This document shows, in pieces, positions 1 through 64,000 of a DNA stretch of 64,000 nt. Within the stretch, counting starts at the first letter, position 1. The number at the start of each line of letters is the position of its first letter. The stretch is taken from positions 1 to 64,000 of the forward strand of contig CAVVEU010000013.1 in the NCBI GenBank assembly GCA_963747235.1, in the 5' to 3' direction. The position numbers and the translations under genes were made by a program. The notes below the pieces were generated by a model, which was given only the letters and a program-made list of their open reading frames with translations, did no database searches and was not told where the DNA came from. The DNA is from an uncultured Candidatus Rokubacteria bacterium (lineage in GTDB: Bacteria > Methylomirabilota > Methylomirabilia > Rokubacteriales > CSP1-6).

Positions 1-8
1 GGCCCGGC

Positions 9-282
9 CTACTCCCGGATCCAGGACTCGGCGAGCGGTACTTCGACCGGCTGGGCGCCGCGCCCCTCGGGCCCCGCGGCCGGGTCCACCGCGATCGAGG
101 GGGCCAGGCGGAGCAGGGCCTCGATCTCGGCGCGCCGGTAGAGGCGCTGGCGCTTGATGCCCTGGCGGTAGCTCGGGAGGATGCCGCGGCTCACGTAGGC
201 GTAGAGCGTCGCGCGCTTCACCCCGAGCAGGCCGCGCCGCCTCGTCCCCCGTCAGGTACTCGTCGCCGTCGATCACGACCAT
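9..282 (-). CDS. Small stand-alone helix-turn-helix (excisionase/MerR-like) DNA-binding protein, divergent from citrate synthase; one frameshift
   Basis: Stitched MVVIDGDEYLTGDEAAR/LLGVKRATLYAYVSRG; resembles the HTH N-terminus of HTH-citrate-synthase regulators. Confidence 0.75.
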
Positions 283-340
283 GGCCCCATGCTAGCAGTC
301 CCCGTCCGCCGCCCGGCCCGGCATTGTCAGGCTCCGTCTG

Positions 341-370
341 GTCTAATCAATCTAAATCAACTATAATCAA
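341..370 (+). promoter_or_regulatory. Three AATCAA direct repeats at 10-bp period overlapping a TATAAT -10 box
   Basis: gtctAATCAA tctaAATCAA ctatAATCAA; TATAAT at 362-367; GGAGG RBS follows. Confidence 0.6.
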
Positions 371-389
371 CCAGGGAGGACCAAAGGCC

Positions 390-1552
<1,163 letters not shown>

Positions 1553-1556
<4 letters not shown>

Positions 1557-3570
1557 AGCTCGTCCGGGAACTCGCTGAGCGCGGACAGGATCGAGAGCGG
1601 CGCGGCCTGACCGAGGCCGCAGAGCGAGGCCACGCGCACCACGTCGGCCAGCTCGGCCACCGCCTGGCGGTCCACCGGCGCGCGACCATCGAGCATGTCG
1701 CGCAGCCGCGCGGTGCCCTCGCGGCACGGCGTGCACTTGCCGCAGGACTCGCGCGTGTTGAAGTCGAGCAGCACGCGCACCGCCTCGGCCACCGGGACCC
1801 CCGCGTGCAGCGCCGCGACCCCGCCGGTGCCCGGATTCGGGTTGCCGCCCGGCACCAGCGGCTCATCGAAGCGGCGCGGCGGGACGAGGATCCCCGAGGG
1901 CCCGCCGAGGGCCACCGCGGTCACCGGCCGGCCATCCGGCGCGCCGCCGCCCATGCGCTCCAGCAGATCGCGCAGTGTCAGACCGAGCTCCGCCTCGATC
2001 ACGCCGGGGCGCGCCACGTGGCCGGAGAGGCCGAACACCTTGGTGCCGTGCCCGCGGCCGAGCCCGGTCCACCACTCGGCGCCGCGGCCGAGGATGAGCG
2101 GGACCGTGAACAGCGTCTCGACATTGTTGATGACGGTGGGCCGGCCGTGAACGCCCGACTCGGTCGGGAACGGCGGCTTCGGGCGTGGCATCGCGCGGCG
2201 GCCCTCGAGCGACTCCATCAGCGCCGTCTCCTCGCCCAGCACGAACCCGCCCGCGCCGCGCCGGATCTCGACCGTGACCGAGAAGTCGCTGCCGAGCACG
2301 CGCTCGCCCACGAAGCCCGCCGCGCGCGCCTGGTCCAGCGCGCGCTCGATGTGGCGCGCGGCCAGATGCGCCTCGCCGTGGATGTAGAGGATCACGCGCG
2401 ATACGCCCGCCGCGTAGGCCGCCAGCAGCGCGCCTTCGAGGAGCCGGTGGGGATCGCCCTCCAGGAGGTGGCGGTCCTTGAAGATGCCGGGCTCGCCCTC
2501 CTCACCGTTGACGATCAGGTACTTGACGGGCCCGGCCGCGCGGCGCGCGCCTTCCCACTTGAGCGCGGCCTGGAAGTAGGCGCCGCCGCGGCCCCGCAGC
2601 CCGGCGCGCTTGATGGTCTCGATGACGCGCTCGGGCTGCGCCTCGGCCAGCGCGCGCCGGAGCGCGGCGTAGGAGCCGAGCCGGATCGCGTCGGCGATAT
2701 CGCCGGGGTCCGTGATGCCGCAGCGGCTCATCAGCTCGCGCCGCTGGCCGGCCAGGAACGCGGCGACGTCGGCGTGCTCGGGTGGCGCGCCCGCGCTCGA
2801 CGGCGTTCAGCAGCGCGGCGGCCTGGTCGGCGGTCACGCGCGGGACGACGCGCGGGGCCTCGTCGCCGCGCAGCACGGTGACGACCGGCGCGGCCCAGCA
2901 CATGCCGTTGCAGCCGCCGGCGACGACGCGGGCGGGAAGATTGCGGCGCGCGATCTCGTCGCGCAGGGCGCGCAGCGTGTCGGCCGCGCCGACCGAGAGG
3001 CCGCAGGTGCCGGCGCCGACGACCAGGGTGAGCGTGGGCGTGCCCCTCACCCCGGCCCTCTCCCCGGAGGGGAGAGGGAGACTCGAGGGGAACCCTCGCC
3101 CCCGGAGGGGGAGAGGGCCGGGTGAGGGGGCGCGGCCAGCAGCGCGTCCACGGCCGCCGCCTGCCACCCGCCCGCGATGCTCGCCCTCCACCTCCACCAC
3201 CGGCGCCATCGCGCAGTCGAACGCGCAGTCGAGCCGCTCGAGCGTCACCGCGCCGTCGGCGCGTCGTCGCGCCCGCCGCGATGCCGAGGCGCCGCTCGCA
3301 CGCGGCCAGCACGTCCAGCCCGCCCCGCACCCGGCACGAGAGCCCCACGCAGACCCGGACCACGCGCCGCCCCGGCTCGGTCAGCCGGAACTCGGGATAG
3401 TGCGTCGCGACGCCGTACACCTCGGTCTTCGGCACGCGCAGATGGTCCGCCGCCTCCTCCAGCGCCGCGGGCGAGAGCCAGCGATCCCGGTGCTGGAGCG
3501 CGTGCAGCGCGGGCAGCAGCCAGGTCCGCTCGCGCGGGAAGCGGCTCAGGGCGTCGGCGGGGTCGGACAC
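1553..3570 (-). CDS. NuoE-like + thioredoxin-like [2Fe-2S] + NuoF-like NADH-oxidising flavoprotein fusion (frameshifted)
   Basis: LLPALHALQ, EVYGVATHY, CVGLSC, CAFDCAMAP; GTCG..GGCNGMCWAAP; GLRGRGGA, EGEPGIFKDR, GEETAL, NNVET, ESCGKCTPCREG, SLCGLG. Confidence 0.85.
3043..3129. repeat. Inverted pair of REP-like palindromic elements inside the coding linker
   Basis: CCCCTCACCCCGGCCCTCTCCCCGGAGGGGAGAGGG ... CCCTCGCCCCCGGAGGGGGAGAGGGCCGGGTGAGGGG. Confidence 0.8.
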
Positions 3571-3584
3571 GGGGCGCGGGAGGC

Positions 3585-4277
3585 TCAGCGCGCCGCGGGC
3601 ACGGGATCGCGCAGGCCGGCCTCGGCGAAGCCCTTCTGCCGGAGCAGGCAGGAGTCGCAGGCCCCGCAGGCCCGGCCGTCGGGCTGGGGCTCGTAGCAGG
3701 ACCAGGTGAGGCCGAAGTCCACCCCGAGCTCGGCCCCGCGCTGGACGATCTGGGCCTTGGTCAGCCGGATCAGCGGCGTGTGGATCGTGAGCCGGCTCCG
3801 GCCCTCGACGCCGGCCTTGGTGGCGAGGTTCGCCATGCGCTCGAACGCCTCGATGTACTCGGGCCGGCAATCGGGATATCCGGAGTAGTCGAGGGCATTT
3901 ACCCCGATGAAGATGTCCTGCGACTCGAGCACCTCCGCCCAGGCCAGCGCGTGGCTCAGGAAGATGGTGTTGCGCGCCGGGACGTAGGTCACCGGAATGC
4001 CCGTGCCCATGGCCTCGTGGCTCCGGCCCTTGGGCACCGGGATGTCGGCGGTCAGCGCCGAGCCGCCGATGGCGCGCAGGTCGAGGCGCAGCACGAGGTG
4101 CTCCTTGGCGCCGAGGGCGGCGGCCACCCGGCGCGCGGAGTCCAGCTCCCGGCCGTGCCGCTGGCCGTAGTCGAAGGAGAGCGCGTAGCAGTCGAAGCCC
4201 TCGGCCCGCGCGACGGCGAAGGCGGTCGTGGAGTCGAGGCCACCCGAGAGCAGGACCACCGCGCGGCGCGCCGGCAT
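3585..4277 (-). CDS. queC: 7-cyano-7-deazaguanine synthase
   Basis: [50 protein letters not shown]. Confidence 0.95.
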
Positions 4278-4953
4278 CAGACGCCCCGCTTCGCGCCCCA
4301 GATCAGGATGTGGAGCCGGGGCGAGAAGCGGAAGCCGTGCGCCTTGCAGGCCTCCACCAGCCACGGGGTGCGCGCGGCCAGGTCCTCGGCCCGCAGGCCC
4401 TCCGGCTGCAGCAGGACGCGCTCGCGCGGCAGCGCGAAGCGCTCGGCCAGCCGGAGCACCTCGCCGATCTCGCCGGGCTCGCTCACCACGAACTTCCACC
4501 AGGCCCCGCGTGCGAGAAACGCGCGAATCGCGTCGGGGTTGACGCGGGTGCTCTCGGGCACGCCCGAGCCCGAGAGCTTGAGCGACACGTTCCACTGGAT
4601 GCCGGCGTCGGCCTCGGCGGCCGGCGCGCGCGTGCCGGAGGTCTCGACCTCGACGACGTAGCCGCGGGCGCGAGCGCGGCGGCCAGGGGAGGGAAGAGGG
4701 CCGACTCGAGCGGCTCGCCGCCCGTGATCACCACGCGACGGCACGGGAAGGCCGCGACCTCGTCGAGGAGCGCGGGGAGGTCCACCTCGCGGCCGGCCGC
4801 CGGGTCCCACGAGTACTTCGTGTCGCACCAGCCGCAGCCGACCGTGCAGCCCTGCAGGCGCACGAAGACGGCCGGCAGGCCGGCGGTGGCGCCTTCGCCC
4901 TGGATGGAATAGAAGGTCTCGGCGATGCGGCCGCGGGGGGTGGTCAACGCCAT
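4277..4953 (-). CDS. queE: 7-carboxy-7-deazaguanine synthase, radical SAM (frameshift)
   Basis: [52 protein letters not shown]. Confidence 0.92.
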
Positions 4954-5053
4954 AAGTTCCGGAAAAATACTAGCATGGCCAGACCGCTGGAAGGTCTTGC
5001 TGGGTGGCCATCCGCCTGATATAACAGCAGCCAAGTCGGACAAGGAGGGTGCC

Positions 5054-5329
5054 ATGGCCTACAGCCTGACCGATTCCCTCAAGCACAACCGCTTCAGCAT
5101 CGTCTCCGTGGACAAGGCCGCCGGCACCGTGCGCGTGCGCGGCGAGGCCGAGGTCTGTACCGACCTGAGCTGCGGAGAGACGCTGGTGGTGACCGACGAA
5201 GGCACCACGCGCGACCTCGAGCAGCTCTACGCGGGCGACATCGTCACGCTCGAGCAGAAGGACGGCCGCGCCCAGCAGATCCGCGTCGTGCGTCGCGTGT
5301 GGGAGGAGTACTCCAGCCCCGAGTGGTAG
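5054..5329 (+). CDS. Small hypothetical beta-rich protein
   Basis: AGGAGG RBS, host-like codon usage, [14 protein letters not shown]... Confidence 0.65.
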
Positions 5330-5338
5330 GCGACGCGC

Positions 5339-6056
5339 CTACGCGATCCCGGTGTGGATGGTGACGGTCCCCAGCCCGAGCCGCTTGTAGGTCACGCCCC
5401 GTAGTCCGACCTTCTCCATCAGCGTCACCAGCTCGCTCGGCGTCACGAAGCGATCCACCGACTGCGGCAGGTAGCTGTACGCCTCGCGGTCGCCGCCCAC
5501 GAGCTGGCCGATCCACGGGACGACATGATGGAAGTAGAAGCGGAAGAGCGCGGTGAACCCGGGCGCGCGCATCTGGGTGATCTCGAGCGCGACCACGCGG
5601 CCGCCCGGCCGGGTCACCCGCTGCATCTCGCGCAGGCCCTGCTCGAGGTCGGCCAGGTTGCGCAGCAGGAACGCGCTCGTCACGCACGCGAAGGTGCGCG
5701 TCGCGAAGGGCAGGGCGAGCGCGTCGGCGGCCAGCAGGCGTACGCGGCGCGTCTCCTCGAGCCCGTCCAGCTTGTCGCGCGCCACCGCGAGCATGCCGAG
5801 CGAGAAGTCGGCGCCGACCACCGTGCGGTGCGGGTGCACCTCGGCCAGGTCGATCGCGAGGTCGCCGGTGCCGGTGGCCAGGTCGAGCGCGGGGCCGTCG
5901 GGCGACGGCGATGGTCTGGCGCGCGGCCACCCGGCGCCAGCTGTGGTGCATGCCGAGCGTCATGAGCCCGTTCATCAGGTCGTAGCGGCGGGCGATGCGC
6001 GAGAACATCGCGCTCACGAAGCGGGCCTTCTCGGCGCCGTGGAGCGTCTCGGTCAC
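5339..6056 (-). CDS. menG: Demethylmenaquinone methyltransferase (UbiE/MenG), frameshifted
   Basis: [47 protein letters not shown]. Confidence 0.9.
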
Positions 6057-6903
6057 GTGAGCCGGCCCCCCAGCACCGAGAAGAAGAGGATCACCGCGAT
6101 GTAGCCGTTGACGTTGAAGAAGGCGACGTCGAGCCGCGAGAGGTCGGTCGGCGAGACGAGCGAGTGCTCGTAGACGAGCAGCCCCGCCACCACCAGCACG
6201 CCGAGCCAGTAGAGCAGGCCGAGCCCCATCTGGAAGCCCAGCAGCGCGAAGGCGGCGATGGTCAGCACGTGGCAGACCCGCGCGGTGGTGAGCGCGGCGG
6301 GAATGCCGAAGCGGGCGGGCATCGAGTGGAGCCCCGTGCGCCGGTCGAAGTCCACGTCCTGGCAGGCGTAGAGGAGATCGAAGCCCGCGATCCACACCGT
6401 GAGCGCGAACCAGAGCACGTAGACCGGCGGATCGAAGGCCGCGCGCACCGCGATCCAGCCGCCCGCGGCCGCGATGCCGTCGGTGAAGCCCAGGATCCAG
6501 TGGCGAGAGCCAGGTGAAGCGCTTGGTGTAGGAGTAGCCGACGAGGAACAGCACGGCGAGCGGCGAGAGCAGCAGGCAGAGCGGATTCAGCATCCACGCG
6601 GAGACCAGCAGCAGCGCGGCCGAGACGAGCGCCGCGGCGGTCACCTGGGTGGCGCGTGAGCAGGCCGGTGGGCAGGTGCCGCCGCGCGGTGCGCGGGTTG
6701 GCCGCGTCGATGAACCGGTCGGCCAGGCGGTTCACGCTCATGGCGAGCGTGCGCGCGCCCGCCATCGCGAGGGTCACCCAGATCAGCACGCGCCAGCCCG
6801 GCCAGCCGTCGGCGGCCAGCACCATCGCCACGTAGGCGAAGGGCAGGGCGAAGACGGTGTGCTCGAACTTGATCGCGTCGAGGAAGTGGCGAACCGCGGG
6901 CAC
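6053..6903 (-). CDS. ubiA: UbiA-like polyprenyltransferase (MqnP type), frameshifted
   Basis: [55 protein letters not shown]. Confidence 0.9.
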
Positions 6904-6919
6904 GGGGACGGCCGCGGGC

Positions 6920-8381
6920 CTAGAGCCCGTACTCGGCCCAGCGCCGCGTGACCAGCGCGCGGACGTCGTCGCTCATCACGATCTCGTCGGGCCAGGGCTG
7001 CCCGATGCCGTCGGCCTCGGTCTTCTCGGTCGCGTCGACGCCGAGCTTGCCCCCGAAGCGGTGGCGGATGGCCGCGTGGTCCAGATCGTCCATCGGGCCG
7101 TCCACGATGACGAGATCGCGCTTGGGATCGATGTTGCCGGTGGCGCGCCAGGCGACCTCGGAGAGATCGTGCACGTTGACGTGATCGGAGACCACCACGA
7201 TGTTCTTGGCCAGCATCATGAGCCCCAGGCCCCAGAGCGCGTACATGACCTTGCGCGCGTGGCCCGGGGTAGCGCTTCTTGATCGAGACGATGACGAGGT
7301 TGTGGAACACGCCCTCGGCCGGCATGTTCATGTCCACGATCTCGGGCAGCATCATGCGGATGATCGGCAGGAAGATGCGCTCGGTGGCCTTGCCCGAGCC
7401 AGTAGTCCTCCTGCGGCGGGCGGCCCACGATGGTGGTCGGGTAGATCGGGTTCTTCCGGCGCGTGATCGCTTTCAGGTGGAAGACCGGATAGTCGCGCGC
7501 CAGCGAGTAGTAGCCGGTGTGGTCGCCGAACGGGCCCTTCGAGCGCGCCGCTCGGCCGGATCCACCTAGCCCTCCAGCACGATCTCGGCCTCGGCGGGCA
7601 CGTCCAGGTCGCACCGTCTTGCACGGCACCATCGGCACGCCCGAGCCGCGCAGCCAGCCCGCGAAGACCATCTCGTCGATGCCGGGCGGCAGCGGCGCGG
7701 AGCGCCGAGTAGATCGCGCACGGGGTCGCCGCCGAGCGCGATCGGCGACCTCCATCGGCTCCCTGCGCTCCTCGGCCAGGCGCTGATGCTCGGCCGAGCC
7801 CTTGTGGATCTGCCAGTGCATGCCGAGCGTCTGGTCGTCGTAGACCTGGAGCCGATACATGCCCACGTTGCGCGCGCCGGTGACCGGATCGCGCGTGAAC
7901 ACCATCGGCAGCGTGATGTAGCGGCCGCCGTCGCCGGGCCAGCAGCGGAGCACGGGCAGGGAGGCGAGCGACGGGCGATCGGTCTCGACCACCTCCTGGC
8001 ACGGCGCCGAGCTCACGCGCTTGGGGCCCGCCTTGACCACGTCGAAGAGCGTGCCGAGCTTGCGCAGCTTGTCGAACACGGAGCCGGGCATGCGCAGGTC
8101 GATCAGCTTCGCCACGCGCGCCGAGAGCTCGTCGAGGCCGCTCGACGCCCAGCGCGGCGGCCATGCGATCCGGCGAGCCGAAGGCGTTGATGAGCACGGG
8201 CATCTCGGAGCCCTGCACGTTCTCGAAGAGCAGGGCCACGTTGCGGCCGCCGGCGCTCTTCGACACGCGGTCGGTGATCTCGGCGATCTCCAGATCGCGC
8301 GAGACCGGGCGCGCTCACGCGCCGGAGCGAGCCCTGCTTCTCGAGGTGGGCGATGAACTCGCGGAGGTTGGCGAACGCCAT
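6920..8381 (-). CDS. ubiD: UbiD-family menaquinone biosynthesis decarboxylase (MqnL type), frameshifted
   Basis: [51 protein letters not shown]. Confidence 0.9.
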
Positions 8382-8391
8382 GGCGGCCCAG

Positions 8392-8901
8392 CTACTCGTG
8401 ATAGTAGAGCGTCACGAGCCAGCCCGCGACGATCGGGAAGACGAGGCTCGAGGCGGTGCGCACCGCCACGAAGTGCCAGCCCATGAGCGGCGCCTCCCAG
8501 GCGATGATCCGCTGCATGCCGAAGAGCGACCACGCGGTCATGTAGGCCACGAGCGGCCCCAGCGCCATCCCGGAGTTCGAGAGCACCACCAGCAGCGGCA
8601 CGCTCACCATGGGCCCGCCCGGCGTGATCACGCCCGCGATGCTCGCCATGCAGATGGCGCCGAACCCGGACTGCCGGCCGAAGTAGCGCGCGACCGTCTC
8701 CTGCGGGATCACCACCTGGAGCATGCCGGCCAGGATGAGGGCGGGCACGAGGCGCGGGATGATGAACCAGAGCAGCGCGAGGCCGTTGCGGGCGCCCACC
8801 AGGGGCAGGCTCGGGTCCTTCACGTAGGCGACGACCGCGAACACGACCGCGAGCGAGGAGAGAATCAGGAAGGAGACATCGAAGATTCCCCCTCGCGGCA
8901 T
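8392..8901 (-). CDS. Small permease (DUF318/ArsP-like half module)
   Basis: Hydrophobic 169 aa, GVITPGGPMVSVPL. Confidence 0.65.
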   Translation of the reverse strand: MPRGGIFDVSFLILSSLAVVFAVVAYVKDPSLPLVGARNGLALLWFIIPRLVPALILAGMLQVVIPQETVARYFGRQSGFGAICMASIAGVITPGGPMVSVPLLVVLSNSGMALGPLVAYMTAWSLFGMQRIIAWEAPLMGWHFVAVRTASSLVFPIVAGWLVTLYYHE

Positions 8902-8964
8902 GGCGGCATTATACGTCAGGTGGGCTATACTGACGCAGCGTCGGCTGTACCGGCGCTCGAAGCG

Positions 8965-10802
8965 ATGCGCTGGGTCCTGGACTCCGTCCTCGTCGTGTTG
9001 CTGCTGGCCGCGCTTCTCGGCGGATGGCTGGCGATGCGTCGCACGGCCCAGCGCGCCCAGGCGCAGCAGCAGGCCGCCGAGGCGGCCGCCGAGCGGCGCC
9101 GAGCGACGCCTCGAGGTCCTCGCGCAGGTCACCCTGGCCCTCTCGCAGCAGCTCGACCCGGATCGCCTGCTCCAGCAGATCACCGACGCGCTCGCGACGC
9201 TGACCGGCGCCGACAACGTGGTGCTCTGGGAGCTCGATCGCGCCGCCGGAGTCCTGACCCGCGCGCGCGTGGACCACGGATCCCTCGATCGGCGCGATGG
9301 AGCTGCCCACATCCCTGACGATGGCGCAGGGGGGCACCGGCTGGATCGCGCGCCACCGCGAGCCCCTCTTCGTGGAGGATATCGCGACCGACGAGCGCAT
9401 CATGGCCGCGAAGTGGGCGCTGAGCCGCGACATGGTGGCGTTCTGCGGCGTGCCGGTCGCGGCGGGCGAGGAGCTGCTCGGCGTGCTCTCCCTGAACCTC
9501 AAGCGCGGCCGGCTGCCCCAGGGCGGCGACCGCACGCTCCTGCCCTCGTTCGCGGCGCAGGCCGCGGTGGCCATGCGCAACGCGCGGCTCTTCGCCGACA
9601 ACACCCGGCTCTACGACGAGGCGCGGCAGCGCCTGCGCGAGCTGCAGGACACGCAGGCCCAGCTGCTCCAGGCGGGCAAGCTCTCCGCGGTGGGCCAGCT
9701 CGTCTCGGGCGTGGCGCACGAGCTGAACAACCCGCTCTCGGTGGTGATCGGCTACGGTCAGCTCCTGCTCAGTCGCGGGGTGCCGGACGACGCGCGGCGG
9801 CCCATCGAGGCCATCGTCGCGCAGGGCGCGCGCATGGCGAAGATCATCCAGAGCCTGCTGCTCTTCTCGCGGCAGCGGAAGCCCGAGCGGCGGCCGGTGG
9901 AGATGGCAGACGTGGTCCGCCAGATCCTCACCCTCCGGGAGACGCAGCTCGCGGTCTCGGGCATCCGGGTGGAGACGGACTTCGCCGCGGGTGTGGCGCG
10001 CGCGGAGGGTGATTCCCACCAGCTCCAGCAGGTCGTCCTGAACCTGATCCTGAACGCGGAGCAGGCCATCCTGGGCAGCGGGGTGGGTGGCCGCCGCACC
10101 GGTGACCACATCCGCATCACCACGAGCGCCCGGCAGCTGGGCGACGCGACCTGGGTGATCACCCAGGTGGCCGACAACGGTCCCGGCATCGCGCCCGCGG
10201 TGTTGCCGCGCGTCTTCGAGCCGTTCTTCACCACCAAGAAGGTGGGCGATGGCGCGGGGCTGGGCCTCAGCGTGTCGTACGGCATCGTGGAGCAGCACGG
10301 CGGGCGTCTGTCGGTGGCGAGCGAGCCCGGCCGCACCGTCTTCACCCTCGAGCTGCCCGCGGCCGCGCCGGGCGAGTTCGAGCCGGATACCGCCGCCGAG
10401 ACGATCCGCGCGTCGGCGCGTGCGCGGGCGCTGGGCCGGGGTCGCCGGGTGCTGGTGGTGGACGACGAGCCGGCCATCGTGGAGATGGTGACCACGGTGC
10501 TGGACGACCAGGGCTGGCGCGTGGACGTGGCCTCGGGCGGCCGCGCCGCGCTGGAGCGGCTGCAGCAGACCCGTTACGACCTGGTCCTCTCCGACGTGCG
10601 CATGCCCGAGGGGGACGGCGCCGACTTCTACCGCGCCGCGGTGGCGCAGCAGAAGGAGCTCGCCAAGCGCTTCCTGTTCATGACCGGCGACACCGCCAAC
10701 GAGGACGCGTGGCGCGTGCTGCAGGCCACCCGGGCCCCGGTGCTGTCGAAGCCCTTCACGCCGCAGGCGCTGCTCCACGCGGTGGAGCAGGTGGGCGCTT
10801 GA
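8965..10802 (+). CDS. Hybrid sensor histidine kinase (TM-GAF-HisKA-HATPase-REC), frameshifted at 5' end
   Basis: VAHELNNPL, NLILNAEQA, DNGPGI, FEPFFTTK, GLGLSVSYGIV, VLVVDDE. Confidence 0.9.
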
Positions 10803-10837
10803 CTTCGGCCCGAGCGCGCGCGTAGTAAGGAAGGCTC

Positions 10838-11110
10838 ATGATCAAGGCGGACCTGGTCACGGCGATGGCGAAGGCGTCGGGCGGCTCCAAGGTCGCCGCC
10901 GAGAAGGCGCTCAACGCCCTCCTCGACGGGGTCTTCGATTCGCTCAAGCGCGGCCGCCGGGTGACGATCGGCGGCTTCGGCACCTTCCTGGTGAGCCGCC
11001 GCGCGGAGCGCAACGGGCGCAACCCGCGCACCGGCAAGGCCATCAAGATCCCGGCCTGCCGGGTGCCGCGCTTCAAACCGAGCCGCACGCTGAAGCACTC
11101 GCTCCAGTAG
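10838..11110 (+). CDS. hup: HU family DNA-binding protein
   Basis: MIKADLV, GFGTF, GRNPRTG, PRFKPS. Confidence 0.92.
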   Translation: MIKADLVTAMAKASGGSKVAAEKALNALLDGVFDSLKRGRRVTIGGFGTFLVSRRAERNGRNPRTGKAIKIPACRVPRFKPSRTLKHSLQ

Positions 11111-11167
11111 CCGCGCGCTAGGTCCGCGGCGTGGGTATCAAGCGTAGACTCTCCTCGAAGGGGGCGT

Positions 11168-12157
11168 ATGGGCCAGGTCACACGCAGGCAATTTCTCATC
11201 GCCTCGAGCGTGCTGCTCGTCGCGCCGATTGTCGAGGCGCAGCGGCGGGATAGTCCGGTACGGATCGGTTGGATCGCGGTCGGCACTCCGACGTCGAGGA
11301 CCTCCCTGTTTTTCGACGCCGTGAAGCTCGGCTTGCGCGAACTCGGCTACCTCGAGGGGCGCAACCTCGTGATCGAGGCGCGATGGGCGGACGGCACGCT
11401 CGAGCAGGTTGCCGAGCTCACCGCCGACCTGATGCGCGCCAGAGTCGAGATAATCATTGCGCAGGGACAGACGATCCACAAAGTGAAAGAGGTCGTCGGT
11501 GGCAGAATCCCGATCGTATTTGGGTTCAGTGGCGACCCGGTCGCGGCGGGTTTTGTCGCAAGCCTCTCGAGGCCTGGCGGGAACCTCTCCGGGGTGAGTT
11601 ATATGACGTTCGAGCTAGTCGGCAAGCGCATTGAACTGCTGCGCGAGGTACTGCCCGGCGTGTCGCGCGTCGCAATTCTTGCCAACCCTTTGCATCCCGG
11701 CGAGTCGCGCGAGCTCAGGTCGTCGCAGGCTGCGGCCCGGCAACTGGGAATCGCCCTCCAGTATCTGCCCGTGCGAAGCGGAAAGGATGTCGAGGCCGCC
11801 TTCGAGGCGATGACCCGCGAACGCGCGGAGGCGATCACTGCATTTCCCGATGCGTTGATCATGCTCCAGCGCAAGGCTATCGCGGACTACTCTATGCAGC
11901 GCCGTATTCCAGCGGTCTCGGGATGGGCGGACTTTGCCAGGGACGGCAATCTCATGACCTACGGCCCGAATCTTTCCGATTCGTGGCGGCGCGTGGCGAG
12001 TTACGTGGACAAAATACTCAAGGGTGCGAAGCCGAGCAATCTCCCGGTGGAACAGCCGACGAAGTTCGAGCTCGTCATCAACATGAAGACCGCCAGGGCG
12101 ATCGGCCTGACGGTCCCGCAATCGGTGCTGCTGCGCGCGGATGAGCTGATTCAGTGA
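11168..12157 (+). CDS. ABC transporter substrate-binding protein (ABC_sub_bind-like), lower GC
   Basis: RRQFL signal, GLRELGYLEGRNL, DPVAAGFVASLSRPGGN, LPVEQPTKFELVIN. Confidence 0.9.
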   Translation: MGQVTRRQFLIASSVLLVAPIVEAQRRDSPVRIGWIAVGTPTSRTSLFFDAVKLGLRELGYLEGRNLVIEARWADGTLEQVAELTADLMRARVEIIIAQGQTIHKVKEVVGGRIPIVFGFSGDPVAAGFVASLSRPGGNLSGVSYMTFELVGKRIELLREVLPGVSRVAILANPLHPGESRELRSSQAAARQLGIALQYLPVRSGKDVEAAFEAMTRERAEAITAFPDALIMLQRKAIADYSMQRRIPAVSGWADFARDGNLMTYGPNLSDSWRRVASYVDKILKGAKPSNLPVEQPTKFELVINMKTARAIGLTVPQSVLLRADELIQ

Positions 12158-12226
12158 ATCGGCGAATGACCGCTCCCAGCCGATAGCAGACACTCAAACT
12201 GAGACACCACCGCGGCGTGCCTTGCC

Positions 12227-12256
12227 TTGACACCCCGCAGCACCCGCCCGTACAAT
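12227..12256 (+). promoter_or_regulatory. Sigma70-type promoter of the tRNA pair
   Basis: TTGACA (12227-32) N18 TACAAT (12251-56), 12 nt before tRNA-Gln. Confidence 0.75.
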
Positions 12257-12268
12257 GGCCCCCGCTGC

Positions 12269-12342
12269 TGGGGGTTCGTCTAATGGTAGGACGCCAGGTT
12301 CTGGCCCTGGTAATGGGGGTTCGAGCCCTCCACCCCCAGCCA
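12269..12342 (+). tRNA. tRNA-Gln (CTG)
   Basis: Acceptor TGGGGGT/ACCCCCA, anticodon arm ccagg-ttCTGgc-cctgg, GTTCGAG, CCA end. Confidence 0.95.
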
Positions 12343-12363
12343 TTTTGTTGCACGGTAGTCGGC

Positions 12364-12439
12364 GGCCCCATCGTCTAGAGGCCTAGGACACGGCCCTCTC
12401 AAGGCTGAAACACGGGTTCGAATCCCGTTGGGGCCACCA
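12364..12439 (+). tRNA. tRNA-Glu (CTC)
   Basis: Acceptor GGCCCCA/TGGGGCC, anticodon arm cggcc-ctCTCaa-ggctg, GTTCGAATC, CCA end. Confidence 0.95.
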
Positions 12440-12552
12440 ACGCGGCTGGCAGCGGCCGTCTCCCCAGTCAGGAGACGGCCGAGCGTTGCCTGGCCCGTGA
12501 AACGGTAACCGACCGGCACGCCGTCGCGCTCCAGCGGCACGAACGTCTGCCT
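12440..12552 (-). pseudogene. C-terminal remnant of a putative large serine recombinase reading into the att site
   Basis: TFVPLERDGVPVGYRFTGQATLGRLLTG, homologous to the remnant at 18229-18325. Confidence 0.55.
12453..12481 (+). terminator. 11-bp perfect hairpin just downstream of tRNA-Glu (no U-tract)
   Basis: CGGCCGTCTCC ccagtca GGAGACGGCCG. Confidence 0.45.
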
Positions 12553-12682
12553 ATGCACGAGAGGTCCTCGGGTGTGCCCCCCGGCTCAGCGTAGGGTGCG
12601 TGCATGCGCGGTCGGTACCCGGCATGGGGGGATTCCGGGCGGCGCTCAGTAGCGTATGGGCTCTCAGATTTTTCGGCTAAAT

Positions 12683-12826
12683 CTAGGCGCGCTTCACCTT
12701 GACTGACCGCAACGTAACCACAGATTCCCCGCGAGTCGCCAGCGTCCTCAGCATGGATTGCCGTAGTACTTCACGCGTTCCACGTCGTACGGGGAGCGGG
12801 ACGGTGATTCGGTAGGTTGCTTTCAT
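12683..12826 (-). CDS. 47-aa basic protein, below the ORF-track cutoff
   Basis: GGAGGT RBS; MKATYRITVPLPVRRGTREVLRQSMLRTLATRGESVVTLRSVKVKRA. Confidence 0.5.
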   Translation of the reverse strand: MKATYRITVPLPVRRGTREVLRQSMLRTLATRGESVVTLRSVKVKRA

Positions 12827-12988
12827 GGTGTGACCTCCGGTCTAGGTTGTGGTGGACGTGTGGACCACGCTAGGACGCTTGCGTAAACTTGTCTACGATG
12901 CTCCCGACTAGCGGGAGGAAACAGTTAGACGGAGTAAGGACAGGCGACACCAGCGCGGGATCGGACCTCCGTGATAGCGTACCGATTC

Positions 12989-13480
12989 ATGCCAGCTATC
13001 TGCCCCGCGACGGGTCATGTGGTCGAGCATCTTGCCGGCCCGCGCTGTCAGGACCATGGGGTACCGTGGTTCTCGAACTGCGCTGCGTGTGATGCTCCGT
13101 GGCAGGTGGGCGTCGCGAACCGATCGGCGCGAAGGAGTCGCCTACACAACCTCGATTCGCCCGCAGAACCACTCAAGGGCTCAGCCCATTGCGCTCAGTG
13201 CGGACGGCCCGGTCCGTGGCTCGGACGTGAGGACCTCGTGACGTGGGTACGGAACCAAGTCCAGGCGTCGGAGGAGCTATCAGCTGCCTCGCGTGTGGAG
13301 CTCATGACGGTCCTTGACCGTATCAAAGCGATGGAGCCAACCAACACGAATGCTGCGTCTGGATGGAAGCGACTCTATGACCTCGCGCCGTCCATCTACC
13401 ACTCGACCAAGCCGGTGCGCGATGCCCTGATGAGCGAAGGCGTGAAACGCGCGCTTGATCATCTGCTCGGCCCGAGCTAG
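12989..13480 (+). CDS. DUF2321-like zinc-ribbon protein
   Basis: CPATGH, CQDHG, CAACDAPW, CAQCGRPGPW then helical C-terminus. Confidence 0.65.
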   Translation: MPAICPATGHVVEHLAGPRCQDHGVPWFSNCAACDAPWQVGVANRSARRSRLHNLDSPAEPLKGSAHCAQCGRPGPWLGREDLVTWVRNQVQASEELSAASRVELMTVLDRIKAMEPTNTNAASGWKRLYDLAPSIYHSTKPVRDALMSEGVKRALDHLLGPS

Positions 13481-13483
13481 ACA

Positions 13484-13975
13484 ATGTCCTTCCCCATGCC
13501 ACCAACTGACAATCTCTACAAGTTCATCGCCATTACCGGGCTCCTCATGATCCTTGTGCCTCAAGTGCTCTTCTGGTCGTGGACCTGGGAATACTGGCAG
13601 AGGGCCTTCGAGATTCAGCCAGCGCTCGCTGCACTAAAAGGGGAGAACGAAAGACTAAAGGAAAGAACGGCCTTGTTCGGGTTGGAAGTTGAGCAAGCAA
13701 AACGGACCAAGAATGCACGGATGCTGAACACGCTTGAGGAGAAAGCGGCGAAAAGCCTCGATCAAGCCTATGCGCACCAAGGAAAGGCTGCTGAGATTGA
13801 GGCCAAAGGCCAACTCTTGACGAAGATGGTTGAGCGGATAGAGACGATCGATGCCGCAGCGAAGGTGGGAGGTACTGTCGGGAGCATCTTCATGATCGTA
13901 GGTTTCTGGCTGTGGTACACGAAGGTTCAAGTTCACCAAGACCGAGCGTTGAGGCAGCAGAGTCAGGGTAAGTGA
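13484..13975 (+). CDS. Two-TM protein with intervening coiled coil
   Basis: PTDNLYKFIAITGL TM; coiled coil; GFWLWYTKVQ second TM. Confidence 0.7.
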   Translation: MSFPMPPTDNLYKFIAITGLLMILVPQVLFWSWTWEYWQRAFEIQPALAALKGENERLKERTALFGLEVEQAKRTKNARMLNTLEEKAAKSLDQAYAHQGKAAEIEAKGQLLTKMVERIETIDAAAKVGGTVGSIFMIVGFWLWYTKVQVHQDRALRQQSQGK

Positions 13976-14328
13976 CCCCCGCCACCGCCCACGTGGCTTG
14001 ATGAGTGGGCTGCGGACCTAGTCTGCCGGGTTTCGCTAGCCTAGGGTGGTGGCTCGGCTAGGCCATCGCGGGTTTCTGGCTGCTCAGTTTCGCGCTGAGT
14101 GCTGTCCTCGGGCTGATCACCCTAGTCGTTGTTGGCGTCGGTCGACTGGTCACGCGTGGTCGGTGAGCCGGAAGTCTCAGCACAAAGAGCCCGAAGGGGC
14201 AGCCTCAAGAGGGCGGCTCATCCCCTTCGGGCGATGCCGGGCGCGGCCGTAGCACCCGGGTAGGGGAAGCGTAGCGCTATGTGCTTGCTCGGTCTAGGGC
14301 AGACGACATTCAGGAAGGACATGACGGT

Positions 14329-14560
14329 ATGACAGCGCGAATGTTCCTCGAGGACTGGTGGGTATGGCTGACCGTCGGGACGATGCTCAAGCTTCGGATC
14401 GATCATGGCCTCACCACTGGATGCGCCGATGAGCCTGTATGGGGATGTAGCAAAGGCCGGAGCAGTCTGGTTCGCCTTGTTCTTTGCCGCGTTCTGGGTT
14501 GTCGCCATGATCTACACTCAGATCGACGATGAGATTAGGCGACGGAGAGACAGACGATGA
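14329..14560 (+). CDS. Small membrane protein (one frameshift)
   Basis: MFLEDWWVWLTVGTML/SFGSIMASPL...AVWFALFFAAFWVVAMIYTQIDDEIRRRRDRR. Confidence 0.45.
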
Positions 14561-14602
14561 GACACGTGAATCCACGAGCCTGTGACAAAAGGGGAGGAGC
14601 CG

Positions 14603-14964
14603 ATGGAGCTTGCGGACTTCGTGCAAACGACACTCGAAGAGATTCTCAAGGGAGTGCGCGCCGCCCAAGAGTCGGGCGGGAAGCCTGACAAGAAGCGCGG
14701 CCTAGTGAATCCGTCGCACTTGCAGGTTCGGCCGATCACGCGCCGAAAGGGAAGTACTACTCGACAACCGGAAGCACGCTAGTTCATTTCGTTCAGTTTG
14801 ACGTGGCGGTGGTCACAGAGTCGGGGGACAATGTGTCGAGCGGCGGGAAAATCAGCGTGCTTGGAGTCGGGATCGGGGCCGAGGGTTCGGTTGTGAGTAA
14901 GGACACAACTGCGAGCCGGATCAAGTTTGAAGTGCCAATCGCTCTTCCGACGGGAGACTACTAG
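14603..14964 (+). CDS. Trypco2-like (trypsin co-occurring domain 2) protein, frameshifted
   Basis: MELADFVQTTLEEILKGVRAAQ ... VQFDVAVVTESG..GGKISVLGVGIGAEG..SRIKFEVPIALP; GGAGG RBS. Confidence 0.7.
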
Positions 14965-15023
14965 ACACCGGCCCCAGGGCCTCCTGACAGGGAGCGTTTT
15001 GGGCGGCGTGTTCAGCTCCAGCC

Positions 15024-15536
15024 TTACTCACTCCCGATCTTGACGCACTGGCTCTTTCCGCTGTGCCAATACTCTCCCCATTCGCATAGGGGAACGTCCT
15101 TGGCCGCGGGCTTTTTCCCCGGGTCGGACGACGACGCTGGCGCGGTCCGCTTCCATCCGGGAAGAGTGGTGGTCGGGACCGCAGGGCTTGGTGTCGGGAC
15201 TGGCGTGAACTGTGGTGGTGGGGCTGACGCTGGCGGTGGAGCCGAGACACTCGGAACGTACTGCGGTTGCGGAACACTTACACTCTGCTGCCAACCACGC
15301 GCTCGCATGCATGCCCGCACCATGGTGTAGTCAACCTCTGGACCGGAGGTGCCATAGTAGCGATTTACATAAGTGCCGACGTGAGTATTCTCTCGTTGGC
15401 ACTCATACCAGTCGCGGTCAAACTCGACCTGCCCGTAGTGAGGGTTGGTGACGTTCGCATAGCGAACAGGGGGCGAAGCGCAAGCGGTTCCCACGAAGGC
15501 GGCGAGGAACAAGGTGAGCGGGCGAAGGATGCTCAC
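15024..15536 (-). CDS. Lipoprotein with Pro-rich linker and Cys-containing C-terminal module
   Basis: Lipobox GTAC; FDRDWYECQRE...CMRARGW; CEWGEYWHSGKSQC. Confidence 0.7.
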   Translation of the reverse strand: MSILRPLTLFLAAFVGTACASPPVRYANVTNPHYGQVEFDRDWYECQRENTHVGTYVNRYYGTSGPEVDYTMVRACMRARGWQQSVSVPQPQYVPSVSAPPPASAPPPQFTPVPTPSPAVPTTTLPGWKRTAPASSSDPGKKPAAKDVPLCEWGEYWHSGKSQCVKIGSE

Positions 15537-15580
15537 AGCCTTCGATACTAGCCGATGAGCTAGGCGGAGGTCCAGCCGCC

Positions 15581-16892
15581 GATCGCCCTCAAACCAAGTG
15601 TTACCGAAACGAAGGGGGTTGCCTCAAAACCGGTGTTACCAAGCCACGCACCGGAAAGGGGACCCCGTGACCGAGTCAGCGCGTCGGGAATACGCCGCGG
15701 TGATGCGCGTGCGGTATCAGCAGGCCGATCGACGAGCGCGCGGACGACTGCTCGACGAGTACTGTCGCACCACCGGCTGCCACCGCAAGGCCGCCATCCG
15801 GCGGCTGCGGCGCGCGCCCGGTCCGGCGCGCCGAGCCGCCGGCCGCCCCGCGCAGTATGCGGCGCCCGAGCTGGGCGCCCTCCTCGAGCGCGCGTGGCTC
15901 GCCAGCGATCAGCTCTCGGGCAAGCTGCTGCGGCCGATCTTGCCCGCCCTGCTCACCGCGCTGGCCACGCATCACGGCGTGCGGATCGCGCCGTCGGTAC
16001 GCGCCGCGCTCACCCGCGCGAGCGCGGCCACGCTGGACCGGCTGCTGCGGCCCCTGCGCCGGCGTCGCCCGCGGCAGCCCCGCCGGCTCGCGCCCGCCCT
16101 GGCCTCCCTGCGCGCCCAGGTGCCCGTGCGGACCTGGAGCGAGTGGGCCGGCGTCCCGCCGGGCGCCCTGCAAGGCGATCTGGGGTTGCACTGTGGCGAG
16201 ACCACCGCGGGCCGCTACTGCGCCACGCTCGTCGCCATCGACGTGGCCACGAGCTGGACGGAGCTGCAGGCCCTCCTCGACCTGCACCACCAGCGCGTGA
16301 CGGGGGCCATCCAGCACCTCGCCCAGCGCCTGCCCTTCCCCCTGCGCGCCTGGCATAGCGACAATGGCAGCGAGTTCATCAACGCCGCCTTGCTCGGCTG
16401 GTGCCGCCACCACGGGGTCCGCTTCACCCGCGGGCGGCCCTATCGCAAGAACGACCAGGCCTGGGTCGAGCAGCGCAACGGCCTGCTCGTGCGCCGCCTC
16501 GTCGCCTACGACCGCTACCGCACCCGCGCGGCCTGGGCCGTCCTGCAGCGTCTCTACGCCCTGCTGCGGCTGCAGCACAACTTCTTCCGGCCGGTCCGCA
16601 AGCTGTGCAGCAAGCGGCGGGTCGGGAGCAAGGTCGTGAAGCGCTACGATGCTGCGCAGACCCCGTACCAGCGGGTGCTCGCCGCCGGCGGGCTCTCTAC
16701 CGAGCAGCAGCAGGCGCTGGCCGCGCAGTTCGCCGCGCTCGATCCCATCGCCCTGGCTCGGGACATTCAGCACACCCTGGACGTGCTCTGGAAGCTCGCC
16801 GATACTCGCCCCTGCGCCAGGAGGCCGCCCGTGGGTAACACTATTTTGAGGCACCGACCCCGTCGCTCAGTAACACCTACTTCTGAGGCATC
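15581..16892 (+). mobile_element. Insertion sequence (ISNCY-like, DDE/rve transposase) with doubled terminal motifs
   Basis: Two GCCTCAAAA-N-GTGTTAC-type motifs at 15585-15640 and two inverted copies at 16834-16890; host-like GC. Confidence 0.8.
15668..16838 (+). CDS. DDE transposase (integrase core); likely stop at 16836-38 after a frameshift
   Basis: GRLLDEYCRTTGCHRKAAIR, DLGLHCG, HSDNGSEFIN, RPYRKNDQAWVEQRNG, YDAAQTPYQR. Confidence 0.88.
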
Positions 16893-17478
16893 ACGGCCCC
16901 GCTCTCCCTCGCGGTACTTCGGTTGCTTCACCTTGAGCCACTTGAGGGTCCGCCCGGCCGACGTAAGGTGACTCCGGGTCCTTCGCCACCATCCCCTCGT
17001 AGCCGCGGTGTAGGACCTCGGTCCACGCAGCGAATCCGTTCGGACTGAGCCGCCGCGCCGGTAGGATGAGCGTCTGACCCTCGCACGAGCTTCTCTAGGG
17101 CCTTCCTGCGGACCTTCAAGGGCTCGGGCCGGTAGTCCTTCTCTCCAAGCTGCAGAAGGTCGAACACCATGAAGAGCGGGGGAGTCGCGAGGTCTCCGTG
17201 GTTGATGTGCCGGAGCCACTCGAAGCGGGAGACTAGCTCGGCGTCGAACACCGCCACTTCGCCGTCGAGGGTGAGGGTCTTGGGCTTGAGTGCCGCGAGG
17301 GCCTCGGCTATCGCGTGAAACCGCTTGGTGTGGTCCCGGCCGTTCCGGCTGATGAGCTGCACGCCGCCGGCTTCCTTGACCGCGAGCATGCGCCACCCGT
17401 CGTACTTCTCCTCGTAGACCCACCCTTCGTGTGGAACGGGCGCGGAACCTGGGTGGCGTGCATGAGCGGAGCCAGCAC
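16893..17478 (-). CDS. ATP-dependent DNA ligase adenylation domain (LigD-like), frameshifted, 3' end abuts the IS
   Basis: YEEKYDGWRM, ISRNGRD, LDGEVAV, FMVFDLL, EGMVAKD, WLKVK. Confidence 0.8.
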
Positions 17479-17479
17479 G

Positions 17480-18100
17480 TCAGCGTCTCAGAAGGCAGCG
17501 TCCTTGGTGATTCCCTTCGAGACTTCTGAGGACCGGAACGACGTTGTGTTTCTGTGCATGGTCCCCGATCTGTCGGTTGACATCTTCAAAGTCTGAACGA
17601 TTCCGTATGAGAGCCCACTGTGCCGCCAGCTCTTTGCTTTCGCGGTCTGAGAGATGAGGCGATAAGAGGGTGGCGCGGTGGCGAAAGCATCGCTCCATGC
17701 TTCGGCTCGTGGTCGTGGCGAAACCGATGAATACGAGCGCCGTGGCGGTGCCAAGGGCGAACCCCACCAAAACGGCAGTGATGCCCCAGCGTAACCTCGA
17801 CTCGGGCCTCGGGAACCGCCAGTCAAGGTATGCAACGGCACTGAAGATGAATAGAACGGCCAGGGTTGGGAGGACCAGATCAGAAGTTGTCCCGGGGTTG
17901 GCCGCATCCGAGTAGATGCGATTCGAGAGACCCTCAGACAATCTACCGGCTACACTGAGAAACGCCGAAGGAATGCTCTCGAGAACGGGACGAACGATGT
18001 AGGCGAGCAGCGTACCGGAGACGATCCCGATGAGGATTCCCTTCCACGTCGCCCGCTCGATCACGCCCGAAAGGGTAAGCGATGGTGAGTTGGTCAACAA
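17480..18100 (-). CDS. Hypothetical membrane protein (about 3 TM)
   Basis: 206-aa ORF with hydrophobic segments; stop adjacent to ligase start. Confidence 0.6.
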   Translation of the reverse strand: MLTNSPSLTLSGVIERATWKGILIGIVSGTLLAYIVRPVLESIPSAFLSVAGRLSEGLSNRIYSDAANPGTTSDLVLPTLAVLFIFSAVAYLDWRFPRPESRLRWGITAVLVGFALGTATALVFIGFATTTSRSMERCFRHRATLLSPHLSDRESKELAAQWALIRNRSDFEDVNRQIGDHAQKHNVVPVLRSLEGNHQGRCLLRR

Positions 18101-18228
18101 GGTGGTCCTTGTCCCTGCTACCGCCCTCTGCTACTCTGCCCATATCGCGTCGAGTGAAGAAGGGCTGAGGACGCGCGTAGTTACGAGTAGGTCAGGAACG
18201 TGGCTCTCGAATCCCGTTGGGGCCACCA

Positions 18229-18325
18229 CTACTCTAGCACTGCCGAAGGTGCCCGCCAGGAGGCGGCCGAGCGTCGCCTCCCCCTCGTACTCGTCGATCC
18301 GACCAGCGCGCGGCGTGAATGTCAT
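18229..18325 (-). pseudogene. Second recombinase C-terminal remnant reading into the att copy
   Basis: MTFTPRAGRIDEYEGEATLGRLLAGTFGSARVVVAPTGFE. Confidence 0.55.
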
Positions 18326-19269
18326 GGCCGCTGGCCGGGCCGCCGCGCCGACACCATCTCGGCGACGCCCCCGGGCATGAACCGCATCGAGAGCACGAGG
18401 AGCGCTCCGAAGACCGTGAGCACCAGATCGCGGGACACCATGCTGGCGATGTCGGGCCAGAACTGAAGGAAGAGTCCTCCGGCCACGGCGCCCCAGACCG
18501 ATGTCATGCCGCCGAACACCGAGCCCACCAGCAAGAGGATCGAGAGCCAGTAGGTGAAGCTCTCGGGCGCGATGAAGTCGAGGAGCAGTGCCGCGAGTGC
18601 GCCGGCCACACCCGCGTACGCCGCCCCCACCGCGAAGGTCAGCGCGGTGTACTGGGCGACGTCGATCCCGAAGGCCTGGGCCGCGATCGGATGGTCGCGC
18701 ATGGCCCGGATGGCCCGGCCCGTGCGGCCGGCAACCAGGTTCCGCGCCATCCACAGCAGCAGGGCGAGGATGCCGAGGGTCACGAAGTACCACCACTGGT
18801 CCTGGCTCAGGGGCAGGCCGAGCGGCGCGCTGGGCCGATCCAGGTAGAGCCCCTGCACGCCGCCCGTCCAGGGGCTCAGATAGCTCGACTTGAGCGTCTG
18901 CGGCACCGCGAGGGCAAGGGCGAACGTGGTCAGGGCGAGGTGGAAGCCGGCGAGCCGCGCCACGACACGCCCGAACAGGTACCCGGCGACCAGGCACACG
19001 AGCGCGGCGGCGAGGATTCCCGCGTAGGCGGACATGCTCCCATGGCGCATCAGCACCGCCAGGGTGTACGCACCCAGCCCGTAGAACGCGCCATGTCCAA
19101 GCGAGATCAGCCCCGCCTGGCCCGCGATCAGGTTGAGGCCGAGGATGGCGATCGCGTGCGTGGCGGCAAAGGCAAGCTGGTAGGTCCGGAAGCCCCACAA
19201 CAGGAACGGGAGCGCGATCGCGCACACGGCGAGCAGCACGACGGCGAGGCGGCGAGGACTACCTGACAA
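18322..19269 (-). CDS. Branched-chain amino acid ABC permease (LivM-like), orphan
   Basis: LGLNLIAGQAGLISLGHGAFYGLGAY, TGRAIRAMRD. Confidence 0.88.
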   Translation of the reverse strand: MSGSPRRLAVVLLAVCAIALPFLLWGFRTYQLAFAATHAIAILGLNLIAGQAGLISLGHGAFYGLGAYTLAVLMRHGSMSAYAGILAAALVCLVAGYLFGRVVARLAGFHLALTTFALALAVPQTLKSSYLSPWTGGVQGLYLDRPSAPLGLPLSQDQWWYFVTLGILALLLWMARNLVAGRTGRAIRAMRDHPIAAQAFGIDVAQYTALTFAVGAAYAGVAGALAALLLDFIAPESFTYWLSILLLVGSVFGGMTSVWGAVAGGLFLQFWPDIASMVSRDLVLTVFGALLVLSMRFMPGGVAEMVSARRPGQRP

Positions 19270-19285
19270 GGCCGCTCGGCGCGCG

Positions 19286-21082
19286 CTACCAGGCCAGGGC
19301 GTAGGTCGGCCGGCGTGGATCCGCGCCGGCGGACAGCACGCCCGTCGCCGGATCCCGGCTCGTCACCACGGCGCCGACGCCGCACGCGCCGATCTCGGAC
19401 ACGGCGTGACCGAGCGCGCGCAGCTCTCCGCGGGTGTGCTCGGGAATCCCCGCCTCCACGTTGAGCTGGCCGGGCCGGTACACACGCGGCCAGAACGAGT
19501 TGACGAGCGTCTGCGTCGAGAAGCGCGGAGCCTCGACGGCCTGCTGGGGATTCATCCCCCAGACGAGCAGGTTCAGCACGATCTGTAGATTTGCCTGCGC
19601 CTGGTCGTCGCCGCCTGGGCAGCCGACCGTCGTCACCGGCACGCCGTCCTTGGAGATCAGGTAGCTGATGAGTGTCGTGCGGGGGCGCTTGCCCGGCACC
19701 AGGCCGTTGGGATGGCCGTCCTCCAGCACGAACATCTCGCTGCGCGTGCTGAGCGTGCACCCCAGCTCCGGCACGAAGGCGGACTTGCGGAACACGCCGC
19801 CGCTCGGCGTCAGGCAGATCATGGTGCCGTCGCGATCGATGGCCGCGATGTGCGTCGTGCCGTCGGCGGCCGGCGCCATGCCGCTCGCCGACGGCGAGGC
19901 CGCGCCCGCGTGCGGGCGGGCGCCCACCGCGGCCGAGCCGGGGTGGAGCGGGTCGCCCGGCGCGGGCGCTTCGGGCATCGCACGGTCCATGCGGATCAGG
20001 GCCGCCCGCTCGCGCGCGTACGCCGGCGCCAGCAGGGCCGCGAGCGGGACGGGGGCGTCGCCGTAGTGACGCTCGCGGTCGGCGAACGCGAGCTTCAGCG
20101 CCTCGGTCACGAGGTGAATGTAGCGCGAGGAGTTGTGACCCATCGCGCGCAGGTCGAACCCCGCCAGCATGGCGAGGGCCTGCAGGAGCACGGGCGCCTG
20201 GGTCCACGGACCCTGGCCGAGGATCTCGCGTCCGGCGAACGCGACCGAGACCGGCGCTTCCAGCCGCGTGCGGTAGGCGGCCAGGTCGCCGGCGCGGAGC
20301 AGGCCGCCCACGCGCTCGGAGAAGGCGCCGATCGTCGCGGCGATGTCGCCGCGATAGAAGCGCTCGCGCGCGGCGGCGATGCCCGCGACGCGATGGCCGC
20401 GGGCCGACGCGTCGGCCTCGACGAGCCGCTCCAGCGTCGCGGCGAGCGCCGGCTGGTGGAACAGCTCGCCGACCGCGGGCACGCGGCCGTCGGGATAGAA
20501 GACGTCGGTCCCGCCCGGCGGGTAGAGGTCGAACTGCGTGCGGCTCTCGGGGATGGCCAGCATGCGGTGCATGTACTCGTACATCGGGAAGCCGCGGCGC
20601 GCGTAGTGGACGGCAGGCGCGAGCACCTCGGCGAGCGTCCGGGTACCCCTGGTCTCGAGCAGCGTCAGGTAGGCGTCGACGGCGCCCGGCACGGTGAACG
20701 ACAGGTGAGCGTCCGCGCCCGGGCCGGTCGGAATGCGATCGAGGCCCCGCCCGCGGAAGAAGGCCACCGTCGCCAGCTTCGGCGCGACGCCCTGGCCGCT
20801 GACCGCGACCGTCTCGCGCGTGCGTCCGTCGTGCACGAGCGCCACGCACTCGCCGCACAGCGTGTAGGACGCGGTCGGCTCGACGACGGCCGCGGCGAAG
20901 CCGGCCGCCACCGCCGCGTCGACGGCGTTGCCGCCGGACAGGAGCATGCGCATGCCGGCCATGGACACCAGCGGGTGTCCGGTGACGACGACGCCCTGCG
21001 TCCCCGCGACGACGGGCCGCGTCGTCGCCCAGTCGGCCGCGTGATGCTCCATCTCGTGAACGCGTGGCAGCTGGTTGGTCAT
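19286..21082 (-). CDS. ggt: Gamma-glutamyltransferase family protein
   Basis: GGNAVDAAVA, TVPGAV, KLAFADRE, DGTTHIAAID (Thr nucleophile), PGKRPRTT, GADPRR. Confidence 0.9.
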   Translation of the reverse strand: MTNQLPRVHEMEHHAADWATTRPVVAGTQGVVVTGHPLVSMAGMRMLLSGGNAVDAAVAAGFAAAVVEPTASYTLCGECVALVHDGRTRETVAVSGQGVAPKLATVAFFRGRGLDRIPTGPGADAHLSFTVPGAVDAYLTLLETRGTRTLAEVLAPAVHYARRGFPMYEYMHRMLAIPESRTQFDLYPPGGTDVFYPDGRVPAVGELFHQPALAATLERLVEADASARGHRVAGIAAARERFYRGDIAATIGAFSERVGGLLRAGDLAAYRTRLEAPVSVAFAGREILGQGPWTQAPVLLQALAMLAGFDLRAMGHNSSRYIHLVTEALKLAFADRERHYGDAPVPLAALLAPAYARERAALIRMDRAMPEAPAPGDPLHPGSAAVGARPHAGAASPSASGMAPAADGTTHIAAIDRDGTMICLTPSGGVFRKSAFVPELGCTLSTRSEMFVLEDGHPNGLVPGKRPRTTLISYLISKDGVPVTTVGCPGGDDQAQANLQIVLNLLVWGMNPQQAVEAPRFSTQTLVNSFWPRVYRPGQLNVEAGIPEHTRGELRALGHAVSEIGACGVGAVVTSRDPATGVLSAGADPRRPTYALAW

Positions 21083-21207
21083 GCGGGCGGTGCCTCCCGC
21101 GGCAATCCTGGCACAGCGACACGGCGCGCGTCAAAAGCGCTCAACCCACGCTCGAGGATCTCCGTGGCGACCCCTAGTAGAGGATGGGCCCCGAGGGGAG
21201 GTAGAGC

Positions 21208-22073
21208 TCAGGGCGGCCGAACACTGCGAGGCCATGAACAGCGTCGGGGCCGCCGATGCGGAAGCCGGAGCCGACCAGCGCCTCGAGCAGGGAAGCGCAG
21301 GCCCCGGGGACGCGGATCGTCACGCTTCCTCCGCCGCCCGCGCCTGCCGCCGCCGCGGCCGCCACCGCCCGGAGGAAGCGCCGTCTCGTCGCGGCCTGCC
21401 GCCGGCCCGATCCGCTCCCCCCGCCGGTAGGCGAAGGCGGCGACCTCGCCGCCGCGCTCGATCGCCACCGCCGCACCGCCGTCGCCCCGCACAGTGGGCC
21501 AGGTCGTCGGCGCGGCCGTGGCCGAAGACCTCGGCGGTCAGCTTCTCCGCGGCGCCGGGATCGCACGGCAGCTCCCGCTCCCGCGGGTCGAGCCCGACCC
21601 GCGCCTTGAGTCGCGCCACCGCGGCGGCATCCCCATCCAGGCGGTAGATCGGCCAGCGCGGCGCCATCCCGGCCATCACGTAGCGAGCCTGGGCGCGCGG
21701 GTCGAGCGTCGCCAAGGTGCAGCGGATCTCCGCTCCGCGCGCCTCGCCGTAGGCCAGCGCCCGCTCGAGCAGCGCCCGCCCTAGGCCCCGCCCCTGGTCG
21801 CCGGGAAGCACGAAGAACATGGACAGGTACCACACCCGGCCGCGGACGAGGGCCGAGACCATGCCACGGATCCGCCCGTCCTCGACGGCGCAGAAGTAGC
21901 CGTCGGGGTCGCTGGCCAGCCCCGCTCGAGCATCGCTCGCCACCGGCGCGTCGGCGGGCCTGTCGCCGGCCTGGCCTCTGCGCACCATTCCGTCGTGGCT
22001 CGAGGCGACGTGCACCCGCCAGACCTCCTCGAGCTCGTCCGGCCGGACCTTGCGGATGTGCGGCTGCGCTCAC
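21208..22073 (-). CDS. GNAT N-acetyltransferase (tandem GNAT-like), frameshifted
   Basis: WYLSMFFVLPGDQGRGLGRALLERAL acetyl-CoA motif. Confidence 0.8.
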
Positions 22074-22610
22074 CGGCGCGTCTCCAGCGGGCTCGTGGCA
22101 CCTCGCGCAGCCACTGGAGGAAACGCCAGCGGTGGCCCTCGAGGTCGAGCGCCTCGTAGACGCGATAGTCCCGCAAGTGATCGTGCAACCGGCTCACGAT
22201 CTCGTGCCCCCGAGGCGAGCGCGCGCTGGTGGTGCGCGTCGATGTCGTCGACGTGCACGCGTGATGTACTGGCTCGCGGTGCCGGCCCTCTTCGGGCTGA
22301 ACGCGCCATGGGCGCCCTGCGCGCCGAGCCCGATCATGCCGTCACCGAACTCGACCATCGTGTGGTCGATCGCGCCGTCCGCGCGCACGCCCCGCGCGGC
22401 CGGAACCTCGCGGAACCCGAACGCACGCTCCAGGAACGAGAGCGCGGCACCGACGTTCTCATACGGAAGCCGTGGAATGATCGTTGGTCGTCGCATGGGC
22501 TGGACCTCCTGCCGGATTGCCGCCATGAGCGCCGCCTTTCCCCGGTCGAGCGCCGCCGGCTCGAACGCGGCCTCGCGCCGCAGCTTCCTCGCCAGGTCGA
22601 CCGGCTTCAT
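22070..22610 (-). CDS. VOC/glyoxalase-bleomycin-resistance domain with N-terminal helical extension
   Basis: IIPRLPYENVGAALSFLERAFGF, VHVDDIDAHHQRA, YEALDLEGHRWRF. Confidence 0.8.
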
Positions 22611-23172
22611 CGTGATCTCTCCCTCTCTTTCCCGTTCGGCTCGAGCAGTTCGCGCAGGTGCGCGCGGGCGCGGTTGAGCCGCGAGCGCACCGTGCCGATC
22701 GGCAGCTCGAGCGCCTCGGCCACGCTCTGGTACGAGAGCTCCTCCCAGCGAAGAGCAGGAGCGCCTCGCGCTCGTCGTCCGGCAGCGCCTCGATCGCGTC
22801 GGCCACGCGCGGGAACAGCACGCGCGCGTCGAGCGCCGCGGCGCTCGCGCGCCTGTCCGCGACGTCGCCGGCCGCCGCCATCCGGGCGCTCGCGCGCAGC
22901 CGCCGGGCCTCGCCGCGCCGGTGCTTCAGCAACAGGTTCGAGCCGATCCCGTACAGCCACGGGAGCGCGCTCGCGCGCGACGCGTCGAACGTCTTGCGCC
23001 GCTCGAACGCGATCCGGAACAGCTCGCCGAGCAGTCCCTCCGCCACTTCGGCGCCCACCCGGCGGCCCAGGAAGCGGAGCAGGGTGGCCGCGTGGCGGTC
23101 GTAGATCAGCCCGAAGGCCTCGGGCTCGTCCAGCGAGCGGCCGATCACCTCCGCGTCCGAGGGAGAGCTCAT
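22607..23172 (-). CDS. ECF RNA polymerase sigma factor (frameshift)
   Basis: PEAFGLIYDRHA, LPWLYGI, WEELSYQSVAEALELPIGTVRSRLNRAR. Confidence 0.9.
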
Positions 23173-23377
23173 CGTCTGCTCTTTTCCCGATCGCGGGTCG
23201 GGTTCGCGGGGCAGCAAGAATATCTTTGGCCGCGGGAGGAGGGAACGTCGAGCCCAGCCGCGTTCCCGCTCGGAGAGTCTGACGAAAGAGGAATCCTGTC
23301 AAGTAACGTCGGTTGCTGACGTGGTTCACCTCGGTGGATTACTGTGGCAAGCTTCCGTGGGTCGTGAGTATGTAGAC

Positions 23378-24596
23378 ATGGACTCCCTCGGCTCGGCCGC
23401 GCGGGCGCTGGCCGCCGGTGATCCCCTCGGCGCCCTCAATTACGTCGCGCTGCGCGACGACCCGCCGGCCCTGGCCCTGCGCGGCAGCGCCATGGCCCAG
23501 CTGGGCGACTACGACCGGGCACGCACGCTCCTCCGGCGCGCCGCCCGGGCCTTCGGCCCGCGCGACCGCCTCGCCCAGGCGCGCTGCCAGGTCGCCGAGG
23601 CGGAGGTTGCCCTCGTCGCGCGCGACCTGCGCGCGCCGGCGCGCGGGCTCGACGCGACCGCCCGGGCGCTCGATGCGCTGGGCGATCACGCGAACGCGCT
23701 CTTCGCGCGCCTCGTCGGGGCCCGACGGCAGCTCCTCGTCGGCGACCTCGCGGCCGCCGAGCGGATGCTCGCCGCCGTCGACGCCGCCGGGGCGCCGCCG
23801 CCGCTCGCAGCCCGCGCCGAGCTTACCCGCGCCGAGCTCGCGCTCCGTCGCGTCCGGGCCGCGGACGCGGCCGCCGCGATCGAGCGTGCCGACGCCGCCG
23901 CCCACGCCGCCGGCATCCCGGCCCTGATCGCCGAGGTCGACCGGGCCCGGCGTGCCCTGTCGGCGCCCTCGGCGCGTCTGATTCGCGGGGGCGTGGCCCG
24001 CGCGGTCCGTCTCGATGGAGGTCGAGGCCCTGTTCGCGTCCGGCGACCTCGTCGTCGACGCCTGCCGGCGCGCGGTGCGCGGCCCGGGGCGGGCCGTCGC
24101 GCTCAGCGGCCGCCCGGTGCTGTTCGCGCTCGTCGGTGCCCTCGCCGAGGCCTGGCCGGCCGACGTGCCGCGCGATCGCCTCATCGAGCGCGCCTTCGGG
24201 GCGCGCACCGGGGATGAGTCGTACCGTGCCCGGCTCCGCGTCGAGCTGGGCCGCCTGCGAGCCGCCTTGCGCCCGCTCGCTCGGATCGAGGCGACCCGGC
24301 GCGGCTTCGCGCTCGTCCCCGTCGGCGGCCGTGCCGTCGTCGTGCTGGCGCCGCCGATCGACGGTCCCGCCGGCGCCATCCTTGCGCTGCTCGAGGGCGG
24401 CGAGTCCTGGTCGACCTCGGCGCTCGCGGGTGCGCTGGGCTCGAGCCAGCGAACCGTCCAGCGGGCACTGCGGCAGCTCGAGGAAGCGGCGGCGGTGCGC
24501 GCGGTGGGCCGCGGTCGATCCCGCCGCTGGCTTGCGCCGGCGCTGGGCGGATTCGCGACAACCTTGTTACTCCCGGGGGCGCTGCCGATTGGGTAG
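23378..24596 (+). CDS. TPR/helical + winged-HTH regulator typical of DUF899 loci (frameshift)
   Basis: AARALAAGDPLGAL, RARLRVELGRLR, WSTSALAGALGSSQRTVQRAL. Confidence 0.8.
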
Positions 24597-24605
24597 TGTG
24601 GGGCC

Positions 24606-25247
24606 ATGGCAACGACAGGCAAGACCAAGCAGGCAGAGATCCTCCGCGAGTACGGGCCGTATCCCGGCATCGACCATGTTCACGGCGTGACCTTTGACGG
24701 TGCGCACGTCTGGTTCGCCCGCGGGCAGGGCATCGTCGCCGTCGATCCTGACGGTGGCGCGCTGGTCCGCGAGCTGGCCGTGGTCGCCGAGAGCGGCACC
24801 GCCTTCGACGGCACGTACCTCTGGCAGATCGCGCGAGGCCGGATCCAGAAGGTGGATCCGCGCTCGGGCCAGGTGGTCGCCACCATCCCGGCGCCGGCCC
24901 ACGGCGGGGACTCGGGCCTGACCTGGGCCGAGGGGACGCTCTGGGTCGGCGAGTACCGCGCCCGCAAGATCCACCAGATCGACGCCGAGACCGGCGCGAT
25001 CCTGCGCACGATCGAATCGGATCGCTTCGTGACCGGCGTCTCCTGGGTGAACGGCGAGCTCTGGCACGCCACCCTGGAGGACGAGCGCAGCGATCTCCGC
25101 CGCGTCGATCCGGAGACGGGCGAGGTTCTCGATCGGCTCGAGATGCCCGTTGGCATCGTCGTGAGCGGCCTCGAGGCCGACGGCGCCGGGGTCTTCTACT
25201 GCGGCGGGAGCACCAGCGGCAAGGTGCGCGCCGTGCGCAAGCCCTGA
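24606..25247 (+). CDS. Glutamine cyclotransferase-like beta-propeller
   Basis: REYGPYPG, HGVTFDG, GTAFDG, SGLTWAEG, SDRFVTGV. Confidence 0.8.
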   Translation: MATTGKTKQAEILREYGPYPGIDHVHGVTFDGAHVWFARGQGIVAVDPDGGALVRELAVVAESGTAFDGTYLWQIARGRIQKVDPRSGQVVATIPAPAHGGDSGLTWAEGTLWVGEYRARKIHQIDAETGAILRTIESDRFVTGVSWVNGELWHATLEDERSDLRRVDPETGEVLDRLEMPVGIVVSGLEADGAGVFYCGGSTSGKVRAVRKP

Positions 25248-25254
25248 CCGCGCG

Positions 25255-25377
25255 ATGTGTCCAGTATGCCTGGCCACGATGGGTCTCTACATCGCCGGGG
25301 GAGTGTCGGCGGGCGGCATCACGACGTATCTCACCACCAAATTGCTGCGCAGACGACCCGATCGAAGGAGGGAAGCG
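25255..25377 (+). CDS. Short MCPxC hydrophobic peptide, in frame with DUF899 as sequenced
   Basis: MCPVCLATMGLYIAGGVSAGGITTYLTTKLLRRRPDRR. Confidence 0.45.
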
Positions 25378-26135
25378 ATGATGACGAAGCACACGACCGG
25401 CACACGTAAGGAATGGCTCGCGGCGCGGCTCGAGCTGCTCGAGGCGGAGAAGGAGCTGACGCGGCGCAGCGACGAGCTGGCCCGGCGCCGCCAGGGGCTG
25501 CCGTGGGTCCGGATCGACAAGGAGTATCGATTCGAGGTCGACGAGGGGAGCGCCTCGCTGGCAGGCCTCTTCGGGGGCGCTCGCAGCTCCTCGTGTACCA
25601 CTTCATGTTCGGACCCGACTACAAGGCGGGGTGCCCGTCCTGCTCGGCGATCGCGGACGGGTTCAACGGGTTCGCCGTGCACCTGGCCAACCACGACGTG
25701 ATGCTCTCGGCGGTGTCGCGGGCGCCGCTCGCGAAGCTGCAGGCGTACAAGCGGCGGATGGGGTGGACGTTCCCCTGGGCCTCCTCGTCCAGCAGCGACT
25801 TCAACCTCGACTTCACCGCCTCGTTCACCGAGGAGCAACAGCGCGAGGGCGTCGAATACAACTACCGGCGCGAGGCAGCGTTGTCGCCACGCGGCGGTGA
25901 TGGACCCGTCGCCTTCGCGGCCACGACCGGAACCGACGTGGCCACGTATACGCGCGAGCGGCCGGGCATGAGCGCGTTCGCGCTCGAGGACGGCGTGGTC
26001 TACCACACCTATTCGACCTACTCGCGCGGAGTGGATAGCCTCTGGGGCATGTACCAGTGGCTCGACCGCGCTCCCAAGGGGCGCAACGAGACGGGCCTCT
26101 GGTGGCGCCGCCACGACGAGTACAGCAAGGGCTGA
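25378..26135 (+). CDS. DUF899 thioredoxin-like protein (frameshift)
   Basis: WLAARLELLEAEKELT, YHFMFGP, GCPSCS, WLDRAPKGRNE, WWRRHDEY. Confidence 0.9.
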
Positions 26136-26153
26136 GGGAGGCGGGCTCGACGA

Positions 26154-26378
26154 CTAGATCGAGCGCGGATGCTGCGGTCGCGCGGCCTGCTCTCGGCGGC
26201 GGTAGTCGTCCCGACTTTCGATCGTGACGACGTGCGCGCCCTTCTCGCGCTGATGCTCCGCCGCGAGTCGGTGCGCGTCCACGTCGGTCTCGGTGAAGCC
26301 GCGCCAGCGGCCACAGCTGCATGTCAGCCGCCAGCGGTCCGTGCTGCTCGACTTGGTTAGCCGCCAGCGGTCCGCCAT
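26154..26378 (-). CDS. Small putative Cys/His metal-binding protein
   Basis: MADRWRLTKSSSTDRWRLTCSCGRW...AAEHQREKGAH. Confidence 0.5.
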   Translation of the reverse strand: MADRWRLTKSSSTDRWRLTCSCGRWRGFTETDVDAHRLAAEHQREKGAHVVTIESRDDYRRREQAARPQHPRSI

Positions 26379-26499
26379 GTGGATCACGGTGGACCGGCCC
26401 CCCAGGCCGTGTCTAGTAAAGATCCTGTAAAGAAGAGACCCCGTCGGTCCGTGGTTGACAAGCACGCGGCCGTTACCCAGTATCGCCCTGCACGCCCCC

Positions 26500-27509
26500 A
26501 TGGCCGCCCCTTCGCCCGTTCCCCACGCCACCGACATCGCCGAGATCGGGCGCACCGGCGTGCGCGTCTCGCGGCTGGGACTGGGCGGCGTGGCGCTCTC
26601 CGGCGCGCCGCCCGCCACTGACCCGCAGCGCCCCACGCCGGAGGACGAGGGCGTGGCGCTCATCCGCCGGAGCCTCGCGCTCGGGCTGACGTATCTCGAC
26701 ACCGCGCCGATGTACGGGGTCGGCCAGAGCGAGGCGCGCTACGGTCGGGCGCTGCGCGGGGTGCCACGGGACCGCTTCGTGCTGTCGACCAAGGTGGGGC
26801 GCGTGCTGCGGCCCGGTGCGCCCGGCGAGCAACCGACCTGGGCCTTCGACTTCAGCGCGGCCGGGGTGCGCGCCTCGTTCGAGTCCTCGCTGGAGCGCCT
26901 GGGACTCGAGCGCGTGGACATCCTCTTCGTTCACGATCCGGACGACCACCACGCCCAGGCCGTGGCGGAGGCGTTCCCGGTGCTGATGGAGCTGCGCGCG
27001 CAGGGGCGGGTGAAGGCCATCGGCGCCGGGATGAACCAGTGGCAGATGGAGCTGGACTTCGCGCGGCGCGGCTTCTGTGACTGCTTCCTGCTCGCCGGGC
27101 GCTACACGTTGCTCGACCAGAGCGCGCTGCCGGAGTTCCTGCCGTACTGCCTGGAGCACGGGATCGCGGTGGTGGCGGGCGGCCCCTACAACAGCGGGAT
27201 CCTCGCGGTGGGCCCGCGCGAGGGCGCGACGTACAACTACCGTCCGGCCGACGCGGCGATGATGGACAAGGCCCGGCGCATCGCGCGCCGTGTGCGCGCG
27301 CCACGGCGTGGACCTGCGCGCGGCCGCGCTCCAGTTCGTGCTCGCCCACCCGGCCGATCGTCTCGGTGATCCCCGGCGCGCGCTCGATCGCCGAGGTCGA
27401 GGAGAACGTGGCCCTGCTCGAGCGTCCCATCCCGGCCGGGCTGTGGGCGGACCTCAAGGACGCCGGGCTCCTCGATCCCGCCGCGCCCACGCCCGGCTCG
27501 GAGCCCTAG
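26500..27509 (+). CDS. Aldo/keto reductase (D-threo-aldose dehydrogenase-like), frameshifted
   Basis: LDTAPMYG, LSTKVGR, VHDPD, LAGRYTLL, GPYNSGIL. Confidence 0.9.
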
Positions 27510-27555
27510 CCCCTCTTGCTCCCCGTGCCATGCTGGACGGAGGAGGAGAGCGACG

Positions 27556-27960
27556 ATGAGGATGCGACAGCTGGCGTTCGGCGTGATCGCGATCACGGTG
27601 GCCGCGTGTGCTCCCACGCTGCCGCCCAACCGCGTGGCGGTGAGCGACTTCCGGAGCCTGGCCGGGACGTACACGGGCACCATGAACGAGGCGAGCGAGC
27701 TCAACCGCGCGGTCCGGCTCGTGCTGGAGCCCAACGGCTCGTTCGAGCTCGTCGTCGGCGACCCCAAGGGCTTCCGGACGGTCGGGCAGATGGCGCTGGT
27801 CTCGGACGGCTCCCTCACCTATCAGTACAACGAGATGCTGGGCCAGGGGCGGGTCGCCACCGGCCAGGGGTGGGTCCACGAGGGTGACGGGCGGCGCGCG
27901 ATCGTCCTGACGCGCAGCGACGGCTCGACGAAGACGACGGTGGCCAAGACGCTGCCCTGA
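27556..27960 (+). CDS. Lipoprotein of unknown function
   Basis: GGAG RBS, lipobox VAAC, LAGTYTG. Confidence 0.7.
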   Translation: MRMRQLAFGVIAITVAACAPTLPPNRVAVSDFRSLAGTYTGTMNEASELNRAVRLVLEPNGSFELVVGDPKGFRTVGQMALVSDGSLTYQYNEMLGQGRVATGQGWVHEGDGRRAIVLTRSDGSTKTTVAKTLP

Positions 27961-28005
27961 CACGCGCGACACGCTGACGGCCCCGTGAAGCAGGACCGGG
28001 TCGAG

Positions 28006-29286
28006 CTACGCGAGCACGCCGGGATAGCCGGCCGGCTTGGCCGTGAAGCCGGGGAACAGCGGCGCCGCGGCGGGCACGCGCAGGTGGCGCTGGGCGACCT
28101 CGGCGAAGAGGTGGCGGAAGTCGGTGGTGACGGCGAGGTCGCGGCCCTCGAAGAGCTGATCGCGCTGGAGCCCGGGCCAGCGCCCGAGCACCTGGCCGCC
28201 GCGGACGGGTCCGCCCAGGACCAGCATGGCCGTCGCGTGGCCGTGATCGGTGCCGCGATTGCCGTTCTCGCGAACCTCGCGGCCGAACTCGGACATGGTG
28301 AGCACCACCACATCCTCCATCCGATCCCCGAGGTCGCGCTCGAGCGCGGCGAGCCCCTGGCCGAGATCGGTGAGACGGTTGGCCAGCGGGCCGCGCTCGT
28401 TGCCCTGGCCGACATGCGTGTCCCAGCCGCCGGTGTCGGCGAAGGCCACCTCCACGCCCACGTCGGCCCGGACGAGCTGGGCGATCTGCTTGAGGCTCTC
28501 GCCGAAGCGGCCGCGCGGATACTGGGCGCCGTTGGCGGGCGCGAGGCGCTGCGGGCTGACCGCCGCGCAGCATCTTCACCGCCTCGAAGGTCTCGCGGCC
28601 GGTCCCGTAGATGAGGTCGCGCACGCCCTGCTCGTACATGGACTCGAAGCCGCGGCGCGGGTCGACCGCGCCCGGCATGGCCGCGGGCATCGGCCTTCAC
28701 GTCGAACTCCCCGATGCTCCCCATCGCGACCGCTCCCGCCTCTCCGCGGAGAATGCGCGGGAGCTGCGGGCCCATCGAGACGGCCCGGAGGGGCGAGCCG
28801 CCACCGCGCGGCATGGCCTGCACGCCGCGGGCGAGCCAGCCGTCCGGCGGTGGCCTTCACGCCGGGCGTGCCGGACTCCATGTAGTCCTGCGCGTCGAAG
28901 TGCGACCGGGTGGTGTCCGGCGATCCGCAGGCGTGCACCACCGCGAGGCGCCGCGCATCCCAGAGCGGCTTGAGCGGTGACGAGCGCGGGGTGGAAGCCG
29001 AAGAAGCCATCGAGATCGACGGCGGCGTCGGCGCGCCCGGCCGCGGGCCGCGCGATGGCGGTGCTGCTGCGCGGCGGCGTAGTAGTCGGCATCGCCGTGC
29101 GGCACCACCATGCTGAGCCCATCCACCGCGCCCCGCTGGAATACCGCGATCAGCACCTTGGGCCGGCTCGCCGGCGCCTGGGCGTGGGCGGCGCGAACGA
29201 GGAACTGGGGGATGCCGGCCAGGCCGGCGCCGAAGAGCGCCGAGCGCGCCCGACTTCATGAACGCCCGCCGCGTGCAGGAATGCAT
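28006..29286 (-). CDS. DUF1501 family Tat-exported protein (frameshifts)
   Basis: TRRAFMK, FQRGAVDGL, RSHFDAQ, GGWDTH, SEFGR, GTDHG. Confidence 0.9.
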
Positions 29287-29287
29287 G

Positions 29288-30989
29288 CTATCTCCTCTGG
29301 AATTCGGGTGAGCCCAGCACCAGCGCCGCGAGCTTCTCCACGTCGGTGTTTCGCGGCCCGCGGTCGTCGGCGGTGGCGCGCACGATCTCCGGGCTGTCGA
29401 GCTGCGAGCCGAGCACCTCGCGAGTCCTCGGCGAGACGTCGCCGTGAAGGACCACGGCGATGATGCGGTCGAGCACCGCGGCGGGCCGCGCGCGATCGAC
29501 CGCGCCGAGGGAGCGCGCCAGGTCCACGCGGACTCCGGGCAGCCGATTCTGGGACAGCGCCAGGGCGAAGTTCATCCGGGCCAGCAAGGCGCCGGTGTTC
29601 ACCCAGGCCCCCGCCACGTCCGGATAGCCGGTGGGAGGCTGGGCCTCGTAGAGCGGCGCGCCGAGCCTCGCCACCTGCCGGGCCAGGACGAGGCCGCCGC
29701 GCACGGGTCCGCCGGGCGGAGCGGGCGCTTCGATCTGCCCGTCGAGGGCGCGCACGCCGCTCGCCACGACCTCGAGCGGCGTCTTCGTCTTCGCCTGGTA
29801 CGCCTCGGCCGCCATGAACTCCGGCGAGCTGAAGATCGTCACGAGGAGCGCGCGGATGTCGCCGTCGGTGTCGCGGAAGACCGTCGCCACCCGGTCCACG
29901 AGGGCCGGCGGCGGGTCGTCGGCCACGAAGCGGCGGACGAGCTTGGTGGACACGAAGCGGGCGGTCGACGGGGTGCCGGGTCAGGAGGGTCGATCACCGC
30001 CATGCCGTCCTCCTTCCCGCCACCCGCCGGGATCACGGTCCCGAGCACGCGCTTCTCGCCCCGGTCATGGCGCCCGGGACGGAACAGGAAGCCACCGCCC
30101 AGCTGCGGCTGGTCGATGGTCCAGCCCGTGAAGCAGCGGGCGACCTCCACCACGTCCTGCTGCGTGTAGCCCCCGTCCACGCCCAGCGTGTGAAGCTCCA
30201 TCAGCTCGCGGGCGTAGTTCTCGTTGAGCCCGCGCCGGCCGCCGCCGGACCCGGAATCGACCAGGTCCTGGCGCGTGCTCCGCCAGTTGTCCAGGTAGAA
30301 GAGCATCGCCGGGTGCTGGGCGGTCGCCACCACGAGGTCGCGGAAGCGCCCGAGCGCGTGCGGCCGGATGGCCTCCCGCTCGTACGCGGGCGTCATCCAC
30401 CGCGTCGCGGCCTTCTGGATGTACACGTTGAAGTGGTTGAACCAGAAGTCGACCATCACTTCCTGGAGCTGGCGCTCGGACACGATGGCGCGGGTGACCT
30501 TGGCGGTCTGGAGCTGCGCGGCGATGGTGGAGATTCGCCGCTCCGGGGGAAAGGTCTCGCGCAGCTCCTGCGGCGTCATCTGGCCGGACTCGAATCGCTG
30601 CACGTCCTGGGGACGGGGCGGGGGAAAGTCGCGATAGAGCTCGGCCGCGCTCATGGCGAGCACGGGGAAGGCTCCCAGCATTGCCTCCAGCGACTGGTCC
30701 GCGATGCGCTCGGGCTCGAGCTGGCGCTCGATCCAGGCGTTGAGCCCCTGCCGCTTCACGCGCTCGACGTCACCGGGCCGGGGCCCATAGCCCAGGCGGT
30801 TGAGCACGTGGACGATCTGCTGCTGCTCCGAGAAGCGGCGATCGGGCGAGGGTGACGCGGTAGCGAGGCGGAGGCTCGGGAGCGGCCGCCGGCGGCGGGT
30901 GCGGGCCGCCCGGTGGAGCAGCCGGCCAGCAGCTCCAGGGTCAGGACGGTCAGAAGGGCGAGGGCACCCTGACCTCGAAGTCGTCGCAT
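29288..30989 (-). CDS. DUF1800 family lipoprotein (frameshifts)
   Basis: LNRLGYGP, FWFNHFNV, PAMLFYLDN, NENYARELMELHTLG, SPEFQRR. Confidence 0.9.
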
Positions 30990-31086
30990 CCGAGAGGCTC
31001 CTTTGGGGGGTGTGACGCGCCTCTGTATCTTACTGTTTACACCCGCTGTTGTTCTACCCGCCGTGCTGCCGGCGGCGTCCGGGAGC

Positions 31087-31993
31087 CTAGCGGTTCGACG
31101 TGGACGGCTCGTAGGCGCCGGCCCGCTCGTCGCGACGGGTCGGCGCGAGCTCGGTGGCCGGGTCGCCCGCGACGCGGGTGTGACGCATGACGCGCGCTTC
31201 GGAGTAGTCGTACGGCCGAGCCCGATGCAGCACGCAGCGATTGTCCCAGATGACCACGTCGCCCGGCTGCCACCGATGGGCATACGTCCGGGGCGGGCGA
31301 CAGGCGAAGTCGACGAGGTCGGACAGGAGCTGTCTCCGACTCCGCCTCGTCGAGGCCCGGAATGGCGTGGGCGTGGCGGCCGATGAACAGGGCGGGGCGC
31401 CGCGTGACGGGATGAATCTTCACCAGCGGCCGCAGCGGCGCGCCCTTCGTATGAAACCCATAGCCGGCCCCTGGCTGAACCACGTGGCCGATCTGGGCCT
31501 GGGAGTGATAGAGCGAGTGGTGCGCCGAGAGCGGCGCGATACGCTGCCGCGTGTCCTCGTCCAGCGCGTCGTAGGCGGCGCGCATGTCGGCCCACTCGGT
31601 CTCGCCGGCCGCCGAAGGCACCACCTGCGCCGAGAGCACCGACGCCTTGGCCGCCAGGGGCATGTACGAGCTGTCGGTATGCCAGCCCTCATTGCCGCGC
31701 AGCGACTTGAAGCGATGCTCGTCGGCGCCCAGGATCGTTCCATCGGGCTTCCGATTGCTGATGGGCACCGCCTTCTGCGCGGGGTCCGGAGCCAGGATCT
31801 CGATGTCGCCGAAGCGATTCGCGAAGGCCACCTGTTCCTCTTCCGTCAAGTGCTGCCCCGGGAACACCAGGACCCCATGCTCGTGGAACGCCTGCTCCAC
31901 GGTCTTCCAGGTCGAGGTGTCCATCCGGGCGAGCTCGAGGTCGGTGACTACGGCGCCCAGCGTGGCGGCGATCGGCGCGACTCTTGGCTCCAT
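31087..31993 (-). CDS. TauD/TfdA Fe(II)/2-oxoglutarate dioxygenase (frameshift)
   Basis: EHGVLVFPGQ, WHTDSSY, TEWADMRAAY, VIWDNRCVLH. Confidence 0.9.
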
Positions 31994-32069
31994 GGGATCC
32001 CTCCTGGTCTGGCAGGATGCGTCCAGGGGCAGGGTGGAGTCAAGAGCGTGGGTCGCGTCACGTCCCCCG
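31910..32069. repeat. Copy 1 of a ~160-bp direct repeat (tauD 5' end plus upstream region)
   Basis: Aligns to 33735-33897 at roughly 90% identity by eye. Confidence 0.9.
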
Positions 32070-32212
32070 CAGGTTACTTGTTGACAGTGATTCAGCAGGG
32101 CAGGTAACCTGCGGCCCGGTTTGTCCTCTTCGACCTTGATGCATGCTCGGTAGCCGTCGTCCGCGGGCGTACGTGTTGGCCCTCGCTCTGGTGATGTGGG
32201 GGCGACACGGGC

Positions 32213-33679
32213 TTGGCTGAGGCCGACGGGTCCCCGGAGGTCCCCACCGAGGCGGGAATTCCAGCCGCGACCGTCGGCCGTGAAGTCGCGCCGGTCAGGG
32301 TTCGGGGTGTCGTCACGTTGTGGTATTTCCTTCGAATGCTGAACGACCCGATCAGTTGCGTCCGTTCCGTCTTCGCGCGCTACGGGTCGTTGGTAGCCTT
32401 CGAGTCGTTTGCCCTCCATCAGCGCGGGGACACCGTGCTCGCGGTCGGGGCCGAGTTCAACAAGGCCGTGCTCGGCGACGTCACAACATGGCGCACCGGA
32501 CCATTGCCGGTATCCGGGCCGAAGGGCTCGGCCCTGGATCGGCTGGGCCAGAATGTCGTGAGCCTGAACGGACCGCGGCAGACGTACTACCGGAAGCTTC
32601 TGTCGCAACCGATCCGCAGCTCGCGCATGGCCCAGATGGGAGACGATATGGGCCAGTTCGTGGCGCACGCAGTAGCGTCGTGGCCGCAAGGGGTGGTCGA
32701 TCTCTGGCCGTTGAGCAAGGATCTCGTGCGGTCGGTCGCGGTGGCGATGTTGTTTGGAGGGGATCAGGGGCGAGGCGGCGCTCTGGCCGAGTTGAGCGAG
32801 CACCTCATGGTCGAGAGCAAGACTCGCAAGGTCTACCTTTGCCGCGCCGGCTTCCCGGGGAGAGCCTTCGAGAAACTCTTGCGTCGTGCGGAGCAGGTCG
32901 AGCGTTGCGCGCTGGAGTTCGCGGAAACCAAGCGGGGCGTACTGAATGAACGGGACATGCTATCCGTTCTGGTCAATTCGCCGGACGAGACCGGTGCCGC
33001 GCCGAGCCCAGACGTCGTGGCCGGCCATATCCCGATCTTGTTCGGGGCGACTCACGAGACCTGCCAGACGGCACTGGCCTGGACCCTTTTTCTGATTGCG
33101 CAGCATCCGGACGTTGCGCGCGATCTCGCGGACGAGATCGCGGGGGCGCTGGCAGGAGCCCCGCCGACCCTGTCGCGGGTCGCCCACCTGCCGTTCCTCG
33201 ACGCCGTCGTGAAGGAGAGCATGCGGATATTGCCGCCGGTGCCGAACCTCGCGCGGGGCGCGTCGCAGTCGACCCGTCTCGGTGGGTATGACGTGACCCC
33301 GGGCACCTGGATTGTTCTGAGCTCATTCCTGACGAACCGGGCGCCAGAGCTGTATGAGAATCCGGCTCGCTTCAAGCCCGAGCGCTGGTCGCGCATCAAC
33401 CCTTCCTGGTTTGAGTACATGGCGTTCAGTGGAGGGCCGCGCGTGTGCCCGGGCTCTTCGTTCGGCACGGCGGTAGTGAAGGTATCGATCGCTGCGATCT
33501 TGTCGCGTTTCTGTATCAGTATCGTCCCGGGGGCCCGGATCGATCACCGGGTTGCGGTCACGATGGCGCCGCGCGGGCTACCGGTCGTGCTGCACGCGCC
33601 CGACCGGGGATGGACGGCGTCGCCGGTGACGGGTCAAGTCTGCGATATGGTCGAGCTGAGCTCCTCGCGGGTTCACTAA
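32213..33679 (+). CDS. Cytochrome P450
   Basis: GATHET I-helix, KESMR, FKPERW, FSGGPRVCPG heme motif; start uncertain. Confidence 0.92.
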   Translation: MAEADGSPEVPTEAGIPAATVGREVAPVRVRGVVTLWYFLRMLNDPISCVRSVFARYGSLVAFESFALHQRGDTVLAVGAEFNKAVLGDVTTWRTGPLPVSGPKGSALDRLGQNVVSLNGPRQTYYRKLLSQPIRSSRMAQMGDDMGQFVAHAVASWPQGVVDLWPLSKDLVRSVAVAMLFGGDQGRGGALAELSEHLMVESKTRKVYLCRAGFPGRAFEKLLRRAEQVERCALEFAETKRGVLNERDMLSVLVNSPDETGAAPSPDVVAGHIPILFGATHETCQTALAWTLFLIAQHPDVARDLADEIAGALAGAPPTLSRVAHLPFLDAVVKESMRILPPVPNLARGASQSTRLGGYDVTPGTWIVLSSFLTNRAPELYENPARFKPERWSRINPSWFEYMAFSGGPRVCPGSSFGTAVVKVSIAAILSRFCISIVPGARIDHRVAVTMAPRGLPVVLHAPDRGWTASPVTGQVCDMVELSSSRVH

Positions 33680-33734
33680 GCACCTCAGGCGCTGGAGGGT
33701 GCAGGCCTCGCCTAGCTGTCCAGCGCGGCTTCGG

Positions 33735-33897
33735 GGTCGAGGTGTCCGTCCGGCCGAGCTCGAGGTCGGTGACTACGGCGCCCAGCGTGGCGGCGATCGG
33801 GGCGACTCTTGGCTCCATGGGATGATCCCTCCTGGTCTGGCAGGATTCGTCCAGGGGGAGGACGGAGTCAAGAGCGTGAGCGTCGTCACATCCCCCG
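33735..33897 (-). pseudogene. Copy 2 of the repeat: truncated tauD 5' fragment with upstream region
   Basis: MEPRVAPIAATLGAVVTDLELGRTDTST, then homology ends. Confidence 0.85.
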
Positions 33898-33909
33898 GAG
33901 CCGCGGGAC

Positions 33910-34887
33910 CTACTCGATCACCTGATCCGCCCGCAGGAGGAGCGAGCGTGGGATCGTCAGGCCGAGGGCCTTCGCGGTCCGGAGGTTGATGACCAGCTCG
34001 AACTTCGTCGGCTCCTCGACGGGGAGGTCGGCCGGGTTTGCCCCCTTGAGGATCTTGTGGGCGAAGCTGGCGGCGTGGCGGTACATCTCAGGGTAGTTCA
34101 CTCCGTAGACGATCAAGCCCCCGGCAAATTCCGTGGAGGCGTAGATCGCCGGCAGCCGGCGCTTCGCCACAAGGTCAACGATGCTCCGCTGATTCGCCTG
34201 CGTGAGGGTATCAAGCCCAACGATGAGTGCGTCAACACGCTGCTTGGTCGCGGCATCGAGCGCCGGCTCGAGATCCTCAGGCGTTCGCACGTCGAGCAGG
34301 TGGGGCTCGATACTCAGAGATCGCGCCGCCGTCTCGATCTCTTTCCATTGAGGCGGGAGAGCAGGGTTACTCATGTTGAAGAGGGCCGCGATTCGTAACG
34401 CTCTCGGGACCAGCTCTCTGAGCAGCTGGACCCGTTTCGGATAGATCTCCGTTACGGCGGCGCTCAGCCCCGTGATGTTCCGGCCCGGCCGTGCGAGGCT
34501 GGCGACGAGGCTCTGTCCGACCGGATCGCCGACCCCGATGATCACCACCGGAATCGTTCCGGTGGCACTCTGGGCCGCCAGAGCCGCCGGCGTACCGCGT
34601 GTCAGGATCAGGTCCACCTTCTGCCGCACGAGCTCGGTCGCCAGGCCCGGGAACCGTTCGTCCCGGCCATCGGCCGATCGGTACTCGATGACGAAGCTTT
34701 CGCCCTCGACATACCCAAGGTCCCGGAGTCCCTGTCGGAAGCTATTGACGTTGGTGGCATTGATCGCCGTCGAGGTTCTCTCGATCATGCCGATGCGATA
34801 GAGTTTTCGTGGTTGCTGCGCCTCCGCGACGCGCGCCGCAGCGAGGACGGCGCCAGCCAGGCTACCGAGGAACGCACGTCGGTCCAC
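33910..34887 (-). CDS. ABC transporter substrate-binding protein (paralog of 11168-12157)
   Basis: RRAFLG, GLRDLGYVEG, LPVEEPTKFELVIN. Confidence 0.9.
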   Translation of the reverse strand: MDRRAFLGSLAGAVLAAARVAEAQQPRKLYRIGMIERTSTAINATNVNSFRQGLRDLGYVEGESFVIEYRSADGRDERFPGLATELVRQKVDLILTRGTPAALAAQSATGTIPVVIIGVGDPVGQSLVASLARPGRNITGLSAAVTEIYPKRVQLLRELVPRALRIAALFNMSNPALPPQWKEIETAARSLSIEPHLLDVRTPEDLEPALDAATKQRVDALIVGLDTLTQANQRSIVDLVAKRRLPAIYASTEFAGGLIVYGVNYPEMYRHAASFAHKILKGANPADLPVEEPTKFELVINLRTAKALGLTIPRSLLLRADQVIE

Positions 34888-35211
34888 AAGAGTCTCCTTA
34901 GGTTGCCGTCCTTGCCGAGTCCGACGCTAGGAACGCAAGCGCCATACCAAGGAGAGATCGATGAAAACAGGTGGAGTTAGGTGGCCTGTCCGGCAATTGG
35001 AGAGGGCGGAACGTCTCGTCCCCGGGAGTTATGCCCGAGTCACTGGCACTCGGCTGGCCTGTCGTGATAACGTAGAGGCCTCGCTGAGGAGATGCAGCGA
35101 CGCTCGCGAAGGAGCTCGCGCATGAAGCAGGCCCCGCTCGCCCTCGTCCTTCCTGTCCCACCATCCGGGGACCGCCCAGACCTCCAACTTCGGCCGGAGG
35201 ATTGATACGAA

Positions 35212-36066
35212 ATGCACACGGACATCCAGAGGGTGGACACCCTAACCCGCAACGTGTTCAAAGACCACCACGTTGCCAAGCGAGTGCCGGTCATCGTGAC
35301 GGGGCATTCGCCGATTCGAGAAGCGGCAAAGCGGTGGAGCCTGGACTACCTGGTCGCGCAGCATCCCGACCACAAGGTCAGCGTGGAGTTCTACCACGAT
35401 GGAAACAGAAATCGACACTGGGCCTACAAGAGCATGACCCTGGCGGAGTATGTATCTCTCATACGAGACCCCCGCGAGCGCGCCCGCTACTACCTGGCGC
35501 AGAAACCCGTACGAGACGTGGTGCCCAATCTCGCCCACGACGTGCCGCCTCCGGATTTTCTCGACGAAGCCCAGGACGAAACCGACCCCGTTGTGTTCAT
35601 GGGAATCGACACGTATTCTCCCGCTCACTATCACCTCGCTCCCAAGGAAGCCGTGCTGATGCAGATCGTCGGCAAGAAGAAGATCGTGATGTGCCCGGCC
35701 GAGCAGTATCAGAGCTTCTATCCCTGCGCGTGGTATTCGAAGCGTACGAACTGGTCCAGCATTCCGTTCAAGGCCGACGGCCCGCAGGACGGCGAGACGT
35801 CCTGGATACCGGAGGATGTCAAGAGCAAGTTCCCGCGATTGGGCAAGGCGACGCTCCTGGAGTGCGTCCTTGGTCCGGGAGAGCTGCTGGTCATTCCTCA
35901 GGGATGGTTTCACATCGTTTTCGGGCTCGGTGAGTCCCTGTCCGTGACGTACTTCTGGCACGGGCTGTGGCGCAACAGCTACTGGAAGGTCGGGCTTCGT
36001 GATGCGCTGTCGATCATCCAGAAGGAATACGTGCTCAAGACGATCGGAGCCTACCGCCCGAGCTGA
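35212..36066 (+). CDS. JmjC/cupin_8-like oxygenase
   Basis: PVIVTG, WSLDYL, YYLAQ, QIVGKK, LGPGELLVIPQGWFH. Confidence 0.82.
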   Translation: MHTDIQRVDTLTRNVFKDHHVAKRVPVIVTGHSPIREAAKRWSLDYLVAQHPDHKVSVEFYHDGNRNRHWAYKSMTLAEYVSLIRDPRERARYYLAQKPVRDVVPNLAHDVPPPDFLDEAQDETDPVVFMGIDTYSPAHYHLAPKEAVLMQIVGKKKIVMCPAEQYQSFYPCAWYSKRTNWSSIPFKADGPQDGETSWIPEDVKSKFPRLGKATLLECVLGPGELLVIPQGWFHIVFGLGESLSVTYFWHGLWRNSYWKVGLRDALSIIQKEYVLKTIGAYRPS

Positions 36067-36075
36067 GGAGCCCGG

Positions 36076-39000
36076 CTAGGCGCCCAGCGCGGCCTCGGCC
36101 CGTCCGAGCCAGAAGCGCATGTCCATCTCCCTGAAGAGCGCGGCCGCCTGCTCGAGGTGCCCGCGGCCCGCTTCGGGCTCACCCGCACGGTGAAGGGCCT
36201 GCGCCCAGGGCCAGGTGGCAGCGGCCGAGGAGCGGCCGAAGCCCGATGTCCCGCGCGATGCCGGCGGCCTCCTCGAGGGCCGCCCGCGCCGGGCCGGCCG
36301 CGCCCTCGGCGGAGCGGAGCTGGCCCAGGACGCGCAGCGCTTCGGCCACGAGCCAGCGTTGATGCTGGGCGCGGGCCATGCCGAGCCCGCGCTCGACGTG
36401 GGCGAGCGCCTCCGCCGGACGCCCGGCCAGCGCGCACGCCTCGGCGAGCATGGTCAGGTTCCAGGCATGGGTGGGCCGGAGATTCAACGCGGCCGACTGC
36501 GCGACCGCCTCCGCGAGGAGCGTCACGCCCTCCTCCGGCGCGTCCGGACAGCGCATAGGCCTGGCCGAGATCGCTGGCGACGAGCAGGAACAGGGGTCCG
36601 AAGCTGGCGCGGCGGCAGATCTCGACGCTCCGGCCGAGCCACGAGACCGCGAGCGGGAAATTGCCCTGGACCAGGTGCGGACGGCCCGCGCCGGCATAGG
36701 CCACGGCCAGGGAGAGCTCGTGCTGCGCCGCCTCGGCCAGCCGCTCGGCTTCCTCGGCGTGGGTGGACGCCTCCGCGAATTCCCCGAGGTACGCCAGGGA
36801 CCACGCCATGAAGGCGTGCGCGGTCGCCGAGCGGAGCGCGGCCCCGCCGGAGGGCTTGCTCTCGAAGCTCGGCGACATTGCGCGCGAACGCGGCGATGGC
36901 CTGGCGGTACTCGCCGAGGCTCAGATAGGCCTGGCCGAGGCGCAGGGTCGCGATGGCCGCGAGGGCGTGGTCGCCCAGTGTCCCCGCGATGGCCAGCGCC
37001 CGCTGGGCGGACTCGACGGCCCGGTCGGGCTGGCCGGACCACCAGTAGCCCTGGGTCATGTACGCCGCGATCCGGCCGAGCCGCCGCTGGTCGCCGAGCG
37101 CTCCGGCCACGCGCTCCGCCTCGTGGAGCGTCTCGAGCATGCGGACCACCTCGCCATGCGGCGTCAGCGCGTTGTGGAGGTCCAGGCGGAGGTCCACCTC
37201 CTGCTCGTCGCGCTCCTTGCCCGGCGGCAGGTGCGTGAGCGCGTCCAGCGCCTGCTCGGAGCACGTGACGGCTTCCCGGTAGGCGCTGTGCGCGGCGGCC
37301 TTGGCGCCGGCCTTGCGGAAGAGGAGCACCGCCTTGTCCCACAGGCCGCCCTGGAGCGCGTGGTGCGCCAGCCGGTCCACCTGCTCGGCCAGCCGGCCCG
37401 TCGCCAGCCGCTCGATGACCGAGACCAGGCGCGCGTGGAGCGCGCGGCGGTTGCCGTACAGCAGCGCGCCGTACGCGACCTCGTGCGTGAGCGCGTGCTT
37501 GAACGTGTACTCGAGGTCGGGGAAGAGGCTCGTCTCGTACAGGAACTCGGCGGCCTGCAGATGGCCCAGCGCCCGCCGCAGCTCCTCCTCGGGGGCGTCC
37601 TCGAGCGCCTGCAGGAGGGCAAAGGGCACGTCCTTGCCGATGACCGAGGCCGACTGGAGCAGGCGCTTCTCCCGATCGGGCAGGCGGTCGATGCGCGCGG
37701 CCAGGATGGACTGCACCGTCGCGGGGATCTGGATGCCCGCCAGCGGCCGCGCCGCGCGGTACTGTCCCCGCTCGCCGTCGAGCGCGCCCGTCTCCACCAG
37801 CGTCCGCACGCTCTCCTCGAGGAAGAAGGGGTTGCCGTCGGTGCGCTCGATCAGGAGCCGCTTGAGGGAGGCGAGGCCGGGCTCGACCCCGAGCAGCGCC
37901 TGCAGCAGCTCGTCCGCGCTCTCGTGCGCGAGCGTGTTCAGACGCAGGCGCGTGTAGTACGTCTTGCCGCCCCAGCCGTCCTGGTACTCCGGCCGGAAGT
38001 TGGCCAGCAGGACGATCCGCGCGCGCGGCACGCGCTCGACGAGGCCGTCGAGCAGCGCCTGCGTCTCGCTGTCCACCCACTGGAGGTCCTCGAGAACCAG
38101 GAGCAGGGGCTGGCTCTGACTCTCGCGCAGCAGGAGCGCCATGATGGCGTCGAGGGTGCGCTGGCGGCGCAGCGCGGGATCGAGCCCCTGCCACCGCGCG
38201 TCGTCGGCGGGCACGTCGAGCAGCGCCAGGAAGGCGGGGAGGGTCGGCTCGAGCGCCGGGTCGAGCGCGCGCAGCCGGGCGAGGACCTTGGTGTGGATCT
38301 CGCGCGCGCCGTCGCGGGCCTCGATCTGGAAGTAGCCCCGGAGCAGGTCCGTGATCGGCAGGTACGGCGTGGCCTTGCCGTAGGACAGCGACCGGCCTTC
38401 GAGGACGAGCCACTGGGGCCGGGACACGGCCTGCGTGATCTCGTGGACGAGGCGCGACTTGCCGACGCCGGGCTCGCCCACGACGGCCACGACCTGACCG
38501 CGGCCCGCCTCCGCCTGCTCGAGCGCTTCGTGGAGCTGGTCGAGCTCGGGCGCGCGCCCGACGAAGCGCGAGAGCCCGCGGCGCGCCGAGGCCTGCAGCC
38601 GCGAGCGCACCATGCCGGCGCCGGTGACCTCGAAGACCTCGAGCGGGACGTCCAGGCCCTTGACCGGCAGGACGCCCAGCGACCGCGTCTCGACATAGCC
38701 CTCGGCGAGGCGGAGGGTCTCGGCCGTGGTCAGCACGGCGCCGGGCGTGGCCATCTGCTCCATCCGCGCGGCCAGGTGCGTGGTCTGGCCGACCGCGGTG
38801 TAGCTCATGCGCAGGTCGTTGCCGATCGAGCGCACGACGACCTCGCCGGAGTTGAGGCCGACGCGGATCTGGATCGGGATGCCCTCGGTCCGGCGCACCT
38901 CCCTGGCGTGGCGCTTGACCGACTCCTGCATGCGGAGCGCCGCGTAGCAGGCCCGCACCGCGTGATCCTCGTGGGCGAGGGGCGCGCCGAAGAGCGCCAT

Positions 39001-39422
39001 GATGCCGTCGCCCATGACCTGGTTGACCGTCCCCTCGTACTGGTGCACGGCCTCCATCATGTGCTCGAGCACGGGGTCGAGGATCTTGCGCGCCTCCTCG
39101 GGATCGCGGTCCGCCAGGAGCTCGAGCGAGCCCTGGAGATCGGCGAAGAGCACGGTGACCTGCTTGCGCTCGCCCTCGAGCGCGCTCTTCGAGGTGAGGA
39201 TTCGCTCGGCGAGGTGCCGGGGCGTGTACGACTCGGGCGAGGCGAAGCGCGCCTGGCCGGTGGGCTTGCGCGTCCACCGGCCGCCCGCACTGGCCGCAGA
39301 AGCGGACGTCCTCGGCGAGCTCGGCCCCGCACGCGCCGCACGAGAGCGCGAGCCGCGCGCCGCACTCGGTGCAGAACCGCGACGACGCGGGCGTGTCGTG
39401 CCGGCAGCGCGGACAGATGCAT
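36076..39422 (-). CDS. Zinc ribbon-adenylate/guanylate cyclase-AAA ATPase-TPR protein (frameshifts)
   Basis: [63 protein letters not shown]. Confidence 0.9.
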
Positions 39423-39491
39423 GGGGCATCAGAGTAGCCCTCGCGTCCCGAGGGGTCAACACTCCCGGCGCTTCTGCTATACTTCGTCGCC

Positions 39492-40655
39492 GTGAACAGA
39501 CGCAAGCTCCTCTTCGATCTGCTTCCGAGGACACGGTACGGCGCATTGACCGTCGTGACGCCGGAGGGAACGACGCGTCGCTTCACCGGTGATCGTGAAG
39601 GCGAGGCCGCGACCTTCGTCCTGAAGGACTGGCGGGCCCTCGACGCGATCGCCCGGCGCGGGGACATCGGCCTCGGCGAGTCGTACATGGCGAATCTCTG
39701 GGAGACCCCGGATCTCAAGAGCTTCCTGACGTTCTGCCAGCGCAACCGCGACGAGTTCGCCCGGCTGACGCGATTCGACTTCGTGAACGCGCTGCTCTCG
39801 CGGGTCGCGCGGCTCACCAGCGCGAACTCCTTCACCGGGAGCCGGAAGAACATCGCGGCCAGCTACGACTACCCGGCGGGGCTCTACCAGTCGTACACCG
39901 ACCGCATGATGACGTACTCGAGCGGCTGGTGGGACGGCCAGGAGATGTCGTACGACGAGGCCCAGGTCAACAAGTACAACCGGATCCTGAGCCGGCTCGG
40001 GCCGCCGCCCCAGCACATCCTCGAGATGGGCTGCGGCTGGGGGTATTTCCTCAAGCTGGCCGCCGCGCGGGGCTACCGCGTCACCGGCTGCACGGTGTCC
40101 CAGCGCCAGTACGAGTACGCGCGAGACCTGAACGAGAAGGAGATCGCCGCGGGGCAGGTGACGGTGCTGCTGGAGGACTACCGGAACATGCGCGGCGAGT
40201 ACGACGCGGTCATGTCCACCGGCTTCTTCGAGCACGTGGGGTCGCGGTACTGGGTCGAGCACTTCCGCAAGGTGAAGCAGTACCTGAAGCCGGGCGGCGT
40301 GGCGATGATCCAGACGATGCTGTGCAACCGCTTCGACCCGAGGAACGGCAAGACCTTGAACTTCTTCTCCAAGTACATCTTCCCGGGCGGCGAGTTCCCC
40401 TCGGTGGGGACGTTCATCGTCGCCGCCGAGGAGGCCGGCCTGCGGTGCGAGGAGCAGCTCGCGTTCGGCCAGGACTATGCCCGGACCATGGAGGAGTGCT
40501 GGACGCGCTTCCACCGGAACCTCGACGACGTCCGGAGGCTCGGCTACGACGACGAGTTCATTCGCAAGTGGGAGTTCTTCCTCGCCGGCTGGTACGCGAT
40601 GTTCAAGTCGGGCCGCTACAACGTCATGCAGGCGAAGCTGGTCCACTACCCATGA
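39492..40655 (+). CDS. Cyclopropane-fatty-acyl-phospholipid synthase family SAM methyltransferase
   Basis: GDIGLGESYM, MTYSSG, LEMGCGWG, EDYR, KYIFPGG, DYARTM. Confidence 0.88.
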   Translation: MNRRKLLFDLLPRTRYGALTVVTPEGTTRRFTGDREGEAATFVLKDWRALDAIARRGDIGLGESYMANLWETPDLKSFLTFCQRNRDEFARLTRFDFVNALLSRVARLTSANSFTGSRKNIAASYDYPAGLYQSYTDRMMTYSSGWWDGQEMSYDEAQVNKYNRILSRLGPPPQHILEMGCGWGYFLKLAAARGYRVTGCTVSQRQYEYARDLNEKEIAAGQVTVLLEDYRNMRGEYDAVMSTGFFEHVGSRYWVEHFRKVKQYLKPGGVAMIQTMLCNRFDPRNGKTLNFFSKYIFPGGEFPSVGTFIVAAEEAGLRCEEQLAFGQDYARTMEECWTRFHRNLDDVRRLGYDDEFIRKWEFFLAGWYAMFKSGRYNVMQAKLVHYP

Positions 40656-40665
40656 GGAGGCCTGG

Positions 40666-42270
40666 ATGACCCGAGGGCGATCGATGGTGGCGGCGCTGCT
40701 CCTCGTGGCCGGCCTGGCCGGCGCGCCGGCTCCGCTGCCCGGCGCAGGCCCCCAAGCACGGCGGCGTGCTGACGATCATGCAGCGGGAGGAGCTGCCCCA
40801 GGGCCTGTCGATCCTCGAGACCTCCACGATCGCGACGGTGTGGCCGGCCTCGCCGTGCTTCAACAACCTCGTCTACTTCGATCCCGCCAAGCCCATGGAG
40901 ACGCCCGACACCATCGTGGGCGAGCTGGCCGAGAAGTGGTCCTGGCAGGACGGCTACCGGAACCTGGTCTTCTTCCTCAGGAAGGACGTGAAGTGGCACG
41001 ACGGCCAGCCCTTCACCTCTCGCGACGTGAAGTTCACCTTCGACGTGGTGCGCGAGGCGCCGGACGCCCCGGCGAAGCTGCGGCTCAATCCTCGGAAAGA
41101 CTGGTACGCCAACATCGAGGCGATCGAGGCGGCGGACCCCTACACGGTGGTCTTCCGGCTCAAGCGGCCCGCAGCCCTCCATCCTGATGATGCTGGCCTC
41201 GGGCCAGTCGCCGGTCTACCCGGCCCACGTGCCGATCGCCGAGCAGCGCAACCGCTGCGTGGGGACGGGGCCGTTCAAGTTCAAGGAGTGGCGGCGGGGC
41301 GAGTTCGTGGAGTACGTCCGGAACCCGGACTACTTCGTCAAGGGCCGGCCGTACCTGGACGGCCTCAAGTACGTGATCATCAGCGAGCGCGGCACCCGGA
41401 CCGCGGCGCTCCAGGCGGGCCGGCTCGACACCTCGGCGCCCGGTGAGATCACCAAGAACATCGCCGACCAGCTCAAGGCCGCGGTGCCCGGCATGGTGAT
41501 CACGCGGGTCGGCTCGCTCACGTCGCCCAACCTGCTCGTCAACCACGCGCGCCCGCCCTTCAACGACGCGCGGGTGCGGCGCGCGGTGGACCTCGCCATC
41601 GATCGCGACGGCTATATCAAAGGCGTGCTGCAGGGCGCGGCGGTGTCCGGCTCGCCGCTCGTGCCCCGGCCCTTCGGCTCGTGGGGCCTGACGGACGGCG
41701 AGATCGTGGGCATCCTGGGGCGCCCGGAGGGGCGCAAGGCGGCGGCGCGCAAGCTCCTCGCCGAGGCCGGCTACGGCCCCGCGACTCCGCTGCGCTTCGA
41801 GGCGCAGACGCGCGGCATCGCCACCTACGTGGACCTGGCCTCCTACGTGGTGAGCGAGCTGAAGCTGGTCGGGGTGGACATCACCGTCAAGCAGCTCGAC
41901 AGCGTGCAGTGGTACGGGGTCACCACCCGGAAGGAGTTCCAGCTCGGGATCAACATCTCGGGCTACGGGGTGGACGACCCCGACGCGATCCTGTTCGAGA
42001 ACTACACGTGCACCGCGCTGCGGAACTACACCAGCTACTGCGACGAGGGCGTGTCGCGCCTGATCGACCAGCAGTCGCAGGAGCTGGATCCCGAGGAAGC
42101 GCCTGGCTCTCGTCCACGAGATCCAGAAGAAGCTCACCGAGGCGGGCGCCCGCCCGACGGTGGCCTGGGGGATCGACCACTTCGCCCACTGGCCCTACGT
42201 GAAGGGCCTGGTGCCGCATCACTCGCTGTACAGCTTCGGCCGCATGCAGAACGTCTGGCTGGACCGCTAG
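40666..42270 (+). CDS. Family 5 ABC substrate-binding protein (frameshifts)
   Basis: ELAEKWSW, KWHDGQPFTSRDVKFTF, GTGPFKF, PPFNDARVRRA. Confidence 0.88.
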
Positions 42271-42412
42271 GTCATCAGACCCGGGGCATGGAGCGTCGGG
42301 CGTTCAGCCCCGGTCGTTGATCCAGGGGGACTTCGCGGCGCCGCTCGCCGCCCGGGCGAAGGCGCCGGGGAAGCTGGTACGGGCCCCAGGTCGCGCGACG
42401 CGTCGCAGGCCA

Positions 42413-43262
42413 TCACGGAATGACGGCCCCGGCGTTGGTGAACACGCGCCCCACCTCGGTCAACCCGTCGGCGATGGTCGGCCCGGCGGTGCAGGTCGCG
42501 GTGATTCCCATCTGGCGAACGTCGGCGAGCGGGACAATCGGTCGGGCGCGCATTGGCGGCGGCCGGGTAGGGAAGGGAATGCAGCGCTCCGTCGTCCACT
42601 CGGGCCAGGAACTGGTTGTGAGGCGCGTCCCAGATCAGCTGTAGCCGCACCTTCTGTCCAAGCGCAATGACGTCGGGGAAGTCGGTCGCGGCCACCGTGG
42701 TCACCGCGATGCAGCCGGCGTCGAGGCAGTGAAACAGGCGCCCCTCCACCCGGAGCACGCCGGCGATATCTCGCGAGTCGGACGCGCGAACGAGCTGGAT
42801 GCGGGCGAGGTAGTCGCCGATCAGGCTGCCCGGCGCCGGCGGGGTGGGGCCGTCGCTGAATCGGTTCAACGTGAGGGCGGCGGCCCGGATGACGGAGGGC
42901 GCCGGATTGGAGGCGCACCCGGTAACCTCGATGTGTTCGACTTTCACCTCCACCGCGATCTGGTCAACGGATGCCGGCCTGGTGAGCGAAGCGCGGCTGT
43001 GTCGAAGCTGAGTGCCCGCGTCCGTCTCCGTTGCACCCTCGGTACGCAGGCGCATCGACAGCTTGCGCCCCTGCACGGCGCGGCGAAACTCCTGCATCGA
43101 ATCGATGGAGCCGGTCCAGCGATCACCGCGCATGTGATCCGCGCCGCGCCAATCCTCGTACAAGGCAAACGGCTCGACGGCCTGGACTCGCGTCGGGCCG
43201 GAGAAGACAAGGCCACCGAGGGCCAAGGGGGCAAGGGCAGTCAATCGCATGATCCTCATCAT
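42413..43262 (-). CDS. Secreted protein of unknown function, paralog B (frameshift)
   Basis: Signal peptide; FALYEDW..GDRW, GCASN, FHCLDAGC, KVRLQLIWD, ends AVIP; GAGGAG RBS. Confidence 0.72.
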
Positions 43263-43292
43263 TGGTCGCTCCTCATCTCGCACGGCGAGCGG

Positions 43293-44156
43293 TCATGGAA
43301 TGACGGCCGAGGGGTCGCGTCAGGACCACCCCGATCTCGGTGGTGGTGTCGGCCACGCCGGCCTGGCCGAGGCAGTTTGCGCCCTGAGCTGAGCACGGAG
43401 ATTTTCGCGAAGGGAACGCGCGCCGGTCCCTGGTTCAGCCCGGCCGGGTACGGCAAGCGAGACGTCCGGGCTGTCATTGACTCGTGCCGACGAAGCGGTT
43501 GCTCGCGGCGTCCCAGATGAGGCGGAGCCGTACCTTATCCCCGACGCGGACGAGGGTTGGGCAGGGCGACGGATCCGTTCGGGATCGAACGGATCACGAA
43601 GCAGCGGGCGTTGTCGCACCGGAAGATCGCAAGGTGAACCTGGAGGGTGCCGGGCGGATCGGTCGAGGCTGACGAACGGAAGAGGCGGAGTCGACCGAAA
43701 TGGTCGCCCGTGAAGTCGCCGGCCGGTCCGGGGGTGCCGTCGCTGAACTTGCTCAGCGAGACCTGAAGCGGAAGGGCGGCCGACGCGGTGGTGGAGTTCG
43801 TGGGGCATCCGACGAGCTCGAGGTTCTTCACTCGAGCCTCAAGCACGAACCGGGTGACGCCCAGCGGATGGGTCGTGTTCAGCTCGAGCTCCGCCCCGAG
43901 CGGACCCGATGTTCAAGCTGTTGCTCCCTTCACGTCGCAATCGCAGGTGCGCGCGCCGGCCCTTCAGCTCCTTGAGCGTGTCCTGGGCGGAGGTCGCGCT
44001 GCCGCGCCAGCGGTCGCCGCGGATGTCATCGGCGGTACTCCAGTCTTCGTAGACGGCGAATCCGACCGAGTCCTGGCGCGCCTGGACCGCGGGCACGCCG
44101 AGAGCGAGGACCGCGAAGACACTAGCGAATCCGATCAGTCCCTTCGTGTGTTCCAT
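43293..44156 (-). CDS. Secreted protein of unknown function, paralog A (frameshifts)
   Basis: Signal peptide; FAVYEDW..GDRW, GCPTN, FRCDNARC, KVRLRLIWD, ends AVIP; GGAGG RBS. Confidence 0.72.
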
Positions 44157-44320
44157 GCGCAGAATCCTCCTGGATCCCCGGTGCCGAGAGCTCCGGGCGA
44201 TCACACTCGACGCCCGGACGCTCTCGCCGCCACGCATTCGACGTGGCAATGGATCGCTGCGGCTCCAGAAGGTATGTGCCGTCCCAGTGCCATCCGTTTG
44301 CATCGACGGTGACCTTCGGC

Positions 44321-44782
44321 TCATGTGTGAACCCGGTACGTCCCGGTACTCCCTTCCGCGAAGAAGGCGCACAGCCACGTTGTTCGCGACGACACGATGA
44401 TCACCGCCTTGACGGTCGAAGCTGCTCGTGGTGTAGCCGTCGCGTCGGTGAGCACTGGCGTCCGGCCGTTGAGGTAATTGAAGGCATCGGTCGAAAGTAC
44501 GAGTGCCGGGCATGCCGGGCGGAAGCTAGGTACGTTGGCGTACGAACGTTGCAGAATCTGCCGGCAACGTGCCGCGGCGTGACGTCGCAGCGACTCGGGC
44601 GCCATGTCCGGGAAGGCGGTGGATCCATATTGGTGAACGGTCCGCGGATTGCGATGATCCAGCTCGCACGGCGCGCGCAGGATGGTCTCGTGGCCACGAG
44701 GAGAGTCGGCATGCACAGTGGCTCCTCCGACAGCATCGGGGCAGCTGTAAGAGCGCAAGTGCGGATGCCGTTCGAGTCGCAT
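44321..44782 (-). CDS. Hypothetical protein, possibly secreted, probably with internal frameshifts
   Basis: AGGAGG RBS before ATG 44782, ~70 nt after the predicted sigma54 start site. Confidence 0.5.
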   Translation of the reverse strand: MRLERHPHLRSYSCPDAVGGATVHADSPRGHETILRAPCELDHRNPRTVHQYGSTAFPDMAPESLRRHAAARCRQILQRSYANVPSFRPACPALVLSTDAFNYLNGRTPVLTDATATPRAASTVKAVIIVSSRTTWLCAFFAEGSTGTYRVHT

Positions 44783-44862
44783 CGTGCCCCCTCCTATCGA
44801 GCACAGTATGAACTCAGGCTAGCTCTCGGACGAGTCCCGAGCGCATCGCTCGAGTCAGCAGT

Positions 44863-44878
44863 TGCGCAAGACGTGCCA
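44863..44878 (-). promoter_or_regulatory. Sigma54 -24/-12 promoter
   Basis: TGGCACGTCTTGCGCA: perfect TGGCACG and exact GG-N10-GC spacing. Confidence 0.65.
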
Positions 44879-44990
44879 CTTGGCAGGGGGCGATGTGAGC
44901 GGGGAATATCGGCAGATACGGCGCGAGCTTACGGCCGGCATGGAGGGGCGACGGTGCGTGACGCGCTGAGGCGGTGCTGGCGGGTCGTCG

Positions 44991-45030
44991 CTGCTCAAAC
45001 TGTTCGGAAATCTGAGCAGTGACCTGAGCA
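44991..45030. promoter_or_regulatory. Candidate upstream activator sequence
   Basis: CTGCTCA-N15-TGAGCAG inverted repeat with nested CTGTTCG and a further CTGAGCA, 113-152 bp upstream of the -24 box. Confidence 0.5.
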
Positions 45031-45053
45031 AGCGGGTACGCGTATCCGCGGCT

Positions 45054-48000
45054 ATGGAAGCACTGGCTGAACTGCTCGGTGAGAGCCCGGCCATCAGCGT
45101 GGTCCGCGGGAAGCTGCGCCAGCTGCTGGAGGGCCAGCCGACCGGGCGGCGCCTCCCCGCAATCCTCATCCAGGGGGAAACCGGCACCGGCAAGGGGCTC
45201 GTCGCCCGGCTCATCCATCGGATGGGGCCGCGGAAGGGCGGCCCCTTTGTAGACATCAACTGCCCAGGGATCCCGGAGACACTGCTCGAGGCCGAGCTGT
45301 TCGGCTTCGAGCGGGGTGCCTTCACCGACGCGCGTCGCGCCAAGCCCGGCCTCCTTCAAACCGCGCACCGGGGCACGCTCTTCCTCGACGAGGTCGGGCC
45401 TGTTGCCCGAATCGGCCCAGGCCAAGCTCCTCACCGTGCATCGAGGAACGTGTCGTCCGCCGCCTCGGCAGCACCCGGCCGGAGGCGATCGACGTCTGCT
45501 TCATCAGCGCCACGAACATCGACCTCCAGGCGGCGCTCCGGGCGCGGCGCTTCCGGGAAGACCTCTATCATCGGCTGGCGGTGATCACATTCGAGTTACC
45601 CCCGCTGCGAGAGCGAGGTCGTGACGTGCTCCTCCTCGCCGAGCGGTTCCTCGACCGCGCCTGCGTCGACTATGGGCTGCCGCCGAAGACGCTGGGCGAG
45701 CAGGCCCAGGCCCGCCTGCTCGCGTATCGCTGGCCCGGCAATGTCCGCGAGCTGGCCAACGTGATGGAGCGTGCCGCGCTCTTCGCCGACGCGCCCGTGG
45801 TCACCGAAGCGATGCTGGAGCCGCTGTCGGCGGAGGGGCTCCACCCAGGGGCCCGGCGCCCAGCGCGAGTGCCGGTGCCGTCACGCCGGAAGAGGCGATG
45901 CGCCAGCATCTCCTGGCGGTGCTGGAGCAGAGCGCGGGGAACATCTCGCACGCCGCGGCCAGGCTGGGCATTGCCCGCAACACGCTCTACGCGCGCCTTG
46001 AGAAGTACGGTGTGCGCAGCCACCATCCTCCTCCCCGCCGCTCCGAGTCCGATCCCCGCGCCGACGGACACACGGATCCAGTGGGAACGCCGCGGGATCA
46101 CGCTGCTCTGCGCCGCCCTCGTCGAGGCGGACGGGGGCGACGAGGCGTCACCTCCGAGCCGGGCCTGGAAGGACGTGATCGACAAGCTGCAGACGTTCGG
46201 CGGCCGCGTAGAGGAAGTGACGCCGACGAGCGTCGTGGCCTCGTTCGGGGTCGATCCGGTGGAGGATGCGCCACGCCGCGCTGCTCATGCCGCGATGGTC
46301 ATTCACAAGAGAGCCGAGCGCGCCGTGAGGACAAGAGCAGGACGCCGGGGGTCAAGATCGGCATCCACGTGGCGCAGGTTCTCGTCGGACGCTCGGCGAG
46401 GCCGGATCGACATCGACGCGGAGGCCGAAGCGCGCGCAGTGGGCGGTGCTCGATCAGCTCCTGCAGACATCGGGACGGGACGAGACGGTGGCGAGTGCGG
46501 CGGCGGCCTCATTCTTGGAGCGCCGGTTCGAGCTCGTGCCGCTCGACGTCGGGGCGCCGAGTGCGGAGCAGCTCTATCGGCTCACGGGGCAGGAACGCCG
46601 GGGGTTGGGCCTGTGGGGTGCGATGACGAAGTTCGTGGGGCGTCGACGACGAGGTCGAGGTCTTACGGGGCCGCGTGGCCGCGGCGGGGAATGGGCAGGG
46701 CCAGCTCGTGGCGGTCGTCGGGGAACCTGGGGTGGGCAAGTCGCGCCTCTTGTGGGAGTTCACCCGCTCGCCGTCACGTTGCCGGCTGGCTCGTGCTGGA
46801 AGCGGGCGCCGTCCCCTACGGCAAGACCACGCCCTATCTCCCCGTGATCGACCTGCTCAAGGCCTACTGCGGGATCGGCGACCGCGATGACCAGCGCGCC
46901 ATCCGCGAGAAGGTCACCGGCAAGCTCCTCTCCCTGGACCCGGCGTTCGAGGTCGCCCTGCCTGCGTTCCTGACCCTGCTCGACCTGCCCGTGGACGACC
47001 GGGCGTGGCAGGCGCTCGACCCGGCCGGGCGGCGGCAGCGTACCCTGGAGGCCGTCAAGCGCCTCCTGCTGCGTGAGAGCCAGGTGCAGCCGGTGGCGCT
47101 CGTGTTCGAGGATCTGCAGTGGATCGACGGCGAGACGCAGGCGGTACTCGGGAGCCTGGCCGAGAGCCTCCCCGGGGTCCGTCTGCTGCTGCTCGGCAGC
47201 TATCGGCCCGAGTATGCTCATGGCTGGGGCAGCCAGGCCTGCTACACGCAGCTCCGGATCGACCCGCTGCCGCGGGAGAGTGCCGAGCGTGCTGCTCGAG
47301 GTACTCGTCGGGAGCGACCCCGGCCTGGACACGCTCAAGCGACTCCTGATCCAGCGAACCGAGGGCAATCCGCTCTTCGTCGAGGAGAGCGTCCGAGCGC
47401 TGGTCGAGACGGGCGCGTTGACGGGCGCGCGAGGCGACTACCGGCTGGCGCGCGACCTGCCCGCGATCCACGTGCCCGGCACGGTGCAGGCCATCTTGAC
47501 CGCGCGCATCGACCGCCTGCCGCCCGAGGAGAAGCGGCTCCTCGAGATTGCCGCGGTCATCGGGAAGGACTTTCCCCTGGCTCTCCTCCTGGCGGTGGCG
47601 GACGAGAACGAGGGGACGATCCGTCGCGGGCTGGGCTCATCTTCAGACGGCCGAGTTCGTCTACGAGACGCGCCTCTTCCCCGATCTCGAGTACACCTTC
47701 AAGCACGCGCTCACCCATGAGGTGGCCTACGGGAGCCTCCTCCACGACCGGCGCCGTGACCTCCACGCCCGGATCGCGGAGACCATGGAGCGCCTCTACG
47801 GTGATCGCCTCGGCGAGCAGACCGAGCGGCTCGCCCATCACGCGGTCCGTGGCGAGGTGTGGGAGAAGGCGGTGCACTATCTCAGGCAGGCCGGACTCAA
47901 GGCGGCCACGCGATCGGCACTGCGCGGAAGCCGCAGGTCTGGTTCGAGCAGGCGCTGGGTGTGCTCGGGGCACTGCCGGAGAGCCCGTCCACGCTGGAGC

Positions 48001-49149
48001 AGGGCTTCGAGATCCGCCTCGAGCTGGGGCCGGTGCTGGTGCAGCTCGGTGAGGACTCGGCGGAGGCTGGACCACGCGCGCGAGGCCGAAACCCTCGCCG
48101 AGCGGTTGAACGACGACTCGCCGCCGCGGCCGAGCCTGACCTTGCCCTGTGCAACGCCCACGCGCTGCTCGGCGAGCCGGACGAGGCGCTGGTGGCCGGC
48201 GCCCGCGCGCTGGAGCTTGCCGAGGCGGCTCGGGGACCTGAGGCTCCGCATCCTGGCCCCGACACTATCTCGCGCAGGCGCATTTCTTCCGGGGCGATTT
48301 CGAGCGGGCGGTCGAGCTGTCCACCGATAGCCTCGCGGCGCTGCCCGCCGACTGGGTCCACGATCCTTTCGGATACAGCCCCATACCGATCGGGGTCTAC
48401 TGTCGCCTCTGGGTGGTCCACAGCCTCGCCGAGCTCGGCCGATTCGCCGAGGCGGCCCCGTACGAGGCGGAGTTGCTCCGGCTCGCCGAGGCCGACTCAG
48501 CATGCGTTCACGCGTCGGGGTGGCCTACGACGCCGCGAGCTGGCTTCACCTCCGGAAGGGTGACTGGGCGACGGCGCACTCGGTGATCGAGCACGGTATC
48601 GCGGCGGTCCGGAAGGGGAGCATTGCCGCCGGACCTTCGCGACCATGGTCGCCGCGTCCGCCTGGGTCCTCGCGCAGCTCGGCGAGGCGAGCGAGGCGCT
48701 GACCCGGCTCCGGGAGGGCGAGCGGCTCCTCGAGTGTCAAGCGGGCGTGGCACGGCGTGCTCATGCCCTACCAGTCGATGGGACGTGCGGCTCTGCTGCT
48801 CGACCGGCTCGACGAGGCGCAGCGTCTGGGGGAACGCGCCGTCACATATTCTCCGTTTCGCCAGAGCGACGAAGCCCATGCGCTGCACCTGCTCGGCGAC
48901 ATCGCGACCCATCCCGACCGATTCGATGCCGAGAGCGGAGAGGCCTACTACCGGAAGGCGCTGGCGCTCGCCGAGCCGCGCGGCATGCGGCCTCTCGTCG
49001 CCCACTGCCACCTCGGCCTCGGCAGGCTCTACGCGCGCACCGGCAAGCGGGAGGCGCAGGAACACCTCACCATCGCGACGAGGATGTACCGGGAGATGGA
49101 CATGTCGTACTGGATCGAGCAGGCGGAGAGCGTGAAAGGCTCCCGCTAG
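45054..49149 (+). CDS. Sigma54 activator AAA+-Fis HTH fused to degenerate cyclase-like, AAA ATPase and TPR domains (many frameshifts)
   Basis: [81 protein letters not shown]. Confidence 0.85.
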
Positions 49150-50860
49150 CGAGGGCCGAGGTCGCGCTCGGCGTCGGCCAGCAGGCGCGTCGAAGGCCGG
49201 CGGCACCTCGATCGCGCGCCCGACGACGCCGGGGCTGTAGCCCTGGAGCCAGTAGCTGTTGGTCGGGTGGCCGCCGCCGGCCACGACGATCAGGAAGTTG
49301 TCGGGGCTGGCCGTGATCGGCCACGGGTCCAGCGCGAGGCTCTCGCGCGCCACCTTGCTCGTGTCGATCTCGATCCACGCCGGGGCCCCCGCGCGACGGA
49401 GCTGCTCGGCGGGAATGCGCGAGTGCTCCCAGAGGAACTCGCGCATCGAGGCCTTGGTCCAGCCGAGGCCGGCCATGGTCTGGGCGACGATGCCCGGGAT
49501 CATCAGGATGCCCGGGGTGCCGTGCTCGTAGCCGGCGAGGCCGGCCATGTTGGGCACGCGCATGAAGTCGGCCATGCGGTGCATGCCCTGGAGCGCGTCC
49601 TCCTCGGGCGTCTCCTTCTTGGCGCCGCGCCGCCGGATGTTCGTGGCCCCGTTGGCGAAGGCGAGCGAGATGGAATTGCCGCCCGGCGCGAAGCCGTGGC
49701 GCTCGGTGCGCGTGCGGCGCCCAGCCCGCGGGCAGGCTCGCCTCGTCCTCGGCGAAGACCACGTTCGTGTAGCGCAGGCCGCCGTAGTTGGCCATGGTGC
49801 CGATGCCGGGCAGGGCGCCGCCCAGGTTCTGCTGGAGCAGGCGCAGCGCGCGGCCGATGCTGGCGCCCGCCGGCCGCTGCGGATCCGGGCCGAGGCAGCC
49901 GAAGCCCGCGTTCAGCCGGATCTGGGCGCCGATCGGCCCGTTGACGATCACCACCGGGAACGCGCTGCCCGACGCGGCCTGCAGGGTCTCGCTCCCCGAC
50001 TCGGGATCGAGGAAGGCCTCCACCGCGGCCACGAGCACCGGCAGGTACTCGGGTCGGCCGCCCGCCATCGCCAGGGCGATGGCGCACGACTCGATCGTGG
50101 TCACGCCGCCGCGCGGGGGAAAGGTGCCGAGCCGCTGCCGTCGCGGCTGCGCGGCGCCGGTCAGGATCCAGTCCACGCGCTCGCGCGTCGGAGGCCAGAG
50201 CGGCAGGCCGTCGCCCCAGCGGTTGGCGAGCATCAGGTGGTTCGCGCGGGCGAAGGCGTCCTCGACGCTCGCGCCCTCCACGCGGATCATGGGCGCCTCG
50301 CCCGCGGCGTCGCCGCCGAAGGCCGAGCGCCAGCGCGTCAGGCCGTCGTAGAACTCCTGCTTGCGCGCCTCCACCGGGGTGATGTCGCTGCCCGGCAGGA
50401 ACATCTCGATGGGGAAGGTGACCATCGCCGCGTCGGGCGCGAGCCCGAGGCCGGCCACCGCGTTCGTCATGACCCCCACGAAATCCGCGCGGGTCAGCGT
50501 GACCGTCGGGATTCCGTGGGCCTCGAGCCTGGCGGCCGACCGGCCGCACGCCGTCGCGCAGGTCCCTCAGGCGGCGTTGCCGATGATGACGGCGTCGACC
50601 CCGCTCGCCTTCACGAGCGCCGCCGTCTCCTCCGAGCCGATGACCGCGTTGCCCTGGGGGAAGGCGTCGATCGGCAGGACCTCGATGCCCGGGAAGTCCG
50701 CCTCGAGCAGCGACTTGAGCAGCGGCAGCATGCGGTAGGCCTGCCACTGCTCGTTGCTGACGAAGCCGATCCGCTTACCCGCGAGGGCGCCGACGCGCGG
50801 CGCATGGGACTGCTTCACCTCGATGGCGCCGGACGGGTCGTGGAACTCGAGGCTGATCAT
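49146..50860 (-). CDS. UGSC-family selenoprotein fusion with in-frame TGA (Sec) at 50567-50569
   Basis: VDAVIIGNAA-TGA-GTCATACG continues in frame to RLEAHGIPTV and GDGLPLWPPTRERV; SECIS-like hairpin follows. Confidence 0.82.
50532..50547 (-). promoter_or_regulatory. Putative bacterial SECIS hairpin
   Basis: GCGGCC-GGUC-GGCCGC; loop starts with G, 25 nt after the UGA. Confidence 0.65.
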
Positions 50861-51097
50861 CGCGAAGCCGAGTATAGCCCACGGAGCAGGGCTCGCCGGG
50901 GACTCTCGGGCGATTCCCGGGGAGCGGGTCCGGCGCGGCCGGCGCGATCGCGCAGCTCATGGGAGAGTCGCGCGCCCAGGGGGGCACGGCCGCCTATTGG
51001 ACGTTCGCCGGTGGGCCAAGGTCCAATACGGGGCCCAATTGGGGGCGGCTAGAGTTGTGAGGAGACATCCGAACCGCTCGTCCTTGGAGGTTCATTC

Positions 51098-51580
51098 ATG
51101 CGTGTATTCCTCTTCACTCTGCTCGCACTCGGCCTGGTCGGGCCGGCGTACGCCCAGGTGCATGTCGACATCGGCATCCATCTGCCGCGGCCGCCCCGGC
51201 TCGTCATCGTCCCCGAAGTCCGGTCGGTCCAGTACGTGCCCACCGGTGACGCGAATCTCTTCTTCTACAGCGGCCGGTACTGGGCCTTCGCCAACGGGTC
51301 CTGGCACTCGAGCCGCGGTTACAACGGCCCCTGGGCCATGGTCGGCCGGAACGCGGTGCCGCAATCCGTGCTGCTCGTACCGGTGAACTACTATCGCGCC
51401 CGGCCCGCGAACTGGGGCGGGTGGCAGCGGCAGCATCCGCCGCGCTGGGGCAACGAGTGGGGTCACGAATGGGCCGAAAAGCGCAAGTGGCGCGATCGGG
51501 ATGACGACCACGACCGGGGCCGCGGCCGGGACAATGATCGGCACGACAACCGGCGTGATGGCCGGGGGCCGGGCCGGTAG
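51098..51580 (+). CDS. Secreted Trp/Pro/Arg-rich protein with D/R low-complexity tail
   Basis: GGAGG RBS, signal AYA-Q, VDIGIHLP, FFYSGRYW, YNGPW. Confidence 0.75.
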   Translation: MRVFLFTLLALGLVGPAYAQVHVDIGIHLPRPPRLVIVPEVRSVQYVPTGDANLFFYSGRYWAFANGSWHSSRGYNGPWAMVGRNAVPQSVLLVPVNYYRARPANWGGWQRQHPPRWGNEWGHEWAEKRKWRDRDDDHDRGRGRDNDRHDNRRDGRGPGR

Positions 51581-51667
51581 GGCGCGCCTCCGCACGTAAC
51601 GTTAAAAGGTGGCGGTGCCCTCCGCGCTTGACCCGCGTCTCTCGCGTGTGTTAGGTCGGAGGGCACC

Positions 51668-52699
51668 ATGACCATCACGATCTTCGGCGCTGGCGCGATT
51701 GGAGGCACCACGGGGGCCGCCCTGGCCCAGGCAGGGCACGACGTCCTGCTCGTGGACAGCAATGCCCCGCACGTCGAGGCCATCAACGCCCAGGGCCTCA
51801 CCGTGGAGCGGGAGGGCAAGACGACCACCACGCGGGTGCACGCGGTCCTGGCCCGGGAGCTCAGCGAAGGCCTGGACCTGGTCATGCTGGCGGTGAAGAG
51901 CCACCACACGGAGGAGGCGCTCGGCGTCCTGGTGCCCAGGCTGGCGGCGGGTAGCACCGTGGTGTCGCTCCAGAACGGGCTCAGCGAGGAGCAGATCGCC
52001 CGGGCGGTGGGGCCGGCGCGCACGGTCGGCTGCCTGGTGAACTGGGCGGCGGACTGGGTGGCCCCGGGGCGCATCCTTCACGGCGGCCACGGGGCCTTCG
52101 TGCTGGGCGAGCTCGACGGCCGCATCACCCCGCGCGTGCGCGAGCTGGCGGCGCTGCTGAGCGCGGTGGAGCAGACCCCGGTCACCGACAACATCTGGGG
52201 CTACAAGTGGGGCAAGCTCATCTACGGCGCGCTCCTCTTCGGGACCGCGGTGGTGGACGCCCACGTGTACGAAGTGGTGGAGCGGAGCCCCGGGGTGCAG
52301 CAGGCGCTGGTCGGCATCGTGGGCGAGGGGCTGGCGGTGGCCGACAAGGCCGGGGTGCGCGTCGAGCCCTTCGACGAGTTCGATCCCGCCTGGTACCGCG
52401 CCGCGCTGGCCGGCGACACGGGCGCGCGGGCGCGCGCGATGACCGCCATCGCGGAGCACTACCGCGCGCACACGAAGACCAAGACCGGCATCTGGCGTGA
52501 TCTGGCCGTGCGCAAGCGCAAGACCGAGGTGGACGGCCAGCTCGGCATGCTGGCGCGGAAGGGCGAGGCCCTCGGCGTGCCCATGCCGCTCACCCGCCGG
52601 CTCGGCGAGCTGATCCGCGATCTGGAGGACGGCCGGCGCCAGATGGACTGGGCCAACCTCGATCCGCTCGTCGCCCTCGCGGGCGGGGCGCGCGCGTGA
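51668..52699 (+). CDS. Ketopantoate reductase (ApbA/PanE) family oxidoreductase
   Basis: GAGAIGG, LAVKS, SLQNGL, WGKL, RKTEVD. Confidence 0.88.
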   Translation: MTITIFGAGAIGGTTGAALAQAGHDVLLVDSNAPHVEAINAQGLTVEREGKTTTTRVHAVLARELSEGLDLVMLAVKSHHTEEALGVLVPRLAAGSTVVSLQNGLSEEQIARAVGPARTVGCLVNWAADWVAPGRILHGGHGAFVLGELDGRITPRVRELAALLSAVEQTPVTDNIWGYKWGKLIYGALLFGTAVVDAHVYEVVERSPGVQQALVGIVGEGLAVADKAGVRVEPFDEFDPAWYRAALAGDTGARARAMTAIAEHYRAHTKTKTGIWRDLAVRKRKTEVDGQLGMLARKGEALGVPMPLTRRLGELIRDLEDGRRQMDWANLDPLVALAGGARA

Positions 52700-54459
52700 G
52701 GCGCCCGCACTGGGGCTGGCAGGACCCGCTGGAGGCCAAGCTCCTCCCCGCGGTCTCGGCCGACGCGCTCATGGCCCACGCCCGCGTCATCGCCACCTGG
52801 GAGCGCGAGTCGGGCAGCCCGGGTGAGGCGCGCGCCTTCGACTACATCGAGAGCTGTCTCAAGGGCTATGGCCTCGAGGTGGAGCGGCGCGAGATCGAGG
52901 CCTACATCTCGCTGCCGCTCGAGTCCCACGTGCTCCTGCCCGACGGCACCGTGATCGGGGCGCTGACGCACTCGTTCTCGACCTCCACCGGACCGGACGG
53001 CCTCGAGGCGGAGCTCGTGGACGGCGGCGACGGCACGGTAGAGGCGCTGGCGCGCGCGGGAGCGCGAGGGAAGCTGGCCCTGGTGGACAACTTCGCCACC
53101 CCCGCGAAGGCGTGGGCCGCGCAGGAGGCGGGCACGCTGGGCCAGCTCTTCACGAACCTGGACCACCTGCACAACATGATCGTCACCACGATCTGGGGCA
53201 CGCCCAGCCCGGAGACCGCGTGGCGCATCCCGAAGCTCCCGTGTAGCTCGATCAAGAAGGTGGACGCCGACCGCCTGCGCGCGCGGCTTCAGGCCGGCCC
53301 GCTGCGCGTGCGGCTCGTCACCCGCGTGCGTACCGAATGGATGCCGATCCCGCATCTCACCGGACACCTGGCCGGGGCCGCGGACGCCTTCACCCTCTTC
53401 TCCGGCCACGTGGATGCCTGGCATCACGGCGCCATGGACAACGGCAGCGCCAACGCCACCATGCTCGAGGTTGCGCGGCTGCTGGGTGAGCATCGCGGGC
53501 GCCTGCGCCGGGGCCTGCGCCTGGCCTTCTGGTCCGGCCACTCGCACGGGCGCTACGCGGGCTCGGCGTGGTACGCGGATCACACGTGGCGCGAGCTCGA
53601 GCGTAACGGCGTGCTGCACCTCAACGTGGATTCGACCGGCGCGAAGGGCGCGACCGACTTCACCGTCTTCCACGCCACCGAGGACGCGGCGGACTTCGCG
53701 GAGGCGGTGGTGGCCGACGTGACCGGGCAGCGGGGCCGGGCGCGACACTTCTCGCGCGCGGGGGACCAGTCCTTCTGGGGCATCGGGCTGCCCAGCGCGT
53801 TCATGTCCATGTCGCAGCTCCCGCCGCAGGACACGGAGTTCGGCCGGACCACCGAGCGGCTCTTCGGCACCTCCGGCTTCCCCTGGTGGTGGCACACGCG
53901 TGAAGACACCATCGACAAGCTCGACGGCGCCGTGCTGGCTCACGACACCAAGGTCTTCGTGGCCTCCGCGCTGCGCCTCTGCAACGCGCCGGTGCTGCCG
54001 CTCGGACCGGCCCGCGCCGCGCGCGCGGTGGCGGACACCGCCGCCGAGCTGCACGCCGCGGCGGCCGGGCGCATGGATCTGGCGCCGCTGGTGGACGCCG
54101 CCCGCGGGCTCGCCGCGTCGCTCGACGCCGCGGCCCCGGGGCTCGCGCGCCTGGCCGCCGGCGACGGGGCCGACACCGCGGCCGCCAACCGGCTGCTCAT
54201 GCGCCTTTCGCGCGCGCTGGTGCCGCTGCTCTTCACCGGCGGCGACCGCTTCACCCATGACCTGGCCGTCGGCATCCCGCCGCTGGCCGGGTTGCAGCGC
54301 GCCCGGGAGCTGCCCGGCATGGACGCCGCCGCCGACCTCACCAAGTTCTCGCTCGCCGCGCTGGGGCGCGAGCGCAACCGTGCGCACCACGCCCTCGACG
54401 TGGCCTCCGACCTCGCCGCCGAGCTCGGCTCCCGCGTCCCACAAGGAGAGATTCGATGA
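52696..54459 (+). CDS. M28 family metallopeptidase
   Basis: SGHVDAW, GAMDNGSA, WSGHSHGRY, WWWHTREDT. Confidence 0.85.
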   Translation: MRRPHWGWQDPLEAKLLPAVSADALMAHARVIATWERESGSPGEARAFDYIESCLKGYGLEVERREIEAYISLPLESHVLLPDGTVIGALTHSFSTSTGPDGLEAELVDGGDGTVEALARAGARGKLALVDNFATPAKAWAAQEAGTLGQLFTNLDHLHNMIVTTIWGTPSPETAWRIPKLPCSSIKKVDADRLRARLQAGPLRVRLVTRVRTEWMPIPHLTGHLAGAADAFTLFSGHVDAWHHGAMDNGSANATMLEVARLLGEHRGRLRRGLRLAFWSGHSHGRYAGSAWYADHTWRELERNGVLHLNVDSTGAKGATDFTVFHATEDAADFAEAVVADVTGQRGRARHFSRAGDQSFWGIGLPSAFMSMSQLPPQDTEFGRTTERLFGTSGFPWWWHTREDTIDKLDGAVLAHDTKVFVASALRLCNAPVLPLGPARAARAVADTAAELHAAAAGRMDLAPLVDAARGLAASLDAAAPGLARLAAGDGADTAAANRLLMRLSRALVPLLFTGGDRFTHDLAVGIPPLAGLQRARELPGMDAAADLTKFSLAALGRERNRAHHALDVASDLAAELGSRVPQGEIR

Positions 54460-56048
54460 CGCGATTCCGGAACGCGCTGCTCGCCCTCATCGCCGTCGCG
54501 GTCGCCGCAGGGCTCCTGGCTCCCGCCGGCCCGGCCGAGGCCCAGAAGCGGGGCGGCACCCTCACCATCGTGCGCCCCACCGATCCCGTCTCGCTGGACC
54601 CGAACCTCGAGACCACCGCGCCCGGCGCGTGGGTGTACTTCAACATGCTCGAAGGGCTCCTGACGCTCGACACCAAGATGCAGGTCCAGCCCTCGCTGGC
54701 CACCTCCTACGAGGTGATGTCGCCCACGCGGGTGCGCTTCAAGCTGCGCCCCAACGTGAAGTTCCACGACGGCACGCCGCTGAACGCGGCCGCGGTGAAG
54801 TTCACCTATGACCGCGCCCTCAAGGGCACGCCGCCCGCCCGCTGGGCCAGCCTCGCCGGCTCGCTCGAGGGGGCCGAGGTGGTGGACAACCTCACGGTGG
54901 ACATCGTCACCCGGGAGCCGTACGGCCCGGTGCTCCGCACGCTCGCCATGTACTGCATGGGCATCGTGTCGCCCACCGCGGTGGGCAAGCTGGGCGCCGA
55001 CTTCAGCCGGGCGCCGGTGGGCACGGGGCCGTTCAAGTTCGTCGAGTGGAAGACCAATACCCACGTGATCATCGAGCGCTTCCCGGACTACTGGGGCGAC
55101 AAGGCCCTGCTCGACCGCGTGATCTTCAAGGTGGTGCCGGAAGAAGGCGCCCGGATGATCGCGCTCCAGACCGGGGACGCGGACATGGTGCTGTTCCCGT
55201 CGCCGGCGCAGCTTCCCGCCCTGAGGAAGGACGCGAAGTTCACCGTGCACGAGACCACCGGCATCCGCGTCGTCTTCGCGGGCTTCCACGCGGGCATGCC
55301 GCCGCTGGACGACGTGCGGGTGCGCCAGGCCCTGCTGCACGCGGTGGACCGGAAGGCCATCGTCGAGAACATCATGGAAGGCTCGGCGGGCCCGGCGATG
55401 GGCGTGCTCGCGCCCGGGGTGTTCGGCTACAAGGACATGCAGCTCGACAAGCTCTACCCGTTCGATCGCGCGAAGGCCAAGGCGCTGCTCGCCCAGGCGG
55501 GCTGGACGCCGGGGGCCGACGGCATCCTCCAGAAGGGCGGCCAGCGTCTCTCGCTCTCCTGGCTCGCCGCGCGCGGCCGCTACCCCAAGGACGGCGAGAT
55601 CACCGAGGCCATCCAGGCCATGTTCAAGGACGTCGGGGTCGAGGCCAAGGTGCAGGTGCTCGAGTGGGGAGCGGTGTTCACCCAGTTCCGCGGCAACCCG
55701 CTCAACCATCACATGTTCACGCTGGGCTGGGTCACCTCCAACGCCGACGCGGACTACTCCCTGTACGCGCTCTTCCACAGCAAGCAGGTGCCGCCCGCGG
55801 GCTGGAATACCTCGCGCTACGCAAACCCCCGGGTGGACACGCTGGTGGAGCAGGCGCGCCGCAGCCTGAACCAGTCGGAGCGCGAGAAGCTCTACTTCGA
55901 GGTGCAGGACATCCTGGCCAAGGAGATGGTGTGGATCCCGGTCTACACGACGAAGGAGATCATCGCGGCCCGGGGCAACGTCAAGGGCTTCACCATCCAC
56001 CCGGTGGAGTACAACCTCTGGCTGGGTAAGGTCTGGCTCGACAAGTAG
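54456..56048 (+). CDS. Peptide ABC substrate-binding protein (family 5)
   Basis: SLDP, VKFHDGTP, PVGTGPFKF, DVRVRQA. Confidence 0.92.
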   Translation: MTRFRNALLALIAVAVAAGLLAPAGPAEAQKRGGTLTIVRPTDPVSLDPNLETTAPGAWVYFNMLEGLLTLDTKMQVQPSLATSYEVMSPTRVRFKLRPNVKFHDGTPLNAAAVKFTYDRALKGTPPARWASLAGSLEGAEVVDNLTVDIVTREPYGPVLRTLAMYCMGIVSPTAVGKLGADFSRAPVGTGPFKFVEWKTNTHVIIERFPDYWGDKALLDRVIFKVVPEEGARMIALQTGDADMVLFPSPAQLPALRKDAKFTVHETTGIRVVFAGFHAGMPPLDDVRVRQALLHAVDRKAIVENIMEGSAGPAMGVLAPGVFGYKDMQLDKLYPFDRAKAKALLAQAGWTPGADGILQKGGQRLSLSWLAARGRYPKDGEITEAIQAMFKDVGVEAKVQVLEWGAVFTQFRGNPLNHHMFTLGWVTSNADADYSLYALFHSKQVPPAGWNTSRYANPRVDTLVEQARRSLNQSEREKLYFEVQDILAKEMVWIPVYTTKEIIAARGNVKGFTIHPVEYNLWLGKVWLDK

Positions 56049-56058
56049 CCCCGTCGCG

Positions 56059-56982
56059 ATGCTGACGTTCCTGGTCCGGCGCCTGATGCTGGCGGTGCCG
56101 GTGTTGCTGGGCGTCGTCTTCGTGGTCATGCTCACCGTGGAGCTGATTCCGGGCGACGCGGTGGCCCTGATGCTGGGCGAGCACGCCACGCCGGAGGCGG
56201 TGGCCAAGCTCCGGGACTACCTCGGGCTCGACAAGCCCATGGTGGTCCGCTACGTGGAGTACGTCGGCCGCGTGGTGCGGGGCGATCTCGGGCGGTCCAT
56301 CCAGCAGAACCGGCCCGTGGTGGACGAGCTGCGCGACGTCTGGCCCGCCACGCTCGAGCTCACGGTGGCGGCGCTCGTGATCGCCGCGGTGATGGGCGTG
56401 CTCGCGGGCCTCGTCTCCGCGGTGTGGCCGACGTCGTGGTTCGACACGGTGGCCCGCATCGGGTCGCTGTTCGGGCTCTCCATGCCCGTGTTCTGGACCG
56501 GCCTGGTCCTCATCGTGGTGTTCGCCTTCTGGCTGTCCTGGTTTCCGGTGGGCGGCACCGGCGGCTTCTCGCATCTGGTGCTGCCCGCGGTGACGCTGGC
56601 GCTGCCCTCGGTGGCCATGGTCGCGCGCATGACGCGCTCGAGCGTGCTGGACGTGCTCCGCGAGGACTACGTGCGCACCGCGCGGGCCAAGGGGGTGGCC
56701 GAGCGGCTCGTGGTGTCCAAGCACGCGCTCCGCAACGCGGCCATCCCCATCCTCACGCTGCTCGGCCTCCAGGCCGGGCAGCTCATGGGCGGCGCGGTGC
56801 TGACCGAGACGGTGTTCGCGTGGCCGGGGCTCGGGCGGCTCATGGTCAAGGCCATCTTCGCCCGCGACTACGTGCTGGTGCAGGGGGCGGTGCTGGTGTT
56901 CGCGGTGGCCTTCGTCGCCATCAACCTCGCGGTGGATCTGGCCTACGGGGCGCTCGATCCGCGCGTGTCGCGGCAGGGCTAG
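56059..56982 (+). CDS. Peptide ABC permease (DppB-like)
   Basis: GDLGRS, EDYVRTARAKG, ETVFAWPGLG. Confidence 0.92.
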   Translation: MLTFLVRRLMLAVPVLLGVVFVVMLTVELIPGDAVALMLGEHATPEAVAKLRDYLGLDKPMVVRYVEYVGRVVRGDLGRSIQQNRPVVDELRDVWPATLELTVAALVIAAVMGVLAGLVSAVWPTSWFDTVARIGSLFGLSMPVFWTGLVLIVVFAFWLSWFPVGGTGGFSHLVLPAVTLALPSVAMVARMTRSSVLDVLREDYVRTARAKGVAERLVVSKHALRNAAIPILTLLGLQAGQLMGGAVLTETVFAWPGLGRLMVKAIFARDYVLVQGAVLVFAVAFVAINLAVDLAYGALDPRVSRQG

Positions 56983-56985
56983 GCG

Positions 56986-57882
56986 ATGGCCATGTCCGCG
57001 GTGGGCGCGCTCGAGGGCCCGGCGGTTGCCGCCGTCGAGACGGGACGGCTCAGCGCGTGGGGCCAGTTCCGGCGCAACCGCCTCGCGGTGGCGGGGCTCG
57101 CGATCGTGGCCCTGCTCCTCATCGCGGCCCTGGGCGCGCCGTGGCTCTCGCCCTTCGATCCCGCCAAGCAGAGCCTGATCGAGAAGCGCGCGAAGCCGGG
57201 CGGGAAGTTCGTCCTGGGCGCGGACGAGTTCGGGCGCGACATCCTCTCGCGGGTGATCTACGGCAGTCGCGTCGCGCTGATCGTGAGCGTGCTGTCGGTG
57301 GCGGTGGCGCTGTCGCTCGGGCTCACGCTCGGCTGCCTGGCCGGGTTCCTCGGCGGCTGGACCGACGCGCTGGTGATGCGGGCCACCGAGGTGCTGCTGG
57401 CCTTTCCGTATCTCCTGCTCGCGATCGCGGTGGTGTCCGCGCTCGGCCCCGGCGTCGTCAACACCACCCTCGCGGTGGGCATCTGGGGCGCCCCCACCGT
57501 GATCCGCGTGGTGCGCGGCGCGGTGCTGGTGGCGCGCGAGACCGAGTACGTGAGCGCGGCGCGGGCGCTGGGCGCCACCGCGCTGCAGGTGCTGACGCGC
57601 CACGTGCTGCGCAACGTGCTGCCGACCGTGATCGTGTACTCCACCCTCTTCATGGCGAACGCGATCCTGGTGGAGGCCGCGCTGTCCTTCCTGGGTCTCG
57701 GTGTCCAGCCGCCCACGCCCTCGTGGGGGCTCATGGTCTCGACCGGGCGCGATCTCCTCCTGGTGGCCCCGCACGTGGCGACGATCCCGGGCCTGGCGAT
57801 CCTGGTCGCGGTGCTGGGCTTCAATCTCCTGGGCGACGGGCTGCGCGACGCGCTCGACCCGCGCCTGCGCGGGCGCATCTGA
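56986..57882 (+). CDS. Peptide ABC permease (DppC-like)
   Basis: GADEFGRDILSR, EYVSAARALG, NLLGDGLRDALDPR. Confidence 0.92.
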   Translation: MAMSAVGALEGPAVAAVETGRLSAWGQFRRNRLAVAGLAIVALLLIAALGAPWLSPFDPAKQSLIEKRAKPGGKFVLGADEFGRDILSRVIYGSRVALIVSVLSVAVALSLGLTLGCLAGFLGGWTDALVMRATEVLLAFPYLLLAIAVVSALGPGVVNTTLAVGIWGAPTVIRVVRGAVLVARETEYVSAARALGATALQVLTRHVLRNVLPTVIVYSTLFMANAILVEAALSFLGLGVQPPTPSWGLMVSTGRDLLLVAPHVATIPGLAILVAVLGFNLLGDGLRDALDPRLRGRI

Positions 57883-58658
57883 TGCGCCTCGACGGCCGGA
57901 CCGCCATCGTCACCGGCGCCGCCAACGGCATCGGCCGCGCCATCTGCCTGGGCCTGGCGGCCGAGGGCGCGGCCGTCTGGGGCTGCGACGTGCTCGGCCC
58001 CGAGCTCGAGGAGACCCGCCGCGCGGTGGACGCGGCGGGGGTGCGCCCGGGCGGCGCGGCGGTAGTCGACGTGCGCGACGTTGCCGCGGTCGCGGCGTTC
58101 GTGGCGCGCGTGGAGGCGGAGGCCGGGCACGTGGACGTGCTCGTCAACACCGCGGGCGGCGTGGCGGGCCAGGTCAACAAGCCGGTCGAGGAGGTGTCGG
58201 ACGCCGACTGGCGGGTGATCTTCGCGATCAACCTGGACGGGGCCTTCCACTTCACGCGTGCGGTGGCCCCCGCCATGAAGCGCGCCGGCCGCGGCGCCAT
58301 CGTCAACATCTCCTCCGGTGCCGGTCGCTCCTACAGCCTCACCGGCATCCAGGCCTACGCCAGCGCCAAGGCGGGGCTCATCGGCTTCACCCGCCAGACC
58401 GCGCGCGAGCTGGGCGCCCACGGCATCCGGGTCAACTGCGTGGCGCCGGGCTTCGTGCGCTCCAATCCCGCCTCCGAGCGGCAGTGGCACGCCATGGGCG
58501 AGGCCGGCCAGCAGCGGCTGGTGGACTCCATCGCGCTGCGCCGCATCGGCACGCCCGAGGACATCGCCCGCGCCGTCCTCTTCTTCTGCGGCGACGACTC
58601 GGGCTATGTCACCGGCCAGACCATCAGCGTTGACGGGGGGATGTGGATGCTGGGCTGA
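57882..58658 (+). CDS. SDR oxidoreductase
   Basis: TGAANGIG, IVNISS, YASAK, VDGG. Confidence 0.9.
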   Translation: MRLDGRTAIVTGAANGIGRAICLGLAAEGAAVWGCDVLGPELEETRRAVDAAGVRPGGAAVVDVRDVAAVAAFVARVEAEAGHVDVLVNTAGGVAGQVNKPVEEVSDADWRVIFAINLDGAFHFTRAVAPAMKRAGRGAIVNISSGAGRSYSLTGIQAYASAKAGLIGFTRQTARELGAHGIRVNCVAPGFVRSNPASERQWHAMGEAGQQRLVDSIALRRIGTPEDIARAVLFFCGDDSGYVTGQTISVDGGMWMLG

Positions 58659-58672
58659 GGATCGGGTCCAGG

Positions 58673-59164
58673 CTACTTGTTGCGGCGAATGCGCCGGACG
58701 CTGACCACCACGAAGACGAGCAGGAATGCCCACATCAGCACCGCGCCGATCCCGAAGACGGCGCGTCCCACGGTCTCGTCGCCCGGGCCGCGGCCGACGA
58801 AGGGGAGCGCCACGGTGAAGGCCCGGGGACCCGGCCCGAACGCGACCCAGGTGGCGACCGCCCCGAGCGCGCTGATGATCCCGAGCCCGAGCAGGTACTG
58901 GGTCACGCGCACCCAGCGCGGCGTGCCCGCCGGCAGGTCGCCATCCGGCCCGACGCCGCCCGCCACCGCGTAGCCCACGATCATCGCGGCGCCGGCGAGC
59001 ACGAACGCGAGGCCGGCGGCGGCGACCACCCAGCGGGGCGCCTCGCGCGAGGCCTCGGCGCCGGGGATGATGCCCACGGCCAGGAGCACGATCAGGACGC
59101 CCATCCCGCTGACGGCCGTGCCGAGGGCCACCGCGGCTCTCGGCGAGAGCGGTGTCGCGCTCAC
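58673..59164 (-). CDS. Four-TM hypothetical membrane protein
   Basis: Hydrophobic segments; start overlaps upstream stop. Confidence 0.7.
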   Translation of the reverse strand: MSATPLSPRAAVALGTAVSGMGVLIVLLAVGIIPGAEASREAPRWVVAAAGLAFVLAGAAMIVGYAVAGGVGPDGDLPAGTPRWVRVTQYLLGLGIISALGAVATWVAFGPGPRAFTVALPFVGRGPGDETVGRAVFGIGAVLMWAFLLVFVVVSVRRIRRNK

Positions 59165-60147
59165 CCGGCCCGGGCGGCGGTGAATCCGGTCTTGGCGTAC
59201 TTCACGTCGCGGTACTCGCCGGAGAGTACCGGCGCGTGCCGGGGGGCGCCCTGCGAGGGCAGGCACTCGATGAGGGCGTCGTAGTTGGGGTGGTTGAAGA
59301 AGGCGATGGACAGGCGCGCGGCGCCGGTCGCGCTCGAGGCCGGTGGGTTCACCACGCGGTGGAGATTCGAGAGCCATCGGTCATTGGTCCAGCGCATGAG
59401 CAGGTCGCCGATGTTCACCACGAAGGTGGTGGGCGAGGTCGGCACGTCCACCCAGCGTCCGTCGCGCGTCCGCACCTGCAGGCCGCCGGGGACGTCCTCG
59501 CCACTCAGGATCGTGAAGCCGCCGTAGTCGGTGTGGGCGCTGGCGCGGAGCTGGCCGGGCTCGGGCGGGACGGCCTGGGCCGGGTAGTAGTTGAGCCGCA
59601 TGGTGCCGATGGAGCGATCCACCTTGTCGTCGAAGAAACCTTCCTCGACGTCGAGGGCGAGCGCGGCAAGGCGCATGAGTGAGACGATGAGCCCGCTCAT
59701 CGCACGGTAGTACGTCGTCGCCGCGCGCTCGATGCCCGCCGGTGCGGCCGGCCACAGATTCGGCTCGAAGTGGCGGCGGCCCCGCGCGCCCGTGTAATAG
59801 GCGTCGCCGGAGACGTCCACGGGGCCCACGTGGAAGAACTCCTTCAGATCGGGCGGCGCGGGCGCGTCGTTGGCGGAGGCGAGCGTCTCGCCCGCCACCG
59901 GGTGATAGCCGCGGTTGGTGCCCGGGACGGGATGCCGCGCGGCGAGCTTGGCCGCGAGCGGCAGCGCGAAGAACGCGTGGGCGCGCCCGCGGAGATCCTC
60001 CACCAGGCTGTCGGGGATGCCGTGGCCGGTGATGGCGAAGAAGCCGATCTCGCGGCAGGCGGCGTCGATCGTGCTGGCGATCGCCAGGCGGGCCGCGCGA
60101 TCGCCCCCGCGCGCGGATCCGAGATCGATGACCGGGACGGTGGCCAT
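59161..60147 (-). CDS. Isopenicillin N synthase-like 2OG-Fe(II) oxygenase
   Basis: VPVIDL, GFFAITGHG, AHTDYG, NIGDLL, HRVV, RLSIAFF. Confidence 0.9.
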   Translation of the reverse strand: MATVPVIDLGSARGGDRAARLAIASTIDAACREIGFFAITGHGIPDSLVEDLRGRAHAFFALPLAAKLAARHPVPGTNRGYHPVAGETLASANDAPAPPDLKEFFHVGPVDVSGDAYYTGARGRRHFEPNLWPAAPAGIERAATTYYRAMSGLIVSLMRLAALALDVEEGFFDDKVDRSIGTMRLNYYPAQAVPPEPGQLRASAHTDYGGFTILSGEDVPGGLQVRTRDGRWVDVPTSPTTFVVNIGDLLMRWTNDRWLSNLHRVVNPPASSATGAARLSIAFFNHPNYDALIECLPSQGAPRHAPVLSGEYRDVKYAKTGFTAARAG

Positions 60148-60150
60148 CGC

Positions 60151-60921
60151 CTAGAGCGTGGAGAACACCGAGCCGCCGTCCACGATGAGGGTCTGCCCGC
60201 TCATGAAGGCGCTGTCGTCGGAGGCCAGGAAGACCACCGTGCCCAGGACGTCGTCGGGGAAGGCGTCGCGCTTGAGCGACCGCGCCTGCATGATCGCGGC
60301 TTCCTGGAAGGCCGTGATGTCGGGGTTGGCCTGCACGGTGTCGCTCAGGATGAGCCCCGGCGCCACCGCGTTGACCGTGATCCGGTCCGGCCCCAGCTCG
60401 CGGGCCAGCGCGCGGGTCATGGCCACCACCGCGCCCTTCGACGTCACGTAGTGCATGAGCAGGGCGGTGCCCTTGGCCACGATGGCGGAGGCCACGTTGA
60501 CGATGCGCCCGCCACCCTGCGCGCGCATGGCGGGGACCACCGCGCGGGCGCAGTTCCAGACCCCCTTGACGTTCACCGCCATCACGCGGTCCCACTCCGC
60601 CTCCGGGATCTCGTCGAAGGGCTGCGGCTTGAGCGTGGCGAAGACGGCCGCGTTGTTGACGAGCACGTCGATGCGGCCGAAGCGGGCCAGCGCGGCCTCG
60701 ATCATGGCACCGACGGAGCCCGCGTCGCTCACGTCGGTGCGCACCCCGAGCGCGCGCCCGGCGGCGTCGAGCTTGTCCACCGCGGCGACGGGATCGGCGA
60801 TGTCGGCCACCACCACGCGCGCGCCCTCGGCGAGAAAGCGCGTCGCGTAGGCGAAGCCGATGCCCGCCGCGCCGCCCGTGATCACCGCGATTTTGTCGTG
60901 AAGCCGGCCCTGAAGGCGCAT
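60151..60921 (-). CDS. SDR oxidoreductase
   Basis: TGGAAGIG, VNNAA, YVTSK, VDGG. Confidence 0.9.
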   Translation of the reverse strand: MRLQGRLHDKIAVITGGAAGIGFAYATRFLAEGARVVVADIADPVAAVDKLDAAGRALGVRTDVSDAGSVGAMIEAALARFGRIDVLVNNAAVFATLKPQPFDEIPEAEWDRVMAVNVKGVWNCARAVVPAMRAQGGGRIVNVASAIVAKGTALLMHYVTSKGAVVAMTRALARELGPDRITVNAVAPGLILSDTVQANPDITAFQEAAIMQARSLKRDAFPDDVLGTVVFLASDDSAFMSGQTLIVDGGSVFSTL

Positions 60922-60970
60922 CGTGGCGCGAGCATAGACGACGCTCGCGGAGGGGTCAAGGTGACGCGGG

Positions 60971-62086
60971 TTAATCCTCCAGGAGCACGCAGTGGCGCGG
61001 CTCGACGATCAGGAACACCGTCTCGCCCTCGGCCACCGGGTCCGTCGCGACCTCGCGGATCACGAGCGAGCGGCCGCTCCAGTCCACGTGGTACTGGGTG
61101 AAGTCGCCCTGGAACACGCGGCGCCGCACGGTGGCGGGCCACACGTTCAGCGCGCCCGCCGGCCGCTCGCGCGAGAGCCGCACGTGGACGGTCCGCACCG
61201 AGAGCAGCGCTTCCGTCCCCACGCGGCGGCCGAAGGCGGTGCCGTGGACGATGTCGCCGGCGGGCGTTTCCAGGGCCACGAGGCCGTCGCGCTCGAGATC
61301 GGGCCGGTGGCGGCCCCGGATCAGATTGGCCGAGCCCACGAAGTCGGCGACGAAGGTGTTGCGGGGCAGATCGTAGATCTCGTTGGGGGTGCCCATCTGC
61401 TCGATCACCCCGTCGCGCATGACCACGATGCGGTCGGAGATGGCCAGCGCCTCCTCGAGATCGTGGGTCACGTAGACCGACGTGATGTCGAGCCGGTGCT
61501 GGAGCTCCTTGATCTCGAGCCGCATCTCGGCGCGCAGCTTGGCGTCGAGGTTGCTGAGCGGCTCGTCGAAGAGGAGCACCGAGGGCGAGAACACGAAGGC
61601 GCGGGCGAGGGCCACCCGTTGCTGCTGGCCACCGGAGAGCTTCGACGCGCTCCGGGCGGCCAGCTCGCCCATCTGCACCAGCTCGAGTGCGCCGCGCACC
61701 CGCTCCGCGATCTCGGCGGCGGGCAGCTTGCGCACGCGGAGCCCGTAGGCCACGTTGTCGAACACGGTCATGTGGGGCCAGATCGCGTAGGACTGGAACA
61801 CCATGGACAGCCCGCGCTTCTCGGGCGGCACCTGGACGCGCGGCGACGTGGCGAAAACCGGGCTGCCGTCGATACGGATCTCGCCGGACTCGGGCTGCTC
61901 GAGCCCGGCGATGGCCCTGAGCGTGGTGGTCTTGCCGCAGCCCGACGGTCCCAGCAGCGTGAGGTGCTCGCCCGCCGCGACGGTGAAGGAGACCCCGCGC
62001 ACCGCCGGGACTTTGCCGTAGCGGACGACCAGGTCGCGCACCTCGATGGAGGCCTTGCGGCCCGAGCCCACCCGGGGCGCGCTCAC
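60971..62086 (-). CDS. ABC ATP-binding protein (FbpC/PotA-like)
   Basis: [29 protein letters not shown]-like tail. Confidence 0.92.
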
Positions 62087-63753
62087 GCGCCCTCGCCCGG
62101 ATGCTGGATGGCGCGGCGGGCCACCGTGAAGAGGAGCGCGAGCGCGAGGGCGACGGCCAGCGTCTGCAGCAGCGCCATCGCCGCGGTCAGCTCGGTGCTG
62201 GTGGAGAACCACGACTCCACGATGGCGGGGGTGATGACCTTGGAATGGGGCCCCATCAGCAAGATGGACGCGCCCAGCTCCCGCACGCTGGCGATGAAGA
62301 GGAGCAGCCAGGCCGCGATGAGGCCGGGCCGGAGCAGGGGCATCGTCACGGTGCGCAGGCGGTAGCTCCAGGACGCCCCGCACATCTGGGCGCTTTCCTC
62401 CAGTGATCGGTCGATCTGCAAGATCACGCCGGAGATCGTGCGGAGGCCGAGCGGCAGGAACACGGTCAGGTAGGCGATGAGGAGGAGCCAGAGGGTCCCG
62501 TAGACCGGGATCGGGAAGATCAGCCACGCCCAGAGCATGCCGAAGGCGAAGACGAGCCGCGGGACGGCCTGCGGGAACATCAGCACGTACTCGATGACGC
62601 CGACGCCGGGCAGGCGGGAGCGGTAGATCATCCACGCGAGGAAGCCCATGATCAGCACGCCGAGGCTCGCGGTGCCGACGCCCAGGAGCAGGCTGTTCCA
62701 GAGCGCCGACCGCACCGCGTCGAGCGAGAGCGCGGTGCGGTAGTTCTCCAGGGTGAAGTTGCCCGCCTTGGGGAAGGCGGTGGCGAGCCGCTGGATGGAG
62801 GCGTAGAGCAGGGCGAGGACGGGCAGGACCACCGCCACCCCGAGGTACGCCCCGCAGATGGCGAGGAGCGGCCAGCGCAGGCGCCCCACGCTCATCACGC
62901 GCGGGCGGAATGCCTTGCCGGTGATCGTCACGTAGTTGCCGCGGCTCACCACCCGCCGGTAGACGTAGACCATGGCGAACATCACCACGAAGAGGGAGAC
63001 GCCCATGGCGGCGGCGCGGGGGAACTGCGGCGGGTACTGGGAGACGAGCTGGTACATGGCGGTGGTCACGACGTAGAAGCGGTTGGGCAGCCCCAGCACC
63101 AGCGCGGCCGAGAACGAGCCCAGCATCTCCGCGAAGACGAAGATGGCCGCACCGAGCACGCCGGGCAGCACGAGCGGCAGCGTGATGCGCAGCATCGTGC
63201 GCAGCCGCCCCGCGCCGAGCACCTGCGAGGCTTCTTCCAGCGCGGGATCCATGGACTTCATCACCGCCCCGATCATGACGAAGGCCACCGAGCCCTCGAA
63301 GAGCGCCATGACCCAGGCGATGCCGTAGGGCGTCGTCATGTCGATCAGGTGCCCCTCGCCACCGAGCGCCCGCCAGACCTGATTGAGGAAGCCGCCGCTG
63401 GGCGAGCCGATCAGGCTCCAGGCGAGCGCGCCCATGAGCGGCGTCACGTAGTAGGGGAGCGCCATGAGCTGCTCGAGCGCCGCGCGGCCCGGGACATTGG
63501 TGCGGGAGAGGATCCACGCCATGACGAAGCCGAAGAGGACGGCCATCACGGTGGCCGCCACCGCCACGGTCACGGTGTTGGCGAAGATGTGGCTGTAGCG
63601 CGGCAGGTCGGCGAAGTTGTCGAGCCCGTAGGCTTCCGGCGGGCGCGCCTGCGGGTCGCCCACGCTGAGCGACGCCTGGATCAGGAAGAAGATCGGGTAG
63701 AGGACGAGGACCGCGGCGGCGCCCCCGACGAGGAGGCTGACGAGGCGCGCCAC
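62083..63753 (-). CDS. Fe3+/thiamine-type ABC permease (FbpB-like)
   Basis: Duplicated EAA loops DPALEEAS and DRSLEESA. Confidence 0.9.
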
Positions 63754-63766
63754 CGCGGCGGCTCCT

Positions 63767-64000
63767 CTAGAGCCCCATCAGCGCGTTCCACTCCTTCACG
63801 AAGCCCGCGTGGCTGGCCTGGAAGTCCACCCAGTCGGTGGGGAAGAGCAGCTTGAAGTCGGCCAGCTTCTTGCCCGTCGCCATCGGCGGGGCGTCGTTCT
63901 TGACCGAGCCGTAGAGCAGGATGGTCTGCGTCTGGTTCACCGCCTGGCCGCGGTTGGAGATGGCCCAGTCCAGGAAGAGCTTGGCCGCTTCCGGGTGCGG
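63767..64000 (-). CDS. ABC substrate-binding protein, C-terminal part (truncated by window edge)
   Basis: PHPEAAKLFLDWAIS..GQ, FVKEWNALMGL. Confidence 0.75.
   Translation of the reverse strand, partial: PHPEAAKLFLDWAISNRGQAVNQTQTILLYGSVKNDAPPMATGKKLADFKLLFPTDWVDFQASHAGFVKEWNALMGL

Follow-up and report, generated by a model that had tools for sequence, protein, structure and literature searches.

Enhancer-binding proteins (EBPs) of the PspF type start directly with the AAA+ domain, carry no sensor in front of it and continue with a lid and a Fis-type helix-turn-helix (HTH) domain, after which the protein stops; PspF is controlled in trans by PspA. The EBPs represented by ZraR, NtrC1 and NifA act from enhancers located about 100–150 bp upstream of a -24/-12 promoter and have REC or GAF inputs before the AAA+ domain. 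In regulators of the MalT/AfsR type, a STAND NTPase and a repeat sensor are combined with a DNA-binding output, which is N-terminal in AfsR, and it is through LuxR or SARP domains that these regulators act on sigma70 polymerase. Among the STAND NTPases that sense through TPRs are also the anti-phage Avs proteins, and the order cyclase-AAA_16-TPR is found in a further group of signalling proteins, such as the mycobacterial Rv0386 type.

The locus described here lies in a stretch of 64,000 nucleotides (the window, meaning the whole of the DNA that was analysed) from an uncultured Candidatus Rokubacteria bacterium, and most likely constitutes a genuine local circuit of sigma54 type whose STAND input sits at the C-terminus. 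Its features are collected in Table 1. As judged from the Pfam matches of the ORF pieces in the window, the regulator contains, from the N- to the C-terminus, Sigma54_activat (E 1.4e-32), AAA_lid_14 (2.1e-20), HTH_8 (1.9e-11), AAA_16 (7.5e-09) and TPR_12 (1.5e-07), and the intact relatives show the order sigma54 AAA+ domain with a GAFTDA loop, lid, Fis HTH, dead cyclase fold, AAA_16 STAND domain and TPRs. In the intact paralogue, PF00158, PF13191 and TPR_MalT are matched at E values of 3.4e-57, 3.3e-30 and 1.3e-11, respectively. The AAA+ domain begins at residue 8, which leaves no room for an N-terminal input domain. The first-pass annotation was right in describing a sigma54 AAA+ domain and Fis HTH followed by a second P-loop ATPase and TPRs, without REC or GAF input. 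The HTH has a central place in the protein and does not close it.

Table 1. Features of the regulator gene, the intergenic region and the divergent operon (positions refer to the window)
Feature	Position	Strand	Basis and remarks
Secreted ConA-fold paralogue C2	42413..43262	-	signal peptide; one frameshift near 42560; orthologue of the G019 299-aa protein
Secreted ConA-fold paralogue C1	43300..44156	-	signal peptide; reading frame broken at 3 or more points in the window
First ORF after the promoter, weak and probably frameshifted family-A homologue	44321..44782	-	blastn, tblastn, RBS
Sigma54-type -24/-12 promoter TGGCACGTCTTGCGCA	44863..44878	-	exact GG-N10-GC; predicted start near 44852
Conserved block G(C/T)AAG(T/C)C-GCG..ATAC in the spacer separating promoter and enhancer	44915..44932	-	conserved columns, alignment A3
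Putative enhancer (UAS): 29-bp palindrome CTGCTCA-N15-TGAGCAG plus third TGAGCA half-site	44991..45030	.	24-63 nt upstream of the regulator ATG
Sigma54 activator/pseudo-cyclase/STAND/TPR fusion gene	45054..49149	+	about 1365 aa read through; 19 frame-shifting indels
Sigma54-interaction AAA+ domain, Walker B LFLDEVG	45075..45595 (approximate limits)	+	PF00158; residues 8-179 in intact paralogue
AAA+ lid domain	45608..45826	+	PF25601, E 2.1e-20; ORF 45581, residues 10-82
Fis-type HTH (HTH_8)	45901..46008	+	PF02954, E 1.9e-11; ORF 45898, residues 2-37
Degenerate class III cyclase-homology domain	46060..46640 (approximate limits)	+	alignment A2; AF2 model and Foldseek
AAA_16 STAND-type P-loop NTPase	46650..47290 (approximate limits)	+	PF13191; residues 530-716 in intact paralogue
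TPR/MalT-like repeat region	48120..49131 (start approximate)	+	TPR_12 and TPR_MalT, piece 48757-49149; residues 1025-1360 in paralogue

On sequence grounds, the N-terminal third of the regulator is a complete PspF-like EBP, and PspF chains are indeed matched at E values of about 1e-52. Whereas PspF ends after the HTH, the fusion adds about 1040 residues comprising the dead cyclase fold, the STAND NTPase and the TPRs, which places the presumed control module in cis and at the C-terminus instead of in trans. Among solved structures, the AAA+ core is closest to those of ZraR (1ojl, E 4.4e-62), the NtrC-family protein 3dzd (4.4e-58) and NifA (9qq6, 2.5e-57), with which the fusion shares the Walker motifs and the spacing of enhancer and promoter, but not the REC or GAF inputs, which the fusion family lacks. 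In the PDB alignment with ZraR, the GETGTGKG, LFLDEVG and RFREDLY regions are conserved and GAFTDA stands opposite GAFTGA. Unlike in proteins of the ZraR, NtrC1 or NifA type, GAFTDA is the norm in the fusion family, occurring in 109 of the 111 full-length proteins among the best 120 matches as well as in the copy from the window, and the EBP Walker A motif is present in 106 of these 111. About two of the 111 lack the STAND Walker A motif, and about two the STAND Walker B motif (FEDL[HQ]W-type). The NTPase of the fusion is assigned to the STAND class by a Walker A motif of the form G.PG.GKS, an acidic Walker B motif (hhhFEDL(H/Q)W) and C-terminal repeats; a sequence search of the PDB returned no solved STAND relative for this part. 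The term "NLR-like" used in the first-pass annotation is correct if taken to mean a STAND NTPase that carries a repeat sensor; no defence-type STAND model was matched. Compared with the MalT/AfsR type, the P-loop STAND NTPase, the TPR/MalT-like repeats and the DNA-binding output recur, the latter at the N-terminus as in AfsR, but here a hexameric AAA+ motor of the sigma54 system takes the place of LuxR or SARP.

From about residue 342 onward, i.e., over the C-terminal two thirds, the fusion is homologous to cyclase-AAA_16-TPR paralogues encoded at many loci (e.g., L023 and L053; 40–45% identity), differing from them by the complete EBP in front and by the state of the cyclase domain. The stretch between HTH and AAA_16 is modelled by AF2 as a class III cyclase fold (pLDDT 74.5), and all matches listed by Foldseek against the PDB are adenylyl or guanylyl cyclases (best E 6e-11; TM 0.59–0.74 by target). 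Alignment A2 pairs the domain with two paralogues matching PF00211 at 2.2e-25, a model matched by both non-fused paralogues but by none of eight fusion segments. The metal-binding aspartates are lost: FADL mostly reads AAL, ATL or VAL (ADL or VDL persists in roughly one family member in four), and GDG reads TPT. Judged by these residues, the domain is not a working cyclase, and because a class III cyclase fold is combined with the loss of the metal-binding aspartates, its earlier designation as "degenerate cyclase-like" is apt.

The intergenic region does contain the TGAGCA-type repeats seen in the first pass: TGCTCA-N15-TGAGCA plus a third TGAGCA has one match in the window against 0.05 expected. 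A search of 21 genomes of the genus found the palindrome nowhere but next to the fusion gene (five sites in four genomes; none for the reversed-pattern control), and it is near-invariant across the seven loci of the fusion subfamily (alignment A3). The candidate promoter, TGGCACGTCTTGCGCA, stands 113–152 bp from the repeats and is an exact GG-N10-GC as annotated, but its -12 element reads CGCA (CGCW across the subfamily) instead of the canonical TTGC/TTGCW. By itself this promoter motif is not above chance window-wide (one match against 0.58 expected); its weight derives from its position and conservation. The proposed recurrence of both elements beside homologous fusions was found in all seven subfamily loci, each having the palindrome together with TGGxAxG-N5-CGC; the promoter regex gave exactly one match within 700 nt on the divergent strand in every case, and three of the seven loci had no part in defining the cis pattern. 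The conserved block between enhancer and promoter might be bound by a DNA-bending protein or by a second regulator. Other fusion subfamilies have their own palindromes and their own -24/-12 boxes, such as TGGCATTTGGTTTGCG ahead of a ROS/MucR gene at the C25 copy in the same genome and TGGCATGTGGCTTGCC at the second fusion of G019; the boxes of L077 and L052 were identified by eye. No GG-N10-GC match was returned by the regex within 600 nt upstream of the C14 fusion of the same genome, which is weak counter-evidence since the same regex overlooked the C25 promoter, and the first tandem copy in G008 retains a remnant half-site only. Taking these two loci into account, the pairing of palindrome and promoter with the fusion is not universal.

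The divergent operon starts with an ORF preceded by AGGAGG, 7 nt ahead of the ATG at 44782, in agreement with the strong ribosome-binding site noted earlier. It is only weakly related to the family-A gene of G019 (blastn 74% over 115 nt, E 1.8e-6; weak tblastn pieces in two frames), family A being a 159-aa secreted protein in G019 and G002. Of the "three exported proteins" of the first-pass annotation, C1 and C2 stand as tandem paralogues with signal peptides, while the first ORF shows no signal peptide in the reading of the window and no Pfam match. C1 was traced through three frames by tblastn with the 299-aa protein of G019, and a homologue with 75% identical DNA sits immediately ahead of C2 in G019; C2 of the window shares 70% identity with the 299-aa protein over 250 aa, falling to 56% for the final 57 aa, which are read in a different frame. 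No Pfam family is matched by C1 or C2. The alignment of their family contains four invariant cysteines, and the AF2 model (pLDDT 82.5) is a beta-sandwich jelly-roll of the ConA type, with the same fold class in the Atlas. Structural matches include GH16 laminarinases, PL7/ulvan lyases and legume lectins (E about 4e-6, TM 0.45–0.58 by target, about 10% identity), and from these models C1 and C2 probably bind or cleave glycans. The G019 operon consists of A, B, GDPD, C1 and C2, that of the window of the A-like gene, C1 and C2, and the divergent genes code for secreted proteins in most fusion loci.

Taken together, it is likely that the locus is a self-contained sigma54 module, in which a single EBP/dead cyclase/STAND/TPR polypeptide switches a divergent operon for secreted proteins, and that errors of assembly account for the frame breaks in the window. 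Those refuting conditions of the first pass that lend themselves to computation all spoke for its interpretation. The HTH would bind the 29-bp palindrome just upstream of the start codon of the regulator, and the AAA+ ring would remodel sigma54-RNA polymerase at the TGGCAC-N5-xCGCA promoter some 110–150 bp away, switching on the family-A protein and the two ConA-fold secreted proteins. Binding so near to its own ATG probably also lets the regulator control itself. Because an EBP is active only as a hexamer, the STAND-TPR part would set the activity via oligomerisation: ligand and nucleotide may drive STAND self-association and thereby assembly of the AAA+ ring, with the dead cyclase domain serving as a dimerising adaptor. 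In this scheme, ligand binding by the STAND-TPR part would turn the activator on and not restrain it.

The ~4.1-kb regulator gene does not stand as the single ORF of the first-pass annotation, but is spread over at least 10 frame segments in the window by 19 small frame-shifting indels (17 insertions of 1–2 bases and two single-base deletions), called against three intact homologues of 1362–1373 aa, none of which has them. These homologues, from G008 (1373 aa), G019 (1364 aa) and the same genome as the window (C40, 1362 aa), are single intact ORFs, and the G019 protein spans positions 45054–49131 by tblastn in several frames. A genuine pseudogene cluster, in which real frameshifts have disabled both regulator and targets in this strain while C40, the intact paralogue, keeps the function, would account for these indels and for those in C1, C2 and the first ORF, and no public run either confirms or corrects the stretch (the exact sequence was present in none of those searched, with a best share of words of 0.15). 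Such decay is nevertheless improbable, as 17 of the 19 indels are insertions of 1–2 bases outside homopolymers, while real bacterial gene decay favours deletions, and unrelated neighbouring genes and rpoN are frameshifted as well. Same-strand frame switches reach medians of 9–11 per 10 kb on each of four contigs of the assembly (261 bins in total), about 3–4 times the rate in short-read loci of the same phylum (2.7), with 9.5 in other long-contig MAG loci. The inserted bases at 46401, 46425, 46645, 46775 and 48264 are absent from contigs of four independent metagenome runs, which also carry the missing C after 46322. Substitutions in the window lineage fall on codon positions 1/2/3 in a ratio of 43/29/68, with 44 synonymous and 26 non-synonymous codon changes, similar to the intact G008 lineage (60/53/119 and 76:56), and to this extent look selected. 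Because the indels are private to the window, the assembly is indel-rich and the substitutions look selected, we read the frame breaks, on indirect evidence, as assembly errors and not as gene decay.

With regard to the function of the intact module, two other explanations were weighed. An Avs-like immune sensor of an invader protein, with the secreted proteins as defence or attack effectors, would be in line with the STAND-TPR architecture, with the patchy occurrence of the subfamily (4 of 21 genus genomes) and with the variable small secreted targets, among them a protein with a lytic-transglycosylase domain (G008) and a GDPD enzyme (G019). Yet it is highly improbable, since the PADLOC matches were confined to the generic EBP core (RtcR-type), with no STAND defence family and none of the secreted proteins recognised, the STAND core is that of the cyclase-AAA_16-TPR signalling family expanded in 41 of 41 genomes searched, the target of one subfamily is a ROS/MucR regulator, and suicide effectors such as a nuclease or protease are absent. 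It also appears quite unlikely that the GAFTDA protein uses no sigma54 route and acts at the palindrome as a classical activator or repressor, or solely as an autorepressor, with an incidental -24/-12 match. The non-canonical -12 element and the overlap of the palindrome with the regulator's own upstream region would suit this explanation, and VfmH, likewise a GAFTDA protein, is reported to have given no detectable sigma54 interaction in a pull-down (PMC10714721); however, another paper places GAFTDA of the D. vulgaris EBP DVU2106 among motif variants said by its authors to keep activation (PMC4641369). The ATPase motifs are conserved, and the TGG, A, G and CGC of the promoter are invariant in all seven loci of alignment A3 amid otherwise diverged spacers. 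Moreover, canonical TGGCAT-N5-(C/T)TTGC boxes are found at the same place in other subfamilies, and no sigma70-like promoter was found in 42200–45100. The genome contains rpoN, the presence of which had been named as a check, with AID, CBD and DBD domains split over two frames by one frameshift in the assembly. From these sequence features we infer that the module depends on sigma54.

Within the reading as a sigma54 module, a more specific proposal is put forward tentatively. The STAND part behind the DNA-binding domain, together with the dead cyclase dimer, may template the AAA+ hexamer when a cytoplasmic ligand binds to the TPRs, so that transcription is the STAND output, each paralogue being tied to its own palindrome and an adjacent promoter for secreted glycan or envelope proteins (ConA-fold, GDPD, lytic transglycosylase). 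If true, this would represent a new input logic for sigma54 activators, and STAND oligomerisation would yield transcription instead of cell death or second-messenger synthesis. No description of the fusion family was found in the literature search, and its 482 clusters at 50% identity bear generic names only. The host of the large sigma54/STAND regulator gene is a soil bacterium.

The gene at 45054-49149 had been described in the first-pass annotation as joining a sigma54 activator AAA+ domain and an HTH to a degenerate cyclase-like region, a second P-loop ATPase and TPRs. This domain list is right, since Pfam recovers from the fragments of the window, in this order, Sigma54_activat (1.4e-32), AAA_lid_14 (2.1e-20), HTH_8 (1.9e-11), AAA_16 (7.5e-09), and TPR_12 (1.5e-07). 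The single 4.1 kb ORF assumed for it is absent from the window as such, where the plus-strand ORF list shows instead fragments that overlap one another and occupy all three frames. When 41 genomes (the own genome and 40 relatives) were searched at the DNA level, full-length fusion matches turned up in three places, which serve as intact references (see table). They also confirm that an N-terminal input domain is lacking, because Sigma54_activat begins almost directly at the N-terminus; the fusion family has no N-terminal domain, and ~1040 residues comprising the pseudo-cyclase, the STAND NTPase and the TPRs follow C-terminally to the HTH. Aligned to ZraR (1ojl; E 4.4e-62), the AAA+ core of the fusion keeps the Walker A motif GETGTGKG, the Walker B motif LFLDEVG and the RFREDLY region, and the position of the ZraR GAFTGA loop reads GAFTDA. 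A PDB sequence search for solved relatives of the STAND-TPR part returned one weak TPR match only.

Features of the fusion locus, its intact homologues and the divergent operon
Feature	Location	Strand	Remarks
Fusion gene	45054-49149	+	Fragments in three frames
Fusion homologue	G008:C17		85% identical; 1373 aa, single open frame; second tandem copy adjoining
Fusion homologue	G019:C87		84% identical; 1364 aa, single open frame
Fusion paralogue, own genome	C40		83% identical; 1362 aa, single open frame
Sigma54_activat	residues 8-179		Pfam, intact fusion proteins
AAA lid	residues 185-264		Pfam, intact fusion proteins
HTH_8	residues 283-318		Pfam, intact fusion proteins
AAA_16	residues 530-716		Pfam, intact fusion proteins
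TPR / MalT-like repeats	residues 1025-1360		Pfam, intact fusion proteins
Putative enhancer	44991-45030		29-bp palindrome CTGCTCA-N15-TGAGCAG plus third TGAGCA
Conserved block G(C/T)AAG(T/C)C-GCG..ATAC	44915-44932	-	Midway between enhancer and promoter
Candidate -24/-12 box TGGCACGTCTTGCGCA	44878-44863	-	GG-N10-GC; -12 reads CGCA
AGGAGGGGGCA(C/T)G element	44780-44795		In 5' leader
First ORF	44782-44321		Behind strong Shine-Dalgarno
C1	44156 to ~43300		At least 3 frame breaks; 75% identical DNA match directly upstream of G019 C2 gene
C2	43262-42413		70% identical to G019 299-aa protein; one frameshift
Non-EBP paralogue	36179-39853	-	1224 aa, intact
Divergent operon, five genes	G019		159-aa secreted family A; 145-aa Cys-rich secreted family B; secreted GDPD phosphodiesterase; tandem paralogues C1, C2

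The region of residues ~342-530 gave no Pfam match in any of eight fusion proteins, a cyclase domain being detected there by the fold search but not by Pfam. Two non-fused paralogues, L023 and L053, have N-terminal domains that align with this region at 24-26% identity (tblastn, E <1e-5); both paralogues match Guanylate_cyc at 2.2e-25. An AF2 model built from the alignment of the fusion with these two (pLDDT 74.5) retrieved in Foldseek class III adenylyl or guanylyl cyclases in all matches listed (best E 6e-11), and the region thus has the cyclase fold. In the fusions, AAL, ATL or VAL mostly stands in place of the first metal-binding aspartate (FADL), and the site of the GDG aspartate reads TPT. 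The term "degenerate cyclase-like" was therefore well chosen, and the domain cannot work as a cyclase.

The fusion, for which databases have generic names only, is common in Methylomirabilota/Rokubacteria and is found in proteobacterial MAGs as well. With the intact paralogue as query, 5926 of 8000 scored proteins were found at E <=1e-10, and the best 120 of these all share the fusion architecture at identities of at least 51%. Among the 111 full-length proteins in this best 120, 109 have GAFTDA and 106 the EBP Walker A motif, and the STAND Walker A and Walker B motifs are each found in all but ~2. A search with the junction segment alone (HTH plus pseudo-cyclase) gave 482 clusters at 50% identity (E <=1e-10). 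Among the best 150 representatives of these 482, 63 have at least 1250 aa, of which 53 contain GAFTDA and 59 the two Walker A motifs; in these long members the EBP Walker A starts no later than residue 61, leaving no N-terminal sensor. The own genome contains 20 EBP loci, four of them fused. With bases 1994-3350 of the query, which encode its STAND part, matches were obtained in 41/41 genomes and first-look candidates ran into the hundreds in each, so that genes of the cyclase-AAA_16-TPR type are very greatly expanded in this order. The window itself encodes an intact non-EBP member of the cyclase-STAND-TPR family with a double zinc ribbon in front, whose homology to the fusion begins at ~residue 341 (48% identity over 783 aa).

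The TGAGCA repeats reported in the divergent spacer are indeed present, and their pattern has one match in the window, compared with 0.05 expected. A 32-nt degenerate form of the palindrome, searched with up to 3 mismatches in 21 genomes of the genus, occurs at five sites in 4 of the 21 genomes, each directly upstream of a fusion gene, and the reversed-pattern control gave 0. The candidate promoter was correctly described as an exact GG-N10-GC, but its -12 element departs from the expected form, and the bare pattern of the TGGCACGTCTTGCGCA type matches once in 64 kb against 0.58 expected, which is no excess over chance. A box pattern built from four loci, [TC]GG[CA]A[CT]G-N5-CGC[AT], has exactly one match within the first 700 nt of the divergent strand at 7/7 subfamily loci, including three that were not used to define it (G002, L028, and L082). 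Recurrence of motif and box at homologous loci, the check named by the first-pass annotation, is observed for both in all seven. The regulator ATG lies ~130 to ~180 nt from the box across these loci. An alignment of the seven spacers retains only three blocks, namely the palindrome, G(C/T)AAG(T/C)C-GCG, and TGG.A.G-N5-CGC. The middle block, found in all seven loci, departs from the IHF consensus. Neither sigma70 promoters nor terminators were found in a scan of 42200-45100. Left out of the promoter counts were L039 (match starting at residue 59, broken frames and another gene upstream), a C-family copy at the end of contig G019:C35 without upstream DNA, and the C14 fusion of the own genome. 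The long 5' leaders upstream of the family-B gene in L028 and L082 share a AGGAGGGGGCA(C/T)G element with the window, followed by a two-codon mini-ORF in these two loci and by the ORF1 start in the window; in G+C-rich DNA, this element may be due to chance.

The layout recurs in other fusion subfamilies, with half-sites that differ. At the C25 fusion of the own genome, a canonical TGGCATTTGGTTTGCG box ahead of a ROS/MucR gene (PF05443, 1.2e-14; L107 3186-3698, corresponding to G000:C25:49185-49697 on the minus strand) occurs together with an AT-rich stretch and TGGTAA/TTACCA palindromes, so the targets of the family are not confined to secreted proteins. A second fusion in G019 faces TGGCATGTGGCTTGCC ahead of a membrane protein without Pfam family; an assignment of this target as a CDP-alcohol phosphatidyltransferase has no Pfam support. 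In a betaproteobacterial MAG, a 46% identical homologue (L077) contains a GAFTDA loop and is open over 1385 codons between stops; a GGTGAATATTCACC palindrome and, ahead of a Cys-rich secreted protein, TGGCGCGGAGGTTGCG were both read there by eye. No GG-N10-GC match was obtained by regex in the 600 nt upstream of the C14 fusion; the same regex also missed the C25 promoter. The two tandem fusion genes of G008:C17 (L010 6705-15012) have the full palindrome and divergent promoter at the upstream copy only. Of the palindrome, the downstream copy, which may be co-transcribed, keeps just one remnant half-site.

Three exported proteins had been proposed as targets. The two tandem secreted paralogues C1 and C2 stand, but the first ORF shows no signal peptide in the sequence as read, although the strong RBS claimed for it is present. 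This ORF resembles family A weakly, with 74% over 115 nt and protein-level similarity spread over two frames. Family B is faced by the C40 paralogue, L028 and L082, and family A by the fusion of G002, whereas opposite the upstream copy of G008 lie a lytic-transglycosylase-domain protein and a secreted protein without known family. Family A has a best score of 0.90 in the Protein Atlas, which is a lead only. The C family has 15 relatives in a large protein collection and four invariant cysteines, and its model (pLDDT 82.5) is a concanavalin-A-like jelly roll, similar in fold at ~10% identity to GH16 glucanases, PL7/ulvan lyases and lectins. Our guess from this model would be that the C family binds or cleaves glycans.

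EBPs are textbook activators controlled by an N-terminal sensor or a partner protein; they act only as hexamers and are commonly controlled at the assembly step. STAND NTPases oligomerise upon binding of ligand and nucleotide, and class III cyclase domains dimerise. The N-terminal third of the fusion resembles PspF-type activators, and its C-terminal two thirds belong to the cyclase-AAA_16-TPR family. Palindrome, box, regulator and divergent operon fit a local circuit, in which the HTH would bind the palindrome and the AAA+ ring would act on sigma54 polymerase at the nearby box, switching on the divergent operon. Because EBPs work only as hexamers and both STAND and cyclase domains associate, we propose that the C-terminal part would provide ligand-gated assembly of the activator; as an alternative, it could exert negative control instead. 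GAFTDA is listed for DVU2106 in a regulon study, according to which it is compatible with activation (PMC4641369), and a paper on VfmH leaves this compatibility open (PMC10714721).

The interpretation of the locus as a sigma54 module is supported as far as sequence reaches, and the regulator-plus-target module is real, conserved and unstudied. A literature search that covered few subscription journals gave no description of a protein in which a cyclase fold, STAND and TPR come after an EBP, and passages of PMC12316311 and PMC7159879 do not describe this architecture either. In PADLOC, only generic EBP models match, and no defence-type STAND model does. Should ring assembly be gated by the STAND part, the fusion would combine in one chain two oligomerising ATPase systems that are each well studied, and a reporter on the adjacent promoter would be a simple readout of STAND activation. 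As enhancer, promoter and targets adjoin the gene and are conserved, each step of the circuit should be testable with few constructs. The secreted targets themselves represent unknown families.

The broken frame of the fusion gene is read here as an assembly artefact and not as genuine decay. The window has ~70% G+C, and the names of close homologues indicate Methylomirabilota/Rokubacteria. Across the gene, the coding frame shifts every 50-500 bases, both in a plot of third-position G+C and by a simple frame HMM. Alignment of its coding region to the three intact homologues reveals as private to the window 15 single-base and 2 two-base insertions and 2 single-base deletions, in addition to a 14-base gap within the variable linker that follows the HTH and a 3-base gap plus a 20-base insertion near the C-terminus. 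The insertions lie outside homopolymer runs. Genuine bacterial gene decay favours deletions, and this excess of insertions argues against it. Frame breaks of this kind also affect the neighbours: C1 and C2, a solute-binding protein gene with its end at 42320, and the gene that follows 49186. The rpoN of the genome is present with AID, CBD and DBD (L001, G000:C8:724617-728090, ~522-1995) but likewise split over two frames, with the AID in the ORF from 522 and CBD and DBD in another frame (565-1992); one frameshift accounts for this split, and the gene is complete otherwise.

The four largest contigs (261 bins in total) each have a median of 9-11 same-strand frame switches per 10 kb, compared to 2.7 per 10 kb in nine short-read loci of the same phylum and 9.5 in six loci from other long-contig MAGs; the 40-50 kb bin of the window contains 19. 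Substitutions in the window lineage are distributed 43/29/68 over codon positions 1/2/3, with 44 synonymous and 26 non-synonymous codon changes, and the intact G008 lineage shows 60/53/119 and 76:56 by the same measure. Contigs from four independent metagenome runs, all of them from relatives, lack the extra base at 46401, 46425, 46645, 46775, and 48264 and supply the C that the window lacks after position 46322, among the 12 indel rows listed out of 44. Taken with the broken neighbours and rpoN, these data point to an assembly artefact rather than decay. The conclusion is indirect, since the exact stretch was not found in public runs (best share of sampled words 0.15). The density of frame switches is patchy, with 10-kb bins of 16-23 adjoining bins of 1-5 (window 0-10 kb and 20-30 kb; C13 70-80 kb and 90-100 kb), as would be expected if the consensus were of poor quality in places. 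The C-family database protein P0126 carries the out-of-frame C-terminal tail of the window ORF 42267-43283, so the frameshifted reading has already entered a public protein collection.
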